A DNA stretch of 64,000 bases, from positions 64,799 through 128,798 of the forward strand of contig DAOUJJ010000006.1 in the NCBI GenBank assembly GCA_034422835.1, in the 5' to 3' direction. The notes under the pieces were generated by a model. The model did not search any database and was not told where the DNA came from. It saw only the letters and a list, made by a program, of their open reading frames with translations. The stretch is from Dehalococcoidia bacterium (GTDB lineage Bacteria; Chloroflexota; Dehalococcoidia; UBA6926). This document shows, piece by piece, positions 1 through 64,000 of the stretch (positions are counted from its first letter, which is position 1; each line of letters opens with the position of its first letter). A program made the translations under genes and the position numbers.

Positions 1-945
1 ATGAAGTGGTGCGATAGCGCTCGTTGCCTGACGATGAGCGGATCAGAGAACATCGTTCCGTCAAAGCTCGATATGCCCGCCTCCGTCCCCACCCACAGAA
101 GCTCCGCATCGTTGACCGCGTCCTCGTCCGGCGCCAGTACGGCCAGCGCAGTCACGAAGTTGGACGGCAAACCCTCCTGCGTGGTGTATGGGTCATCCCG
201 CCATTCGCCGTCCGCGTGCAGCACGTTCAGGCCGCCGCCATACGCGCCGATGTAGAGATCGCCCTTGGAGTCCTCCAGGAAAACACGCACTTCGTTTGAG
301 GCCAGGGGGCTGTTGTCTTCTGTATAGACGGTGCGTCGTCCGTCCTCCTCGAACACCACGACGCCGTCCTTTGATCCAACCCAGACGCGGCCTCCGGCGT
401 CCTCGTAGAACGTCCAGATACGATCGTCGGGAAGGCCGTCATCGGCGCGGAAGGTCGTCCATTCACCATCTTCGAACAGACGGATGCCCTCGCCCCACGT
501 GCCGACCCATATCCGATCCTGGCTGTCCAGCAAGAGCGCGGAGACGAACACCTCATCCAGGCCGAGGCTGCCATCGTCATCGAGGCGCGACCATTGGCCA
601 TCTTCAAGGACGACGATGCCCTTCTCCGTGCCGACCCAAACAGCGCCGTGCGGGTGATGGATGAACGAGGTCACGCGCGCAGTGATGCCGCTGTTGGTCG
701 CGTTATAGGTGATGAGCGCCCCATCGTCATAGAGAGACGCGCCATTGTCGAAGCCCGCGAACCACTTGCGCCCGTGGGTGTCCTCGTAGACCTCCGTCAG
801 ATAGAAACTGGCGATGCTGGTGTTTTCGACGTTGTAAACGGTCCACAGGCCGCGGCCTGAATTGGTCTGCTCGCCGCTGCCGGCGGCACCAATGAGGACA
901 AGCATCATCAAAGACGCCAATGTGACGCCGCGTAATGCGTTCACA
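1..945 (-). CDS. Secreted beta-propeller protein (two-component-regulator propeller / Reg_prop-like repeats); partial, C-terminus beyond window start
   Basis: Minus-strand frame is open from the window edge to a GTG at 945, preceded by GGAGGGGAAAGG. The N-terminus is signal-peptide-like (LASLMMLVLIGAAGSG). Repeated W/G/D-rich ~45-aa units (VWVGTxxG, RIWVGT, DGxW) are typical of Reg_prop propellers. Not in the ORF track because it runs off the window. Confidence 0.6.
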
Positions 946-1183
946 GCCTTTCCCCTCCGGGACCGGCGTGGGCGTGCTGTTTCATGCGATTCAATTCTTG
1001 GACGCGCGTAATCATTCACTCTGAGCACACAGTTTAGCGCGGAATGAGCCGAGTGGCGCGGCTAGCGGCAAAAATGACGCGCGCGGGAGTCGCGTGGTAC
1101 GATACGGCGTGTCTGAAACTGCCAAGAGCAGCGTGAATCAGTGGTGGGACTAACTGAGCTGTCTTGCGCAAAGGGGGTACCAA

Positions 1184-1612
1184 TTGGCGGATGAGGTTTT
1201 GGGCGTGTCCATCGGGCGCGTTGTGACGTTCACCAAGCAGATCACGGCGCGTGACGTGGAACTCTTTGCAGAGGCGTCCGGAGACGATCAGCCGCTGCAC
1301 CTCAACGATGACATTGCCAAGCGGTCCCGCTTTGGTCAACGCATCGCGCACGGTATCCTGACAGCCGGCGTCATATCCGCCGCCATCGGCACAAGGCTGG
1401 TGCCGGACGGCATCGCCATCTACCTTGGCCAGACACTCCAGTTCCAGCGGCCCGTCAACCTGGGCGATACCATCACCGCCACGCTTGAGGTGACCGCGCT
1501 GGACGCGGAGCGCAGGCGGGCGACCCTTTCCACAACATGCGCGAACCAGAACGATGAGACAGTTCTCACCGGCGAGGCGCAGGTGCTGCTCGACGCGCTG
1601 GGTGAGGAATAA
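1184..1612 (+). CDS. MaoC-like (R)-specific enoyl-CoA hydratase / hotdog-fold dehydratase, 142 aa
   Basis: Single hotdog domain with MaoC signature region (DDQPLHLNDDIAKRSRFGQRIAHG). First gene of a co-directional acyl-CoA cluster. Confidence 0.85.
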   Translation: MADEVLGVSIGRVVTFTKQITARDVELFAEASGDDQPLHLNDDIAKRSRFGQRIAHGILTAGVISAAIGTRLVPDGIAIYLGQTLQFQRPVNLGDTITATLEVTALDAERRRATLSTTCANQNDETVLTGEAQVLLDALGEE

Positions 1613-1680
1613 CACGAAAACCACAGCCGCGCAGATACACCGTCGAGGACCAGCTATTCCGTCACAGGAGGCCTTAGCAG

Positions 1681-2712
1681 ATGTTTGTTCTTGATCAGGG
1701 CAGCCGAATTGTCGTTCCGCGGACGGAAATGACGTATCCCGGCCACAACATGCGGATGCATGAGAATGCATCCACTGCGCCCGTCGACCACGTAATGGCC
1801 GACCTGGAGGATGCCTGCCCCTACGAGTTCAAGGGTGATCCTTCCCGCAGCACCATCATGGAGGCGTTCAACACACTCGATTACGGCGACAAGGTCGTCA
1901 CGTTCCGCCCGAACAACATCCATTCCCGCTTCTTCCTCGGCGACGTGGAGACGATCATGCGGGGAGCCGTCGACAAGTTCCACGGGATTATCCTGCCCAA
2001 GGTGACGGGACCGGAGGACGTGATCTACGTCTCCCGTCTTCTGGATGCGCTTGAGCTTGAGGCAGGATGGACGACAAAGGTTGCCATTGAGACTCTAATC
2101 GAGACGCCCGAGGCGATGGTCAACGTCAGCAAGATTGCAACGGCATCGCCGCGGATGGCGGGACTGATCTTCGGCATCGCGGACTTCGCGGCGGTGATGG
2201 GCGTCGTGGACGTCGTTGAAAACCAGAACAAGAACTTCCACTACGCCAAGCAGCACATGGCGGTGGCGGCAAAGGCTGCCGAGCTGCACGCCATCGACAA
2301 CGTATTCTTCACCCTCGTCCGGCGTGACACGACGGAGGAGGACGCGGCCAAGATCAATGAGGACCTGCTCCAGAAGAACGTCGAAGCCGCGAACCTGGGC
2401 ATGGACGGCACGTGGATCATCCACCCGCAACAGGCGCCGATGGCCAACATGGCCTACACACCGAGCGACTCCCTTACGGAATACGCCTCACGCCTGATTG
2501 ACAACTACCATGAGCGCGGCGGCGGGGCATTTGTCTTCGAGGAGACGGGAGAGTTCGTCGATGAGGCGACGGCCAAGGGTTATCTGGTGCTCCTTGCAAA
2601 GGCCGCGCAGGCGGGCAAGGTGGAAGCGGACTGGCTGTCCGAGCACGCCGCGCGACACGCGGAAATCACGGGCTATGACGTGCTGCGGCAGGCGGGCCGA
2701 CACGTCGCCTAG
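1681..2712 (+). CDS. HpcH/HpaI-CitE family CoA-ester lyase (malyl-CoA / beta-methylmalyl-CoA / citramalyl-CoA lyase-like), 343 aa
   Basis: CitE-like TIM-barrel lyase length and motifs (FRPNNIHSRFF, ETPEAMVNV, IFGIADFA). AGGAGG RBS upstream of the ATG. Confidence 0.8.
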   Translation: MFVLDQGSRIVVPRTEMTYPGHNMRMHENASTAPVDHVMADLEDACPYEFKGDPSRSTIMEAFNTLDYGDKVVTFRPNNIHSRFFLGDVETIMRGAVDKFHGIILPKVTGPEDVIYVSRLLDALELEAGWTTKVAIETLIETPEAMVNVSKIATASPRMAGLIFGIADFAAVMGVVDVVENQNKNFHYAKQHMAVAAKAAELHAIDNVFFTLVRRDTTEEDAAKINEDLLQKNVEAANLGMDGTWIIHPQQAPMANMAYTPSDSLTEYASRLIDNYHERGGGAFVFEETGEFVDEATAKGYLVLLAKAAQAGKVEADWLSEHAARHAEITGYDVLRQAGRHVA

Positions 2713-2735
2713 AGGAATCCCCGTCCGAGAGCGTC

Positions 2736-3896
2736 ATGCCTGATCCCGTCATCGAACCGCAGGACGCCATCGCGGCTGAGGTGCGCCGGTGGGTTGACCG
2801 AGAGGTCATTCCGGTCGTTGATGAGCTTGAGCACAACAACACCTTCCCCGACCAACTCGTGAAAGGGATGCGGGAACTCGGCCTATTTGAGTTGATGATT
2901 CCCCAGGAATACGGCGGCATCGGCGCAACATATGTGAGTTATTCCGGCGTGGTTGAGGAGTTGGCACGGGGATGGATGAGCCTTGGCGGGATTCTGAATA
3001 CCCACGTCATCATCACGCACCTTGTCGCCACGTACGGCACGGACGACCAGAAACAGCGTTATCTGCCGCAGCTGGCAACGGCGGAGCGGCGAGGCGCGCT
3101 GACAATCACGGAGCCGAACGCAGGCTCAGACGTGCAGGCGATCCAGACCGTTGCCGTGAAGGACGGGGACGACTACGTGGTGAATGGCTCCAAGCTGTTC
3201 GTGAGCAACGGGCGGCGCGGCGGGCTGTTTGCCATGGCCGTCAAGACGGACCCTCACGTCGATCCTCGCTATCGCGGCATCTCCTGCCTGCTCGTTCAGC
3301 CCGATTTTGAGGGCTTCAACGTCACGCGTGACATTGAGAAACTTGGGTACAAGGGCATCGAGGCGTCCGAGCTATCGATGGACGACCTGCGCGTCCCTGC
3401 GAGCAACCTGCTCGGCGGTGAGGAGGGACAGGGGTTCTTCCAGATACTGAGCGGCGTTGAAGTTGGGCGAGTGAATACGGCGGCGCGGGCCGTCGGTGTG
3501 GCGCGGGCGGCATTCGAGGCCGCGGCGACGTATGCCCAGCAGCGGCAGGCGTTCGGCAAGCCCATCGGAGAACACCAGGCCATCCAACTCAAGCTCGCCG
3601 ATATGTACACGAACATCACGGCGGCGCGGCTGTTGGCGCGGTGGGCTGCCGGGGTCAAGGACCAGGGCGGTCGGGCCGACACGGAGGTCGGCATGGCCAA
3701 GCTGTTCGCGACCGAGGTTGCAACAGAGGCGACACTGGAGTCCATGAGGATTCATGGCGGGATAGGCTACACGAAGGAGATGCCGGTTGAGCGGTTCTTC
3801 CGGGACGCGCCCGGCATGATGATCTATGAGGGCACGAACGAGATCCAGCGGACTATCATCGCGCGGAGCGTGCTGCAGCGGTACGCTGTGAGTTAA
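2736..3896 (+). CDS. Acyl-CoA dehydrogenase, 386 aa
   Basis: Canonical ACAD N-alpha/beta/C-alpha layout. C-terminal YEGTNEIQR motif containing the catalytic Glu. Confidence 0.9.
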   Translation: MPDPVIEPQDAIAAEVRRWVDREVIPVVDELEHNNTFPDQLVKGMRELGLFELMIPQEYGGIGATYVSYSGVVEELARGWMSLGGILNTHVIITHLVATYGTDDQKQRYLPQLATAERRGALTITEPNAGSDVQAIQTVAVKDGDDYVVNGSKLFVSNGRRGGLFAMAVKTDPHVDPRYRGISCLLVQPDFEGFNVTRDIEKLGYKGIEASELSMDDLRVPASNLLGGEEGQGFFQILSGVEVGRVNTAARAVGVARAAFEAAATYAQQRQAFGKPIGEHQAIQLKLADMYTNITAARLLARWAAGVKDQGGRADTEVGMAKLFATEVATEATLESMRIHGGIGYTKEMPVERFFRDAPGMMIYEGTNEIQRTIIARSVLQRYAVS

Positions 3897-3909
3897 TCGG
3901 GGGATAAGC

Positions 3910-4482
3910 ATGCAATTCGGGCGGTATCTTGAGGAGTTCGAAGAGGGGGCGGTGTACAAGCACTGGCCCGGCAGGACAATCACGCAGGCGGACGATATCG
4001 CCTTCTGCATGCTGACGATGAATCACCATCCACTGCACATCGATGAGGAGTTCGGCAGGAACAGCCAGTTCGGGCAGAACGTCGTTGTGGGCAACCTGGT
4101 TGTCGACATTGCCTTTGGTCTCAGCGTGCCGGACGTGTCCGGGCGCGCTATCGCCAATCTCGGGCTGGATGAGATTCGATTCCACAAGCCGACGTTCCAC
4201 GGGGATACCATTCATGCAGAGACAGAAGTGCTGTCGGTGCGATCAAGCGATACACGACCGGATCGTGGCGTCGTGACGGTAGAGACACGCGCCAAGAACC
4301 AACGCGAAGAGACGGTGATGACGTTCAAGAGGAGCGTACTGATTCCACGGAGACCCGATTCCTCTGCCGAACGGAATCAGGAGATAATCGAAGCCCGTGA
4401 GCGCGGCGAGAAAGTCAAGGAAATCGCTGCTCGATATGCGCTAACGGAGGCACGTGTGTACGAGATTCTGCGGGGGCTGTAG
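3910..4482 (+). CDS. MaoC-like hotdog hydratase with C-terminal Fis-type helix-turn-helix extension, 190 aa
   Basis: Residues 1-150 are a MaoC hotdog (HHPLHIDEEFGRNSQFGQNVVVG). The last ~38 aa (RNQEIIEARERGEKVKEIAARYALTEARVYEILRGL) look like an HTH_8/Fis-type DNA-binding helix pair. Confidence 0.8.
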   Translation: MQFGRYLEEFEEGAVYKHWPGRTITQADDIAFCMLTMNHHPLHIDEEFGRNSQFGQNVVVGNLVVDIAFGLSVPDVSGRAIANLGLDEIRFHKPTFHGDTIHAETEVLSVRSSDTRPDRGVVTVETRAKNQREETVMTFKRSVLIPRRPDSSAERNQEIIEARERGEKVKEIAARYALTEARVYEILRGL

Positions 4483-4484
4483 CT

Positions 4485-6149
4485 ATGGCAACACGCTCTG
4501 AAGAGGAAATCCGCGCCGCGCACGCGGCGTGGGAGGAAAAGACCGCCGGCGCCCGTGAGCGCAAGGAGTCCTTTGACACTGATTCAGTTGAGGGGATCAG
4601 CCGGGCGTATTCGCCTGAGAGCATCCCTAATCTGGACTTTCTCAGTGAAGTTGGATTCCCCGGCGAGTACCCATTCACGCGCGGCGTGCAGCCAACCATG
4701 TACCGGGGGCGGCTATGGTCGATGCGGCAGTACGCCGGATTCGGCACGCCGACGGAGTCCAATGAGCGCTTCCGCTACCTGCTGGAGCAGGGGCAGACGG
4801 GACTCTCGGTGGCCTTTGATCTCCCAACGCAGCTGGGCTACGACTCCGATGATTCGCACTCGCTTGGCGAGGTCGGCAAGGTCGGCGTGGCCATCGATTC
4901 CCTACGCGATATGGAGTTGATGTTCCAGGACATCCCGCTGGACAAGGTCAGCACCTCCATGACCATCAACGCGCCGGCAGCCCTGTTGGTCGCCATGTAC
5001 GTGGCGGTTGGCGAGAAACAGGGGCATGAACCCGCCGCGCTCACCGGAACCGCGCAGAACGACGTGCTCAAGGAATACATCGCGCGCGGGACGTATATCT
5101 ATCCGCCGGGGCCATCATTGCGCCTTGCCGCGGATCTCGTCGGCTATTGCGCGCGGGAGATGCCGCGATTCAACAGCATCTCCATCAGCGGCTATCACAT
5201 GCGCGACGCCGGCAGCACGGCGGCGCAGGAAATCGCGTTCACGTTCGCCAATGCCATCGCGTATGGCGAGGCATTTGTGGAACGCGGCGTCGACGCCGAT
5301 TCATGGGGCCCGCGCGTCTCATGGATTTTCAATACGCACAACAATTTTCTGGAGGAAGTCGCCAAGTACCGGGCGCTGCGCCGCATGTGGGCGAAAATCA
5401 TGAAAGAGCGGTTCGGCGCGCAGGACCCACGGTCATGGATGCTCCGAACGCACACGCAGACCGGCGGCTCCACGTTGACGGCGCAACAGCCGCAGAACAA
5501 CATCGTCCGCGCGGCGTACCAGGCCATGGCGGCGGTGCTGGGCGGCGTGCAGAGCCTTGCGTTGTCTTGCTACGACGAGGCGCTTGGCATCCCGACGGAT
5601 GAGGCGCAGCGCGTTGCCTTGCGAACGCAGCAGATCCTCGCGCATGAGACGGGGGTTGCCGACACCGTAGACCCGCTTGCAGGTTCCTACTTCGTCGAGT
5701 GGATGACCAACAACCTGGAAGAGAAGGCGTGGCAGTACCTGCGCCAGATCGAGGATCTTGGCGGCGCTGTGACTGCCATCGAGAATGGTGTCATTCAGAA
5801 GGAGATCGTGCAGGCGTCCTATGACGTAGCGCAGTCCATCGAGAACGGCGATCAGCTTGTCGTCGGCGTCAACTCATTCACGGACGGCAACGAGGACCAA
5901 TCTCTGCAGGTGTTCCGCGTGGACAACCGCGTCGTCGCGGAGCAGCACCAATCGCTGGAGCGTGTACGCGCTGAGCGGAGCGCGGAGGACGTGACGAACG
6001 CGCTTGAGGCGCTGCGAGGCGCGGCGCGTGGAAACGGCGACCTCATGGAGCCGATATTGGGCGCAGTGCGGGCGTACGCGACGACGGGCGAAATCTCAGA
6101 GGCGCTGAGAGACGTGTTCGGCGAGTACACGCCGCCGGTGGAGGTCTAG
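4485..6149 (+). CDS. Methylmalonyl-CoA mutase family, large (substrate-binding TIM-barrel) subunit; no fused B12-binding domain, 554 aa
   Basis: Strong similarity by eye to the MCM catalytic domain (RQYAGFGTPTESNERF, GLSVAFDLPTQLGYDSDD, FNSISISGYHM, QPQNNIVRAAYQAMAAVLGG). It ends at the typical C-terminus of split-type large subunits. No small B12 subunit gene is adjacent. Confidence 0.9.
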   Translation: MATRSEEEIRAAHAAWEEKTAGARERKESFDTDSVEGISRAYSPESIPNLDFLSEVGFPGEYPFTRGVQPTMYRGRLWSMRQYAGFGTPTESNERFRYLLEQGQTGLSVAFDLPTQLGYDSDDSHSLGEVGKVGVAIDSLRDMELMFQDIPLDKVSTSMTINAPAALLVAMYVAVGEKQGHEPAALTGTAQNDVLKEYIARGTYIYPPGPSLRLAADLVGYCAREMPRFNSISISGYHMRDAGSTAAQEIAFTFANAIAYGEAFVERGVDADSWGPRVSWIFNTHNNFLEEVAKYRALRRMWAKIMKERFGAQDPRSWMLRTHTQTGGSTLTAQQPQNNIVRAAYQAMAAVLGGVQSLALSCYDEALGIPTDEAQRVALRTQQILAHETGVADTVDPLAGSYFVEWMTNNLEEKAWQYLRQIEDLGGAVTAIENGVIQKEIVQASYDVAQSIENGDQLVVGVNSFTDGNEDQSLQVFRVDNRVVAEQHQSLERVRAERSAEDVTNALEALRGAARGNGDLMEPILGAVRAYATTGEISEALRDVFGEYTPPVEV

Positions 6150-6205
6150 GAGACGGGCTACGATTATCAGGGTTTGGCAAGATACGAGCGCGCTTTGGCG
6201 CGCGT

Positions 6206-6232
6206 GGATTCCCGCCTTCGCGGGAATGACGG
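6206..6232. repeat. REP-like palindromic element GGATTCCCGC-CTTC-GCGGGAATGACGG
   Basis: Intergenic, between the mutase gene and the SDR gene. Same core as the other copies. Confidence 0.7.
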
Positions 6233-6265
6233 AACAGAAGAGTTACGGAACAGGGGGTAAGGACG

Positions 6266-7015
6266 ATGGCAGGACTGTTGGACGGCAAGGTAGCGCTCGT
6301 TACGGGTGGATCACGCGGGATCGGCCGCGCCACGGCAATCGAGTTGGCGGCGAGCGGCGCGGCAGTCGCGGTGAACTATAACGCGAACGCGGACGCGGCC
6401 ACCGAGGTGGTCAATGAGATCACAGGGGCGGGCGGCAAGGCGGGCGCGTACCAGTTCAATATCGCCGACCGCGCGGCGGTTGATTCCCAGATCGACCAGA
6501 TCGTGTCCGACCTCGGACCGGTCCAGATCCTGGTGAACAACGCGGGCGCGACCGCAGATCGCACGCTCAGGAACATGTCAGACGAGCAGTGGGACAGCGT
6601 TATCGAGGTCAATCTGACCGGAACGTTTAACGTCACAAAGAAGGTCTGGAACATCATGGGCGAGGCAGGCGGCGGCCACATCGTCAACATCAGTTCCATC
6701 GTTGGCGAGGCCGGACGGCTTGGTCTGATCAACTATTCAACGGCCAAGGCGGGGCTTTTGGGCTTCACCAAGACGGCCGCGAGAGAGGGCGCGCGCACCA
6801 ACATCCAAGTGAACGCCATCGCGCCCGGGTTCATCGATACGGACATGATTTCCGGCCTGACGCCGGAGATGAAGGAGAACCTCAAGAAGGAGGCCGTTCT
6901 TGGCCGCCTGGGCGAGGTTGAGGAGATCGCGAAGGTCGTGCGGTTCATCGTGAGCGAGGCGAGCTACATGACGGGCGCGACTATCGACGTGAACGGCGGG
7001 ATGTACTACCGCTAG
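6266..7015 (+). CDS. SDR-family 3-oxoacyl-(ACP/CoA) reductase (FabG/PhaB-like), 249 aa
   Basis: TGGSRGIG Rossmann motif, NNAG motif, YSTAK catalytic motif. Confidence 0.85.
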   Translation: MAGLLDGKVALVTGGSRGIGRATAIELAASGAAVAVNYNANADAATEVVNEITGAGGKAGAYQFNIADRAAVDSQIDQIVSDLGPVQILVNNAGATADRTLRNMSDEQWDSVIEVNLTGTFNVTKKVWNIMGEAGGGHIVNISSIVGEAGRLGLINYSTAKAGLLGFTKTAAREGARTNIQVNAIAPGFIDTDMISGLTPEMKENLKKEAVLGRLGEVEEIAKVVRFIVSEASYMTGATIDVNGGMYYR

Positions 7016-7057
7016 GACTCCGTTGGCTACCGGGGACAACCCAGGGGGGATCAAACC

Positions 7058-8245
7058 ATGAGCGATGCAGTGATCGTGAGCGCGGTGCGAACCGCGGTGG
7101 GGACGATGGGCGGCGGCCTCTCAGGCGTGGCGGCGCCAAAACTGGGCGCAGTCACTATCAAGGAGGCCATCGGGCGCTCCGGCATTCCCGACGAGATTTT
7201 GCCGGATGAGGTGCTGATGGGGAACGTGATCCAGGCCGGATTGGGGCAGAATCCCGCCCGGCAGTCCGCCATCGAGAGCGGTTTGCCCGTCAGCGTGCCC
7301 GCCACCACCATCAACAAGGTATGCGGCTCCGGCCTCAAGACCGTCATCCTGGCCTCACAGGCCATTCGCGCAGGCGATGCCAGCTACATCGTCGCGGGCG
7401 GCATGGAAAACATGAGCGCCGGGCCGTACCTCGTGCAGAACGGCCGCTACGGCTATCGCCTCGGCAACGCCGAGCTGATCGACGCGACGGTCCACGATGG
7501 GCTGTGGTGCGCGATGGAAGATTGCCACATGGGCATCACGGCGGAGAACGTGGCCGCCGAATACGGCGTTACACGCGAGGACCAGGACGCTTTCTCCGCG
7601 GAGTCGCAGCGGCGCGCCGGGGCTGCGATGAGCAGCGGCCGTTTCGCGGATGAGATCGTCAACGTGGAGATCCCGCAGCGGCGCGGCGATCCGGTCATCG
7701 TGGACACCGATGAGCACCCGCGCCCGGACTCCACCAGCGAGACGCTGGGCAGGCTGCGCCCCGCCTTCACGCAGGACAACGGCACAGTCACGGCGGGCAA
7801 CGCCTCCGGCATCAACGACGGGGCGGCAACGACCATCGTGGTCTCTGAGGAGTTCGCCAACGAGCACGGTCTCAAGCCGCTGGCGCGCGTGCGCGGCTAC
7901 GCCGCCGCAGGCGTGGACCCCCGCATCATGGGCATCGGCCCCATCACTGCCATGCAGAAGGCCGTCCGCCACGCCGGACTGACCATCCAGGACATCGACC
8001 TGATCGAGTTGAACGAGGCGTTCGCGGCGCAGTCCGTGGCGGTGACGCGGGAGCTTGAGCTCGACTCGGACATCGTGAACGTGAACGGCGGCGCAATCGC
8101 CATCGGTCATCCCATCGGCGCGTCGGGCACGCGCATCTTCGTGACTCTGTTGCATGAGATGCAGAAGCGGGAGGCGCAGTTCGGCATGGCATCGCTGTGC
8201 ATCGGCGGCGGACAGGGCATCGCGCTGGTCGTTGAGGCCGTATAG
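7058..8245 (+). CDS. Acetyl-CoA C-acetyltransferase (thiolase II), 395 aa
   Basis: Thiolase motifs NKVCGSGLK (Cys nucleophile), [20 protein letters not shown]. Confidence 0.95.
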
Positions 8246-8314
8246 GAGGTTATTCCTCGGGTCTGCCGGCAGGCGTACAATCGGATAGTACGGGATTGAA
8301 AAGGAGTTGGGCTG

Positions 8315-8491
8315 GTGACGACGGTGGAAGAGCGCGTTAGTTTCATTGAGGGCAAGCTGGATCAGTTTGCCACGAAGGCCGATCTGGCCGAGACGGAATC
8401 GCGCTTGATCAAATGGATGGTAACGTTGCAGTTGCTTGGGTTGGGCGCAATAGCAGCAATCGTGGCCACGGCAGTCCAACTGATGGGATAG
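8315..8491 (+). CDS. Small hypothetical protein (58 aa) with coiled N-terminus and C-terminal transmembrane helix
   Basis: GTG start 8 nt after AAGGAG. Sequence VTTVEERVSFIEGKLDQF...LLGLGAIAAIVATAVQLMG. Below the ORF-track length cutoff. Confidence 0.3.
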   Translation: MTTVEERVSFIEGKLDQFATKADLAETESRLIKWMVTLQLLGLGAIAAIVATAVQLMG

Positions 8492-8587
8492 TGACGGCAT
8501 TTCGCCACTTGACGCAGACAGTAGCAATCAACTCTGTGGGGCGTGAATTGTTGCGGGGCGGGCGCTGAACGGCGCGGCCTCTGACAC

Positions 8588-8617
8588 TTGCGCGGGTTGG
8601 GGAGACATGCGTATACT
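8588..8617 (+). promoter_or_regulatory. Sigma-70-like promoter of groES-groEL (TTGCGC-N18-TATACT)
   Basis: Hexamers seen directly. CIRCE lies immediately downstream, as is typical for HrcA-regulated heat-shock promoters. Confidence 0.5.
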
Positions 8618-8624
8618 GCGCGTG

Positions 8625-8651
8625 TTAGCACTCTCGGCTTGAGAGTGCTAA
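8625..8651 (+). promoter_or_regulatory. CIRCE operator (HrcA binding site) TTAGCACTC-N9-GAGTGCTAA
   Basis: Perfect 9-bp inverted repeat with a 9-nt spacer, 40 bp upstream of groES. Confidence 0.9.
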
Positions 8652-8691
8652 TTGTGCGAAAACAAGGGTTACAGGAGGGATAGAGAGAGGT

Positions 8692-8985
8692 ATGGCGCGC
8701 ACATTTCAGCCGCTGGGGGATCGGATTCTGATCAAGCCCATTGAGCAGGAGGAGGTCTCCAAGGGGGGGCTGGTCCTGCCGGATACGGCGCGGGAGCGTC
8801 CTCAGGAGGGCGAGGTTATCGCGGCCGGCCCGGGACGCCTCAACGACGAGGGTAGCCGGATTCCGATGGAACTCGCCGTCGGTGACAAGGTTCTGTACGC
8901 GAAGTACGCGGGAACGGAACTGAAGGAAGACGACGAGGACTATCTGGTGCTCCGGGAGTCCGACATCCTGGCGAAGATCAGTTAG
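8692..8985 (+). CDS. groES: Co-chaperonin GroES
   Basis: 97 aa with cpn10 signature (ILIKP, KGGLVLPD, EGEVIAAGPG). Confidence 0.97.
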   Translation: MARTFQPLGDRILIKPIEQEEVSKGGLVLPDTARERPQEGEVIAAGPGRLNDEGSRIPMELAVGDKVLYAKYAGTELKEDDEDYLVLRESDILAKIS

Positions 8986-8991
8986 CTGTAG

Positions 8992-10629
<1,638 letters not shown>

Positions 10630-10654
10630 GCCGACTCACCTGATTCAAGACCGC

Positions 10655-10697
10655 AAGTACCCCGCTCACCGTGCGGTGAGCGGGGTACTTCTTTTTC
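10655..10697 (+). terminator. Rho-independent terminator after groEL
   Basis: GTACCCCGCTCACC-GTGC-GGTGAGCGGGGTAC stem followed by TTCTTTTT. Confidence 0.8.
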
Positions 10698-10754
10698 GGA
10701 GGCGGTTGGTCGTTTGGCTGAACGGCTTGTACCATCAGGCAGGGGGGTGAACTC

Positions 10755-11474
10755 ATGGGACAGCTCGATGGCAAGGTCTGCATCATTACCGGAGGGGGCA
10801 GGGGCATCGGGAAAGGGATTGCGCGCGCATTCGCCAAGGAGGGCGCGACCCTTGTCCTGGCTTCGCGACAACTTGAGTATCTCAATGAGACCGCCGAGGA
10901 GATGCGCGGATACGGATCGCCTACCCTCGTGGTCCAGACGGACGTGACCAGCGAGGAGGAGATCAAGAGCCTCTTTGCGGCCACAATGGCGGAATACGGG
11001 CGAGTCGACATTCTCGTGAATAACTCTGGGGTGTTCGACGGCGGCCCGGTCGATGAGCTCTCGTTGGAAACGTGGAACAAGGTCATCAGCATCAACCTCA
11101 CCGCGGCTTTCATCTGCACAAGAGAGGCCATGAAGATCATGAAGCCGCAGGGAGGCGGGCGAATCATCAACATCGGCAGCATCTCGTCCAGTATCCCCAG
11201 GATGAATTCGGCCGCTTACGCAACCTCCAAGCACGGGATCATCGGCCTGACAAAGTCGACGGCGCTTGAAGGCAGGGACTATGGCATCTCAGCGGGCGCT
11301 CTTCACCCGGGGAGCGTCACCCTGGAATGGCGCGGGCCGGAGGACCCGAACGCGACGATGTCAGTGGACGACATCGCCATCGCGGCATTGGCAATGGCGG
11401 TGATGCCGCCGTACGCCACCATGCTTGACGCGACGGTTCTGCCCATCAGGCAGCCCTTCCTGGGCCGGGGCTAA
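10755..11474 (+). CDS. SDR-family oxidoreductase, 239 aa
   Basis: TGGGRGIG Rossmann motif, NNSG motif, YATSK catalytic motif. Confidence 0.85.
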   Translation: MGQLDGKVCIITGGGRGIGKGIARAFAKEGATLVLASRQLEYLNETAEEMRGYGSPTLVVQTDVTSEEEIKSLFAATMAEYGRVDILVNNSGVFDGGPVDELSLETWNKVISINLTAAFICTREAMKIMKPQGGGRIINIGSISSSIPRMNSAAYATSKHGIIGLTKSTALEGRDYGISAGALHPGSVTLEWRGPEDPNATMSVDDIAIAALAMAVMPPYATMLDATVLPIRQPFLGRG

Positions 11475-11481
11475 CCGTGCC

Positions 11482-12582
11482 GGCACCCCCACCCTAACCC
11501 TCCCCCATCAAGGGGGAGGGGATAACCCTCGTCATTCCCGCACCCACTCCGTCATTCCCGCGCCCACTCCGTCATTCCCGCGAAAGCGGGAATCTGAATC
11601 ACATTGAGCCAACCAAACCCCGTAACGCCCCCCTTCCTTCATTCCCGCCCCCTCCCCTCATTCCGGCGAAAGCCGGAATCCATCGGGACTCCCCCCATGT
11701 GACACCACAATTTGCACCAAACAAAACGCCCGTCCTAAAGTCGCCACACAACACGCCATACCCCGGCGGCGGGGAACGTCGACACCCCCGCCGTCACCTT
11801 TCCCCGGGAGCGCAAAAAGGAGGGCGCTCCCTCGAGGGGCGCATCGGTGCCAAAAACCTTCGGTTTCCCGGCCAGGAAACCACGACGGGTCGCCCGTGGC
11901 CACGGGTGATCAGTGACGGTGGGCTGACGGGAGCCAAACTCGGACGGGCGGCAGTCGCGGCGCAGCGAGTGTCGTCCGGCGCAAGATTTGCAGACTTGCA
12001 CGAACACCCGGAGACCGGAGCGCGGCCTAAACGGTGGCCGACGCGATGGAACAAAACTCCCACTGCGCCGAACCGAACGTCCCACAACCGACCGAAGGCC
12101 AGGCACCGATGCGCCCCACCAAGAACCCCAACCCCCCAAACCGAAAGGAGAACCCAAGGAAAACCCAGAAAGGAGAAACCCAATGAGTCGTGGCAGACGT
12201 GCCCGCAGACTCCACCACCTCCGCTCCATCGCCCGACGCACTGAGCGCGGAGCCAAGGACATGGCCGCCATCGAAATCGTGAGAAGTATCGTGGAAGCGC
12301 GCCCCAAACCCGGCAACAATCGGGGCAAGAGGGCCCGCACCGGCTTGGAGCTTGCCCGCTCCGTGGCGGAACTCAGCGCCGTCCCCATGACCGAGCACGA
12401 AATCCGCGTCCTCGGCCGCCAACTGGACGCCCTAATCCGCCGCGCCTCCACCCTCCGTTCGCCCTGAGCCCGTCGAAGGGCGAACGCCCCCTGTCATTCC
12501 CGCCCCCTCTCGTCATTCCCGCGAAAGCGGGAATCCAGAGTCCCCTCCCCCTTGATGGGGGAGGGCCAGGGTGGGGGTGCCG
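11482..12582. mobile_element. ~1.1-kb non-autonomous MITE-like element bounded by 40-bp terminal inverted repeats (GGCACCCCCACCCTAACCCTCCCCCATCAAGGGGGAGGGG)
   Basis: Left end 11482-11521 and right end 12543-12582 are reverse complements, 38/40 identical. Each end is followed inward by GTCATTCCCGCGAAAGCGGGAAT palindromes. The left end also has three tandem 20-bp units GTCATTCCCGC(A/G)CCCACTCC. The interior is C/A-rich and low-complexity, with no transposase. Confidence 0.45.
12183..12467 (+). CDS. Hypothetical small basic protein (95 aa) inside the TIR-bounded element
   Basis: ATG 5 nt after AAAGGAGAAA. The sequence composition is non-repetitive (MSRGRRARRLHHLRSIARRTERG...LGRQLDALIRRAS). No recognisable domain. 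Confidence 0.25.
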   Translation: MSRGRRARRLHHLRSIARRTERGAKDMAAIEIVRSIVEARPKPGNNRGKRARTGLELARSVAELSAVPMTEHEIRVLGRQLDALIRRASTLRSP

Positions 12583-12599
12583 CCGAACTTAACCTAGAC

Positions 12600-13285
12600 G
12601 GATCGGCCGTACAATGCCGGGCGATGCCCCGCTGCGGTTATCCTTGCCATGCCGAGCCACAGCGAACCACGCGATGCCATGCTCCGCCAAGCCACACACT
12701 ACCAAGCCATACCTTGCCCTGATGTCCTTGCCATACCGTGCCTTGCAGGACGCTGCCGCGCTCTGCCGGGCCCCGCCGTACCGTGCCACGAATGTCCTTG
12801 CCCCGCCATGTCGGGCCTAGCCTAGCCACACCGGGCGGTGCAATGCCGGGACATACCCCGCCACGATTATCCTTGCCCTGCCATACCGCACCTTACCGCG
12901 CCTAACCATGCTCTGCCAGGCCATGCAGTACCAAGCCTTACCGTGCCACGAGTGAGTCCTTGCCATGCCAAGCCGATCCCAGCTGCACCTAGCCGTGCGG
13001 AGCCATGCATTGCCGGGCCTTGCCAAGAAGTTCCTTGCCGCGCCGTGCCCTGCCGAGACCTGCCGTACACCGCCATACCGGGCCTAACCGTGCCCTACCG
13101 GGCCGTGAAGGTTCCTCGCCAAGCCGGGACTTGCCCAACCAAACATGGCCCAGCCATACCATGCATTGCCGCGCCTCGCCTCGATGGCCCTTGTCCTGAG
13201 GAACCTTGCCATGCCGTGCCATGCTATGCCGGACTGCGCCGTGCCATGCGCTACCCCGCCATGCTATACCCTGCCGCGATAGAAA
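12600..13285. repeat. ~680-bp degenerate pentanucleotide-periodic tract (NNGCC)n, e.g. ATGCC/TTGCC/AAGCC/TACCG, strongly strand-asymmetric (C-rich top strand)
   Basis: Cutting the sequence into 5-mers gives ~135 consecutive units, most ending in GCC or containing TGCC. All six reading frames are open with many ATGs (ORF-track entries 12589..13302 on both strands). There is no repeat/spacer alternation. Confidence 0.7.
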
Positions 13286-13288
13286 CGC

Positions 13289-13879
13289 TTAACGCTCTTT
13301 GATGTGCGCGGTCGTGAATCTTCCGTAAGTGCCACTCTTGGACGGTCTCCAATCTCCGAGGCCGATGCGACGGCCGGCAACGTCGAACCAGGTCTCAAGT
13401 TTCTGGTGATCCACTAGTTCTTCATCGCAGTCCAGAACAATATCTACGCTCCAGGGCGTATCGAACTTCGCCCTTGTCCTCACGATTTTGCTGCGTTGAA
13501 CTACAACGACGCTCTGAAACTGTGTACTGTTCATCAACTCGTCGAACGTAGCACCATAGGTTTTAACATCGTACGTGAAGGTGGTTTCTAGTACGACCAA
13601 GCCTCCACGCACGTCGGGACCTTCACGGGTTTTTCGAGCTGCCTCTTCTATGCAAGCTCGGATGGCTTGGGGCGGGACCGTGACCGTATCCCCTTCGCGC
13701 CAGAGGCTGTTGAGCGTTTCGAGTTGTCGGAGTCTGGCGTCGTCCGATTCAGTTCGGTTTGTGCCACGTCTGCTGGTGATGGTCTGGATTTCTTTTGTAA
13801 AGGGGTTGCCGGGTAAGAGTCCGTCACTGGAGTGTTGGATGAGAGACGTTTCACCCTCGATTCTGACATCGTAAAGCAT
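13289..13879 (-). CDS. Hypothetical protein (196 aa) in a low-GC islet
   Basis: ATG at 13879 is preceded by GAGGAGG at -10. The ORF track extends to a TTG at 13918. Composition is diverse and no domain is recognised. GC is ~50% versus ~65% in flanks. Confidence 0.5.
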   Translation of the reverse strand: MLYDVRIEGETSLIQHSSDGLLPGNPFTKEIQTITSRRGTNRTESDDARLRQLETLNSLWREGDTVTVPPQAIRACIEEAARKTREGPDVRGGLVVLETTFTYDVKTYGATFDELMNSTQFQSVVVVQRSKIVRTRAKFDTPWSVDIVLDCDEELVDHQKLETWFDVAGRRIGLGDWRPSKSGTYGRFTTAHIKER

Positions 13880-14148
13880 TGGTCGATTGCCTCCTCGAAG
13901 ACTTGTTTGAACTGCCAAATGTCACCCTCAAACCGCCTGATTGCAGTTATGACGGAGTGGCAAATTGAGCACAGCCACGTTAGGTCATCCGATACCTCCG
14001 TTCCCACTGGTGGATAGTGGTAGTGGTGAGCTTCGACACCGGGCCGCTGCCCACACCCTTGGCAGAGGCCGTTGCTACGCGCTTGAGCCTCAGCGCGGGC
14101 TTTCCGATAAGCCTCTGTTTTGTAGCGGTCAGGTTCCTTGGGTGTCAT
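13648..14148 (-). CDS. HNH endonuclease (N-terminal HNH domain; 3' portion low-complexity and overlapping the downstream gene, possibly frame-disrupted)
   Basis: Residues 25-70 CQGCGQRPGVEAHHYHYPPVG...LTWLCSICHSV match a CxxC...H-H...CxxC HNH zinc-finger nuclease motif. The C-terminal ~90 aa are S/P/R-rich and overlap the 13289..13879 CDS by ~230 nt in another frame. Confidence 0.5.
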   Translation of the reverse strand: MTPKEPDRYKTEAYRKARAEAQARSNGLCQGCGQRPGVEAHHYHYPPVGTEVSDDLTWLCSICHSVITAIRRFEGDIWQFKQVFEEAIDQCFTMSESRVKRLSSNTPVTDSYPATPLQKKSRPSPADVAQTELNRTTPDSDNSKRSTASGAKGIRSRSRPKPSELA

Positions 14149-14305
14149 GGTCTCGATCCTCGCAAGAACGGCAGGTTGTCGCTGTGGAATAGGGTGCGGT
14201 TGGGGACGTTTAGGTCTGCCATGCGTAGTGTTCTCCGGCGTTTGCTGCGCCTATAGGGACAGGGTACAGGTTTTGCGCGGTCAATGCGAACGTATGGGCG
14301 GCGCT

Positions 14306-14331
14306 GGATTCCCGCGTGCGCGGGAATGACG
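14306..14331. repeat. REP-like palindromic element GGATTCCCGC-GTGC-GCGGGAATGACG
   Basis: Same palindrome core as at 6206, 11571, 12513, 37302, 37741 and 42895. Confidence 0.7.
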
Positions 14332-14402
14332 ATGGTGAGCAATCACGTCTTTAGATTCTTCGACTCCGCTGCGCTCCGCTCAGAATGACAGTTGGGGGCG
14401 CT

Positions 14403-14441
14403 CGCCCTTCGACAGGCTCAGGGTGAACGGTGGGGCGGGGG
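14403..14441. repeat. Companion repeat CGCCCTTCGACAGGCTCAGGGTGAACGGTGGGGCGGGGG
   Basis: Related copies at 42947-43007 and 12471-12490, reverse-complemented at 40775-40800, and partially at 37262-37290. Confidence 0.6.
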
Positions 14442-14449
14442 TTATGGGG

Positions 14450-15472
14450 TTACGCCGTCATTCTGAGGTTGGGGGTGGCGTCAAGGCTGCCGTTATCGGG
14501 TTGGGCGCCGTGCTCGATGACGAATGCGGCGCGGGCGGCGATCATCACGCCGTTGTCCGTGCAGAGTCCGGGGCGGGGCCGCCATACGGGCATGTCCGCT
14601 TTGCGCAGAACATCCTCGCCGAGGGCGCTGTTTGCCGCGACGCCGCCGGACAGCATGACCGACTTTGCCTTCGTCGCCCGAGCGACCTCCAGCAGGCGGT
14701 CCGCCAAGCCCGTGACGGCGGTCTGCTGAAAGCCCGCGGCGATGTTGGCGACATCCTCCTGCGTCAGCGCGTCCGTCCCGCCCATTTCGTTCACCACGCG
14801 GAGCACCGCCGTCTTGAGGCCGCTGAAGCTGAAATCCCATGAGTCCCTGATCAGCGGGCTGGGAAAACGGACGGGATCGGTCGCCTCACGCGCGACGCGT
14901 TCGATGATCGGGCCTCCTGGGTAGCCAAGGCCAAGCAGCCGCGCCACCTTGTCGAACGCCTCACCCGCGGCATCATCTCTCGTCTCGCTCAGTAGCCGGT
15001 AGTTCTCGTGCTCCTCAACCAGCACGATGTCCGTGTGGCCGCCGGAGACGATGAGCGCAACGGACGGCAGCAGCGGGTCGCCCCGCTCCTCACTGTCCCA
15101 CTGCCCGTCCACAATCCAGTTTGCATAGACGTGCCCCTCAAGGTGGTGGATGCCGTACAACGGCAGGTCCCACGCCATGGCGAGCGCCTTGGCGAAATTG
15201 ACGCCCACCAACAGGGAGCCCGCCAGCCCGGGGCCGTACGTGACGGCGATGGCATCGAGATTGAGGTCTCCGTCATGTTTCTGCATGACGTCACGCAGGA
15301 GCGTGGGGAACGTCAGCAGGTGTTGGCGTGACGCAATCTCCGGAACCACGCCGCCGAATCGCGCGTGGATATCCGCCTGTGATGAGAGTCCATGGACGAT
15401 GAGGCGCCGGCCGTCCTCAACGAGGGCGATGCCGGTCTCATCGCAAGACGATTCAATACCAAGGACTCTCAT
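14450..15472 (-). CDS. tsaD: tRNA N6-adenosine threonylcarbamoyltransferase
   Basis: Kae1/YgjD family with MRVLGIESSCDETG, HHLEGH and SGG motifs; 340 aa. Confidence 0.95.
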   Translation of the reverse strand: MRVLGIESSCDETGIALVEDGRRLIVHGLSSQADIHARFGGVVPEIASRQHLLTFPTLLRDVMQKHDGDLNLDAIAVTYGPGLAGSLLVGVNFAKALAMAWDLPLYGIHHLEGHVYANWIVDGQWDSEERGDPLLPSVALIVSGGHTDIVLVEEHENYRLLSETRDDAAGEAFDKVARLLGLGYPGGPIIERVAREATDPVRFPSPLIRDSWDFSFSGLKTAVLRVVNEMGGTDALTQEDVANIAAGFQQTAVTGLADRLLEVARATKAKSVMLSGGVAANSALGEDVLRKADMPVWRPRPGLCTDNGVMIAARAAFVIEHGAQPDNGSLDATPNLRMTA

Positions 15473-15488
15473 GGCGAGCCTGCGCGGC

Positions 15489-16130
15489 TCACGCCGCAGT
15501 GAGCTGCAGCATCAACATGGCGAACTCATTCTCCTGCGCCGCCATGCGGTAGAGCGAGCGCACCGCAGGATCCATGCCGGACTTGATGATCGTCGATATG
15601 TGCTCTTCTTCAATGACATTCGGCATCTGCGACCAGCCGATCACGATGGTATCGCCGTCGTCAATATGCTCGTTCGCCACGTAGATGGGCACTTCACCCT
15701 CTTCTCCGAGCGCAACACCCGAGTCACCCGGCGTCACGTAGCCCGGATAATAGATCTGTTCCCTGGTAACAACCCAGGAGACCGCCGGGCCTGCCCATGC
15801 AAGGTAGACCTCATTCCCGGTGATCGCGGCCAACACCGCGCTTGCGCGCCAGCCGCGCACCGAGTATTCGCTGAGGGTTGATTGCGCAGACTCAATCGCG
15901 TTCTGCAGGTAGCGTGTCGTCGTCAGTCTTCGCTGCGCATTGAGGCCTTCCTCAAGCGCCTCCCACACGATGTCCGAGACTGTTGCCACGGGCCCTGAGA
16001 CGACCTCAACCAGCCCGTAAACGGTCTCGATGCCGTCTCGCTGCCCGTCATCCCACTTGCGGATATAGGGCTCCATCGGCTGTGCCTCGCCGCCTGAAAT
16101 GCTGAAACTCGCCGTCGCGTATGTTGCCAT
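15489..16130 (-). CDS. PP2C/SpoIIE-like phosphatase-domain protein, possibly catalytically divergent, 213 aa
   Basis: Colinear resemblance to PP2C blocks (VYLAWAGP...VVTRE, DGDTIVIGWSQM, C-terminal AMLMLQL), but the canonical DGxGG metal-binding motif is not evident. Confidence 0.45.
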   Translation of the reverse strand: MATYATASFSISGGEAQPMEPYIRKWDDGQRDGIETVYGLVEVVSGPVATVSDIVWEALEEGLNAQRRLTTTRYLQNAIESAQSTLSEYSVRGWRASAVLAAITGNEVYLAWAGPAVSWVVTREQIYYPGYVTPGDSGVALGEEGEVPIYVANEHIDDGDTIVIGWSQMPNVIEEEHISTIIKSGMDPAVRSLYRMAAQENEFAMLMLQLTAA

Positions 16131-16282
16131 TCGAAAAATCCCCGCGCTCTCAAAATAGCTTCCCGTTAATGATACCAGTGGGCGCTACTCCCCCGGCTTG
16201 GCGCGAACGTTGCCGTGTGGGTTGTAGAATAGTCACCTAATAGCTAGAACAATCTCCCATCAGGGAGGAGGGACGCGCGCGC

Positions 16283-17545
16283 ATGCAGGAGGTCGAGACC
16301 ATTAGCCTTGCGCTATTGGGGCTCTCCTTTCTCTTTTCGGCAATCTTCTCAGGCACGGAGGCGGCTTTCCTCGCGTCACAACCGCATCGCCTGAGACACC
16401 TGGCCGAGAACGGTTCGCGAGGGGCGCGCATGGCGGCGGGGTTGAAGGAAAGGCCGGAGCGATTCCTTTCGACGCTGCTGGTCGGCAACAACCTTACCAA
16501 CACGGCCGCCGCGGCCATCGCAACCAGCATCGCCCTGACGCTGCTCGAGAACTCGGAGCAGGGACTCGTTGCCGCCACGGTTATCACCACCATTGCCCTG
16601 CTCGTCTTCGCGGAAATCACCCCCAAGACGGTTGGGGCGCGTCATGCCGAGCGCGTGATGGTGATACTCGCGCCGCCCTTCCGTGTTTTCTCCTTCGTTT
16701 TCGCGCCCGTCACGATCGTCTTCACAACGTTCGCGGGCTTTGTGGCATGGCTGACGGGCGGGACGCGCCGCGCAGTGGTGGACGCGCAGGAGTTCCGCGC
16801 AATGATCAGGACCGGCGTTGAGCAGGGAACCATGGAGGAGCGGGAGGCGGAGCTTGTCCACAAGGTGTTCCAGTTCGGCGACCGCATGGTCCGGGAGATC
16901 ATGACGCCGCGGACAGAGATCATCTGGGTGCGGAACGGAACGACGCTCTCGGAGTTTCTTGAGATATACGCGCAGCATTCCCACTCACACTTCCCCGTCC
17001 TGGGAGACGAGCCGGATACCGTGGCGGGCATCCTCGCCATCAAGAGCGTCCTCCACAAGCACGCTTTGGGTGAACTCACCATGAACAGTTCCATCACCAC
17101 GGACCTGCGTGAGACGCACTTCGTTCCGGAGACCAAGATGATTGACGACCTCATGGATGAGATGCGGGCGCAGCGGTCACGAATGGTGATGGTGGTCGAC
17201 GAGTTTGGCGATATTTCCGGCCTCGTGACGCTCAGCCGCGCCATCGAACTCATCGTCGGACGTGTGGATGATCCCGGCGACCCGCAAGCGTTCCAGGCGG
17301 TGGATGAGCGCACCGTGCGCGTGGACGGCATCATGCACATCGACGAACTGGCGGAGCAGTTGAACATCCACCTGCCGGACGGCGACGGCGAGTATGAGAC
17401 CATCGCCGGCTTCGTGCTCAAGCAGCTTGGGCGGATTCCTGAGGAGGGTGAAGCCCTCGTTCACGGCCCATACGAAATCACAGTGGCGCAGATCCACGGC
17501 GCGCGCATCGACGAGGTCACGGTGCGCACGGAGGACGCTGGGTGA
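16283..17545 (+). CDS. HlyC/CorC (CNNM) family transporter: DUF21 membrane domain + CBS pair + CorC_HlyC, 420 aa
   Basis: N-terminal 4-TM DUF21, paired CBS region, C-terminal transporter-associated domain. Typical TlyC-like architecture. Confidence 0.9.
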   Translation: MQEVETISLALLGLSFLFSAIFSGTEAAFLASQPHRLRHLAENGSRGARMAAGLKERPERFLSTLLVGNNLTNTAAAAIATSIALTLLENSEQGLVAATVITTIALLVFAEITPKTVGARHAERVMVILAPPFRVFSFVFAPVTIVFTTFAGFVAWLTGGTRRAVVDAQEFRAMIRTGVEQGTMEEREAELVHKVFQFGDRMVREIMTPRTEIIWVRNGTTLSEFLEIYAQHSHSHFPVLGDEPDTVAGILAIKSVLHKHALGELTMNSSITTDLRETHFVPETKMIDDLMDEMRAQRSRMVMVVDEFGDISGLVTLSRAIELIVGRVDDPGDPQAFQAVDERTVRVDGIMHIDELAEQLNIHLPDGDGEYETIAGFVLKQLGRIPEEGEALVHGPYEITVAQIHGARIDEVTVRTEDAG

Positions 17546-17575
17546 CGGAAGTATTGAACTTGCATGGGGGGATTT

Positions 17576-18647
17576 GGTGGAAGAAGTCAAACTGTGGGAA
17601 CTAGCCGGAACCCAGGCCAAGCCTTTGGGTTCGAATAACCAGTTGGAGTCCGAGGAGTCACTCGAAGATACCCTCGTCAACAACCCGGACCTGCTAATCG
17701 ACGGTCTGACACTGGTGGGACGGCAGACTCCCACCGAAGGCGGACCCCTTGATCTGCTGGGTGTCGATCCCGACGGCAAGCTGGTCGTGTTCGAGTTGAA
17801 GCGCGGGACGCTTTCGCGTGAGGCCGTCGCGCAAATCATCGATTACGCCTCCGACCTCGACAATATGGATCTCGATGCCCTAGCCGACCACATCTCAAAA
17901 AAGTCGGGCGATCATGGCATTGAGGAGATAGCGAACTTTCAGGAGTGGTACAGCGCGGAATTTGGGGAGTTAGACTCGCTGAAGCCCCTGCGTCTGTTCC
18001 TGGTTGGGCTGGGGACGGACGACCGAACGGAACGAATGGTGCGGTTTCTCGCCCAGAACAGCGGCATGGACATCTCGCTGCTGACCTTTCACGCGTTCGA
18101 CTATGACGGCAAGACCATCCTTGCCAAGCAAGTGGAAGTAGAGGCCGTGGCCGAACCCGATCGCCGCCCCACAAGGCGACGTCGGACGCCAGCGGAGTTA
18201 GACCGGGACTTCGACGAGAAGATGGAAAAGTATGGGACGCGTGATCTCGTCGATGCAGCTCACCGAATGTTCAAAGAGCATTGGCCGGGAGTGACAGGAC
18301 GCCCAGACCGCTTTGGACTCCACATTAGATTTCCCCATACAGATCGCCGTAAAGGATATACGCCACATGCACGCATTGACGCCTGGAGAGACGAAACAAT
18401 AAGCGTAGTCTTCTTCCGCCGTACCAAGGCACTGTGCCTGGATGAGTTCAGAGAACCCGTACGAGAGATTCCATATGCAACTTGGCCGAAAAATCGAGAC
18501 CCTTTGGACGACCCCAGGACAGAGATTCAGTTCCACCTGACCCTGCAAAGCTGGGACACTCACAAGGAACGCCTGACCGCTTTGCTGCAAGCCATCTACG
18601 CGGCATGGCAGAACAACGATCAGAATGGCGGCGCGGAATCAGAATGA
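17576..18647 (+). CDS. PD-(D/E)xK nuclease-fold protein related to NucS/DUF91, with additional C-terminal domain, 357 aa
   Basis: Motif GPLDLLGVDPDGKLVVFELKRGTLSREAVAQIIDYASDL gives the D...D...E-x-K...Q-Y signature of NucS-type RecB-like nucleases. GTG start 6 nt after GGGGGG. The ORF track's upstream extension overlaps the preceding gene. GC is slightly depressed. Confidence 0.6.
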
Positions 18648-19285
18648 ACCTCTACCTGGTGCGGCATGGGGAGACGGAGTGGAACCGCGAGGGGCGCGCG
18701 CAGGGACGCGCCGACGTTCCGTTGAATGAGGCCGGCATCGCGCAGTCGCAGGCGCTTGCGAACACCTTTGCTTCCCTGAACGTAGCAGCGGTTATGTCGA
18801 GTTCTTCACGGCGGGCAGTCCGTACCGCGGAGGCCATCGCGGCACCGCACAGCCTCACCGTGACCCCCAAAGATGATTTGCTGGAACTCAACTTCGGTGG
18901 GCTGGACGGCGCGCCGCTGCGGGACATGCGCGAGATGTTCCCGGACTTCTTCGAGCACTGGACGCGCGATCCCGCCACCGCGCAGTTCCCGGACGGCGGC
19001 GAAACGCTCCAGCAACTCCAGGATCGGACATGGGCCGCCGTGGAGGCCGTCGCGCGGTCGCATGACACACAGGACAACGTGATTATCGTGTCGCACGCCT
19101 TCGCGCTGTATTCCATCATGTGCCGCGCGCTGGGGATGCCGCTGTCCAACTACGGGCGGCTGCGGATCACCCCGGGCACGTACAGCCTCCTCGTCTCGCG
19201 CGCGCCGAACGTCATCGGGCCTGCGGATGAGCTTCAATGGGCGCTGACGAGCCTGAACGTCACCCCCGTGCCGTCCGCGGACTGA
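18644..19285 (+). CDS. Histidine phosphatase family protein (phosphoglycerate mutase-like), 213 aa
   Basis: N-terminal LVRHGETEWN motif (catalytic His) plus a second His block (VSHAF). The ATG overlaps the upstream stop (ATGA). Confidence 0.85.
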   Translation: MNLYLVRHGETEWNREGRAQGRADVPLNEAGIAQSQALANTFASLNVAAVMSSSSRRAVRTAEAIAAPHSLTVTPKDDLLELNFGGLDGAPLRDMREMFPDFFEHWTRDPATAQFPDGGETLQQLQDRTWAAVEAVARSHDTQDNVIIVSHAFALYSIMCRALGMPLSNYGRLRITPGTYSLLVSRAPNVIGPADELQWALTSLNVTPVPSAD

Positions 19286-19292
19286 TCTCACG

Positions 19293-20408
19293 ATGGCCTC
19301 AACCAACCGACAGGCGGCTTCGGACCTCGTTGGCAGTGTCCATAACGCGCTGGCATCCGGCGGTTTTCTGGGACGAGGAGCGCGTCTCCTTGTGGGGGTG
19401 TCCGGTGGCCCGGATTCAACCGCGCTGCTGGCGAGCCTCATTGAGCTGCGAGACGACTGCCGGCTTGAGCTGCGCGTCGTCCACGTGGACCACGGCCTAC
19501 GGGCTGAGTCACGGGGTGACGCGGAGTACGTGAGGCGTCTATGCGCCCGGTGGAATGTGCCCGGTAACGTGACGCGGGCGAATGTTAAAGAGCGCCGGCG
19601 GGCGGAGAGGTTGTCCGTTGAGGAGGCGGCGCGCAAGGCGCGCCATCACGCGCTGATGGACGAGGCTGCCGCGTCAGGAGCGGACGCCATCGTGCTTGGG
19701 CACACGGCGGATGACCACATCGAAACCGTGCTGCTGAGCCTGCTGCGCGGGGCGGGACTGCGCGGCCTGGCGGGGATGGCAGAGCAGTCGGAATCGCCGT
19801 TCACACTGCCCGGCGGGGAGCGCGTGCCGATCCTCCGCCCCCTGCTTGGCGTGACGCGGGCGGGCGTGATGGACTATCTGAAAGAGCGGCGGCTGCGGCC
19901 CCGGCAGGACGCGTCCAACGCGGATCCGGAGCATCTCCGGAATCGCGTGAGGCATGAGTTGCTGCCGCTGATGGAACGCATCCGCGGGGGCGCATCGGAC
20001 GCCGTTGGACGGGCATCGGAGGATGCCCGGCTCGCGCTGGAGTACGTGGAGTCGCAGGCGGACGAACTCTGGGGGGAGGCGTGCGAGATTGCGGCGGATG
20101 GGCAGTCGGTTCGCATCGACCGTGTAGTGATGCGCGGCGCGCACGCGGCGCTGCGGCACATCATCGTCGAGCGGGCGATCATATCGTTGTTGGGCTCGGC
20201 AGAGGGGTTCAGCCGGCGAAACTACCGGGATATCGACGCGATGATCACGACGGGCCGCACCCGCTCGGAGATCGATCTGCCGAAAGGGCTGCGCCTTGCC
20301 TGCGGGGACAAACGCACGGCGGCGCTGTCCGTCGGCGCGCGGATCAAGCGGCTGCGACGGGGCGTCATTGGAGAAGACTCGACGATAGAGGGTACTATTG
20401 AGGCATGA
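19293..20408 (+). CDS. tilS: tRNA(Ile)-lysidine synthetase
   Basis: PP-loop SGGPDS, followed by the HVDHGLR block. Confidence 0.9.
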   Translation: MASTNRQAASDLVGSVHNALASGGFLGRGARLLVGVSGGPDSTALLASLIELRDDCRLELRVVHVDHGLRAESRGDAEYVRRLCARWNVPGNVTRANVKERRRAERLSVEEAARKARHHALMDEAAASGADAIVLGHTADDHIETVLLSLLRGAGLRGLAGMAEQSESPFTLPGGERVPILRPLLGVTRAGVMDYLKERRLRPRQDASNADPEHLRNRVRHELLPLMERIRGGASDAVGRASEDARLALEYVESQADELWGEACEIAADGQSVRIDRVVMRGAHAALRHIIVERAIISLLGSAEGFSRRNYRDIDAMITTGRTRSEIDLPKGLRLACGDKRTAALSVGARIKRLRRGVIGEDSTIEGTIEA

Positions 20409-20737
20409 GCAGGCGACGAAATCAGACTCCGAGGCCGGGTCAGGGCGGCGGGCGCGATGGACGCGCCGGTCGCGGCGGCCAGCCAAATATGGGCGGGAAC
20501 CGGGCGGAGCGGCGGTCATTCCTGGAGCGGCTGCGCGTGCGTGAGGACGTGGCACCAGACGCGCCGTCGGGAATGCGGCGGGGGCAGCAGCGCGGCAACA
20601 ACAGGCCGCGACGCCGCGGCGAAGGCTGGACGTTCGGGCGCATATTCGTCCTGACTGTTATGGTTCTCATTGGCCTTGCAGTGGCGCTGAGCGGCTTCGT
20701 GGGGGTTCTCTCTCAAGGCGGGGGACCGACTAGCTAG
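20405..20737 (+). CDS. Hypothetical Arg/Gly-rich protein with C-terminal TM helix (110 aa), translationally coupled to tilS
   Basis: ATGA overlap with the tilS stop. The N-terminus is highly basic and the C-terminus is hydrophobic (IFVLTVMVLIGLAVALSGFVGVL). Could be real or GC-bias noise. Confidence 0.35.
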   Translation: MSRRRNQTPRPGQGGGRDGRAGRGGQPNMGGNRAERRSFLERLRVREDVAPDAPSGMRRGQQRGNNRPRRRGEGWTFGRIFVLTVMVLIGLAVALSGFVGVLSQGGGPTS

Positions 20738-20742
20738 CACGC

Positions 20743-20768
20743 TTGACATTATAGAACACATGTATTAT
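20743..20768 (+). promoter_or_regulatory. Putative promoter (TTGACA ... TATTAT) in a 30-bp AT-rich patch upstream of the Gp37/Gp68-TcmP pair
   Basis: Perfect -35 TTGACA at 20743-20748, with T/A-rich -10 candidates 14-16 nt downstream. Followed by a CCCCCTC...GAGGGGG inverted repeat at 20772-20800. Confidence 0.35.
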
Positions 20769-20806
20769 TCTCCCCCTCGCGGCGGGAGTGAGTGAGGGGG
20801 CGCGGC

Positions 20807-21550
20807 GTGGCATCGTCGATTGAGTGGACGGACGAGACGTGGAATCCCGTCACGGGCTGCTCACGTGTCTCCCCGGGCTGCGATAATTGCTACATGTTCG
20901 CGCTGTACCCGAGGCTGCACGCGATGGGCGTGCCGGGCTACGAGGAATCGGCGGACACGGTCAAGCTGCTGCCTGAGCGCCTCAATGCCCCGCTAACATG
21001 GGCCAAGCCGCGCCGCGTGTTCGTGAACAGCATGTCCGACCTGTTCCATCCCAAGGTGCCATTTGAGTTCATCTCGCAGGTCTTCGACGTCATGCGCCAA
21101 GCGGATCAGCACATTTTCCAAGTGCTGACCAAGCGGCCCGGCAAGGCAGCGGGATGGTGGGAGCAGTGCGGCAAGCATGAGTTCGGCGAGTGGCCGTCCA
21201 ACGTGTGGATCGGGACATCGGTCGAGAACCAGAAGTACGCCCCACGCCTGACTGTTCTTGGGCGGATTCCCGCCGACGTTCGCTTTGTATCCGCTGAGCC
21301 TCTGTTGGGGCCTTTGGATCTCACACACTGGCTTGAGAATGACACCTTGCAATGGGTCATCGTCGGTGGTGAGAGCGGATCCCGCGCACGACCAATGGAC
21401 GAAGAATGGGCAAATTCTTTGCAGGAGCAGACCCAAAATGCAAGGGTGAGCTTCTTCTTCAAGCAGTGGGGCGGCCGGCGGGGCAAACGCAGCGGGGAAG
21501 AGGCCATCCTGGCCGGCAGGACGTGGCAGGAGATGCCGGTCGCGGTTTGA
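20807..21550 (+). CDS. Phage protein Gp37/Gp68 family (DUF5131) with N-terminal three-Cys motif, 247 aa
   Basis: IEWTDETWNPVTGCSRVSPGCDNCY (C-x6-C-x2-C), then FVNSMSDLF, WVIVGGESG, FFFKQWG, all characteristic of PF07505. GTG start 6 nt after GAGGGGG. Confidence 0.8.
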   Translation: MASSIEWTDETWNPVTGCSRVSPGCDNCYMFALYPRLHAMGVPGYEESADTVKLLPERLNAPLTWAKPRRVFVNSMSDLFHPKVPFEFISQVFDVMRQADQHIFQVLTKRPGKAAGWWEQCGKHEFGEWPSNVWIGTSVENQKYAPRLTVLGRIPADVRFVSAEPLLGPLDLTHWLENDTLQWVIVGGESGSRARPMDEEWANSLQEQTQNARVSFFFKQWGGRRGKRSGEEAILAGRTWQEMPVAV

Positions 21551-21554
21551 ATCG

Positions 21555-22412
21555 ATGACCCAGCACCCTTCATTCGGCGGCCCGTGGACTCAGGAAAAAC
21601 TTGACATTCTGAGCCATTACTTGAATTCGTACACAACTGCACTCAAGAATTTTTCCTTTAACCTCATTTATATTGATGCCTTCGCCGGATCAGGTTCCTA
21701 TCAGATGGGCACTCTGGACCCTAACAGCCCTTATCAGGATTTTGACGACCATCGCCAAGGGTCTGCCAGGTTAGCCCTTGATGTCGACGACAAGCCGTTT
21801 GACCGACTTATCTACATCGAGAAGAATCCCGAATTTGTGACTTCTCTAAATGCAATAAAGCGCCAGAACCCTAAACGCTCTATAGATGTGATTGAGGGTG
21901 ACGCCAACGAAGAACTACCAAAGATTTGCGAGGCTATGGGTCCGAGAGACAGAGCAGTAATGTTCCTTGACCCGTACAAAACAGAGGTTAATTGGGTGAC
22001 AGTAGAAGCGATTGCGAAGACTGAAAAGATCGACTGCTGGATACTCTTTCCATTGATGGCGCTCACTCGAATGATGGATAAAGACGAACGGCCAAGTGAA
22101 AGCCTTTCGCTTGAACTGGATCGGGTTTTCGGTGAGAGACATTATTGGCAAGACAATCTCTATCGCCGCTCGGAGCAACAGTCGTTATTCCCGGACGAAG
22201 AACTTGTGGTTAGAGAGCCTCAGTATCGGATTGCTGAGGTATATCGAGACAGACTAGCGACCATATTTGCCGCCATTGCACCAACTAGACGCTTACTTGT
22301 GAACTCCCAGAACGCGCCATTGTTCGAACTGATCTTTGCTGTTGCTTCTCCAAGTCCTCGTGCAAAATCGCTAGCTATACGGATTGCTGAGCATAACCTT
22401 TCGAGCCCATGA
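21555..22412 (+). CDS. TcmP-like (three-Cys-motif partner) protein with Dam-like methyltransferase motifs, 285 aa
   Basis: Immediately downstream of Gp37/Gp68, the conserved family pairing. Contains IYIDAFAGSGSY (motif I, FxGxG) and VMFLDPYK (motif IV, DPPY-like). GC is ~48%, well below flanks. Confidence 0.7.
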   Translation: MTQHPSFGGPWTQEKLDILSHYLNSYTTALKNFSFNLIYIDAFAGSGSYQMGTLDPNSPYQDFDDHRQGSARLALDVDDKPFDRLIYIEKNPEFVTSLNAIKRQNPKRSIDVIEGDANEELPKICEAMGPRDRAVMFLDPYKTEVNWVTVEAIAKTEKIDCWILFPLMALTRMMDKDERPSESLSLELDRVFGERHYWQDNLYRRSEQQSLFPDEELVVREPQYRIAEVYRDRLATIFAAIAPTRRLLVNSQNAPLFELIFAVASPSPRAKSLAIRIAEHNLSSP

Positions 22413-22420
22413 CGCCCCCC

Positions 22421-23176
22421 TCACCTTACCCGTGGCCTGCCGCCGAAGCGGAGGCGGGCGAGGCCTTTGATGTCTTCCCAGGCGGTGGAGATGATCTTGA
22501 CCCTCGTGTCCGGATCTTCTTCCCACGCGACGGGGAAATCGGCAATCGGGTAGCGGTTTTTCTCGGCCAAGAGCAGCAGTTCGGTATCGAAGAACCACGC
22601 GTTGTCCTTGATGAGCGGCAGGAGATTGTCAGCGGCGCGTCGGCTGATGGCCTTGAAGCCGCACTGCGCGTCCGAGAACCCGCTCCAGAACACCGACTTG
22701 ATCATCAGGTTGTAGGAACGCGAGACGAACTCGCGCTTGAATGAGCGCGTCGTCTGTGCGCCCCGCTTGAGGCGGGAGCCAGTCGCCACGTCGTGGCCGT
22801 CCCTGACCGCGCCAAGCAGGTCCGGGATGCGGTTGATGTCCGTCGAGAGGTCCACGTCCATGTAGGCGCGGATATCGGCGTCGCTCTCGCTCCACGCCCG
22901 TTTGAGCGCCCTGCCGCGTCCCTTTTGCTCCAGGTGGACGACGCCGACTTCACCCTCAAACAGCGCCGCCAACTGATTCGCCACTTCAAGCGTGCCGTCC
23001 ACAGAGCCGTTGTCGGCGATAACGACGCGCCAGCGGTAGTCGGTTAGATTCTCGCGGCAATACGGCAGCAGGCGTTCAAGGCAGACGGGCAGCGAGTGCT
23101 CCTCGTTGTAGACGGGGATAACGATGTCGGCGGAGGGGCGCGATTCAGGCGCATCCGCGGCAGGAGTGTCCGTCAT
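22421..23176 (-). CDS. GT2-family glycosyltransferase (polyprenol-phosphate sugar transferase-like), 251 aa
   Basis: VIPVYNEE, DNGSVDGT and DxD (DVD) motifs. Confidence 0.85.
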   Translation of the reverse strand: MTDTPAADAPESRPSADIVIPVYNEEHSLPVCLERLLPYCRENLTDYRWRVVIADNGSVDGTLEVANQLAALFEGEVGVVHLEQKGRGRALKRAWSESDADIRAYMDVDLSTDINRIPDLLGAVRDGHDVATGSRLKRGAQTTRSFKREFVSRSYNLMIKSVFWSGFSDAQCGFKAISRRAADNLLPLIKDNAWFFDTELLLLAEKNRYPIADFPVAWEEDPDTRVKIISTAWEDIKGLARLRFGGRPRVR

Positions 23177-23185
23177 GACTGCCGC

Positions 23186-24745
23186 CTAGTGTCGGAAATG
23201 GCGGATGCCGGTGAATACCATTGCAGCGTTGGCTTTGTTGGCGGCGGCGATGACCTCATCGTCACGGACGGAGCCGCCGGGCTGCACGGCCGCCGTGACG
23301 CCGCCCGTGAGCGCCATCTCCAGCCCGTCCGCGAACGGGAAGAAGGCGTCCGAGGCCACGACCGCGCCCTGCACGTCGTCCCCGGCCAGTTTCAGCGCAA
23401 GCTCCACGCTGATGAGGCGATTCGGTTGTCCTGCGCCCATGCCGAGCAACGCGCCGTCTTTCACAATCACGATGGCGTTGGACTTCACATGCCGCGCCGC
23501 TTTCCACGCGAACCGGAGATCGGCGAGTTCAGCGTCCGTCGGGGCGCGCTCCGTCACCGTCTGCCACTCGCCCATCTCGCCCATGTCCGCCGCCTGCACG
23601 AGGAATCCGCCGCGCACCGTGCGGATATCCAGCGACGGCGTGGCGGCGGACGAATCTCCCATTTCAAGCAGGCGCAGGTTGCGCTTTTGCGTGAGCACCG
23701 AGAGCGCGTCATCGTCGTAGGAGGGGGCGATGACAATCTCATAGAACGCCTCGTTGATGGCCTCCGCCGTCGCCTTGTCCATCGGGCGGTTGGCGGCGAT
23801 GATGCCGCCGAACGCGGAGACGGGGTCGCCTGCAAGGGCGCGGCTAAACGCGGTGGCGAGGTCGGGCGCGGTGGCGAGGCCGCAGGGGTTGCCGTGCTTG
23901 ATGATGGCAACCGTGGGGGCGTCCGGGAAATCGCAGACGATGTTCCACGCGGCGTCCGCGTCAAGGATGTTGTTGAAGGACATCTCACGGCCATGGACCT
24001 GGCGCGCGGACGGGATGCCCTGCGCGGGGCGGCCCGGGTCGTTGACGCGGTAGAGCCCGCCCGCCTGGTGGGGATTCTCACCGTAGCGGAGCGACTGAAT
24101 GGATTGGAGAGCCAGCACCCGCTCTGCGGGGAGTGCGGCAGCCTCATCGTCCATGCCGGCGGCGCCCAAGTCCCGCGCGAGGTAGTTGGCGATGATCGTG
24201 TCATAGGCGGAGACGTGCTCAAATGCCTTGCGGGCAAGGCGACGGCGCTCGGCGACGGGGACGACGCCTGCGCGCAGCATCTCCAGCACCTGCGCGTAAT
24301 CGGCGGGGTCAATCAGGACGATGACGGCGGGGAAATTCTTGGCGGCGGCGCGGACCATCGTCGGGCCGCCGATGTCGATCTGCTCCAGCGCGTCCATGAG
24401 CGTCACGTCCGGCTTCGAAACGGTCTCCGCGAAGGGATAGAGATTGACGGCGATGAGGTCGATGGTGCCGATTCCATGCTCCTCCATCTGCGCCACGTGA
24501 GCCGGCTCCTCGCGCTTGGCGAGAATGCCGCCGTGGACGCGGGGATGGAGCGTCTTGACGCGGCCATCGAGTATCTCCGGGAAGCCCGTCAGGTCCTCGA
24601 TGTGACGCGCGTCGACGCCAGCGCCTGTCAGGAAGCGATGGGTGCCGCCTGTCGCGTACACCTCCCACCCGAGATCGGTCAGTCCGTGCGCGAGATCGTC
24701 CGCGCCGTCCTTGTTCGATGGGGCGATGATTGCTCGAAACGTCAT
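23186..24745 (-). CDS. purH: Bifunctional AICAR transformylase / IMP cyclohydrolase
   Basis: MGS-like N-terminal domain plus AICARFT domain, 519 aa. ATGA-coupled to purM. Confidence 0.97.
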   Translation of the reverse strand: MTFRAIIAPSNKDGADDLAHGLTDLGWEVYATGGTHRFLTGAGVDARHIEDLTGFPEILDGRVKTLHPRVHGGILAKREEPAHVAQMEEHGIGTIDLIAVNLYPFAETVSKPDVTLMDALEQIDIGGPTMVRAAAKNFPAVIVLIDPADYAQVLEMLRAGVVPVAERRRLARKAFEHVSAYDTIIANYLARDLGAAGMDDEAAALPAERVLALQSIQSLRYGENPHQAGGLYRVNDPGRPAQGIPSARQVHGREMSFNNILDADAAWNIVCDFPDAPTVAIIKHGNPCGLATAPDLATAFSRALAGDPVSAFGGIIAANRPMDKATAEAINEAFYEIVIAPSYDDDALSVLTQKRNLRLLEMGDSSAATPSLDIRTVRGGFLVQAADMGEMGEWQTVTERAPTDAELADLRFAWKAARHVKSNAIVIVKDGALLGMGAGQPNRLISVELALKLAGDDVQGAVVASDAFFPFADGLEMALTGGVTAAVQPGGSVRDDEVIAAANKANAAMVFTGIRHFRH

Positions 24746-25782
24746 TCGCGCTCCATTCGGAGGATGATCTGATCGCCATCCGGCGGGCGTTCTTCAATTG
24801 TGCCGATCTGCGCGCTGCCCTCCATGGCGGACATCACCATCGGCGCGTCCTGCGGGCGTACGACGGCGACCATCCCCATGCCCATGTTGAACACGTCATA
24901 CATCTCTGTCAGCGGGATTTCGCCGCGACTGCTGATGAGACGAAAGATGGGGGGCACAGTCCACGCGCCGCAGTCGACGACAGCCTGCAGGTTATCCGGC
25001 AGGACGCGCGGCACGTTTTCCGCGTAGCCGCCGCCCGTGATATGGGCGAGCCCGCGGACACGCCGCCGCATCGGCTTCAGTTCCTGATAATAGGGCCGGT
25101 GGACGGCCAACAACGCCTCAGCGACTGTCTTGCCGTCGAGTTCAGGCGGTCTTTCGTCAAGGTTCTCAGGGTGATCATCAAGATCAAAGACGCGGCGGGC
25201 CAACGAGTAGCCGTTGGTGTGGAGGCCCGTTGAGGGCAGGCCGACGAGGACGTCACCCGCGCGGATGCCCGTCCCGTCAATGAGGTCCCAGCGCTCCACC
25301 GCGCCAACGATGAATCCGGCGACATCATAGTGGCCCTCACGGTATGTGCCGGGCATCTCGGCAGTTTCGCCGCCGATGAGAGCGATGCCGGCAGCGCTGC
25401 ACGCCTCCGCAATGCCCCGCACGATGTCAGCGGCATCCTGTGGATTGAGACTTTCGGCGGCGATGTAGTCCAGGAAGAAGAGCGGATCGGCGCCCTGCAC
25501 CCAGATATCGTTGATGCAGTGATTCACCAGATCCGCGCCAATGCTCGCGAACGATCCGGCCTGCTTGGCGATGTTGATCTTGGTGCCCACGCCGTCGGCG
25601 CTGGCAACGAGTATCGGCTCACGGTAGGAATCCAGCTTGAAAAGTCCGCCAAAGCCGCCGATGTCGCCCAAAACGCGGTTGTTATACGTGGACTGAGCGA
25701 ATGGGCGCATCAGGCGCACGGCCTCTTGCCCCGCGCCGATGTTCACACCGGCTGCCGCGTAGCTCGACTCCGAATCAGACAC
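24742..25782 (-). CDS. purM: Phosphoribosylformylglycinamidine cyclo-ligase
   Basis: AIR synthase motifs (SYAAAGVNIGAG, DGVGTK, GGETAEMPG). A GTG start overlapping the purF stop gives a 347-aa product. The ORF-track start at 25959 would overlap purF by 185 nt. Confidence 0.9.
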   Translation of the reverse strand: MSDSESSYAAAGVNIGAGQEAVRLMRPFAQSTYNNRVLGDIGGFGGLFKLDSYREPILVASADGVGTKINIAKQAGSFASIGADLVNHCINDIWVQGADPLFFLDYIAAESLNPQDAADIVRGIAEACSAAGIALIGGETAEMPGTYREGHYDVAGFIVGAVERWDLIDGTGIRAGDVLVGLPSTGLHTNGYSLARRVFDLDDHPENLDERPPELDGKTVAEALLAVHRPYYQELKPMRRRVRGLAHITGGGYAENVPRVLPDNLQAVVDCGAWTVPPIFRLISSRGEIPLTEMYDVFNMGMGMVAVVRPQDAPMVMSAMEGSAQIGTIEERPPDGDQIILRMERE

Positions 25783-27196
25783 GCAGGGGGAGCCGCTCCA
25801 ACGCAAATTTATCAAGCTCAACCTGGACAGGGACGGTGTATTCACCCGTGAAGCACGCTGTGCAGAAACCCGGCCCTTCCTGGGCGACGGACGTGTACAG
25901 GCTCGGGACATCAAGGAATCCGAGGCTGTCAACGCCGAGCTCGTCACGAACCTCTTCAACGCTGCGGTCCGACGCGAGCAACTCGGCCCGGTTCGGCATA
26001 TCGATGCCGTAGTGGCAGGGATAGCGGATGGGTGGGGCGCAGACGCGGAGATGAATCTCCTTCGCCCCGGCGCTGCGGAGCAGGTCGATCAGGTGACGCG
26101 TCGTTGTGCCCCGCACGATGCTGTCGTCCACGATCACCAGACGCTTACCCTCGATGACCTCTCGTAGAGGGGTCAGCTTGAGGCGGACGCCCTCGTCGCG
26201 GAGGCGCTGATCGGGTTGAATGAATGTGCGGCCAACATAGCGGTTCTTGACCAGCGTCTCGTAGAACGGGATGCCGGAGCCGTGCGCGTAGCCGATGCCG
26301 GCTGCGTTGGCGGAGTCCGGAACGGCGCTGACGATGTCCGCCTCGACCGGGTGCATCCGCGCCAGTTCTTTGCCCATCGCCTCGCGGCTCAGATAGACGC
26401 GCCGACCTTCCAGAACGGAGTCGGGGCGTGAGAAGTAGATGTGCTCAAAGATGCAGAGGGATCGCGCCTCACGGCGTCCAAACGTGGAATGAAGACCGGT
26501 TGAGTCGATGCGCACTATTTCGCCGGGCTCCACGTCCCGAACGAACTCTGCGCCTACGTTCTCCAGAGCGCACGTCTCAGAAGCGGCCATATAGCCGGAC
26601 TCGCCGACACGTCCAAGGCTTAGCGGGCGGAATCCGTGCGGATCCCGAACGGCATAGACGGCGTCCTTGGTGAGGATGGTCAGGCTGTACGCGCCCTCAA
26701 GTCGGAGCATTGCCGCCGTGATCTTCTCCTCCCATGTTTCGCCGGGGAGGACGGCGATGAGTTGGGCGATAACTTCGGAATCGGTGGACGTGACGAACTG
26801 CGCGCCGAGTTCAAGCGCCTCCTCCCGCAGGAGTTCGGCATTGACCACGTTGCCGTTGTGCGCGATGAGGACTTCTCCGAGGGGGCCGTTGGCCGGAATG
26901 GGCTGGGCATTGGCGAGCGTGGAGCTGCCGGTGGTGGAGTAGCGGGTGTGGCCGATAGCGAGTTTGCCGGGGATGACGTTCAGGGTGTGCTCATCGAAAA
27001 CACGGTTGACGAGGCCAAGCCCGCGGTAGAGGTGGAGTTCCTGGTTGTCGTCAGAAGCGGCGATGCCGGCGCTTTCCTGGCCGCGGTGCTGGAGGGAAAA
27101 GATACCGAAAAAGGCAGCCCGAGCGGCGTCACCGCCCGGTAGGTAGATGCCAACGACGCCGCAAGCGTCGTGCAACTTGTCGTCGTCCACTCTCAC
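25775..27196 (-). CDS. purF: Amidophosphoribosyltransferase
   Basis: N-terminal CGVVG (Ntn Cys), PRTase domain, C-terminal Cys cluster; 473 aa. Confidence 0.95.
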   Translation of the reverse strand: MRVDDDKLHDACGVVGIYLPGGDAARAAFFGIFSLQHRGQESAGIAASDDNQELHLYRGLGLVNRVFDEHTLNVIPGKLAIGHTRYSTTGSSTLANAQPIPANGPLGEVLIAHNGNVVNAELLREEALELGAQFVTSTDSEVIAQLIAVLPGETWEEKITAAMLRLEGAYSLTILTKDAVYAVRDPHGFRPLSLGRVGESGYMAASETCALENVGAEFVRDVEPGEIVRIDSTGLHSTFGRREARSLCIFEHIYFSRPDSVLEGRRVYLSREAMGKELARMHPVEADIVSAVPDSANAAGIGYAHGSGIPFYETLVKNRYVGRTFIQPDQRLRDEGVRLKLTPLREVIEGKRLVIVDDSIVRGTTTRHLIDLLRSAGAKEIHLRVCAPPIRYPCHYGIDMPNRAELLASDRSVEEVRDELGVDSLGFLDVPSLYTSVAQEGPGFCTACFTGEYTVPVQVELDKFALERLPLRV

Positions 27197-27307
27197 CTAC
27201 CGGTGAACATCAGGTCCGGCTCCCCGGGCGCTGTCCAAGCGAAACAAAATCAAGGATACCAAACCTCAGGTCAGAACGCACGCCAAAATGAGGTCCCTTG
27301 AGGCGCT

Positions 27308-28501
27308 CTAGCCCGCCACGGCTGCGATGGCGTCCTCCAGGATGGCAACGCCCTTGTCCATGTCCTCATCCGTCAGTATGAGGGGCGGCATGAGGCGGAG
27401 GGCGTTGGGGCGCACGCGGTTGACCAACATGCCGCGCTCAAGGCAGGCCGTGAGCACGTCGCCCGCGATCTCATCCGTGAACTGCACGGCCGCAAGCAGT
27501 CCCATGCCGCGCACCTCGGCAATCGACGAGTGACGGTCAGCGAGGCCCTTGAGAGCGCCAAGCAGCCGCTCGCCCGAGACCCGAACCCGGCCGGGGATGT
27601 CTTCCGCCAACACGGTACGAATCACGGCGCGGGCGGCGGCCGTCGTGAGGACGTTGCCGCCGTACGTGGAGCCGTGGTCGCCGTATGTGAGCGCGTCCGC
27701 GTGATCCTTGGTCAGGAACGCGCCGATGGGCACGCCGCCGCCGAGTCCTTTCGCCAGCGACATCACGTCAGGCTCGACTCCAAATGCCTGGTAACCGAAG
27801 AGGTGTCCAAGCCTGCCGACACCCGTCTGAACTTCATCCAGGATCAACAGGAGGTTGTTCTCGTCGCACCATGCGCGGACGGCGGGCAGATAGTCGGGAT
27901 CGGGAACGTTGACGCCGCCCTCACCCTGCACCGGCTCCAGCATCACGGCGACGGTGCGCTCCGTGGTGGCCTCACGTATGGCGGCCATGTCATTGAACGG
28001 GACGTGAACGAAACCGGGTGTGAGCGGCTTGAAACCTTCCTGGTAGTGCGGTTGGCCGGTGGCGGCAACGGTGGTCATCGTGCGGCCATGGAACGATTCA
28101 AGCGCGGTGATGATCTCATAAGCGCCGTCCTTGTGGAGCGCGCCATAGCGGCGGGCGACCTTGATCGCGCCCTCCACGGCCTCCGCGCCGCTGTTGCAGA
28201 AGAAGACGCGGTCCATGCAGGAATTATCGATGAGGAGCTGCGCAAGCTCAATCTGCGGAACGGTGTAGAAGGCGTTGGACGTCTGAATCAGGGTGGCGGC
28301 TTGCTCCGCGATTGCCTCTGTCATCGCCGGATGGGAGTGCCCCAGCGTGGCTGTTGCCCATCCACCCACGAAGTCCAGGTACTCCTTCCCCTTGTCATCC
28401 CACACGGTGCTGTCTTTACCGCGCACGAGGGTTACCGGAACACGGCGAACCGTCTGCATGTAATAGTCGGACTCTACCTGTTGCCAGTCTTTAGTCGTCA
28501 T
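27308..28501 (-). CDS. argD: Acetylornithine aminotransferase (class III PLP aminotransferase)
   Basis: ArgD-like sequence with the PLP-Lys region (LAKGLGGGVPIGAF). ATG at 28501 sits 6 nt after GGAGAG and gives 397 aa. The ORF track's upstream extension is unsupported. Confidence 0.88.
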   Translation of the reverse strand: MTTKDWQQVESDYYMQTVRRVPVTLVRGKDSTVWDDKGKEYLDFVGGWATATLGHSHPAMTEAIAEQAATLIQTSNAFYTVPQIELAQLLIDNSCMDRVFFCNSGAEAVEGAIKVARRYGALHKDGAYEIITALESFHGRTMTTVAATGQPHYQEGFKPLTPGFVHVPFNDMAAIREATTERTVAVMLEPVQGEGGVNVPDPDYLPAVRAWCDENNLLLILDEVQTGVGRLGHLFGYQAFGVEPDVMSLAKGLGGGVPIGAFLTKDHADALTYGDHGSTYGGNVLTTAAARAVIRTVLAEDIPGRVRVSGERLLGALKGLADRHSSIAEVRGMGLLAAVQFTDEIAGDVLTACLERGMLVNRVRPNALRLMPPLILTDEDMDKGVAILEDAIAAVAG

Positions 28502-28623
28502 GTGATTCTCTCCATTACCGCCGGTGAACATAAAGGAGGCAGTGAATGCCCCTTGCGACGTTTCCGTATAAGCTATCGTACCGCTTAGGGACGCAAGTCG
28601 ATAGGGTGCGCCCACCGGAGGAC

Positions 28624-29004
28624 ATGATGACGGAACCTGTACTCAATGAGCCTTTCAGCCTGTTCAACACCGGCGCGTTGCTTGGTGACAATCGCAAAAT
28701 CTCGGCGCTCGACCCCGGCGACAGCCCTGCAGGCGGTTGGGTTGTAAGCGTGCAGCATGTCGCCGAGTCATGGACAGAGTGGCGGCGTCATGCCGACGGC
28801 GATGTGTTCCTGTTCCTGCTGTGGGGCGCGGCGGTTGTGCTAACTGCCGACGACTCCGTGGAAGACGCAGCTTCCAATGACCTCAAGGCGGCCGGCGCGT
28901 TCATCGTGCCTTCCGGGACATGGCACCGCGTGACGGTGGAGGAACCGGCAAACTTGCTGACTGCCGTGCGGACAGGTGATATCGAAAGTCGGTCCGCCAG
29001 TTAG
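28624..29004 (+). CDS. Cupin-domain protein, ~126 aa
   Basis: Small beta-barrel-like sequence with two His clusters. The ATG follows GGAGGA. Weak family assignment. Confidence 0.45.
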   Translation: MMTEPVLNEPFSLFNTGALLGDNRKISALDPGDSPAGGWVVSVQHVAESWTEWRRHADGDVFLFLLWGAAVVLTADDSVEDAASNDLKAAGAFIVPSGTWHRVTVEEPANLLTAVRTGDIESRSAS

Positions 29005-29007
29005 TCG

Positions 29008-31764
29008 CTACGCTGCCGCGCTTTGCTCTTCCTCTTCTTCAAGGGCCTCGTCGATTGTCCGGGCGATGTCCTCGATCTGTCGGGTGAGTTCCTCGGCGGA
29101 ATCGCGCAGGCCGTCCAACTCGGAACGCAGCCGTTCAATGACGGTCAGCGGTGTAATCCCATCATCGCCGGTCTGTTGCGGTCTCGTCTCGCGGATGGCA
29201 GTTGTGCCGCCCTCTCTGGCGAGAAGATTATTCAGTGATTGACTCAGAGATGGGAGCATCACCGGTTCCTCGCCCTGCTGCACAAGCACAACGCGCGTCA
29301 GCTGCGGGTAGTCGATGTCCTCGGCTTTGAGGTAGATCGGCTCCGCGTAGATGATGTTGTCGCCCACCGGGATGACGAGCAGGTTGCCGCGCAGGACGTT
29401 CGATCCGGCCTGATCCCACAAGGTGAATTGCTGTGAGATCTCAGGGTTCGTCGTAATACGCGCCTCAACCTGCTGCGGGCCGTCGATCTGCCGCTCCTTC
29501 GGGAACGTGTAGGCGATGAGCGAGCCGTAGTTTTCGCCATCGTTGCGGGCCGCCAGCCATCCAACAAGATTCGGTTTGCCGTCCGGCGTGAACGGCATGA
29601 TCAGCACAAACTCCTCCTGCTCTTCTCCCGGCAGGCCCATGATGAGGTAATAGGGTTCCATGACCTGTGCCTGATCGCTGAAGAACAACTCCAGCGGGAA
29701 GTTCCACAGGTCCTCCTGGTTATAGAAGACCTGCGGGTCCGTCATGTGGAACTTGAGATACTTGTCCGCCTGGATGGTGAAGAAATCCTCCGGGTAGCGC
29801 AGATGGGAGCGCAGCGCTTCCGGCATCTCGCTCATCGGCTTGAAGAGATCGGGGAACACGCTCTGGTAGGTGCGGATGATGCCATCCGATTCATCCGCGA
29901 TGTAGAGATCGACGGACCCGTCATAGGCGTCAATCACCGCCTTGACGCTGTTGCGAATGTAGTTGAAGCCGTTCGGCGCCGGTTCTGAATACGGGAAACG
30001 GTCGCTGATCGTGTAGGCGTCCTGGACCCAGTAGAGCTTGCCGTCCGCCACGACGATATAGGGGTCGGAATCGAGCGCAAGAAACGGCGCAAGTTGGCTG
30101 ACGCGTTCCTGAATGTCACGGTAATAGAGTATCTGGCTCTCGTTGGTGATTGCCCCGGTAATCAGGATGTTGAGATCGGTGAACCGCCACGCAAAGAGGA
30201 CGCGGGACAGGAGGCCGCTGATGGACACGCCGTTGCCCTCATAGGACTGGTAGACCGGGCCGGCGTCTGTCGGATGATCGAATTCCGGCGTCGTACTTCG
30301 CACAATCACCCAATCGTCCGTTGCCTCCCCAAAATAGACCTGCGGAACGTCGACGTGGGGCGCGCCGGTGACCGGCTCCGGCGGGATGTCCTGCAGGAAG
30401 AACTCCGGCAGGCCGTCCTGGGTGAACTCCGTCACGGGGCTCATCGCCGCGCCGTACCCGTGCGTGTATTGCAGCCGCTCATTGACCCACGTCTGCGCCT
30501 GCGGGTCCAACTGCGATTGCACAAGCTCACGCGTGCCGACCATTACCTGCCGATAATCGCCGTCAATGGTGTATCGGTCTATATCGATATCGAGGAACGA
30601 GTATTGCAGTCGGAAGAACTGGATCTGGTTATAGACGTCACGGAGCGGACGGTGATCCCAGAGGCGGATGTTTTCGAACGTGCCCGGGTTGGCGTCCACG
30701 ATCTCATGGGTGATGCTCTCCGGGCTTGAGTCGTATGGCTGCTCTTCGATGCGGTTGAGCGCAAATCCTTCCCGCGTCATCTCGATACTGCGCTCGATGT
30801 AGGTTTGCTCACGCTCAAATTCATTTGGCTGCACCTGGAAACGCTGAACGGCTGCGGGCAGGAGCCCGGTGCCGACGGTCAGCGCAAGGAACCAGATGCC
30901 GATGGCGGCCAACGGAAGGCTCTGCCAACGGAGGAAGGAGTTGGCCGCAAGCAAGATGGCGACCACGATGCTGATGACGATCAGAAGCCGCAGAGCCGGC
31001 TGACGAATCACAACGTCCGTGTAGGCTGCGCCATACGCGGCGCCCCGCGCCGAGTACAGAAGTTCCTGAAGGCTGAGCCAATAACCGATAGCAAGCAGCA
31101 GGAAGAAGATGACACCCAAGCCTGACAGGTGGGCGCGAAGGGTGGGCGTCAGCGAGAACTGGAAGCCTCCGAGGGCGAAATTGATGGCGTAGATACCGAC
31201 GGCAAAGAGGGCGTTGACAATGACAACACCCAGCGCCCACCCCTGCAGGAATCGATAGAAGGGCAGATCAAACAGGTATGCCGAGACATCGCGGTTGTAG
31301 AGCGGGTCTGTCAGGTTGAACATTTCTGCGTTTGTAAACCGCAGCGCCGTTTCCCAATAACCGGACGCCGCCGCGCCAAAGACAATCGACAGCAGGACAC
31401 CGGCGACGATGAGGCCGATGACGACCAGCCGCCGCGCCCACGTGAGCGCCTCAAGCGGAATGTTCAGGGCCGCTTCGGGCGAGATGCCTTTCGGCGAGTA
31501 GCGCTCCGCCAGGTAAACATTCGCGCCAAAGACGGCAGCGAAAATGAGCGCGCCGAGTACGAACAGGGCGATGCGCGTCGTGAGAATGGTTGTGAAGACG
31601 GACAGATAGCCGAGATTGTCGAACCAGCGCCAATCGACGTAGATGTTGGCGGCTATGGAGCCGCCGATCCAGAGTAGGAGCAGCGCGCCGAGTGGAATCG
31701 CCCAATTGAGAATTGAGGATAGGCGCGGCGGCTCCCGCCGCTCGAATTCGTCCAGAAAGCTCAC
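29008..31764 (-). CDS. UPF0182 family integral membrane protein, 918 aa
   Basis: N-terminal multi-TM region, then a large extracytoplasmic domain and an acidic C-terminus. Length and architecture are typical of UPF0182. Confidence 0.8.
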   Translation of the reverse strand: MSFLDEFERREPPRLSSILNWAIPLGALLLLWIGGSIAANIYVDWRWFDNLGYLSVFTTILTTRIALFVLGALIFAAVFGANVYLAERYSPKGISPEAALNIPLEALTWARRLVVIGLIVAGVLLSIVFGAAASGYWETALRFTNAEMFNLTDPLYNRDVSAYLFDLPFYRFLQGWALGVVIVNALFAVGIYAINFALGGFQFSLTPTLRAHLSGLGVIFFLLLAIGYWLSLQELLYSARGAAYGAAYTDVVIRQPALRLLIVISIVVAILLAANSFLRWQSLPLAAIGIWFLALTVGTGLLPAAVQRFQVQPNEFEREQTYIERSIEMTREGFALNRIEEQPYDSSPESITHEIVDANPGTFENIRLWDHRPLRDVYNQIQFFRLQYSFLDIDIDRYTIDGDYRQVMVGTRELVQSQLDPQAQTWVNERLQYTHGYGAAMSPVTEFTQDGLPEFFLQDIPPEPVTGAPHVDVPQVYFGEATDDWVIVRSTTPEFDHPTDAGPVYQSYEGNGVSISGLLSRVLFAWRFTDLNILITGAITNESQILYYRDIQERVSQLAPFLALDSDPYIVVADGKLYWVQDAYTISDRFPYSEPAPNGFNYIRNSVKAVIDAYDGSVDLYIADESDGIIRTYQSVFPDLFKPMSEMPEALRSHLRYPEDFFTIQADKYLKFHMTDPQVFYNQEDLWNFPLELFFSDQAQVMEPYYLIMGLPGEEQEEFVLIMPFTPDGKPNLVGWLAARNDGENYGSLIAYTFPKERQIDGPQQVEARITTNPEISQQFTLWDQAGSNVLRGNLLVIPVGDNIIYAEPIYLKAEDIDYPQLTRVVLVQQGEEPVMLPSLSQSLNNLLAREGGTTAIRETRPQQTGDDGITPLTVIERLRSELDGLRDSAEELTRQIEDIARTIDEALEEEEEQSAAA

Positions 31765-32570
31765 GCTGTTGCTCCTGCCGTTGCGGCCTGTTTAGTCTCT
31801 CTCACAATGCGCGTGCCGGTGTCATGTTCAAGCGCGTCACGCAGGGCATTGGGCACACGGCCATCGATAATCTGCGCGGTCTGGGCATGGGCCAAAGCGT
31901 TCAGGCACGCTGTTACCTTGGGAATCATGCCGCCGGTGATGATACCGTCATCTATTAACTCTCGTACGCGCTCCTCAGATAGAGTGGGCAGCAGTTCCCC
32001 GTCAGCGCCCAACACGCCTGGCACGTCCGTCATGAAAATGACGCGATCGGCCTCCAGAGCGCCTGCCAGAGCCCCTGCCACGGAGTCCGCGTTGACGTTC
32101 AGCAGCCTGCCCTTGTCATTCGTGTCTATGGAGACGGGTGAAAAGACCGGGATGAAATCGCGGTGCAACAGACCAAGGATGAGATCGGTTTCGACAGCCG
32201 CAACCTCGCCCACACGACCAAGCTCAGGGTCTTTCACTTCGGCGGCGATAACCGCGCCGTCCGCGCCGGTCAGACCAACGCCGCGTCCACCGGCCTCTCC
32301 GATAGACGCCACGATGCGCGTATTGACCAAGCCGCATAGAACCGCCGTAACGACGTCCAACGCCTCGTCACTCGTAACACGCAGGCCGCGCACGAACGTC
32401 GATTCAACGCCCACCTGGTCGAGCCACTGAGATATGAGGGGGCCTCCGCCGTGAACGACAACAGGCCGGACGCCTTGCCTCTGCACGGCAACCAGGTCCT
32501 GAAAGGTTGTATCGTCGGGGCCAAGGGCGTTCCCGCCTATCTTGACGACTATCCGGGCATTTTCAGCCAT
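31761..32570 (-). CDS. argB: Acetylglutamate kinase
   Basis: Amino-acid kinase family (VVKIGGNAL, VVVHGGGP); 269 aa. Confidence 0.92.
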   Translation of the reverse strand: MAENARIVVKIGGNALGPDDTTFQDLVAVQRQGVRPVVVHGGGPLISQWLDQVGVESTFVRGLRVTSDEALDVVTAVLCGLVNTRIVASIGEAGGRGVGLTGADGAVIAAEVKDPELGRVGEVAAVETDLILGLLHRDFIPVFSPVSIDTNDKGRLLNVNADSVAGALAGALEADRVIFMTDVPGVLGADGELLPTLSEERVRELIDDGIITGGMIPKVTACLNALAHAQTAQIIDGRVPNALRDALEHDTGTRIVRETKQAATAGATA

Positions 32571-32658
32571 TACGCTCCCACATCAATTATTAGCCGAAGC
32601 AGCATTCAGCGTACCAGAGTACGAATGGAGGCGGGACGAGCAAACCGTGTCCTGACAC

Positions 32659-33870
32659 TCAGGTGGTGTACTCACCGTTGATGCGAACATATTCATAGGA
32701 GAAATCGCACGTCCACGCCGTCGCCGCCCCATCAGCGAGGTCGAGCGATACGTCAAACCGCACCTCAGGCTGCTTCATGCGCTCAACGGCATCGTCCCTG
32801 TCAAAGGGAACGGCCTGCCCGTTCTCCAACACGCAGATGTCGTTGAAATGCAGCGTCACTTTTGATTCCTGCATCTCGATCCCACTGCGCCCCAGCGCCA
32901 TCATCACCCGGCCCCAGTTGGGATCATTGCCAAAGACAGCGGTCTTGACCAGTGGTGACGTGGAGATGACGCGGGCGGCCTGCCGGGCGTCTTCATCGCT
33001 GAGGGCGCCGGACACGTTGATCTCGATGAGCTTTGTAGCCCCCTCGCCATCTCTCACGATGGCCTTTGCCAGTTCCATGGAGACTTGAGTGATAGCCTCT
33101 TCTATGAGTGCCTCATCTTCTCCGCTGCTGATAGGAGTGTTGCCGGCCGCGCCGTTGGCGATGACGATGAACGTGTCATTTGTAGACGTGTCTCCATCAA
33201 CGCTTATCACGTTGAACGAGCGATTCGCGGCCCGCTGAACGATGCCATTCAGGCAGTCCTGTTCGATCGCCGCGTCCGTCGTGACGAATGCGAGCATCGT
33301 TGCCATGTCCGGGTGGATCATGCCGGAACCCTTGGTTGCGCCCGCGACAGTGACGGTCTCACCGCCGATCTCCACGGTGACGGCGCTTTCCTTTGAGACG
33401 AGATCCGTTGTCATGATTGCAAACGCAAAGTCGTGGCCGGCACCGTCGGCGAGCTCTACGGCATCGATTCCGCGGCGCATCACGTCCATGGGCATGGGAA
33501 CGCCGATGACGCCCGTGCTGCAGACAAGCACTTCCTCCGGGCGCAGGCCAAGCTTCTCGGCCACCGCCTGTGCCGAGGCCCGGGCATCGATCATTCCCTG
33601 CTCTCCGACCGCCGCGTTGGCGTTGCCGCTGTTGACGACAACAGCGCGAGGGGCCGCTTTGCCGATATGCTCGCGGCTTAGCACCACGGGCGCCGCCGTA
33701 ACCTTGTTCTTCGTGAAAACCGCCGCGCCCGTCGTCTCGCCATCCGCAGCAAGGATGGTCACGTCGAGGACATCCTCCGGCGTATCTGAGCGGATGCCGG
33801 CATGAACGGCGCCTGCGCGAAATCCACACGGCGAGGTGACGGAGCCGTTGTCGAGTGGCGTGATGGTCAT
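32659..33870 (-). CDS. argJ: Bifunctional glutamate N-acetyltransferase / amino-acid acetyltransferase
   Basis: ArgJ motifs (GFRAGAVHAGI, ATML autoproteolysis site in GMIHPDMATMLAFV). ATG at 33870 after AGGAGA gives 403 aa. The track's 504-aa extension is unsupported. Confidence 0.9.
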   Translation of the reverse strand: MTITPLDNGSVTSPCGFRAGAVHAGIRSDTPEDVLDVTILAADGETTGAAVFTKNKVTAAPVVLSREHIGKAAPRAVVVNSGNANAAVGEQGMIDARASAQAVAEKLGLRPEEVLVCSTGVIGVPMPMDVMRRGIDAVELADGAGHDFAFAIMTTDLVSKESAVTVEIGGETVTVAGATKGSGMIHPDMATMLAFVTTDAAIEQDCLNGIVQRAANRSFNVISVDGDTSTNDTFIVIANGAAGNTPISSGEDEALIEEAITQVSMELAKAIVRDGEGATKLIEINVSGALSDEDARQAARVISTSPLVKTAVFGNDPNWGRVMMALGRSGIEMQESKVTLHFNDICVLENGQAVPFDRDDAVERMKQPEVRFDVSLDLADGAATAWTCDFSYEYVRINGEYTT

Positions 33871-33975
33871 TCCTTGTATCTCCTGACAGACATATCCTGT
33901 CCGTCTACAAGCTCTACGATACATGGAAACAACGGGGCGTACAGGTACAATGCCACCAAGTGAAAGGACGCGGCC

Positions 33976-34203
33976 ATGCCAACGAGCACGGATACAGAGA
34001 TTATCTTCATGGTGCGGGACGATCCTCTTGACGGCGGTTTCAATGCCTCTGCCCTTGGCTACGCAATCCATACGCAGGGCGACACTTTCGACGAACTGCG
34101 ATCCAACGTGCGTGAAGCCTTCGATGTGTTCTTCGATGAAGACATGCCGCGGCCAAAGATCATTCGCCTTCACTATGTGCGAGACGAAGTAATGGCTCCG
34201 TAA
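33976..34203 (+). CDS. UPF0150/HicB-like family small protein, 75 aa
   Basis: GGFNASALGYAIHTQGDTFDELRSNVREAFDVFF resembles the HicB/UPF0150 N-terminal RNase-H-like fold. No adjacent HicA. Confidence 0.45.
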   Translation: MPTSTDTEIIFMVRDDPLDGGFNASALGYAIHTQGDTFDELRSNVREAFDVFFDEDMPRPKIIRLHYVRDEVMAP

Positions 34204-34273
34204 GACTCTAACAAGTCGGCAATACCGTAACTGGCCTCAACATACTTTCCATTTGTCTCCGAGGGGAATTCTT

Positions 34274-36568
34274 ATGACACAAACGCAGCAAGAAGGAACG
34301 CGCATTGTTGGGCGGGGGGTTCAACGCGTCGATAGCGCTGAACGCCTGACCGGCGAGGCCGTGTTCGGCGCGGATCACACCACGGAGGGCACGCTGTACG
34401 CCAAGCTGGTCCGCAGCCCCTACGCCAATGCGCGCGTTCTCAGCATCGATGTCTCAAAGGCCGCGGCCATGCCCGGCGTGCGTGCAATCGTCACGTCCGC
34501 CGACTTTCCCTACATCGCCATGAGCAACCAGGCCGTCGGCGGCGAGATCACCATGACGCCGCGTGATCAGCGGCGGATGCAGATGGCGGAGGACCGCATC
34601 TTCTATCACTGGCAAGCCGTCGCCGCGATCGCTGCGGACGACGTGACGACTGCCGAGGAGGCCGCCGCGCTCGTTGAGGTTGAGTACGAGCCGATTGAAC
34701 CTGTCGTTGACGTGGAGCGCGCCGTTCGGCCTGAGTCATCCCTCGTTCACGATGATCTCTACACGTGGGAGTTCGCCGGGGGGCCGTCCGACAGACCAAG
34801 CAACATAGCTCGCCGCGTTGAGTTTGAGCGCGGCGACGTTGAGCAGGGCTTTGCCGAAGCGGACATCGTCATTGAGAGGACCTTCCGCGGCGGCACCGTC
34901 CACCAGGGATATTTGGAGCCGCAGGCATGCACGGTGGACGTGCGCGAGGACGGCCATCTGACCGTGTATTCATCCAGCCAGATCAGTTTTAACTTGCGCG
35001 ATACGCTGTCCATCATCCTCGGCCTGCCGCAGGACAAGATCACTGTCGTGCCGCTGGAGATCGGCGGCGGATTTGGCGGCAAGGCGGGGCTTGGCATCGA
35101 GTTCGTGACGGCGCTGCTGGCAATGAAGGCTCGCCAACCCGTCAAGTTGGTGCTTGCGCGTGAGGAGGTCTTTCGCGCGTCCGGGCCCACGTGCGCCCAC
35201 GTCATCAATCTCCGCATCGGCGCGATGCGAGACGGCACGGTGACGGCGTTCGACGGCCGCTATCTGCTGGACACCGGCGCGATGACGGGTTTCACACATT
35301 CCGCCACCGCGGCGCTGACCGGCGCATCGCACTACCGCTTCAAGCATCTGCACATTGACGCCTATGACGTTGTGACGAACAAGCCTGTCGCGATGGCCTA
35401 CCGCGCTCCGAGCGGCCCCATCGGCAACTACCCGACCGAGGTCGTGATGGATGAGCTTGCAGAGGAATTGGGGATGGATCCCATCGACCTCCGTCTTAAG
35501 AACGTGACGGAGGAGGGCGACCCGCTCCCCAACAGCCTCAATATGCCGGTCTGGGGCCTGAAGAAGATTCTGCTCGCCGCAAAGGAGCATCCCGCATGGA
35601 CTGATCCCGTGCCGGATGGACACGGTCGCGGCTTTGCGGCGGCGTACTGGGGCGGCGCGACGCTCACATCGAGCGCGGAGATCGTCGTCAACCCGGACGC
35701 GACGTTCGAGGTCACAACCGGTTCAGTCGACCTCACAGGCACGCGCACGACGATGGCGCAGTTCGCCGCCGAAGAGTTGGGCGTGGAGATGGAGCAGGTC
35801 AGCGTCCGCAGCGGCGATACGGACTCCGTCGGCCATACGGACGGGTCGTTCGGCAGCCGCACGACACTCACGACGGGAACCGCCGTGATGCTCGGCGCCC
35901 GTGACGCGCTGGAGCGGCTGCGCGCCGTCGCGGCGGACATGCTCCGCGTCGAACCGGACTTCGTCGACTACGAGAATCAGACATTCACAGCGCGTGATTC
36001 CGATCGGAGCGTCACCCTGGCCGATGCTTGCAAGGCGGCGGTGGAGGCCAATGAGGGCGAGGAGCTGAAGGTCATCAACATGGCAACGGGGCTGCCTGCC
36101 GCGCCAACGTCAGCGGCGTCCATCGCGGAGGTGGCGGTCGACAAGGCAACCGGTCGGACGGAGATCAAGCGGTTTACGATCTTCCAGGACCCCGGCAACG
36201 CGATCAATCCGCTGGCCGTCGAGGGCCAGATGCAGGGCGGCGCGGCGCAGGGCATCGGCTGGGCGCTGTGGGAGGTGTACGACGTCGACGTCGCGACGGG
36301 CATGATCCGCAACCCGAACTTTTTGGACTACCGGATGCCGACGACTGTTGACGTGCCGATGATCGAGCCGGTCATCGTGTCTACGCCGAACCCGAGCGGG
36401 CCGCACGGGGCGCGGGGTGTGGGCGAGATACCCTTGGTCACACCCGTGGGCGCAATCGGCAACGCCATCTACCACGCAACGGGCGTCCGCCTGCACCAAA
36501 CGCCATTCACGCCTGAGCGGGTCTTGTGGGGGCTAAAGGGGTTGGAGGGGGCCACTCGACCAGCGTAG
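34274..36568 (+). CDS. Xanthine dehydrogenase / CoxL-family molybdopterin-binding subunit, 764 aa
   Basis: Aldehyde oxidase/xanthine DH a/b hammerhead and MoCo-binding domains, seen as conserved Gly-rich blocks. ATG at 34274 follows GAGGGG. Confidence 0.9.
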   Translation: MTQTQQEGTRIVGRGVQRVDSAERLTGEAVFGADHTTEGTLYAKLVRSPYANARVLSIDVSKAAAMPGVRAIVTSADFPYIAMSNQAVGGEITMTPRDQRRMQMAEDRIFYHWQAVAAIAADDVTTAEEAAALVEVEYEPIEPVVDVERAVRPESSLVHDDLYTWEFAGGPSDRPSNIARRVEFERGDVEQGFAEADIVIERTFRGGTVHQGYLEPQACTVDVREDGHLTVYSSSQISFNLRDTLSIILGLPQDKITVVPLEIGGGFGGKAGLGIEFVTALLAMKARQPVKLVLAREEVFRASGPTCAHVINLRIGAMRDGTVTAFDGRYLLDTGAMTGFTHSATAALTGASHYRFKHLHIDAYDVVTNKPVAMAYRAPSGPIGNYPTEVVMDELAEELGMDPIDLRLKNVTEEGDPLPNSLNMPVWGLKKILLAAKEHPAWTDPVPDGHGRGFAAAYWGGATLTSSAEIVVNPDATFEVTTGSVDLTGTRTTMAQFAAEELGVEMEQVSVRSGDTDSVGHTDGSFGSRTTLTTGTAVMLGARDALERLRAVAADMLRVEPDFVDYENQTFTARDSDRSVTLADACKAAVEANEGEELKVINMATGLPAAPTSAASIAEVAVDKATGRTEIKRFTIFQDPGNAINPLAVEGQMQGGAAQGIGWALWEVYDVDVATGMIRNPNFLDYRMPTTVDVPMIEPVIVSTPNPSGPHGARGVGEIPLVTPVGAIGNAIYHATGVRLHQTPFTPERVLWGLKGLEGATRPA

Positions 36569-36596
36569 CGCACGAGACCTTCCGAAAGGCAGACTG

Positions 36597-37178
36597 ATGG
36601 CGGATTACACTCTCGATTTTCATGGCACGCAACCATCTTGGCTAGAAGCTAAGCAGGAATTCCTCGACCTTTACCATCGAGCATTAAGGCAGTCCGGCAG
36701 CAAACGCAGATCGCGAATTGACGTTGTTCATGGGTACGGATCAACCGGTGAGGGAGGCGTGATTCGTGATTCTCTTCGAGACTTCCTAGCTACACGATTG
36801 AAGTACCTAGAATATAGGCCGGGTGAAGTCGTGGACAACAATTCGGGGCACACAATAGTAATTCCTCGGCTACCCATACCCGGTTACGAGTACCAGCGCC
36901 CACAAAGATCTCGCGACTCTCAGCATGTTTCGCGAAGTCCTTCAGTTCCTCAGAAAAGTACAGTGCGGCGGGCAAGCAGCAACAGGGTCGTCGAGAACGA
37001 AATCCTAGGCTATTGTTCAGAATCGCGCACAATGCATGAGATTCATCTGCGGCTGAATGGCCGACTCGGACAATCTCAATTGAGTGCATTGGTTTGGTCC
37101 CTAATTGCAGAGCGCAAGCTAATCACCCGAACCAGCAACGGTAAACTTGTATTCCGGAGTCACAATAAATCAACGTAG
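36597..37178 (+). CDS. Smr-domain protein with C-terminal winged-helix-like region, 193 aa (low-GC)
   Basis: LDFHGTQPSWLEAKQEFLDLYHRALRQSGSKRRSRIDVVHGYGSTGEGGVIRDSLRDFL matches the Smr (MutS2 C-terminal) nuclease domain. GC is ~48%. Confidence 0.6.
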   Translation: MADYTLDFHGTQPSWLEAKQEFLDLYHRALRQSGSKRRSRIDVVHGYGSTGEGGVIRDSLRDFLATRLKYLEYRPGEVVDNNSGHTIVIPRLPIPGYEYQRPQRSRDSQHVSRSPSVPQKSTVRRASSNRVVENEILGYCSESRTMHEIHLRLNGRLGQSQLSALVWSLIAERKLITRTSNGKLVFRSHNKST

Positions 37179-37303
37179 TGGATTTCTACGGTGGGGTGCA
37201 TGAATCGACGGCCTTGTTTCGATGACGAGACGCTGGATTATTACCGCGAGTTGTTTGCGGAGGGGTAGGCTCAGAGCTGCCATGGGCAGCTAAGGACTTC
37301 TGG

Positions 37304-37383
37304 ATTCCCGCTTTCGCGGGAATGACGAGGCGGGGAGCCTACTCCTCGTCTTCCTCCGCATCATCATCCAAGATTTCGGCGTC
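37304..37383. repeat. 80-bp direct repeat copy A: REP palindrome plus duplicated gyrA 3' end (last 14 codons + stop)
   Basis: 77/80 identical to 37741-37820. Copy A lacks the rest of gyrA (stops after 3 codons upstream). Confidence 0.85.
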
Positions 37384-37515
37384 ACCGCTGTGACCTGTTT
37401 TCCAGCACTGTGATAGAGTGGTTGCGCACATTTGACGCCATCGTAAACGAGAGCATAACCGCGGGAAATCTGGTTGCTCCATTAGGCATACCGAGCTAAA
37501 GGAAGGAGCATAACG

Positions 37516-37740
37516 GTGCCGGAAGAGCCCCTGGGCTACGTTGATCTGACGCTCAAATACGAGTTTGAGGAAGAACAGTGGATTGGAGTTTGCCTCGAAC
37601 TCAGCACGAGCACATTCGCCGATACGCTCGATGAGGTACAGGACGACCTAACGCGACTTGTCATCGAACACCTCAACCTCTTGGAAGACGCCGGCGAAAG
37701 AGAGCGATTCTTCAAGGAGCATGACATCTCTTACCACTAG
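37516..37740 (+). CDS. HicB/UPF0150-like small protein (74 aa) lying exactly between the two 80-bp direct repeats
   Basis: YVDLTLKYEFEEEQWIGVCLELSTSTFADTLDEVQDDLTRLVIEHL resembles the HicB N-terminal domain. The stop codon abuts repeat copy B. Low GC. Confidence 0.45.
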   Translation: MPEEPLGYVDLTLKYEFEEEQWIGVCLELSTSTFADTLDEVQDDLTRLVIEHLNLLEDAGERERFFKEHDISYH

Positions 37741-37820
37741 ATTCCCGCTTTCGCGGGAATGACGGGGCGGGGAGCCTACTCCTCGTCTTCCTCCGCATCA
37801 TCATCCAGGATGTCGGCGTC
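37741..37820. repeat. 80-bp direct repeat copy B (genuine gyrA 3' end + downstream REP palindrome)
   Basis: Partner of copy A at 37304-37383. Confidence 0.85.
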
Positions 37821-40631
37821 CGCATCATCCTCGCCGTCGAGGATTTCTGCGTCTGTGTCCTCGCCCTCAATCAGCGCATCGTCCTCAAGCGGGGCGTCGT
37901 CGTCCGGCACAATTTCTACGATGCTCTCGGACGGTTCGTCGGAGATTTCGGCGGTTGATTCCTCAGTGGTCTCCGCCTCTGCGGCCTTTGCCCTGCCGTT
38001 TCTGCGGCTCTTGGCGGATGTCTTTGTCTTTGCGCCGGCTTTGGCCTTCGACTTCGCGCCGTTCTTCTTACCGGAGCCGTTCTTTGCCTCCGGCTTGGGG
38101 AGTTCCTCTTCGGGCTCCGGGAACTGCGCTATCGCGACGACTACATCATCCTGCTCAAGGCGCATCACATGGACGCCGCTGGTGTCTCTCCCACGCGTGG
38201 GCCGCACATTGTCGAGAGTGGTGCGTATCACGATGCCCTTCCTGGAGATGAGCATGATCTCCTCGTCGCGCTTGGCGGCGGCGAGGCCCACAATCAGGCC
38301 GGTGTTCTTGTGGCGATCACTCCGCACCTTGAACGTGGCGACCCCCATGCCGCCCCTGTTGCGGAGCGGGTACCCGTCGGTCTGGGTCCCTTTCGGCGTT
38401 TCGACAACCGCTCCGGTGCCCATGCGCGTGCTCTTGCCATAGCCACGGGCAGAGATTACGAAAAGGTACTTCTCCGGGTCTGCCATAACCGCGCCAACGA
38501 CGTTGTCTTCCGTGCCTCGCTTGCCGAAGCGGATGCCGCGCACGCCGCCGGACGTTGCGGATGCAACTCTCAACGCGTTCGTCTCGAATCGGATAGCGAG
38601 ACCTTGCTCGGTTACGAGAATGACCTGGTCTTCCTCCTTTGCCAGGATGACGCTGACAAGATCGTCACCCTCTTCCAGATCCATCGCCTTCTTCCCAGTG
38701 CTGCGGATGCGGACGAAGCGCTCCAGGGGCGTTCGCTTCACCTCGCCCTTGCGCGTGGCGAATACGAGGTAATCGTGTTCAGAGAGATCAGATGCCGCCA
38801 TAACGGTCGTCACTTGCTCGTTGGGCGCCAAGGCGCTGCCCTGGAACAGGTTGGCGACGGGGATGCCGCGCGCCGTCCGTGACGCCTCCGCCGGCAGGTC
38901 AAAGCACCTGAGCGTCGTTACGCGGCCCCGGTTTGTGAAGAACAGCAGCGTGTCATGCGTGTCACAGACCAACAGGTGTTGAACGATGTCCTCTTCTCGC
39001 GTGGTCACGCCGGTCACGCCCCTGCCGCCCCGGTGCTGCCGCCGGTACGCGGACGCCAGCACGCGCTTGATGTAGCCGCGCTGGCTGATGGTGACGACGA
39101 CCTCGTTGTGCGGAATCAGATCCTCGCGGCGAACCGCGCCGAGTTCGTTCTCGTCAATCTCGGTGCGGCGCTCGTCGCCGTGCTTCTCCTTGAGCTCCTC
39201 GATCTCCTCACGAACGACGGTCGTGATGCGGGTCGGGTCGGCAAGGATGGACTCCAACTCGGCGATGCGCTCACGCAGTTCCTCAAGTTCTTCCAGGATG
39301 GCCTGGCTCTCAAGAGCGGCGAGACGGCGCAGCTGCATATCGAGGATCGCCTGCGCCTGCCGTTGTGACAGCGTGTAGCGCTCGATCAGCGTGATGCGGG
39401 CGGCGTCAGCAGACTCGGCGTTGCGAATGACCTCAATGACTTCATCGAGATTGTCCAGAGCGACGCGAAGCCCCTCCAACACGTGGGCGCGGTCCTGCGC
39501 GCGGCGCAATTCATAGCGTGTGCGGTTGATAACAACATCACGCCGGAAGCGGATGAAGTGGTGGATGATCTGCCGGAGCGGCAGGACCTGCGGCTCTCCG
39601 TCCACCAGCGCCAGGGCGTTGATGGAGAAGGAGGTGCGCATGGCCGTGTGTTCAAAGAGATTGTTGAGAACGATGTGGGCGGCGGCGTCACGCCGCAGTT
39701 CAATGACGACCCGCAGCCCATCGCGGTCCGATTCATCTCGAATCTCGCTGATGCCGTCCAGCCGCTTGCTGCGGACGAGATCGGCCATCTTTTCGACAAG
39801 CGCCGCCTTGTTGACCTGATAAGGAAGTTCAGTGACGACGATCTGCGAGCGTTGGTTGCGCCCTTCGATCTCCTGGATCTCGGCCCGCGCCTCGATGATG
39901 ACGCGGCCGCGGCCGGTGGCGTAGGCGCTGCGCACGCCCTCCGTGCCGCGGATGATGCCCTGGGTGGGGAAATCCGGTCCCTTGATGAATTGATGCAGCT
40001 CATCGAGCGTGGCATCGAACTCGCCGCCGCCCGGCGTCTCGCGCCAGCGTTCGATGGCGAACAGGATGGCATCGCAGACTTCAGTCAGATTGTGGGGCGG
40101 CATGTTTGTCGCCATGCCGACGGCGATGCCCGCCGTGCCGTTGACCAAAAGGTTGGGAATGCGTGCCGGCAGGACAACCGGCTCACGCTCCGAACCGTCA
40201 AAGTTCTCCGCAAACGCGACGGTCTGCCTGTCGATGTCGGTAAGCATCTCCTCCGCGATAGAGGCCAGCCGCGCCTCCGTGTAGCGCATGGCAGCGGGCG
40301 GATCGTTATCGACGGAGCCAAAGTTGCCCTGACCGTCAACAAGCGGATAGCGCAGCGAGAACGGCTGGGCAAGGCGAACAAGGGCGTCATAGACCGGCGA
40401 ATCGCCGTGCGGATGGTACTTGGCGATGACATCACCCACGACACGGGCGCTCTTGCGGTAGGCGGTGTTGCTGCGCATCCCCTGTTCATACATGGCGTAG
40501 AGGACACGGCGCTGGACGGGCTTGAGTCCGTCTCGAACATCCGGCAGGGCGCGCGAGACGATGACGCTCATCGCGTAGTCCAGATACGCCTCGCGCATCT
40601 GGCGTTCAAGGGCAACGGAGCGTTCAACCAT
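37776..40631 (-). CDS. gyrA: DNA gyrase subunit A
   Basis: Active-site Tyr region ([10 protein letters not shown]), GyrA-box (QRGGRG) in the C-terminal beta-pinwheel, acidic tail. ATG at 40631 sits 9 nt after GGAGG. Confidence 0.95.
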
Positions 40632-40755
40632 GAAGCATCGCCTCCATCCCGGGCCGACGGGCAAATCAGGCGCTAAGAAACGTCGGAAATCCTATTTGAT
40701 TCGTGCGCCCAGTCTAGCATTTTTGGGGTGGAAATGCATCACATATACGGGTCGG

Positions 40756-40838
40756 TGCGTGACCCTGAGCCTTCTTCCTCCGGTCACCCTGAGCGCAGTC
40801 GAAGGGCGAACTCCCCCATGTCATTCCGAGCGCAGCCG
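40756..40838. repeat. Composite REP-like repeat (reverse orientation): GGTCACCCTGAGCGCAGTCGAAGGGCGAAC plus degenerate GTCATTCC...GGAATC palindrome
   Basis: Reverse complement matches the CGCCCTTCGAC...GCTCAGGGTGA companion motif. Forms the left border of the MTase-HNH islet. Confidence 0.55.
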
Positions 40839-40844
40839 AGGAAT

Positions 40845-41150
40845 CTAAATTCTGCTTCGCAAGGCCTCTCGCACTAGCGCGGCCCGACCTCTGCCGTCTA
40901 TTCCGAAATATCCGATTGCCCGCAAACGGCCAAACTTTGTGTCACTGCGAATCTCTTCCTTTTCCCTTTCGTCCATGTCCGAATAGTCGAGGATTTCATC
41001 CAATGTCATTTTATCCATGTCATCCGAAGACAGGAGCATGAACTTTACGATCGCCTCATGATGCGGATCGTACGCGGCTGTCCATTTCGGGCGAGGCGTC
41101 TGAAACCTCCGCTTGATGGACTCTATGAGCACGACGACAATCTTCACCAT
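40845..41150 (-). CDS. Hypothetical small acidic protein, 101 aa, downstream in the MTase-HNH operon (low GC)
   Basis: ORF immediately downstream of the MTase-HNH gene on the same strand. No recognisable domain. Confidence 0.4.
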   Translation of the reverse strand: MVKIVVVLIESIKRRFQTPRPKWTAAYDPHHEAIVKFMLLSSDDMDKMTLDEILDYSDMDEREKEEIRSDTKFGRLRAIGYFGIDGRGRAALVREALRSRI

Positions 41151-41165
41151 TTTCTGGCCCCTTTC

Positions 41166-42626
41166 TCAGTCGCGCCGGATACCATCTCGCCGAAGTTTCG
41201 CTAGCAGTTCCTCTTGCGTTCCCGTGCCTTTCGTCGAGTTGCAAGCCTGACACAGTAGTTGCAGGTTGGCGATGTGGTCAGTACCGCCCTTTGCGCGGGG
41301 TACGACGTGGTCGATGGTGAGATTGCGATACGGGAACAACGTTAAGCATCCGCTACAATGTCCCTCTTGCGCTCCGTACAGGTGACGCTTGTTCGCGTCC
41401 ACATTGTACGGCGGGATGCTTCCCAAGTCCGTCCGTCTGGGAACGTCGGTGCGATGATTGACTCTCAGTGAAGTGAATCCCAACTCATTGCCGAGCCGCA
41501 TCTTGACCAGTTCGTGGGCCTTTGGCGATACGTCTATGCCTACCCACTTGCGCTTCTCGCCATCTTTGAAGCTCTCTGCGGCCACGCACGCCGTCGCGCA
41601 ACCACAGAACGGATCGAGTACTACATCGCCGGGATCAGAGGACGCTGCAATGATGCGCTTTAGCAGGGCAAGGGGTTTCTGTGTGGGATACCCCGTGCGC
41701 TCCGAGTGATTGCCCGTTAGCGCCGGAATATCGTCCCACAGATTCGAGACGGGTTGGCCCTTGCTCTCATTGAGATACACCTTGCGCTCAGGGACACCTG
41801 CCCTGCTTTCGGGGATGCCCGCGCCGCTCCGAGCCTGTCTGATTCGTTTGTCTGCATCGAGTTCCATCATTCGCGCCTGGCTGTAACGCCATGTCCGCAC
41901 ATGACCACGAAACTCATATTGATACCCTCCCCCCGACAATCCGCCCGTATGCAGGGGGGCAGTACGGTAAGGCCCGCGCCCATCGTTGTCATTGTGACGA
42001 TATGTCTTCTTTACGTATTCAGGGTCAAGAGGACGGCGCGGGCCATTCCAAATCCCCTTGCCATCTTTCGCATAGAAGAGCAGCGTATCGCAAACACGGC
42101 CAAAGCCTCGGGCGTCGTTGTGAGAGCCGTACCGCCGCCACACAACCTCATTGCGAAAGTTGCCCTGCCCAAAGATAGAGTCCATGACCTGCTTGAGATA
42201 GTGACTGGCCGTGTCGTCGCAATGCAGGTAGATGCTGCCCGTCGTCTTGAGGACGCGCTTCATCTCAAGCAAGCGGACGGCCATCATAATCAGGTACGCC
42301 TTCATACCCTTGCCATGCGACAGACCGGCGGCGTCAATCACGCTGTAGAGCGCAGGCTCCTTCTCCGCAATCTCGCCGTGCCATGCCACGTCCAAATCGT
42401 CGAGCGTCCAAATGTCCTTGAATTCCGCGCCCTCTGCCGGACTGCCGATTGGCGCTCCGTAACTCTGATTGGAGTTGAACGGAGGATCGAGATAGATGAG
42501 GTCTACTGTCTCGCTGTTCATACCCCGCAGAATGTCGAGGTTGTCACCCGTCCAGATAGTACGATTCTTGAAGTTGGGGGCTGCCATCAGCGCGCCCCAT
42601 CCCGGGGGCGCGCGACGATGCGGCAT
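41166..42626 (-). CDS. DNA methyltransferase (N6-adenine/N4-cytosine, beta-class: DPPF ... FxGxG) fused to C-terminal HNH endonuclease domain, 486 aa
   Basis: Motif IV IYLDPPFNS precedes motif I VVLDPFCGCATA (beta-class order). The C-terminus CSGCLTLFPYRNLTIDHVVPRAKGGTDHIANLQLLCQACNSTKG is an HNH motif. GC is low relative to flanks. An alternative start at 42587 (MAAPNF...) is possible. Confidence 0.85.
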   Translation of the reverse strand: MPHRRAPPGWGALMAAPNFKNRTIWTGDNLDILRGMNSETVDLIYLDPPFNSNQSYGAPIGSPAEGAEFKDIWTLDDLDVAWHGEIAEKEPALYSVIDAAGLSHGKGMKAYLIMMAVRLLEMKRVLKTTGSIYLHCDDTASHYLKQVMDSIFGQGNFRNEVVWRRYGSHNDARGFGRVCDTLLFYAKDGKGIWNGPRRPLDPEYVKKTYRHNDNDGRGPYRTAPLHTGGLSGGGYQYEFRGHVRTWRYSQARMMELDADKRIRQARSGAGIPESRAGVPERKVYLNESKGQPVSNLWDDIPALTGNHSERTGYPTQKPLALLKRIIAASSDPGDVVLDPFCGCATACVAAESFKDGEKRKWVGIDVSPKAHELVKMRLGNELGFTSLRVNHRTDVPRRTDLGSIPPYNVDANKRHLYGAQEGHCSGCLTLFPYRNLTIDHVVPRAKGGTDHIANLQLLCQACNSTKGTGTQEELLAKLRRDGIRRD

Positions 42627-42894
42627 CGCATCGTGGAACGGAACCGACTATCCACTGAGTGCCCCCCTGCGGCATCGTGACCGGGACTTCTTGCAACAGG
42701 AGCCAGCAATCAACGTAGATCCGCAAGGGGACAGGGGAATCCCTGCCGCGATGCGATTGACCTACGCTCAAAAAAGAATACGTAGCTCCTGTTGCACGCT
42801 CATTCTGCTAGCCGTCGGGGAGGCTGTCAACGGGAATTAGTGGTCGCTCCGTACGGGTGAGTGGCAACGGTGATGTGGGGCTCAATGAGTTTCG

Positions 42895-43007
42895 GATTCC
42901 CGCTTTCGCGGGAATGACGGAGGGGGACGGGAATGACGGAGGGCGGGCGCCCTTCGACGGGCTCAGGGCGAACGGGGGCGGGGGTAGGCTCAGGGTGAGC
43001 GGTGGGG
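42895..43007. repeat. Composite REP-like repeat: GGATTCCCGCTTTCGCGGGAATGACGG + GGGAATGACGG + CGCCCTTCGACGGGCTCAGGGCGAACGG + GGCTCAGGGTGAGCGG
   Basis: Right border of the MTase-HNH islet. Same motifs as at 14306-14441. Confidence 0.7.
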
Positions 43008-43036
43008 GCTTGGGGGGCGCTGGGGGCGCGGGGGCT

Positions 43037-44380
43037 TTATTGGCCTAGGTGGATTTCTGTTGTTGGGTTGAGGGCTGCCCAGAGGAACCAGAGGGCGTTA
43101 TCCGCCTTGACGGGTGTTAGGCGCTGACCGCCAAGCTCACCCTCATCACCGGCTCCAAGCAGCGTCCACAGCGTTCCGGTTTCCGTGTCACGGAAGAAAT
43201 CGCCCGCCGCCTCAAATTCCAGGATGCGATCACCAAGCCGTCGGCTGAACGCTGCTGCGGAGCCGGAGTCGTGCGATGCCGCAATGCTCTCTTCATCCAG
43301 GGCCGAACGCGTGCCGGCTTTCCAGAACACAACCACCGGCTCGCCGCCAATCTCCGTATTGACGACCTGCGCCTGCCTGAGGCGCGCAAACGGGAACGCA
43401 ATGACCTCCTCGCCGATCTCCACGCCCAGCACGCGCTCCTTGGGGCTCAGGCGCTCATCAAGTTGGCCGATGAAAAGGTCAGGCGGATTGTTGGGCGAAT
43501 CGTAGCCGAAATACTGCGAGCCGCCGTACACGGGCCAGAACTCCGGGTTTCCGCTTGCCGGCGACAAGACTCTGCCCTCAGGGTACGAGCGGAAGAACTC
43601 GGCGAAGGAGGTGATGTAGGCGGGGATGTACTCAAGCTGCTGCCCCGCCGCCGCGCCGACGATGGCCTGTCCGCCCGCCTGCTGCCACCACGATTCCGTT
43701 TGATCGTCCCACATCACCTGGTTGGAAAGGCGCAGGTTGCCCGTTGTGCCGAAGTTCAGTTCGACACCGTCAACCACACGGCTAAAGGCCTTTGCCGTGT
43801 ATCCCAGCGGAGAATATGTAACGAGCACCGGCTGGCCGCCGATGCTGTCATTCACGACCTCATGGAAGGTCAGGATGCCGAGCGGATAGGCGCGGGCATC
43901 GCCATTGATCTCCACAACAGCGACGGGATGATCAAGCGTCAGCCAACTCCGCATGGCTTCATCTGCGACTGTTTCAAGAACCGAGCGGAATTGAGGTTGA
44001 TAGATAGGCTCGATCCCGTTTCGAGCCGCTCCACCGGAGATAATCTCATCCGGGTCCACCGTCCATCGGCGGAAGTCCGTCTCCCGCCAATGGCTGATGT
44101 TCACGCTGAGCGGCGGAATCTCCACATAGACGTTCACACCGTCAACAACGTCAAAGTGCCCGGGGGCAGGCGTATTCGTTGCCACGGCGGGCGGCAGAGT
44201 GGAGCGTGGCGTCGGACTGGCGCCGGGAATCAAGCTGCGGTCGCCGGTTGCCGTACTTCCATTGCACCCGACAGCCAATGCGGCAACGACTACCACCGTA
44301 ATCAGTGGCACAATAGCAAGGGCGGGCTGCAATCGGTTCATTACCCGAAGCCTGAAGGTATTAGCCAGTCGGTTCGTCAT
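43037..44380 (-). CDS. DUF3179-family secreted/lipoprotein, 447 aa
   Basis: Signal/TM N-terminus with Cys (LAVGCNGS). Central PVLVTYSPLGYTAKAF block resembles the DUF3179 core. Confidence 0.55.
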   Translation of the reverse strand: MTNRLANTFRLRVMNRLQPALAIVPLITVVVVAALAVGCNGSTATGDRSLIPGASPTPRSTLPPAVATNTPAPGHFDVVDGVNVYVEIPPLSVNISHWRETDFRRWTVDPDEIISGGAARNGIEPIYQPQFRSVLETVADEAMRSWLTLDHPVAVVEINGDARAYPLGILTFHEVVNDSIGGQPVLVTYSPLGYTAKAFSRVVDGVELNFGTTGNLRLSNQVMWDDQTESWWQQAGGQAIVGAAAGQQLEYIPAYITSFAEFFRSYPEGRVLSPASGNPEFWPVYGGSQYFGYDSPNNPPDLFIGQLDERLSPKERVLGVEIGEEVIAFPFARLRQAQVVNTEIGGEPVVVFWKAGTRSALDEESIAASHDSGSAAAFSRRLGDRILEFEAAGDFFRDTETGTLWTLLGAGDEGELGGQRLTPVKADNALWFLWAALNPTTEIHLGQ

Positions 44381-44473
44381 GTCCTGTCACTTGTGGCATC
44401 GCGCTTGGAGGTGCGCCTATGCGCTTTCCAGTATGTCACGGAGGGCAGAAAAGCGAGAGGATATGAGGGTCGC

Positions 44474-45874
44474 GTGGTGACATCCAATTCCCGGGGGAGT
44501 GTTCTGATCAGCGGCGGACGGGTCATCGACCCGTGGCAGAATCTTGACGCCGCGGGAGACGTGCTGCTGCAGGATGGCCGTGTCGCGTGGACGCGCGTCG
44601 GCGCGGACGGCAGTCCCGACGTCCCGTCCGATACACGGCGGATCGATGCGTCGGGCATGATCGTCGCTCCCGGTTTCATTGACCTGCACGCCCACCTCCG
44701 TGAACCGGGGCAGGAGCACAAGGAGACCATTGAGAGCGGCACGCGCGCGGCGGCGAAAGGCGGCTTCACCACCGTCTGCGCCATGCCAAACACAGAGCCG
44801 CCCCTCGACTCGCCCGAGTTGATTGAATTTGTGAAGCGCCGCGCGGCGTCCGACGCGAGTGTCCATGTCCTGCCCATCGGAACAATCACCGTTGGGCGAG
44901 CGGGCCGGGAGCTTGCGGATCTCAGTGGGCTCGCCGCGGCGGGGGCTGCGCTGCTCAGCGATGATGGCTCAGCCGTCGCGAACGACGATGTCATGCGGGC
45001 GGCCTTTGTGGAATCCGCGCGGCTCGGCCTGCCTCTGAGCCAGCACTCCGAGGACCCGGAGGTCATCGGCAACGCGGCGGCGCATGCAGGCGAGGCGGCA
45101 AGGGAACTTGGGCTGCCCGCCGCGCCCGCCGAGGCGGAGACGAGCATCGTCGAGCGAGACCTGAGACTGGTTGCGGAGACGGGGGGGCGTTTGCACGTTG
45201 CCCACGTCTCAACGGCCGGCGCAGTTCACCTGCTGCGTGATGCCAAAGAGCGCGGCCTCCCTGTGACATCGGAGGTCACGCCGCACCACCTGACACTGAC
45301 GGATCGTGCCCTGTTGGGCGAACGGGGTCCGCAGTACGGGTGGCCAAACGGCCCTGTGGCAGACACGTCGCTGCGCGTCAATCCGCCGCTGCGCCCTGAA
45401 GAGCATGTGAACGCCTTGGTGGACGCGCTGCGCGAGGGAATGATTGACACTATTGCGACGGACCACGCGCCCCACTCAGCACAGGACAAGGACGGCAGGT
45501 TTGTCGACGCAGCGCCCGGCATTTCCGTCTTCGAGACGGCGTTCGGGCTGATGATGACAGCGCTTGTTCACACGGGGCGGCTGGACTTGCCGACCCTCAT
45601 TGCGCGGCTGACCATCGGCCCTGCCAGGATAATTGGCGCGGCGGCTGAAACGTTGGGGCTGCGCGGCCTGACGCCGGGCGCGGCGGCTGACGTTGTCGTG
45701 CTTGATCCCGAACGCGCGTGGACAGTGCGCGCGGATGAATTTGCCTCTCTGGGCAAGAACACGCCGCTGGAGGGATGTGAACTGCGGGGGATGGTAACCC
45801 ACACCTTTGTCGGCGGAGTCCAGGTCTATGCGGTGGAGGAACAGCCTGCGGCGCATGGGGCGGCGCGGTCATGA
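44474..45874 (+). CDS. pyrC: Dihydroorotase
   Basis: Amidohydrolase metal-binding motifs (DLHAHLREPG, HVAHVST, DHAPH). A GTG start near 44474 follows GAGGG. The upstream part of the 867-aa track ORF is antisense noise. Confidence 0.88.
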   Translation: MVTSNSRGSVLISGGRVIDPWQNLDAAGDVLLQDGRVAWTRVGADGSPDVPSDTRRIDASGMIVAPGFIDLHAHLREPGQEHKETIESGTRAAAKGGFTTVCAMPNTEPPLDSPELIEFVKRRAASDASVHVLPIGTITVGRAGRELADLSGLAAAGAALLSDDGSAVANDDVMRAAFVESARLGLPLSQHSEDPEVIGNAAAHAGEAARELGLPAAPAEAETSIVERDLRLVAETGGRLHVAHVSTAGAVHLLRDAKERGLPVTSEVTPHHLTLTDRALLGERGPQYGWPNGPVADTSLRVNPPLRPEEHVNALVDALREGMIDTIATDHAPHSAQDKDGRFVDAAPGISVFETAFGLMMTALVHTGRLDLPTLIARLTIGPARIIGAAAETLGLRGLTPGAAADVVVLDPERAWTVRADEFASLGKNTPLEGCELRGMVTHTFVGGVQVYAVEEQPAAHGAARS

Positions 45875-46992
45875 CGCTCATCGGGAGAACCGAGGAGCGA
45901 GAGGCGTTTCTCGTCCTGGAGGACGGGAGCATCCACCGCGGCTATGCGTTCGGCGCCGTTGGCGAGGAGGCCATCGGCGAGGTCGTCTTCAACACATCCA
46001 TGGTCGGGTACCAGGAGATGCTGACTGATCCATCGTATGGCGGGCAGATTCTCGTTCCGACGTACCCCCTGCAAGGCAATTACGGCATCAATGACCGCGA
46101 CGTCGAGTCCTCGCGGATACAGGTTCGCGGTTTCGTTGTCCGCGAGGCATGTGACTTGCCCAGCAACCGACTCTCGACACGCACCCTGGACGACTTCCTG
46201 CGAGATGAGGGTGTGCCCGGCATCTACGGAGTGGATACGCGCGCGCTCACGCGCCGAATCCGCATGGCCGGCGTCATGATGGGCATCATCACGACCGAGG
46301 GGTCGCCTGAGGAGGCGCTTACGCGGCTGCGTGAGGCGCCGGACTACGGCAGCCTTGATCTGGTCAGCGATGTTATCACGACATCCCCGTATGAATGGAC
46401 GGAGGGGCCGGGAGAGCTGCCGCCGGACGCGCCGCGCGTCGTTGTGATGGATGAAGGGTTGAAATACAACATCCTGCGGCTGTTGCGGCGGAGAGGATGC
46501 GCCGTGACCGTGGTCCCCAGTTCCACCTCATTCGACGACGTGATGGCTCTACGTCCCTCGGGCGTGCTCTTATCCCCCGGGCCGGGTGATCCGGCGCTGT
46601 TGGAAGGAGTCGTGCAGACTGCGGGGGGCTTGCTGGGGCGGCTGCCGGTCATGGGCATCTGCCTCGGGCACCAGGTGGTCGCGCGGGCTTTGGGCGGGCA
46701 AACGTACAAGCTGAAGTTCGGGCACCGGGGCGGGAATCATCCCGTCAAGGACCTCGCCACCGACCTTGTGACGATCACGGCGCAGAATCACGGCTACGCG
46801 GTGGACTCGGACGGACTGCCACCGGGGCTGGAGGTAAGCCACATCAACCTGAACGACCACACGGTCGAGGGGCTGACCCATCGTGAAATGCCCCTGCTGA
46901 CGATTCAGTATCACTCTGAGGCGTCGCCGGGCCCTCTGGACAATGAATATCTTTTTGACCGGTTTTTAGACTTGATTCGAGAATACAGGTAG
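45871..46992 (+). CDS. carA: Carbamoyl-phosphate synthase small (glutaminase) subunit
   Basis: CPSase small-chain N-terminal domain plus class-I GATase (GICLGHQ, HGYAV). ATGA overlap with pyrC. Confidence 0.95.
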   Translation: MTLIGRTEEREAFLVLEDGSIHRGYAFGAVGEEAIGEVVFNTSMVGYQEMLTDPSYGGQILVPTYPLQGNYGINDRDVESSRIQVRGFVVREACDLPSNRLSTRTLDDFLRDEGVPGIYGVDTRALTRRIRMAGVMMGIITTEGSPEEALTRLREAPDYGSLDLVSDVITTSPYEWTEGPGELPPDAPRVVVMDEGLKYNILRLLRRRGCAVTVVPSSTSFDDVMALRPSGVLLSPGPGDPALLEGVVQTAGGLLGRLPVMGICLGHQVVARALGGQTYKLKFGHRGGNHPVKDLATDLVTITAQNHGYAVDSDGLPPGLEVSHINLNDHTVEGLTHREMPLLTIQYHSEASPGPLDNEYLFDRFLDLIREYR

Positions 46993-47080
46993 GGTATAGT
47001 GTCGCGAAGCGCGGGTAAAGCGGAATTGGTTTTTGTGTCGACGTCGTGTTTCACGGCGGTCGGCCGAGAAGGAGGTTTCG

Positions 47081-47686
47081 ATGGTGCTGGAAATGGAAGC
47101 GCCACTGGACCGGGGCTATACACCTACCCAACAGACGGAGCCCCAACGCCGGCAGTCCCAACTGGTCGAGTACGAGATTCTCGACTCTTATTGGGTACAT
47201 CAGCATCAATGGATCTGGTTGTCGGGCCTGGTACTGGTCACAATTTCGATGTTCGGCATGGCCGTGTTGCCCATGGGGCTGGCAGGCCACGAGCTGCGCA
47301 CCGAAATCATCAGCTTTGTATCGGTCATTTCAGTTGCGCTCACACTCATCTGGTGGGGCATGCTGCGCCACATGTTGAACGCATTAGCAGTGGTGAAGCA
47401 TCGCAAGCGCGAGATAGAGCGCAGTTTGGGAATGCGGATGGAGTTCTACCTTGCGGCATCACGGGCGCGCAGCAAGCGCGATCGCATTCGCGAGTTCGCT
47501 CAGCAGGAAGCGGGCGACGATCCGGAGCTTCGCGCGGACATCGCCGATTTCCTCCGATCCGTCACCGTTCGCCAGAGCTTCATCCCGGGCGAAGAGAGCG
47601 CATGGGCCATCATCCCGTTCCTCTTCATGGGCGCGTGGATCGTCTTCTGGGCCATCACGGCCGGCCCGTCAATCTTCAGCTTCTAG
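47081..47686 (+). CDS. Hypothetical integral membrane protein (~201 aa, 3-4 TM) inserted between carA and carB
   Basis: ATG follows GAAGGAGG. Hydrophobic helices present (WIWLSGLVLVTISMFGMAVL, IISFVSVISVALTLIWWGML, WAIIPFLFMGAWIVFWAI). Confidence 0.5.
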   Translation: MVLEMEAPLDRGYTPTQQTEPQRRQSQLVEYEILDSYWVHQHQWIWLSGLVLVTISMFGMAVLPMGLAGHELRTEIISFVSVISVALTLIWWGMLRHMLNALAVVKHRKREIERSLGMRMEFYLAASRARSKRDRIREFAQQEAGDDPELRADIADFLRSVTVRQSFIPGEESAWAIIPFLFMGAWIVFWAITAGPSIFSF

Positions 47687-47792
47687 GGCCAAGCGTCAAC
47701 ATCGTTTACACGTCGCGCGTCCCGGCGCAACCTGCCGGGGCGCGTGAACTTGTGTCTCTGACGCACTCGGCATCCCTGCGCGGGAGGGCGGC

Positions 47793-50700
47793 ATGACGAC
47801 CACGCCGGAACGCCCGTCCCGCGTGCTCGTGCTCGGCAGCGGACCGATTGTCATCGGCCAGGCCGCCGAGTTCGATTACGCAGGCACGCAGGCCTGCCGC
47901 GCCCTGCGCGAGGAGGGCGTTACGTCCATCCTCGTCAACTCCAACCCCGCCACAATCATGACCGACCACGAGATCGCGGACGTGGTCTACATCGAACCGC
48001 TGACCGTTGAGGCAGTGACACGTGTCATCGAACGGGAGCGGCCCGATGGGCTGCTGCCAACGCTCGGCGGGCAGACCGGGCTCAATCTCGCCGTCGATCT
48101 GGCAGAGACGGGCGTGCTGGAGCAATACAACGTCCGTCTCCTGGGAACGCCGCTGGATGCGATACGCACGGCGGAGGACCGCAATCTCTTCCGGCAGATG
48201 CTTGACGAGATCGGCGAGCCAGTGCCGGAGAACGAGGTCGTCACCACAGTTGAGGACGCCCGCACGGTGGCGGAACGCCTCGGCCTGCCCGTCGTGATTC
48301 GCCCCGCCTACACACTGGGCGGCTCGGGCGGAGGGATTGCGTACACACCGGAGCAGTTGGATGAGCAGGTTCGCACGGGTCTCTCCTACAGCCCCATCGG
48401 ACAGGTGCTTGTTGAGCGCAGCCTGATCGGCTGGAAAGAGATCGAGTACGAGGTCATGCGTGATGGGGCGGACACAACGATCACCGTCTGCAACATGGAG
48501 AACCTGGACGCGATGGGTGTCCACACCGGCGACAGCATCGTCGTCGCTCCCAGCCAGACGCTGACGGACAAGGAGTACCAGATGCTCCGCTCCGCCAGCC
48601 TGAAGATCATCTCCGCCCTGGGCATAGAGGGCGGCTGCAACGTCCAGCTCGCGCTGGAGCCGCATCCGACGGTGGCCGGCAAGGGGCAGAACGCGGGCTA
48701 TTCGGAATCGCCCTATTACGTCATTGAAGTCAATCCTCGCGTCAGCCGCTCCTCGGCGCTGGCGTCCAAGGCAACGGGGTATCCGATTGCCCGCGTCGCC
48801 GCCAAGATTGCCGTCGGCAAGCGGCTGGACGAGATTCCCAACGCGGTCACGCAGGTCACCACGGCCGCTTTTGAACCGGCGCTCGACTATTGCGTGGCCA
48901 AGATTCCGCGCTGGCCGTTCGACAAGTTCCCGTCCGGCGACCGTTCATTGGGCACACAGATGAAGGCCACCGGCGAAGTGATGGCCATCGACCGCTCGTT
49001 TGAGGCCGCATTACAAAAGGCAGTCCGGTCGCTGGAGGTGGCCGGGGACAGCCTGCTGTGGGAGCACGGCTCATGGAGCGCAATCTCTGACCCTCTGGAA
49101 GAACTGCCGCTTCACCCGAATGACCAGCGCCTGTGGGCGCTGATGGCGGCGCTGCGACGCGGCGTTTCGCTTGAGGACCTCTCCGTCAAAACCGGCGTTG
49201 ATCCGTGGTTCCTGTACAAGCTGAACGCCATTGTCGGCATGGAGAACAGGCTGCTGGCGGAGCCCCTGACACCGCGCCTGCTGCGTGACGCAAAACGCAT
49301 CGGATTCTCCGATACACAGATCAGCACCCTGGCGGACCGGCTCCCTGAGCAGGTTCATGAGCTGCGGCAGGAGTGGGACATCCGCCCCGTTTACAAGATG
49401 GTGGACACGTGCGCGGCGGAGTTTGAGGCGGCCACGCCCTATTTTTACTCGACCTACGAAGAGGAAAACGAAGCGTTGCCGTTGGAGGGGCGATCGGCCG
49501 TCGTCATCGGCAGCGGCCCAATCCGCATCGGGCAGGGAATCGAGTTCGACTACTGCTCCGTTCACGCCGCCTGGGCTCTGCAGGATGAGGGCGCGGCCAG
49601 CATCATCATCAATTCCAACCCGGAAACCGTGTCCACGGACTTCGATACCTCAAACCGCCTCTATTTCGAGCCGCTTGACGAGGAGGGCGTCGCCTGTGTC
49701 CTGGAGAACGAGCGCGTCACGCATGGGGAGCAGGAGATGTTCCCCCACACGGCAGCGCAATTCGGCGGACAGACGGCCATCAATCTGATCAGCCCGCTTA
49801 GCAGGCGCGCCTTTACCATTCTGGGCACTCAACCGGCGACCGTCGATCAGGCCGAGGACCGCCAGCGGTTCGATGAATTCGTCACGACGCTCGGCATCCC
49901 CCGCCCACCCGGCGCCGGGGTGACGTCCATCGAAGAGGGGCTGGCCGTTGCGAACTCCATCGGATATCCGATTGTCGTCCGGCCGAGTTTCGTACTTGGC
50001 GGGCGCGCAATGGAGATCGTCCATACGCCGGCGGAGTTCACGCGCTACGTGATGACCGCTATGGAAGAGGTCGGAGACAACCGCCCCATCCAGGTAGACA
50101 AGTTCCTTGAAGGGATGGAGGTGGAGGTGGACGCCGTCAGCGACGGCGAGGACGTGCTCATACCCGGGATCATGGAGCACATCGAGCGGGCAGGCGTCCA
50201 CAGCGGTGATTCCATGGCCGTCTATCCGGCCCCCTCGATATCCGAGGACGATGAGCGGCAGATCGTCGACTACACGATCCAGCTTGGCCGCGCATTCGGC
50301 ATCATTGGGTTGATGAACATCCAGTTCGTCGTTGTCCACAACGAGAACCAGGACGGGACGCCCGCGCCATCCACCGTCTACGTGCTTGAGGTCAACGTCC
50401 GCTCCAGCCGCACGGTGCCGTTCATCTCCAAGGTGACGGAGGTGCCCATGGTCAGTCTCGCCACACGCGTCATCATGGGGCGCACGCTCAAGGAGATGGG
50501 GCATGAGAGCGGCCTGTGGCCGAAGAAGCCGCTCGTGGCCGTCAAAGCGCCCGTCTCGTCCATGGCCAAGCTGATGGGCGTGGACACGTATTTGGGGCCG
50601 GAGATGAAATCCACGGGAGAGGTCATGGGAATCGACACGTCCCTCGCTCCCGCTCTGACAAAGGCGCTGCAGGCGGCGCGGCTCATGCTGCCGCAATCCG

Positions 50701-51140
50701 GTGGCATCCTCATCAGCGTGTCCGACCGCGAAAAGGCGGAGGTGGTGCCGATTGCGCGACGCCTGGCCGCGCACGGCTACGAGGTCTACGCAACGGAGGG
50801 CACCGCGACGATCCTGCGCGCCGTTGGCATTGAGGTTGCCGGGGTCCCGGCCAAGGTCAGCGAGGGCGACGACGGCTCCGGCACGACCACTGATCTGATC
50901 CGCGACGGCCGCGTGCACGCCGTCGTCAACACCATGTCCGGCAACCGTGTGCCACTGAGGGACGGCTTTGAGATTCGCAGAGCCGCCACGGAGCAGGGCA
51001 TCCCCTGCTACACGAGCCTGGACACGTTCCGCGTGGCCGTTGATTCCGTGACGGGCGGCGCGGAGGCGGGCGAGTACAGCATTATGCGCCTCGATGAATA
51101 TGTGAACGGCAGGCCGTCGGACGAATTTCAGGCCCGGTGA
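47793..51140 (+). CDS. carB: Carbamoyl-phosphate synthase large subunit
   Basis: Duplicated ATP-grasp halves plus MGS-like C-terminal domain; 1115 aa. Confidence 0.97.
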   Translation: MTTTPERPSRVLVLGSGPIVIGQAAEFDYAGTQACRALREEGVTSILVNSNPATIMTDHEIADVVYIEPLTVEAVTRVIERERPDGLLPTLGGQTGLNLAVDLAETGVLEQYNVRLLGTPLDAIRTAEDRNLFRQMLDEIGEPVPENEVVTTVEDARTVAERLGLPVVIRPAYTLGGSGGGIAYTPEQLDEQVRTGLSYSPIGQVLVERSLIGWKEIEYEVMRDGADTTITVCNMENLDAMGVHTGDSIVVAPSQTLTDKEYQMLRSASLKIISALGIEGGCNVQLALEPHPTVAGKGQNAGYSESPYYVIEVNPRVSRSSALASKATGYPIARVAAKIAVGKRLDEIPNAVTQVTTAAFEPALDYCVAKIPRWPFDKFPSGDRSLGTQMKATGEVMAIDRSFEAALQKAVRSLEVAGDSLLWEHGSWSAISDPLEELPLHPNDQRLWALMAALRRGVSLEDLSVKTGVDPWFLYKLNAIVGMENRLLAEPLTPRLLRDAKRIGFSDTQISTLADRLPEQVHELRQEWDIRPVYKMVDTCAAEFEAATPYFYSTYEEENEALPLEGRSAVVIGSGPIRIGQGIEFDYCSVHAAWALQDEGAASIIINSNPETVSTDFDTSNRLYFEPLDEEGVACVLENERVTHGEQEMFPHTAAQFGGQTAINLISPLSRRAFTILGTQPATVDQAEDRQRFDEFVTTLGIPRPPGAGVTSIEEGLAVANSIGYPIVVRPSFVLGGRAMEIVHTPAEFTRYVMTAMEEVGDNRPIQVDKFLEGMEVEVDAVSDGEDVLIPGIMEHIERAGVHSGDSMAVYPAPSISEDDERQIVDYTIQLGRAFGIIGLMNIQFVVVHNENQDGTPAPSTVYVLEVNVRSSRTVPFISKVTEVPMVSLATRVIMGRTLKEMGHESGLWPKKPLVAVKAPVSSMAKLMGVDTYLGPEMKSTGEVMGIDTSLAPALTKALQAARLMLPQSGGILISVSDREKAEVVPIARRLAAHGYEVYATEGTATILRAVGIEVAGVPAKVSEGDDGSGTTTDLIRDGRVHAVVNTMSGNRVPLRDGFEIRRAATEQGIPCYTSLDTFRVAVDSVTGGAEAGEYSIMRLDEYVNGRPSDEFQAR

Positions 51141-51170
51141 CGGGCTCATCATCGCCATTACGGAAGCCTC

Positions 51171-51956
51171 ATGGCCACTTTCGAGACGATTGCGCAGGGC
51201 ATGATCCTTGTGCGCATCGGAGCATCAAAGGTGGCTCGCGCCGCGAAGCCGGGGCAATACGTTCAGCGACGCGGACACATCGCGCAGGGCATCGTGAGCG
51301 ATGATCTGCGCGCTCAAACCCTGCCGTTCGATCCGCAGCCCTACCCAATCCTCTCAGTCGACACGAACAGTGGCGAGATCACTGTTCTGGCAGTAACGGA
51401 AGATGGGTACGACTCCGCGATCACATCGACACCGACAGGTCTCGAATGGGCGGTGAGAGGGCCGTTGGGCAAGCCTGTCACGATTGATCCCGCGGCAAGG
51501 CACGTGGCGTTTATTGCGCAGGGGGACGGCATTGGGGCGCTCATCACCGTGATGCGGGAGGCTGCTGAACGCGGCGTCCGCGTGACGCTCATGGCCGGAG
51601 CGGAGAACGCCTGGCAGCTCTATCCGTCACATCTGTTGCCCGACGGCGTGCGCGAGATGACAGCGACGGACGACGGCTCGGCGGGAATACGCGCCCCCGT
51701 CACTCATCTACTGCCGCAGGTTCAGGATGAGGCTGATCTACTGGTCGCGTCCGGCCCACCAAAGCTGTACGCGGACCTGGCCCGCATGCGCGCTGACGGC
51801 CTGCTGACCATTCCGACGACGGTCATGGTGCTGCCGCGCCTTGAGTGCCGCGACGGAAAATGCGGCGAGTGTGTGGTGCAAATGACCGACGGCCCACGGC
51901 TAGCCTGCATGGACGGGCCCGCCTTTGATCTGGATGAGGTGGACTGGGAAGCGTGA
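51171..51956 (+). CDS. Dihydroorotate dehydrogenase electron-transfer subunit (PyrK)-like FAD/[2Fe-2S] protein, 261 aa
   Basis: Its position after carB and its length fit pyrK. C-terminal Cys cluster ECRDGKCGECVVQ...ACMDGP. The N-terminal FAD-binding motifs are divergent. No pyrD follows. Confidence 0.6.
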   Translation: MATFETIAQGMILVRIGASKVARAAKPGQYVQRRGHIAQGIVSDDLRAQTLPFDPQPYPILSVDTNSGEITVLAVTEDGYDSAITSTPTGLEWAVRGPLGKPVTIDPAARHVAFIAQGDGIGALITVMREAAERGVRVTLMAGAENAWQLYPSHLLPDGVREMTATDDGSAGIRAPVTHLLPQVQDEADLLVASGPPKLYADLARMRADGLLTIPTTVMVLPRLECRDGKCGECVVQMTDGPRLACMDGPAFDLDEVDWEA

Positions 51957-51978
51957 ATGACCGCTATCCGGTAGTTAT

Positions 51979-53004
51979 TCAGTCGCTTTGCATCGGCAAT
52001 TGGACGATTGCGCTGCCGCGTACGCATGGCCTTCCGCCGCTGCCCTCGCTCCACAGTTCAAGCTCGACAAGGGCTGTGCCGTCATCGTCGCGCCACTTCC
52101 GTGAGACGCGGCCATAGTGCATGATCGTCTCGCCGATGAACTCCGGGGAGCGAACCTCTCCGCGAAAGTGGCGCAGGATGCCACGCCGTCCCATCCACCG
52201 CGTCGCGGTCTGGCACAGCATGTCCCCCGAAAGATCACCCTGCGCGATCCGCTCCGGCAGGCCCTCAACCTGCGCATAGGCACGATCGTAGTGGATCAGA
52301 TGGCTGTTGGTCTTCACGAGGCCGTAGAAGAAGACCTGCACGGTTGAGATGAAACGCGGCAGTGGTGTCAGTTCATCACCCTCGTGAACGTCATCCCACA
52401 CCGGCTCGTCCGTCCACTGCGGCGGCTCGGTGGGCCGCGCCTGCGCGCCATCCTCAAGTTCGAGCACGCCCCATTCACGCCCGGTGCCGTCCGGTGATGA
52501 CGGCTGCAGCACGATGGCCGTCGTGGTGCGGTCAATCATCACCGTGCGGCCATGCTGGTTCGTGATCGTCATCTCCTTGGTGGTAAAGATCATTGTGCCC
52601 GAGCGTCCCTGCTTCTCCTCAACGTCCGTGACCGTTGATTGGTGCGTCAGCACATCACCCGGCCTGATGGGCTCGATAAAAGTCACGTCCATGCCCGTGA
52701 AACGCGACTGCGCGCCGGGGATACGCAGTTGGAGGAGGTCATTGCGCGTATCCGGCAGGCCGTCAGGACGGAGATCGGCAATGGCGGTTGGAGGAAAGTT
52801 TGTAGAGCCGGTGAACAGCGGTGGCGCAACGATGCCGCCGTACGGGCCGTCTTTGGCACGGTCTTGGTCAACATACGAGGGCCGCACGTCATCGACGGCA
52901 TAGGCGTAGCGGGCAATCTCATCAAATGTGATGGGCGGCCGGGATTCCGGCTCGGATGTCCGTCCGAGCAACTCCCGCGCTGCTTGCAGCACCTTGCTTG
53001 TCAT
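51979..53004 (-). CDS. Double-hotdog (N-terminal hotdog + C-terminal MaoC-like) enoyl-CoA hydratase/dehydratase, ~341 aa
   Basis: Two tandem hotdog domains. ATG at 53004. The ORF-track N-terminal extension is unsupported. Confidence 0.75.
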   Translation of the reverse strand: MTSKVLQAARELLGRTSEPESRPPITFDEIARYAYAVDDVRPSYVDQDRAKDGPYGGIVAPPLFTGSTNFPPTAIADLRPDGLPDTRNDLLQLRIPGAQSRFTGMDVTFIEPIRPGDVLTHQSTVTDVEEKQGRSGTMIFTTKEMTITNQHGRTVMIDRTTTAIVLQPSSPDGTGREWGVLELEDGAQARPTEPPQWTDEPVWDDVHEGDELTPLPRFISTVQVFFYGLVKTNSHLIHYDRAYAQVEGLPERIAQGDLSGDMLCQTATRWMGRRGILRHFRGEVRSPEFIGETIMHYGRVSRKWRDDDGTALVELELWSEGSGGRPCVRGSAIVQLPMQSD

Positions 53005-53065
53005 ATCTGTCCAGCCCCGATGACTTCTGTGAGTACCAAGCAAGGATACGGCAACATGGCGGCAG

Positions 53066-53105
53066 CGTTCCCTCACCCCCACCCAACCTTCCCCCGTCAA
53101 GGGTG
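53066..53105. repeat. Degenerate copy of the TIR motif (CACCCCCACCCAACCTTCCCCCGTCAAGGGTGAAGG) in the divergent intergenic region
   Basis: Compare the TIR at 11482-11521 (CACCCCCACCCTAACCCTCCCCCATCAAGGGGGAGGG). Confidence 0.5.
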
Positions 53106-53136
53106 AAGGAGCATCGCCCGGTAGTTAGAGCGTTGC

Positions 53137-55578
53137 GTGAATCGAGGGAAAAATGGCACAGTGAGCGCCATGACGAATACGAACGACGGCAAGACGGCGC
53201 TTGGACACCTGAAGGTTGTTGAGCTTGGCGGCGGCACCGGAGCATCCGCCATGGCGGGGCGGTTGCTTGGCGATATGGGCGCAGATATTGTGCTCATTGA
53301 ACCGCCCGGAGGGGTTGGGGCGCGCCGCATCGGCCCATTCGCCAACGACATTGACGATCCCGACCGCAGCCTGACGTTCCTCGACCACAACATCAACAAG
53401 CGCTCCGTGGTTCTTGATCTCGATACGCCGGACGGGCAGGAGTCTGTGCGCCGCCTCGCCTCATGGGCGGACGTGCTGATTGAGTCGTATGAACCCGGGT
53501 ATCTGCCGGAGCGCGGCCTCGGCTATGAGGACCTCGCTGGAATCAACCCCGAACTCGTTTACGGCTCCCTGACGCCGTTCGGCCAATCCGGGCCGTACTC
53601 GAACTACGCCTCGACGGAACTCATCATCCAGTCGTTGGCGGGGGACCCGTGGGTCTACGGCGACGATGAACGCGCCCCCGCGATGGTGCCCGGCGACGCC
53701 ACCGCCCGCATCGGCTCCATGCATCTTGTCTACGGCATCCTGCTTGCGCTACGAGAGCGACGGTGGTCGACGCGCGGCCAGCACGTTGACGTGTCGCGGC
53801 AGGACATCGGCGTCTGGCAGCTGGTGAGCGGCAGCATCTCCCGCGTCGGGCTGCGGAACGAAGTCTTCCGCCGTCCCGGCAAGGCGTCCACCGGCATCGG
53901 CAGCATCTATCACTGCGCGGACGGCGTAATCCAGTTCTTCCCGTCCACCAACGCGCAGTTCCGCGGCCTGGTCACGGGCTGGATGCAGGACTCCACGTTC
54001 GACGATGAGGCATGGGACGACACCAATTTCCGCCGCGACAACTACGACATCATCGACGTGGCAATGCGAGAGTTCATGGGCAAGCTAACCGCCGCGGAGA
54101 TCGAGGAAAAGGCGGCCATCCACGATGTGCCCATGGCGCGCCTGTCCACGATGGCGGAGTTTGTGGAACATCCACACACCGTCGCTCGCAAGTTCATAGT
54201 CGATACCACTCATCCCGTCGTTGGCGACTACCGCGCCCCCGGCCCGCCGTACAGGTTTAAGGCCACGCCCTGGGCGATTACCCGCCATGCGCCGCGCGTG
54301 GACGAGCACGGCGCCGAACTGCGAGAAATGATTGCAGGGCTGTCATCCATGCCCGCTGACCTGGCGAAATATGTTGCGCGGCGGCACGATCAGCGCAAGC
54401 AGCCGCTTGAGGGAATACGCATCGCCGACCTGAGCCGTGTGTTTGCCGGGCCGTTCGGCACGATGCTGCTGGGATTCCACGGCGCGGAGGTCATCCGGAT
54501 CGAGTCGGAGGATCTGCCCGCGTTCCGCATGCCGATGCAGCCGAACTACCCGGAACTGAACCGCAACAAGCAGTGCGTGACCATCGATATGCGCTCAAAG
54601 AAGGGGCAGGAACTCATCAAGGGCATCGTCGCGCAGTCGGATGTTGTGTTTGAGAATTTCCGCCCAACCGTCATGGAGCGCATGGGGCTATCCTACGAGG
54701 AACTGCGCAAGGTTCGACCGAATGTGATTATGGCATCTATGTCAGGGTACGGTATGGACGGCCCGATGAGAGATCGGCCTGCGTTTGGGCAGCTGCTGAT
54801 GGCGTTCGGGGGCTTGTCCTACATGTGGGGGCATCCTGAGAGCGACATCGATACGCGCCCCAAGAATGCGTATTCTGACTTCACGCTCGGCGCGCAGGCG
54901 GCCATGGCCGTAATGATGGCGTTGGAACACCGCGATCAAACCGGCGAGGGGCAGCACATCGAGAGTTCCCACGTAGAAGGACTGGCCGCGCTGCTTGGGC
55001 CGGAGATGCTGAGCTACCTCATCAACGGGGTCAGCCCGCAGCCGCGCGGCAACGCCAGCGACATATACGCTCCGCACGGCGTCTACCCCTGCCAGGGCTT
55101 TGATGCGTGGGTGTCCATCGCCGTCGAAAACGATGAGCAGTGGAACAAGCTCGTTGCGGTGATGGACGAGCCGACGTGGGCGAGTGACGGGAAATTCGCA
55201 ACACAGGAGAACCGTCTTGCCAATCGCGCCGAGCTTGATGAGCGGCTGAGCGAGTGGACATCCACGCGCTGGGCGGGGCAGATCCAGGTCGCGCTGCAGG
55301 CCGTCGGCGTGCCGTGCGGCGCGGTGCAGAACCCGCTTGATCTCCTCAAGGATCCTCAGCTAGAGCATCGTGGCACCATCGTCACGGCGCACCACGACCC
55401 GGACTGGTGGGGCACCATGCAGCACCCCGGCGTCTCCCTGCACCTGAGCGCCACGCCCGGCTGGGCGACGGACTCCACGCCCGGCCTCGGCCAAGACAAC
55501 GACCGCGTCTTCAAGCAGCTGCTCGGCCTCACCTCCGCCGAGATAGAAGCGCTAACGGCGGAGGGGGTGCTGAGGTAG
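53137..55578 (+). CDS. Tandem fusion of two family-III (CaiB/BaiF) CoA-transferase domains, 813 aa
   Basis: The first domain begins LKVVELGGGTGASAMAGRLLGDMGADIV. The second begins at ~residue 425 with IRIADLSRVFAGPFGTMLLGFHGAEVIRIE. Both have the glycine-rich CoA-binding start typical of CaiB-type transferases. Confidence 0.8.
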   Translation: MNRGKNGTVSAMTNTNDGKTALGHLKVVELGGGTGASAMAGRLLGDMGADIVLIEPPGGVGARRIGPFANDIDDPDRSLTFLDHNINKRSVVLDLDTPDGQESVRRLASWADVLIESYEPGYLPERGLGYEDLAGINPELVYGSLTPFGQSGPYSNYASTELIIQSLAGDPWVYGDDERAPAMVPGDATARIGSMHLVYGILLALRERRWSTRGQHVDVSRQDIGVWQLVSGSISRVGLRNEVFRRPGKASTGIGSIYHCADGVIQFFPSTNAQFRGLVTGWMQDSTFDDEAWDDTNFRRDNYDIIDVAMREFMGKLTAAEIEEKAAIHDVPMARLSTMAEFVEHPHTVARKFIVDTTHPVVGDYRAPGPPYRFKATPWAITRHAPRVDEHGAELREMIAGLSSMPADLAKYVARRHDQRKQPLEGIRIADLSRVFAGPFGTMLLGFHGAEVIRIESEDLPAFRMPMQPNYPELNRNKQCVTIDMRSKKGQELIKGIVAQSDVVFENFRPTVMERMGLSYEELRKVRPNVIMASMSGYGMDGPMRDRPAFGQLLMAFGGLSYMWGHPESDIDTRPKNAYSDFTLGAQAAMAVMMALEHRDQTGEGQHIESSHVEGLAALLGPEMLSYLINGVSPQPRGNASDIYAPHGVYPCQGFDAWVSIAVENDEQWNKLVAVMDEPTWASDGKFATQENRLANRAELDERLSEWTSTRWAGQIQVALQAVGVPCGAVQNPLDLLKDPQLEHRGTIVTAHHDPDWWGTMQHPGVSLHLSATPGWATDSTPGLGQDNDRVFKQLLGLTSAEIEALTAEGVLR

Positions 55579-55609
55579 TGTTTTTCTCCAAGGACATCGG
55601 AAGGAATGC

Positions 55610-56092
55610 TTGATGACGAACGATGAAGAACAGCAAAAGACGAACGAAACCGAAGAAACTGAGGCGGTGCCCAAGGAATCGGGGATGCGCGGTCTGTTTG
55701 GCAAAGCCCGCTCTGCGGTCTCTGATGGTCTAGATCGGGCTCAAGAAGTGGCTACTCCGCATGTAGAGCGGGCACGGGAGGCCGCCACACCTCATGTTGA
55801 GAGAGCGCAAGAGGCTGCTGCGCCACACGTTGAGCGCGTCCAGGAGGCCGCTGCGCCGCATGTTGAGCGTGTTCAAGAGGCCACCGCGCCACATGTTGAA
55901 AGAGCCCAAGACATATATGCAAAGACCATCGGAGCGGAGTTCCGTGAAGAATTCACGCGATACGTGAACGCCGCCACGACGACCATCGTTGGCCTCCATC
56001 AGGATCAAGCGGCGACCCAGGAGCGCGTCGATCAGTTGGAGAATGAGGTTGAAACGCTAAAGCAGCGCATTGCCGACCTAGAGAATCGCTAA
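55610..56092 (+). CDS. Hypothetical protein with five tandem 11-aa repeats (ATPHVERAQEA) and C-terminal coiled coil, 160 aa
   Basis: 33-bp tandem repeats ~55735-55900, then QERVDQLENEVETLKQRIADLEN. No known family. Confidence 0.5.
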   Translation: MMTNDEEQQKTNETEETEAVPKESGMRGLFGKARSAVSDGLDRAQEVATPHVERAREAATPHVERAQEAAAPHVERVQEAAAPHVERVQEATAPHVERAQDIYAKTIGAEFREEFTRYVNAATTTIVGLHQDQAATQERVDQLENEVETLKQRIADLENR

Positions 56093-56097
56093 CCAGT

Positions 56098-57327
56098 TTG
56101 ATGGCCACACCTCTGACAATGAACATCGAGACTTCTCTGACAGAACTTGAGGCTCTGGGGGAGCAATTTCCTGAGGCCGAGTCGGACCGACTGTATGATC
56201 TTGCCCGCCAAAGGGCCATCAAGGCAGAGCAATCACTGCTTGAACTGGCTGCGCTCGCAGCAGATCTCTCGATTGATGACATCACCAATCTCGGGTTGGA
56301 GCCGGGTGTTGGTCTGCTCAATGTGCCGAATCTACTAGCCACTTACGAGCCTGATTCTGAGAGGGACACGAAGGAATTCCTTGAGATACTCCGCTCTATG
56401 AACGATACTCCCGACGCACTGGAAATGGCCCCGCTCATATTGGCGGCAGTAGTTCGGAGATATCCAGATGACCCGCTGGGATTTCTTCAAAGAATCAAGG
56501 ACGAGGATTGGGATCCTGATGACATCCCTCTGGATGATGTATTTGGGCAGATTAGGGGACATTATTTTGAGGAACTTGTTGTTAGTCAATTAAAGAGCGG
56601 ACAGGTCTTAGGCGAGTTATGGTTGCAGGCCGGACAAACTGTCGACTTACCGCTTGATCCAACCATACGTGGATGGGATATCCAGATTTTTGATGGGGAC
56701 ACACTCAATGAAAGATTCTCTCTAAAGGCGACCGAGAGCATCAAACGGGTCAAAGAAGCCCTTCAGGAATATCCAAGGTTTCGCGTCGTTGCTACTTCCG
56801 AGATTGACGGCACAGCAGAGGACATTCTGACAACCGACATCTCCAATTCTGAACTGCAGGAGGATATGAAGGGTTGGGTTCGAGAGATTAATGAGGCTGA
56901 GGATGGAGCTTTTTCGATAGACATATCAGACCCGAATCTCAAAGAGAGAATTCTTAGACAAGCTGAAGAGTCTGTTGAGGGCTCACTGGACAATGCCCTA
57001 GATAACGCAGTGGAGATAGCTCTTGACGCCGTCCCGGTAGTATCCGGCGTGATTGTCCTTGTTAGTGAGGGGCGCGCGGTTCTCATGGGAGCGGCGCAGT
57101 TGGAGGACGCCCTCAAACGCGGGGCACAACGGCTCGGGAAAGCAACCGCCTTTACGACGGCAGGAGCAATTATGACAGCCGCGTCCGTGCCGGGAATTGC
57201 CGTCACTCCAGCCCTATTAGCCGCCCGCGTTTGGGCATCACGCCTCGGCAATCGCGCCACCATGGGAACAATCGCCAAAGAGCACGCGGATACGCTTTTG
57301 GCTCTGAGACAACAGCCTCTACAATGA
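56098..57327 (+). CDS. Hypothetical protein, 409 aa (acidic N-terminal two-thirds, hydrophobic/Ala-rich C-terminal third)
   Basis: Long ORF in a ~50% GC islet, 6 nt after the preceding gene. No recognisable domain. Confidence 0.5.
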   Translation: MMATPLTMNIETSLTELEALGEQFPEAESDRLYDLARQRAIKAEQSLLELAALAADLSIDDITNLGLEPGVGLLNVPNLLATYEPDSERDTKEFLEILRSMNDTPDALEMAPLILAAVVRRYPDDPLGFLQRIKDEDWDPDDIPLDDVFGQIRGHYFEELVVSQLKSGQVLGELWLQAGQTVDLPLDPTIRGWDIQIFDGDTLNERFSLKATESIKRVKEALQEYPRFRVVATSEIDGTAEDILTTDISNSELQEDMKGWVREINEAEDGAFSIDISDPNLKERILRQAEESVEGSLDNALDNAVEIALDAVPVVSGVIVLVSEGRAVLMGAAQLEDALKRGAQRLGKATAFTTAGAIMTAASVPGIAVTPALLAARVWASRLGNRATMGTIAKEHADTLLALRQQPLQ

Positions 57328-57559
57328 TGGTTAGTGAAGGTGAGGAAGCTATAGCGACAGACGAGGCATTACTCCGGCGTATTACGTCCCGTCTGGATGT
57401 GTTTGACGGCAAGCCGATCATCCGAGACATGCGTATTTCCGTCGCGTTGATTCTCAGCCTGCTGAGCCAGGTGAATCAATCGAGAACATTCTGGCTGATT
57501 ATCCACGGCTTGAGCCTGCCGATATCCAGGCCTGCATGGCCTACGCCCGCGCGGCCTAG
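57324..57559 (+). pseudogene. DUF433-family gene disrupted by a single-nucleotide frameshift near 57465
   Basis: The N-terminal 48 aa (..RITSRLDVFDGKPIIRDMRISVALILSLLS) are in one frame. The conserved DUF433 C-terminus GESIENILADYPRLEPADIQACMAYARAA* is in the adjacent frame, ending TAG at 57557-57559. Confidence 0.5.
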
Positions 57560-57855
57560 TCGCCGATTGATTCAGGGAGGCGACGGTTGCCGTGCCGGAT
57601 GTGAAGAATCTGCACACCGTCTTCAATCGGACGGTAGAAAATCACGTACGGAGTTGAGGGCACGGCGAATGTCCGAATATCAGGGCCTGACTCCGGACGC
57701 AATACGCCCATACGGGGTTGGTCCGCCAAGCGAAAGCAAAGAGTTTCCAGGCGATCAACGAGCCTGTTAGCGTTGGCTACGCTGTCAGCGGCTATGTAGT
57801 CGGAAATCTGTTGAAAATCACGGAGTGATTGTTCGGAAAAGTTGCAACGGCTCAT
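57556..57855 (-). CDS. ParE/RelE-family type II toxin, 99 aa
   Basis: ParE-like C-terminal motif (YVIFYRPIEDGVQILHIRHGNR). Confidence 0.8.
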   Translation of the reverse strand: MSRCNFSEQSLRDFQQISDYIAADSVANANRLVDRLETLCFRLADQPRMGVLRPESGPDIRTFAVPSTPYVIFYRPIEDGVQILHIRHGNRRLPESIGD

Positions 57856-58118
57856 TCAGCCTGTTGCTCTATTTCTCGAATCCGCTCCCGAACGTCGGCA
57901 AAAACCTCTTCGGCGGTGTGGACCTCGCCCCGGGCAATCTGGTCGATGCTGGTCTGAATCTTCTTACGGATGTCCGCGAGTTCCTCTTCGTAGCCTTCGT
58001 CACCCGGCCGCAGCAGGCCCATCTCGTCGCCGAATCCGTCGTCAGACGCGCCGTTCTGGCCGGACTCAGTAGGAGCCTCGGCGGAGGTTTTCGTCTTGTT
58101 CTTGTCGCTGATTTCCAT
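57852..58118 (-). CDS. Antitoxin of the ParE module (ParD-like), 88 aa
   Basis: Small acidic ORF, 4-nt overlap with the downstream toxin. Typical TA organisation. Confidence 0.55.
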   Translation of the reverse strand: MEISDKNKTKTSAEAPTESGQNGASDDGFGDEMGLLRPGDEGYEEELADIRKKIQTSIDQIARGEVHTAEEVFADVRERIREIEQQAE

Positions 58119-58226
58119 GCGCCCAGACTACTCCCATGGGCAAGCTGTAGCAACAGACGACGCCCTTACACAGAGGCGCGACATGAATATCATGACAATG
58201 GGATTCTGGTAAGGAGGTCTACCATC

Positions 58227-58577
58227 ATGCCCAACATTGAGTTCTATCACTGGTCTACTTGAAACACGTGCAAGACGGCGAAGGCGGTGCTTTCGCAAGC
58301 GGGGCACGAGTTTGCCGAGCGTGATTTCTTCAAGAATCGATTCGCCAGGGATGAGATCGTCGAGCTTCTGAACGGGGAGCCGCCGAGCGCGTTGTTCAAT
58401 CCCCGATCACAGGCTCTCAAGAAGGCGGGCATTGACCCGGCCTCCCTGAATGAGGACCAGACGCTGGATCTGCTTGTGGAGGAGCCCCGCTATTGGCGGC
58501 GTCCAGTGGCCGTCATCGACGGCAAGCTCATCGCGGGGGCGAACACCAAGGTACTGGCGGCGGAGCTGGGACTATAG
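58227..58577 (+). CDS. ArsC/Spx (YffB-like) thioredoxin-fold protein with in-frame TGA at the first CxxC cysteine position (U-N-T-C); candidate selenoprotein or pseudogene, 116 codons
   Basis: Strong RBS AAGGAGG 9 nt upstream of ATG 58227. Translation reads MPNIEFYHWST-[TGA 58260-62]-NTCKTAKAVLSQAGHEF... The family consensus ..IYxxPxCSTCRKAxxWL puts Cys exactly where the TGA is. The downstream frame continues as the ORF-track entry 58287..58577. Total length matches ArsC-family size. Confidence 0.5.
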
Positions 58578-58581
58578 GATG

Positions 58582-58872
58582 TCAGTTCAGCCGAATCGCC
58601 CGGCGTCCCTGCCAAACACGGAGAATGTCGACCCCGTCTTCTATCGGACGATAGAGAATCATGTATGGCGTATTGCGCACGGGTAGAGAGCGAACATCGT
58701 ACCCAAGGTCAGGGCGCTGTATTCCTAACGAGGGAAAGTCTGCCAAGAGCGCGCAAGTACTTTGGATCCGCCTGATTAAAAGCTCAGCACTCTGACGGCT
58801 TCCGCGGGCCACATACTGGCCGATGTCGGTGAGATTGTTCTCGGCCTCATGACTGAAAACGTAGCGGCTCAT
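58582..58872 (-). CDS. ParE/RelE-family type II toxin (second copy), 96 aa
   Basis: YMILYRPIEDGVDILRVWQGRR, paralogous to the toxin at 57556..57855. Confidence 0.8.
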   Translation of the reverse strand: MSRYVFSHEAENNLTDIGQYVARGSRQSAELLIRRIQSTCALLADFPSLGIQRPDLGYDVRSLPVRNTPYMILYRPIEDGVDILRVWQGRRAIRLN

Positions 58873-59174
58873 TCCTTTTGTGAACGAGCCTCCTGCTGAT
58901 GCACTTCTGCCAAGCGTTTCCTCAGTCTGTCAAAAACCACTTCTGCCGGGATCATCTCTCCACGCGCGCGCTGCTCATCCGCATCGCGTACCCGATTCCG
59001 TAATTCCTCAATCTCTTCATTCGTCATGGGTATTTCTTCATACTCGTCCGGGTTCTCGCGCATCTCGAACACGATAAGAGCCGTGCGGACAATCTCGTCA
59101 ACCGACCTGAACTTACCCGTGTCCAGAAACTTCTGGATTAGGGCGCAAGTATCGTCACTGAGTTGAATATCCAT
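58869..59174 (-). CDS. ParD-like antitoxin, 101 aa
   Basis: 4-nt overlap with the toxin; acidic, helical sequence. Confidence 0.55.
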   Translation of the reverse strand: MDIQLSDDTCALIQKFLDTGKFRSVDEIVRTALIVFEMRENPDEYEEIPMTNEEIEELRNRVRDADEQRARGEMIPAEVVFDRLRKRLAEVHQQEARSQKE

Positions 59175-59236
59175 GCCATCACCCTATGTGGATTGCTCCA
59201 ACGGCGCAAGCTCAGTTACTCCGGTCACACTTTCGA

Positions 59237-59683
59237 CTATCCCGGGTGCCTTGGTAGCTCCACCGTTGCGGTGCCTGGGGTGACCTTTTCGCCGTTCTGG
59301 TTGGTGATCAACATTTCAAGGTCAACGACGTGGCGGCCATCGTCGTCAACGCGTTTGTCCGTCACGTGCCCCGTGCATGTCAGAACGTCGTTCTTGAAGT
59401 TGATGCCGCGCAGCTGGGCGTTCAGCGTCAGGATCGCGCCCTCGTCGCCGATCCACTTCCGAACGAGCGTGTGCAGATAGGAAACACGGATGCGACCCTG
59501 CCCGATGACTGCGGGTTGGCCGTTCTCCTTCGCGCCCTCGTCGTCCATGTGATAGCCCACAAACTCGTCATACGTGGCCGCCCACCGATTCCAGTTCATC
59601 AGGTCCGTCACGCGTTCGAACGGCGGCAGTTCCTGTCCGACCTCGACATCGTCCCAATAGAGAACCTCAACGTGCGTCGTCAT
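59237..59683 (-). CDS. MaoC-like hotdog dehydratase, 148 aa
   Basis: Hotdog-fold sequence. Adjacent to a second hotdog-type ORF, a HadAB/ChsH-like pairing. Confidence 0.65.
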   Translation of the reverse strand: MTTHVEVLYWDDVEVGQELPPFERVTDLMNWNRWAATYDEFVGYHMDDEGAKENGQPAVIGQGRIRVSYLHTLVRKWIGDEGAILTLNAQLRGINFKNDVLTCTGHVTDKRVDDDGRHVVDLEMLITNQNGEKVTPGTATVELPRHPG

Positions 59684-59702
59684 ATCATCGTCCCCGTTGC
59701 CG

Positions 59703-60242
59703 TCACCACGAGATATTCGTGGTACGGGTTGTCTTGACCACCTCGCCGTTCTGCTTTGTCCAGGTTTCCTCCGTGATGTAGAAGATCATGGCGCCGAGGC
59801 GGCCGCTGCGTTCATAGAGGTCCGTCACCGTGATGACGCTCGTAATCTCATCGCCCGGCCGCATCCGCTCTAGGTAGACGGTGTCGACACCGCCAAACAG
59901 GTAGTTAGGAGGCGCGCCGGGTGGGCGCAGGCTGCGGGCGCTCTCAAGAGCCGCTTGGGCATCGTCGAGATGGTCCGGATGCGGGCCGACGTGCGCGCGT
60001 CCGATCATCCACGCGAAGGGGTTGAACTCCTCCGGCGCGATGATGCCGCCCCAGCGGGTCTGTGCCGCGTGCTCCGCGTCCCAATAGATGCGCGGCGGCA
60101 CCTCCGGCCAATAGATGGAGATGGCGGCGCGGCGGATATCGCTCTCGGAGATGGGCGGCGATGTCAGCGGCGGCGCTTTCGCACCCACCCACGCGCGCAT
60201 CGCATCGGTAATCAGGGACTGTCCATCGCTGTTCGTCGTCAT
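59703..60242 (-). CDS. Hotdog-fold (N-terminal-type, non-catalytic-like) dehydratase partner subunit, 179 aa
   Basis: Resembles the N-terminal half of the double-hotdog protein at 51979..53004. Confidence 0.55.
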   Translation of the reverse strand: MTTNSDGQSLITDAMRAWVGAKAPPLTSPPISESDIRRAAISIYWPEVPPRIYWDAEHAAQTRWGGIIAPEEFNPFAWMIGRAHVGPHPDHLDDAQAALESARSLRPPGAPPNYLFGGVDTVYLERMRPGDEITSVITVTDLYERSGRLGAMIFYITEETWTKQNGEVVKTTRTTNISW

Positions 60243-60295
60243 GGCCGCCTCCGGCTATAGCTTACGCAAGCGCGGCCGGCTCGTGAACCCTCAGT

Positions 60296-60739
60296 TTATC
60301 CCTTGAGTTCCTTCTCCAGGTTTTTGATGAAGTCTTTCATCTGGGAGTTGGCCTTGGAGCGGATGAACGGCTGACCCATCGTGCCCAGCTTGCCCATGAA
60401 CTGGATATCCGTCGCGACGGTGAGCGTTGAGCTGTCCGCGCCCGCCTCGGCGATCGACGCATCAACGATGACACGCAGCCCGCCGCCGGCCAAGGCCTTG
60501 GCGTTCCCCTCGATGCGCCAAGTGTAGTCCTCGGCGTTCTGTGTCGTGGTGAGTTCGCCGTCGAGGCTGATCTTCATCGGGCCGACGCGCGTCTCCATCT
60601 TGCCGGAATACGTATTCGGGCCTGTTTCGACGACATTGCTCACGCCGGGAATCAGGCCGGCGGCGCGAGGGACATCTTCCAACAGGCTCCATACTGCTTC
60701 CCGTGAAGCCCCCACCTGTGATTCTTGTTCGATCTTCAT
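60296..60739 (-). CDS. coxG: CoxG-like SRPBCC protein (carbon monoxide dehydrogenase subunit G family), 147 aa
   Basis: SRPBCC/CoxG sequence features. Directly downstream of coxM. Confidence 0.8.
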   Translation of the reverse strand: MKIEQESQVGASREAVWSLLEDVPRAAGLIPGVSNVVETGPNTYSGKMETRVGPMKISLDGELTTTQNAEDYTWRIEGNAKALAGGGLRVIVDASIAEAGADSSTLTVATDIQFMGKLGTMGQPFIRSKANSQMKDFIKNLEKELKG

Positions 60740-60776
60740 CCCTTGTGTTTACCCTTTCACCGGTGATGACCGGCTG

Positions 60777-61637
60777 CTACTCAAGCCCGAGTACGCGGGT
60801 CAAGGCACGGCGTGTGAACACCACGGCCATGTCCGTCTTGTACTCCGCGGAGCCGCGGAAATCGGGCGTCGGCGCGCAGAGATCGCGAACCGTCTCGGCT
60901 GCCTCTCGCACCAGGTCCGCCGTCGGCTCCTTGCCCACCAGCACACCCGCGACGGTGTCTGCGTAGACTGCGGTCGAATTGACCGCGCCAAGCCCGACAC
61001 GCACGTCCGTGACAACGCCGCCGTCGACGACGCCGAGCGCGGAGACCGCAACCGTCGGATAATCGTCCGCCGTGCGCGGCAGGAACTTGATGTACGTGGT
61101 CTTGGCGTTGGCCGGCGCTGCCGGGACGGTGATGCCCGTGACGATCTCGCCCTCTTCAACGCCGGTTGTGTAGTAGTCCACGAACCAGCCGTCTCGCGCC
61201 TTAACCGTCCGCTCGCCGTCCTTGGATGCGACGTGGATGCTCGCATCAAGAACGAGCAGCGTGGGCGGCGGGTCCTGCGCCGGGTCGCCGTGAGCGACGC
61301 CGCCGCCGACCGTTGCCGCGTTGCGCACGCGGACCGTCGCGACCTCGCCATAGGTCTCTGTCAGGAGCGGATTGTTCTCTTCAACGACGCTTGACGTTGC
61401 CACCTCTTGCTGCGTCGTGCGGCCGCCAATCTGCAGGCCCTCGCCCGTCGAGCGGATGTAGTTAAGGCCGTCGATGTTCTGCAGGCTGACCAGGTGATCA
61501 ACGTAGATGAGGTCCTGCTTCATCATGTTGATGAGGCCGGTGCCGCCGGAGATGACACGCGCCTCCTCGCCGTAATCGCTCAGCAGGCTGTGCGCCTCCG
61601 CCAGCGTGGAGGGCGTGTGGAATTGAAAGTCTCTCAT
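60777..61637 (-). CDS. coxM: Molybdo-flavoenzyme FAD-binding (medium) subunit, CoxM-like, ~286 aa
   Basis: FAD_binding_5 motifs (ISGGTGL...) plus the CO dehydrogenase flavoprotein C-terminal domain. ATG at 61637 follows GGGGGGTGG. The track's N-terminal extension overlaps coxS. Confidence 0.88.
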   Translation of the reverse strand: MRDFQFHTPSTLAEAHSLLSDYGEEARVISGGTGLINMMKQDLIYVDHLVSLQNIDGLNYIRSTGEGLQIGGRTTQQEVATSSVVEENNPLLTETYGEVATVRVRNAATVGGGVAHGDPAQDPPPTLLVLDASIHVASKDGERTVKARDGWFVDYYTTGVEEGEIVTGITVPAAPANAKTTYIKFLPRTADDYPTVAVSALGVVDGGVVTDVRVGLGAVNSTAVYADTVAGVLVGKEPTADLVREAAETVRDLCAPTPDFRGSAEYKTDMAVVFTRRALTRVLGLE

Positions 61638-61648
61638 TGTCCACCCCC

Positions 61649-62143
61649 CTAGTTGCCCAGCCGGATCATTTCGCCGGCCTTCTGAATCGACTCGATAATC
61701 TTGTAGTAGCCCGTGCAGCGGCACAGGTTGCCCATCATCCAGTTCTTGATCTCGTCCTCGGTGGGATCGGGATTCTGCTCAAGCAGGGCGCGGGAGGCCA
61801 TGATCTGGCCGGGCGTGCAGATGCCGCACTGGAACCCGCCGTAGTTCATGAAGGCCTCTTGCAGCGGATGGAGCTTGTCGCCGTCCGCCACGCCCTCGAT
61901 GGTCGTTATCTGGGAGCCGCCGGCCTGGACAGCAAGCAGGATGCACGAGGAGACGATCGCGCCGTCCATCTCGACGGTGCAGATGCCGCACACGCCGACG
62001 CTGCACGCCTCCTTGGTGCCCGTCAGGCCGAGGTCATATCGAATGAAATCCACAAGCGTTCGGCGCGGCGGGACCTCCGCCGTATATTCCGTGCCGTTGA
62101 TCGTGACCGTTACCGGCACGCGGGCGACTGTATCTGTCGTCAT
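61649..62143 (-). CDS. coxS: [2Fe-2S] small subunit of molybdoenzyme (CoxS-like), 164 aa
   Basis: Plant-type ferredoxin Cys motif (CSVGVCGIC) and second cluster (CGICTPG...CRCTGY). Confidence 0.92.
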
Positions 62144-62294
62144 AGACTCCTACCCCTCCCCACCACTGAATTACTGAATTTCGTCAGAAATTGATTATAG
62201 CAGTGAGTGCATTCGCGTGCCGCCGTGTGGTACAACTCAAGGCAGCGCTTGCGCCATTCCAATGAACAACGTACGGGCAAGGAGGAACCACGCC

Positions 62295-62582
62295 ATGGCT
62301 GCCTATTTGATAACCGATGTTGAGGTGACGGATGAGAACCTCTATGCGCAGTTTCGTGAGCGGATGACGCCTGCCATCGAGTCCTACGGCGGCAAGTTCA
62401 TCGAGCGCGGCGGCGCGATAGAGGTCATCGACGGCTCCTGGACGCCCACTCGTCTCGCCATCGTGGAGTTCACCACCATGGAGCAGGCGCACGCATGGCT
62501 GGACTCGGCTGAGAACCACGCCCTCGACGAGATTCGCAACAGGTCTTCCAGGATCAACATGGTGCTGGTGGAGGGGGTCTAG
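62295..62582 (+). CDS. DUF1330-domain protein, ~95 aa
   Basis: MAAYLITDVEVTDENLYAQF... is typical of DUF1330. ATG follows AAGGAGG. The ORF-track upstream extension lacks an RBS. Confidence 0.65.
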   Translation: MAAYLITDVEVTDENLYAQFRERMTPAIESYGGKFIERGGAIEVIDGSWTPTRLAIVEFTTMEQAHAWLDSAENHALDEIRNRSSRINMVLVEGV

Positions 62583-62596
62583 GGTCTTTAGGGACT

Positions 62597-64000
62597 TTAG
62601 ACCCTATTCCGTTTCCGATGCCGGCGCCACAGCAGCCACAGCAACAGCAGTAGTAGCACCAGGATCAGCCACAGGTAGATCAGAGTATTCAGCAGCGTCG
62701 GCTCCTGAATAATCTCCGCAGGCTCAGCGGGTGTTGGCGTAGGTGTGGCCGCCGGTGCAGGCGTCGCTGTCGGAGTAGGCGTCGCTGTCGGAGTAGGCGT
62801 CGCTGTCGGCGTGGGTGTCGCTGTCGGTGTAGGCGTCGCTGTCGGTGTAGGCGTCGCTGTCGGCGTAGGCGTCGCTGTCGGTGTGGGCGTCGCTGTCGGT
62901 GTGGGCGTCGCCGTCGGCATAGGTGTCGCTGTCGGTGCAGGCGTCGCCGTGGCCGTAGGCGTCGGCGGGTCCGGATCCGAGTCCGGGGGCGGATCGACCG
63001 TCGGGGGCTCAGGCGCTGGCGGGATCACCGTAGGCCCGGATGAGTCGTCATCGACGATGGTCAGCGTCAGGGTGTTTGTGGCCCACGGGTCGGATATGGT
63101 ATCGGACGCCAATCCCGACACCGTCAGCCTCCGGTGAGGTTCATCCACCTGGTTGTCATTGGGGATTATCACTATGCCGTTGCTGACCGTCCGGCCCGGC
63201 GGGATGGTCAGTGAGTGGGTGGGCATCGTGAAGATGCCGGACGATTGTGGCGGGTCCACCATCACCTGTATCGTCGTCATCGCGACGGACGGCCGGTCCA
63301 GGGTGGCATGTACGGTACTGGATTCCCCCTTCTCTGAGATAGAACTAGGCGCCAGTTCCAGCGTAACCCGGGGTTTTGGCGCGTCGGGCGCCGGGGGTTG
63401 CGGAGCGGCCTGTCCGGTGTTGTATATCACTCCGCCGCTAGTAGCTACCTGGATGCCGGATGCGGTGATGTCCGCGTCCGCGCCCCAGCAGGCGGCCTTC
63501 CCCGCCATGGTGACGGCGCATGTGTGAAAAGCGCTGGCGGCAACGGCGCCAAAACGGACGTAGCGGTATTTTTCCGGTACGGTAACCTGACCGAAATCGG
63601 CAGTGGTGCCTGCTGCGCCACCCCAGCAGGCCACTCGCCCTGCCCTGGTTACGCCGCAGCTGTAATAAAGCCCGACGGCGACATCGGCGAAAGCTGCGCC
63701 GCTCAACTCAGCCGGCAGGGTGGATTGCCCGTATGCGTTCCACCCCCAGCAGCGCACTGTCCCGTCCGCCTGGCCGTTCTGTCCATCCAGGATGCCGCAG
63801 TTATGGTAGGCCCCGGCGTCTATTGTGGAGAAAGTGCCTTCCGGCGCCTCGGCTTGATCGTGATTCTGCCCGTCAGGCGGGGTTCCCCAGCACTTTACCG
63901 TGCCGGCCGCTTGCTCATTCTGCCCATCGAGGATGCCGCAGCTGTGATACCACCCGCCTGTAACGGCAGAAAAGGTGGACTGGGCCAGGTCATTCGGCAA
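62597..64000 (-). CDS. RCC1-repeat (beta-propeller) surface protein with Pro/Thr-rich linker and C-terminal TM anchor; N-terminus beyond window end
   Basis: Repeated [15 protein letters not shown] units (RCC1-like). Linker of (TPTPTA)n, then hydrophobic [19 protein letters not shown] and basic tail. The frame is open to the window edge. Confidence 0.7.
62762..62960. repeat. 18-bp tandem repeat (GGCGTCGCTGTCGGTGTA)n, ~11 copies, encoding the (TPTPTA)n linker
   Basis: Near-perfect tandem units with G/C wobble variation; internal to the RCC1-repeat protein gene. Confidence 0.85.

What the first reader, a model, noticed from the sequence alone, without database searches (positions are those of the whole stretch)
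58227..58577. In-frame TGA at the redox cysteine of an ArsC/Spx-family gene: possible selenocysteine (UxxC) protein
There is an excellent RBS (AAGGAGG, 9 nt) before ATG 58227. Eleven sense codons (MPNIEFYHWST) are followed by TGA and then NTCKTAKAVL..., continuing in-frame for a total of 116 codons, the exact size of ArsC/YffB/Spx proteins. The family consensus places the first Cys of the CxxC motif exactly at the TGA (…PxC-STC-RKA…). Thioredoxin-fold UxxC selenoproteins are an established class. A short GC stem (GCGAA-N9-TTCGC) lies ~17 nt downstream and could be part of a bacterial SECIS. Alternatively this is a nonsense-mutated pseudogene re-initiated at GTG 58287.
Basis: partly seen in the sequence, partly recalled or inferred. 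Interest (0 to 1): 0.7.

Follow-up and report, generated by a model that had tools for sequence, protein, structure and literature searches.

The report
Selenocysteine (UxxC) Spx/ArsC-like redox protein gene
The in-frame TGA is almost certainly a real selenocysteine codon in a small thioredoxin-fold redox protein of a sponge-type Dehalococcoidia bacterium; this kind of selenoprotein was already catalogued in 2008, but public databases annotate this clade as truncated hypothetical proteins.

Summary
ATG 58227 follows an AAGGAGG ribosome-binding site. TGA 58260-58262 is codon 12, and the frame stays open to TAG 58575-58577 (116 codons, Pfam ArsC).

The TGA aligns with the first Cys of the CxxC motif of Spx and with catalytic Cys12 of ArsC. 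All 48 orthologues found, each from a different Dehalococcoidia/SAR202 species (49-92% identity), carry TGA at this codon. So do 5 of 5 more distant homologues checked. In 28 orthologues TGA is also the gene's own stop codon.

An 8-bp hairpin with a G-G/U-N triloop (58278-58296) starts 15 nt after the UGA. It meets every published bacterial SECIS constraint, shows compensatory changes in 5 of 8 pairs, and has frozen synonymous sites. The 11 codons upstream are under purifying selection. The proposed re-initiation GTG lies in the hairpin loop and is GCG in most orthologues, so the pseudogene reading is rejected.

No Sec machinery lies in the window. One orthologue-bearing SAR202 genome (bin16) is reported to have SelA and SelB.

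The family is known: the 2008 ocean-metagenome class "Arsenate reductase 2 (UxxC)" contains a clear homologue. The protein is not an ArsC-type arsenate reductase and lacks Spx hallmarks. Its substrate is unknown.

The parts
58211..58217 (+). Ribosome-binding site AAGGAGG, 9 nt before the ATG
   Evidence: Read directly. GGAG-type motifs sit at the same distance upstream of the start codon in nearly all orthologues.
58227..58577 (+). Full selenoprotein coding sequence: 116 codons (Sec at codon 12) plus the TAG stop at 58575-58577. ArsC/Spx-fold protein.
   Evidence: Translation. Pfam ArsC E 6.5e-11. Best solved relatives are Spx and ArsC. 48 orthologues of the same length and frame.
58227..58259 (+). 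N-terminal 11 codons (MPNIEFYHWST), corresponding to strand beta-1 and the loop leading to the active site. They are translated only if the UGA is decoded.
   Evidence: Tyr-His-Trp is conserved in 94-100% of orthologues. pN/pS is 0.42 with pS 0.64, which indicates purifying selection on the peptide.
58260..58262 (+). UGA read as selenocysteine (Sec12), first residue of the U-N-T-C redox motif
   Evidence: TGA in 48 of 48 orthologues and in 5 of 5 distant homologues. It aligns with Cys10 of Spx, Cys12 of ArsC, and the first Cys of CxxC in full-length homologues.
58269..58271 (+). TGC, Cys15: the partner (resolving) cysteine of the UxxC motif
   Evidence: Cys is invariant in all 48 sequences. 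It aligns with Cys13 of Spx.
58278..58296 (+). Bacterial SECIS-type hairpin. 5' arm 58278-58285 (GCGAAGGC), loop 58286-58288 (GGU), 3' arm 58289-58296 (GCUUUCGC). There are 15 nt from the UGA to the stem and 23 nt to the loop.
   Evidence: RNAalifold consensus. 99.7% of cells are paired in 48 sequences, with 2 covarying pairs. In the wider family, 95.5% are paired and 5 of 8 pairs covary, against 31-65% for slid controls. Hairpin energy is -9.8 kcal/mol, z -3.15. Synonymous sites are frozen.
58165..58193 (+). Sigma-70-like promoter match (CTTACA-17-TATCAT), about 35 nt upstream of the start codon. Tentative.
   Evidence: Consensus scan only: 9 of 12 matches, 1 site found against 0.4 expected. 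Not tested further.

Best explanation
This is an intact, monocistronic selenoprotein gene. Inferred mechanism: during translation, the 8-bp hairpin that begins 15 nt after UGA 58260 presents a G-G-U apical loop 23 nt downstream. Elongation factor SelB carrying Sec-tRNA(Sec) binds that loop, so the ribosome inserts selenocysteine at codon 12 instead of terminating. The product is a 116-residue thioredoxin-fold protein of the ArsC/Spx superfamily. Its closest relatives are in the Spx/MgsR-like 'arsC_related' branch. Sec12 sits where the nucleophilic first Cys of the CxxC motif sits. The most likely chemistry (inferred, about 0.55) is a selenol/thiol oxidoreductase cycle: Sec12 attacks an oxidised substrate (a disulfide or similar) and a Sec12-Cys15 selenenylsulfide forms. 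An unidentified cellular reductant would then reduce that bond. The substrate is unknown. Shown here: the conserved UGA, the conserved covarying hairpin, selection on the upstream peptide, family membership and active-site alignment. Inferred: SelB dependence, actual selenium incorporation and the redox cycle.
For: (1) TGA occupies the same codon in 48 of 48 orthologous loci from different Dehalococcoidia/SAR202/Chloroflexota species at 49-92% identity. It is also there in 5 of 5 more distant homologues whose public gene calls are truncated. (2) In 28 of the 47 intact orthologues the gene's own terminator is TGA. CarB in the window also ends in TGA. TGA is therefore an ordinary stop in these genomes and is recoded only at this site. 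(3) The TGA aligns with Cys10 of Spx and Cys12 of ArsC, and with the first Cys of CxxC in about 37 full-length homologues. (4) The hairpin is 99.7% paired across 48 sequences, with A-U/G-C and C-G/A-U swaps. In the wider family 5 of 8 pairs show compensatory change, and 0 of 500 shuffles reach the observed score. (5) Synonymous sites are frozen only inside the hairpin: Ala GCG 48/48, 45/45 and 41/41, and Ser TCG 48/48. None of 37 other conserved codons that are at least 4-fold degenerate is invariant. pS is 0.16 in the hairpin against 0.56 elsewhere. (6) All four published bacterial SECIS constraints are met (loop 3-9 nt, stem 4-16 bp, G first in the loop followed by G or U, 16-37 nt spacing, MFE at or below -7.5). 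The window has a 3-nt GGU loop, 8 bp, 23 nt and -9.8 kcal/mol (PMC13188914). (7) The upstream 9 codons have pN/pS 0.42. (8) SAR202 bin16 (MPMJ00000000) carries an orthologue (L031) and is reported with SelA=1 and SelB=1. All five SAR202 bins of that study have SelA and SelB. (9) A homologue (34% identity over 106 residues without gaps, E 3e-26) is listed as a selenoprotein in the 2008 ocean-metagenome catalogue.
Against: No selA, selB, selD or tRNA-Sec lies in the 64-kb window: ARAGORN and Rfam found nothing, and a Pfam scan covered 55 of the larger ORFs. The rest of this genome could not be searched. Selenium incorporation has never been shown for any member. Over a 76-nt stretch, the window sequence does not fold better than shuffles (z -0.69); only the 19-nt hairpin itself stands out. 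Most sequences in the covariation counts are related, and the main A-U/G-C swap separates two clades, so it may reflect few events. The biochemical role is inferred by analogy only. Gene neighbourhood is not conserved and gives no clue.
Confidence: 0.88

Rival explanations
1. The gene is a pseudogene with a recent nonsense mutation. Any product is a 96-residue fragment re-initiated at GTG 58287.
For: Gene callers annotate exactly such truncated products: all 24 hits and every cluster member lack the N-terminus. One orthologue (L020) carries a frameshift shortly after the TGA.
Against: The TGA is retained in 48 of 48 species down to 49% identity, and in 5 more distant homologues. The 11 upstream codons, the RBS and the ATG are conserved, with pN/pS 0.42. 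GTG 58287 lies in the hairpin loop and has no RBS, and that codon encodes Ala in 41 of 48 sequences, always as GCG. The public truncated calls start at many different places (61-100 residues). A fragment would lack strand beta-1 and the whole active-site motif.
Confidence: 0.02
2. The UGA is decoded, but not as selenocysteine. It would be read by near-cognate read-through (Trp or Cys) or by a reassigned code, with the hairpin acting only as a read-through stimulator.
For: No Sec machinery could be shown in this genome. Sequence alone cannot identify the inserted residue.
Against: TGA terminates 28 of 47 orthologues and other genes in the window, so the code is standard. The site is the nucleophilic Cys position of a CxxC redox motif, the classic location of Sec. 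The hairpin fits the SelB-type SECIS consensus, including the G-G/U loop start. SelA and SelB are reported in an orthologue-bearing SAR202 genome.
Confidence: 0.05
3. Rival view of function: the protein is an Spx-like redox-sensing regulator that binds RNA polymerase, with a Sec-Cys switch instead of a Cys-Cys switch, rather than an enzyme.
For: Spx structures are the best sequence and fold matches (TM about 0.8 for the modelled Cys homologue). Cys homologues score best against TIGR01617, the Spx/MgsR subfamily, and some pass its cut-off. UxxC, Arg60 and the RRP motif (Arg91, Arg92, Pro93) are conserved.
Against: Gly52, described as essential for binding the RNA polymerase alpha C-terminal domain, is Pro52 here. 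Contact residues Arg47, Thr53, Asp54 and Lys62 are Asn, Pro, Ser and Gln (alignment; residue roles from PMC8501982). The protein ends at residue 116, so it lacks the C-terminal 13-28 residues that contact sigma-A and target Spx to YjbH/ClpXP. Its TIGR01617 score is 47.7 against a cut-off of 75.05. According to the Spx papers retrieved here, Spx is a regulator of Gram-positive bacteria, and its Tyr263 partner on RNA polymerase is conserved in low-GC Gram-positive bacteria.
Confidence: 0.1
4. Rival view of function: the protein is a glutaredoxin-coupled arsenate reductase of the ArsC type with Sec in place of Cys12.
For: It is a member of Pfam ArsC. Sec12 aligns with catalytic Cys12, His8 of the ArsC 'YHNP' stretch is matched by an invariant His8, and Arg94 is matched by Arg92. 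One public source names a cluster member 'arsenate reductase'.
Against: The TIGR00014 score is 28.6 against a cut-off of 106. ArsC Arg60 aligns with Asn58, and Arg107 falls outside the alignable region. Position 15 is Cys (CxxC type) rather than Ser (ArsC sequence verified against 1i9d). No ars genes are adjacent in any locus examined.
Confidence: 0.05

Closest known systems
'Arsenate reductase 2 (UxxC)' selenoprotein class of the Global Ocean Sampling selenoproteome (Zhang & Gladyshev 2008, PMC2398784). Also listed as 'ArsC-like' (2006, PMC1794560) and 'arsenate reductase-like protein, UxxC' (reviews PMC9312934 and PMC13188914).
   Same: Same superfamily, same UxxC motif at the same position, and the same prediction logic (in-frame UGA plus bacterial SECIS). 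One listed read, JCVI_READ_1318105 (YYTWNK-U-STCKK...ERDIF...RSPSVKK...EPRLIRRP), aligns with the window protein without gaps over 106 residues at 34% identity, E 3e-26.
   Different: The published class is heterogeneous. Its commonest subgroup (MVKKVDWYY..GGUTTC..) is only 19% identical to the window protein. The Dehalococcoidia/SAR202 clade itself, with its Tyr-His-Trp-x-x-U signature, is not named in those papers and is annotated nowhere as a selenoprotein. No member has been studied biochemically.
NCBIfam NF041106, 'ArsC family (seleno)protein' (ArsC_rel_Se_1)
   Same: A curated model for an ArsC-like UxxC selenoprotein of the same fold.
   Different: The window protein scores 22.3 bits against a cut-off of 85, and its Cys homologues score 22-41 bits. 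It therefore belongs to a different branch. My inference is that this contributes to annotation pipelines leaving the clade truncated.
Spx/MgsR family (TIGR01617; Bacillus subtilis Spx, PDB 1z3e, 3gfk, 7f75)
   Same: Closest solved relatives by sequence and by fold. The redox pair sits at the same positions (Cys10/Cys13 against Sec12/Cys15). Arg60 and the Arg-Arg-Pro motif are conserved.
   Different: Gly52 is Pro. The alpha-CTD contact residues are not conserved. The C-terminal tail of about 15 residues is missing. The score is below the family cut-off.
Plasmid R773 ArsC, glutaredoxin-coupled arsenate reductase (TIGR00014; PDB 1i9d)
   Same: Same fold. The nucleophile is at position 12, His8 and Arg94 have equivalents, and identity is 27% over 98 residues.
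   Different: Arg60 and Arg107 of the oxyanion-binding triad are not matched. The motif is CxxC-type rather than CxxS. The score is far below the cut-off.
Bacterial SECIS elements (consensus model of Zhang & Gladyshev as summarised in PMC13188914)
   Same: A hairpin immediately downstream of the UGA and inside the coding sequence. It has an 8-bp upper stem, a small loop beginning G-G/U closed by a C-G pair (matching the N1-G-[G|U]-N-N2 pattern), 23-nt spacing and -9.8 kcal/mol.
   Different: The loop is at the minimum size of 3 nt. No lower stem or bulged U of the E. coli fdhF type is conserved. Binding to SelB is untested.

Membership tests
Bacterial selenoprotein gene (Sec-UGA plus SECIS) | In-frame UGA aligned with Cys in homologues, at a redox-active site | tested here: met
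   It aligns with Cys10 of Spx, Cys12 of ArsC, and the first Cys of CxxC in about 37 full-length homologues.
Bacterial selenoprotein gene (Sec-UGA plus SECIS) | The UGA and both flanking coding regions are conserved among orthologues | tested here: met
   TGA in 48 of 48 orthologues and 5 of 5 distant homologues. Upstream pN/pS is 0.42.
Bacterial selenoprotein gene (Sec-UGA plus SECIS) | Hairpin meeting the bacterial SECIS constraints: loop 3-9 nt, stem 4-16 bp, G in the first two loop positions, 16-37 nt from the UGA, MFE at or below -7.5 kcal/mol | tested here: met
   Loop GGU (3 nt), 8 bp, 23 nt, -9.8 kcal/mol. It is conserved and covarying (constraints quoted from PMC13188914).
Bacterial selenoprotein gene (Sec-UGA plus SECIS) | SelA, SelB, SelD and tRNA-Sec present in the same genome | not testable with these tools
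   None is in the 64-kb window, and the rest of the genome is not available. Indirect support: SAR202 bin16, which carries orthologue L031, is reported with SelA and SelB.
Bacterial selenoprotein gene (Sec-UGA plus SECIS) | Selenium actually incorporated at the UGA position | not testable with these tools
   This needs 75Se labelling or mass spectrometry.
ArsC/Spx superfamily (Pfam PF03960) | Score above the Pfam gathering threshold | tested here: met
   42.8 bits against a cut-off of 24, E 6.5e-11, with Cys substituted at the UGA.
GOS 'Arsenate reductase 2 (UxxC)' selenoprotein class | ArsC/Spx-like protein with a U-x-x-C motif, homologous to listed members | tested here: met
   34% identity over 106 residues, E 3e-26, to JCVI_READ_1318105. 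It is only 19% identical to the main subgroup.
NCBIfam NF041106, ArsC family (seleno)protein | Score above the curated cut-off (85 bits) | tested here: not met
   22.3 bits.
Spx/MgsR regulators (TIGR01617) | Score above the curated cut-off (75.05 bits) | tested here: not met
   47.7 bits. Some Cys homologues pass, for example P0105 with 98.7 and P0085 with 79.9.
Spx/MgsR regulators (TIGR01617) | CXXC motif, Gly52 and RPI motif (PMC8501982) | tested here: not met
   UxxC is present and RPI is present as RPV, but Gly52 aligns with Pro52 (alignment; features).
Spx/MgsR regulators (TIGR01617) | C-terminal tail (residues about 104-131) that contacts sigma-A and is recognised by YjbH/ClpXP | tested here: not met
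   The protein ends at residue 116 and the alignment to Spx stops at about residue 107.
Glutaredoxin-coupled arsenate reductase ArsC (TIGR00014) | Score above the cut-off (106.05 bits) | tested here: not met
   28.6 bits.
Glutaredoxin-coupled arsenate reductase ArsC (TIGR00014) | Catalytic Cys12 plus the Arg60/Arg94/Arg107 triad (roles recalled from the R773 ArsC literature; residue numbers checked on 1i9d) | tested here: not met
   Cys12 is matched by Sec12 and Arg94 by Arg92. Arg60 aligns with Asn58, and Arg107 lies outside the alignment. This rests on a pairwise sequence alignment only, with no structural superposition of the window protein.

The most novel reading that the evidence does not exclude
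The protein would be a selenium-based redox switch rather than an enzyme: an Spx-like regulator, or a partner of another protein, whose Sec12-Cys15 selenenylsulfide senses oxidants in sponge-associated Dehalococcoidia. As far as I recall, no selenocysteine-dependent transcription or signalling factor has been described; I did not search for one. A weaker form of this reading is that most of this subfamily is Sec-containing: about 90 of roughly 140 short cluster representatives at 50% identity lack the N-terminal motif, and all five tested carry TGA. That would make it one of the more Sec-dominated thioredoxin-fold families.
Probability: 0.1. Interest if true: 0.7.

Novelty: new member of a known kind. 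Interest (0 to 1): 0.3.

Why it matters
The biology is expected. ArsC/Spx-like UxxC selenoproteins have been listed in bacterial selenoproteome surveys since 2006-2008, and selenocysteine machinery is reported to be enriched in sponge symbionts.

The practical value is in annotation. At least 48 Dehalococcoidia/SAR202 species, and probably most of this subfamily, carry this gene in public databases only as an N-terminally truncated 'hypothetical protein' or 'arsenate reductase'. Those records lack the active site. The existing curated seleno-ArsC model does not capture the clade.

The alignment of 53 UGA-plus-hairpin sites made here could seed a model to fix this. It also gives a compact, well-supported example of a minimal (triloop) bacterial SECIS element.

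The function of the whole family remains unknown. A selenium-dependent redox protein conserved across sponge-associated SAR202 bacteria is a reasonable but not urgent target for biochemistry.

Tried and rejected
(1) Folding 76 nt around the site as a single sequence gave no signal (z -0.69). Only the comparative analysis and the isolated 19-nt hairpin were informative.

(2) tRNA-Sec was sought with ARAGORN in the window and in 51 loci. Only a tRNA-Leu and a tRNA-Trp turned up, in L025. Rfam at gathering thresholds found nothing in the window.

(3) A Pfam scan of 55 of the larger ORFs of the window found no SelA, SelB or SelD domains. It found housekeeping and acyl-CoA metabolism genes.

(4) A screen of all six frames for other in-frame TGA codons with CxxU or UxxC context returned 29 candidates. 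Only this gene looks like a real protein.

(5) Gene neighbourhood as a clue to function: the contexts differ between clades and among distant homologues, so no operon inference is possible. Neighbours include a CoA-transferase with DUF4357 and SulP, CopD with MutL, a radical-SAM enzyme with a flavin reductase, an aldo-keto reductase with a cellulase, CO-dehydrogenase subunits, and an AP endonuclease.

The closest full-length Cys homologue, P0070 (39% identity), was modelled instead (pLDDT 94.9).

(7) Rejected: membership of NF041106, TIGR00014 (ArsC), TIGR01616 (nitrogenase-associated protein, 48 bits against 109) and TIGR01617 (Spx/MgsR). All are below their cut-offs.

(8) Rejected: reassignment of the TGA codon, because TGA terminates 28 of 47 orthologues.
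Full report
OBSERVATION.
- AAGGAGG lies at 58211-58217, followed by a 9-nt spacer and ATG 58227.
- Eleven sense codons (MPNIEFYHWST) precede TGA at 58260-58262.
- NTCKTAKAVL... then continues in frame to TAG 58575-58577, giving 116 codons in all.
- With Cys written at the TGA, the product matches Pfam ArsC (PF03960, 42.8 bits, E 6.5e-11).
- Its best solved relatives are Spx (3l78, 7f75, 1z3e; E about 2e-7) and ArsC proteins.
- In those alignments the TGA falls on Cys10 of the Spx C10-x-x-C13 motif.
- In a pairwise alignment with plasmid R773 ArsC it falls on catalytic Cys12.

IS THE TGA CONSERVED? A word-indexed protein search returned 24 relatives, and every one was N-terminally truncated. 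That is what gene callers produce when they stop at an in-frame TGA.
- Reading upstream of two truncated calls showed the same in-frame TGA preceded by a conserved peptide, at 88% and at 65% identity.
- One scan of a one-genome-per-species collection returned 48 loci. All are from Dehalococcoidia, SAR202 or Chloroflexota metagenome-assembled genomes, at 49-92% protein identity.
- All 48 have TGA at the homologous codon, in the context (Y/L)H(W/Y)-x-x-U-x-T-C, with a GGAG-type ribosome-binding site and an ATG or GTG 9-12 codons upstream.
- One locus (L020) has a frameshift just downstream of the TGA.
- In 28 of the 47 intact orthologues the gene ends with TGA, and CarB in the window also ends with TGA. 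TGA is therefore a normal terminator in these genomes and is read as sense only at this one site.

IS THE UPSTREAM PEPTIDE TRANSLATED? Across all pairs of the 48 sequences, the nine codons before the TGA have pS 0.64 and pN 0.27 (pN/pS 0.42). This is similar to the rest of the gene, which has pN/pS 0.31. Tyr, His and Trp at positions -5 to -3 are 94-100% conserved.
- The proposed re-initiation codon GTG 58287 lies inside the hairpin loop.
- That codon encodes Ala in 41 of 48 sequences, always as GCG.
- Public truncated gene calls start at many different places (61-100 residues).
- The pseudogene and re-initiation reading is therefore rejected.

THE HAIRPIN. RNAalifold on 48 sequences predicts a single helix, which in the window is GCGAAGGC (58278-58285), GGU (58286-58288), GCUUUCGC (58289-58296).
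- Of 384 pair cells, 99.7% form standard pairs. One pair alternates A-U (19 sequences) with G-C (29), another alternates C-G (46) with A-U (2), and one toggles G-U with A-U. Sliding the 3' arm by 1-3 columns drops pairing to 31-70%.
- The exhaustive representative search found many more distant truncated homologues. I fetched five of them (36-48% identity). All five have in-frame TGA in a U-x-x-C motif and a hairpin in the same register, with different sequences. Examples are GCUCGGGC-GUU-GCUCGAGC and GCAAGAC-AGGUG-GUCUUGC.
- On a 25-sequence alignment that includes these five, 5 of 8 pairs show compensatory change and 95.5% of cells pair. No shuffle out of 500 reaches the observed covariation.

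Codon analysis supports an RNA-level constraint.
- Inside the hairpin, Ala is GCG in 48/48, 45/45 and 41/41 sequences, and Ser is TCG in 48/48.
- Leu is CTT or CTC, in step with the AAG or AGG codon opposite it in the stem.
- None of 37 other conserved codons that are at least four-fold degenerate is invariant; their mean codon entropy is 1.40 bits against 0.19 in the hairpin.
- pS is 0.16 in the hairpin and 0.56 elsewhere.

The published bacterial SECIS model requires four things (PMC13188914):
- a 3-9 nt apical loop on a 4-16 bp stem;
- a G in the first two loop positions, usually N1-G-[G|U]-N-N2;
- 16-37 nt between the UGA and the loop;
- MFE at or below -7.5 kcal/mol.

The window element has a 3-nt loop GGU closed by C-G, 8 bp, 23 nt spacing and -9.8 kcal/mol (z -3.15 against shuffles). 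All four constraints are met.

SEC MACHINERY. Nothing in the window encodes it.
- ARAGORN found no tRNA and Rfam found no family.
- A Pfam scan of 55 of the larger ORFs found no SelA, SelB or SelD domains. It found GroES/EL, GyrA, CarAB, PurH, PurF, ArgJ, TsaD and acyl-CoA metabolism genes.
- This is uninformative for a 64-kb sample of a roughly 2-Mb genome.
- Indirect evidence: locus L031 is contig MPMJ01000002.1 of 'SAR202 cluster bacterium bin16'. Slaby et al. 2017 list MPMJ00000000 as bin16, SAR202 clade. Their Table S4 gives bin16 one COG1921 (SelA) and one COG3276 (SelB).
- By my reading of the column order, all five SAR202 bins in that table have SelB=1 and SelA of at least 1. The paper notes that SelA and SelB co-occur in most sponge-symbiont bins.

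WHAT IS THE PROTEIN? No curated subfamily cut-off is reached:
- TIGR01616, nitrogenase-associated protein: 48 bits against 109;
- TIGR01617, Spx/MgsR: 47.7 against 75.05;
- TIGR00014, ArsC: 28.6 against 106.05;
- NF041106, ArsC family (seleno)protein: 22.3 against 85.

Full-length Cys homologues (25-39% identity) carry C-x-x-C with the first Cys in the Sec column. They score best against TIGR01617, and some pass its cut-off. The closest one, P0070, models confidently (pLDDT 94.9), and its best structural matches are Spx structures (TM 0.78-0.83), followed by YffB and ArsC proteins.

Against an Spx-type regulator (alignment; roles from PMC8501982):
- Gly52, essential for contact with the RNA polymerase alpha C-terminal domain, is Pro52;
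- contact residues Arg47, Thr53, Asp54 and Lys62 are not conserved;
- the C-terminal tail that contacts sigma-A and targets Spx to YjbH/ClpXP is absent.

Against an ArsC-type arsenate reductase:
- Arg60 aligns with Asn58;
- Arg107 is not alignable;
- position 15 is Cys rather than Ser;
- no ars genes are nearby.

Gene neighbourhoods differ between clades. I therefore commit to a generic selenol/thiol oxidoreductase cycle through a Sec12-Cys15 selenenylsulfide as the most likely chemistry (about 0.55). The substrate is unknown.

WHAT IS KNOWN?
- ArsC-like selenoproteins were reported in Desulfotalea and Desulfuromonas in 2006 (PMC1794560).
- The 2008 Global Ocean Sampling selenoproteome lists 'Arsenate reductase 1' (UxxS, 77 sequences) and 'Arsenate reductase 2' (UxxC, cd03032, 42 sequences) (PMC2398784).
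- Later reviews list an 'arsenate reductase-like protein, UxxC', now tied to NF041106.
- The 2008 supplement gives the sequences. The UxxC class is mixed. Read JCVI_READ_1318105 aligns with the window protein over 106 residues without gaps (34% identity, E 3e-26). The dominant subgroup is only 19% identical.
- The kind is therefore known, and this branch of it was already sampled.
- What is not in the databases is the Dehalococcoidia/SAR202 clade. Every public record I could list is a truncated 'hypothetical protein' or 'arsenate reductase'.
- Among the best 150 cluster representatives at 50% identity, about 37 are full-length CxxC forms and about 90 lack the N-terminal motif. All five of those I tested turned out to be TGA forms.

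VERDICT.
- Confidence that this is a Sec-decoded gene is about 0.88. The remainder allows for the untested machinery and untested selenium incorporation.
- Novelty: new member of a known kind.
- Interest is modest (0.3). The result is a solid re-annotation and a clean minimal SECIS example, not a new mechanism.

Noticed in passing
window 57556-58118 (-) and 58582-59174 (-): The selenoprotein gene is bracketed by two minus-strand pairs that look like type II toxin-antitoxin modules. The ParE-family toxins are at 57559-57855 (E 1.5e-17) and 58585-58872 (E 5e-16). Each is preceded by a small ORF with no Pfam hit (57855-58118 and 58872-59174), presumably the antitoxin. In the syntenic locus L001 (88% orthologue) the flanking genes are a DUF4357 protein and a SulP transporter instead, so these modules look like local insertions.
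   Followed up: partly
L020:3034-3100: One orthologue (contig CBDCQG010000001.1) has the TGA and the hairpin but loses the frame about 13 codons later (GCAGGGGGCACGAG against GCAGGCGGGGCACGAG in its relatives). This is either a real recent pseudogene or a G-run error in the assembly.
   Followed up: no
representative hits P0067-P0215; loci L052, L053, L055, L056, L057: About 90 of roughly 140 short representatives of this subfamily lack the N-terminal active-site motif. All five checked have an in-frame TGA with UxxC and a hairpin. Sec forms may therefore outnumber Cys forms in this branch, and they are systematically mis-called in public gene sets.
   Followed up: partly
window 41166-42647 (-): A 493-residue ORF combines an N6/N4 DNA methylase domain (E 1.4e-38) with a C-terminal HNH endonuclease domain (E 3e-13). 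It could be a fused restriction-modification-like protein.
   Followed up: no
window 55610-56092 (+) and 56098-57327 (+): A 160-residue ORF has at least five tandem copies of an 11-residue unit (about APHVERAQEAA) and a weak apolipoprotein-like match (35.7 bits, below the cut-off). It is followed by a 409-residue ORF with no Pfam match and a lower GC3 (about 0.5) than the rest of the window. Both lie between the CoA-transferase gene and the toxin-antitoxin pair.
   Followed up: no
window 62597-64000 (-), running off the end of the window: An ORF has RCC1-like repeats, a long Pro/Thr-rich run with many repeats of the unit TPTPTA, and a hydrophobic, Leu-rich C-terminal segment followed by basic residues. 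It looks like a membrane-anchored surface protein.
   Followed up: no
L002 and L003, 10001-12119: In the second clade of orthologues (about 65% identity), mutL starts about 100 nt downstream on the same strand. In the window's clade it does not. No conserved operon partner was found in any clade.
   Followed up: partly
PMC5649159, Table S4: SelA and SelB counts are non-zero in all five SAR202 bins of the Aplysina aerophoba study, and SelA is often present in 2-4 copies. The multiple COG1921 hits were not examined.
   Followed up: no
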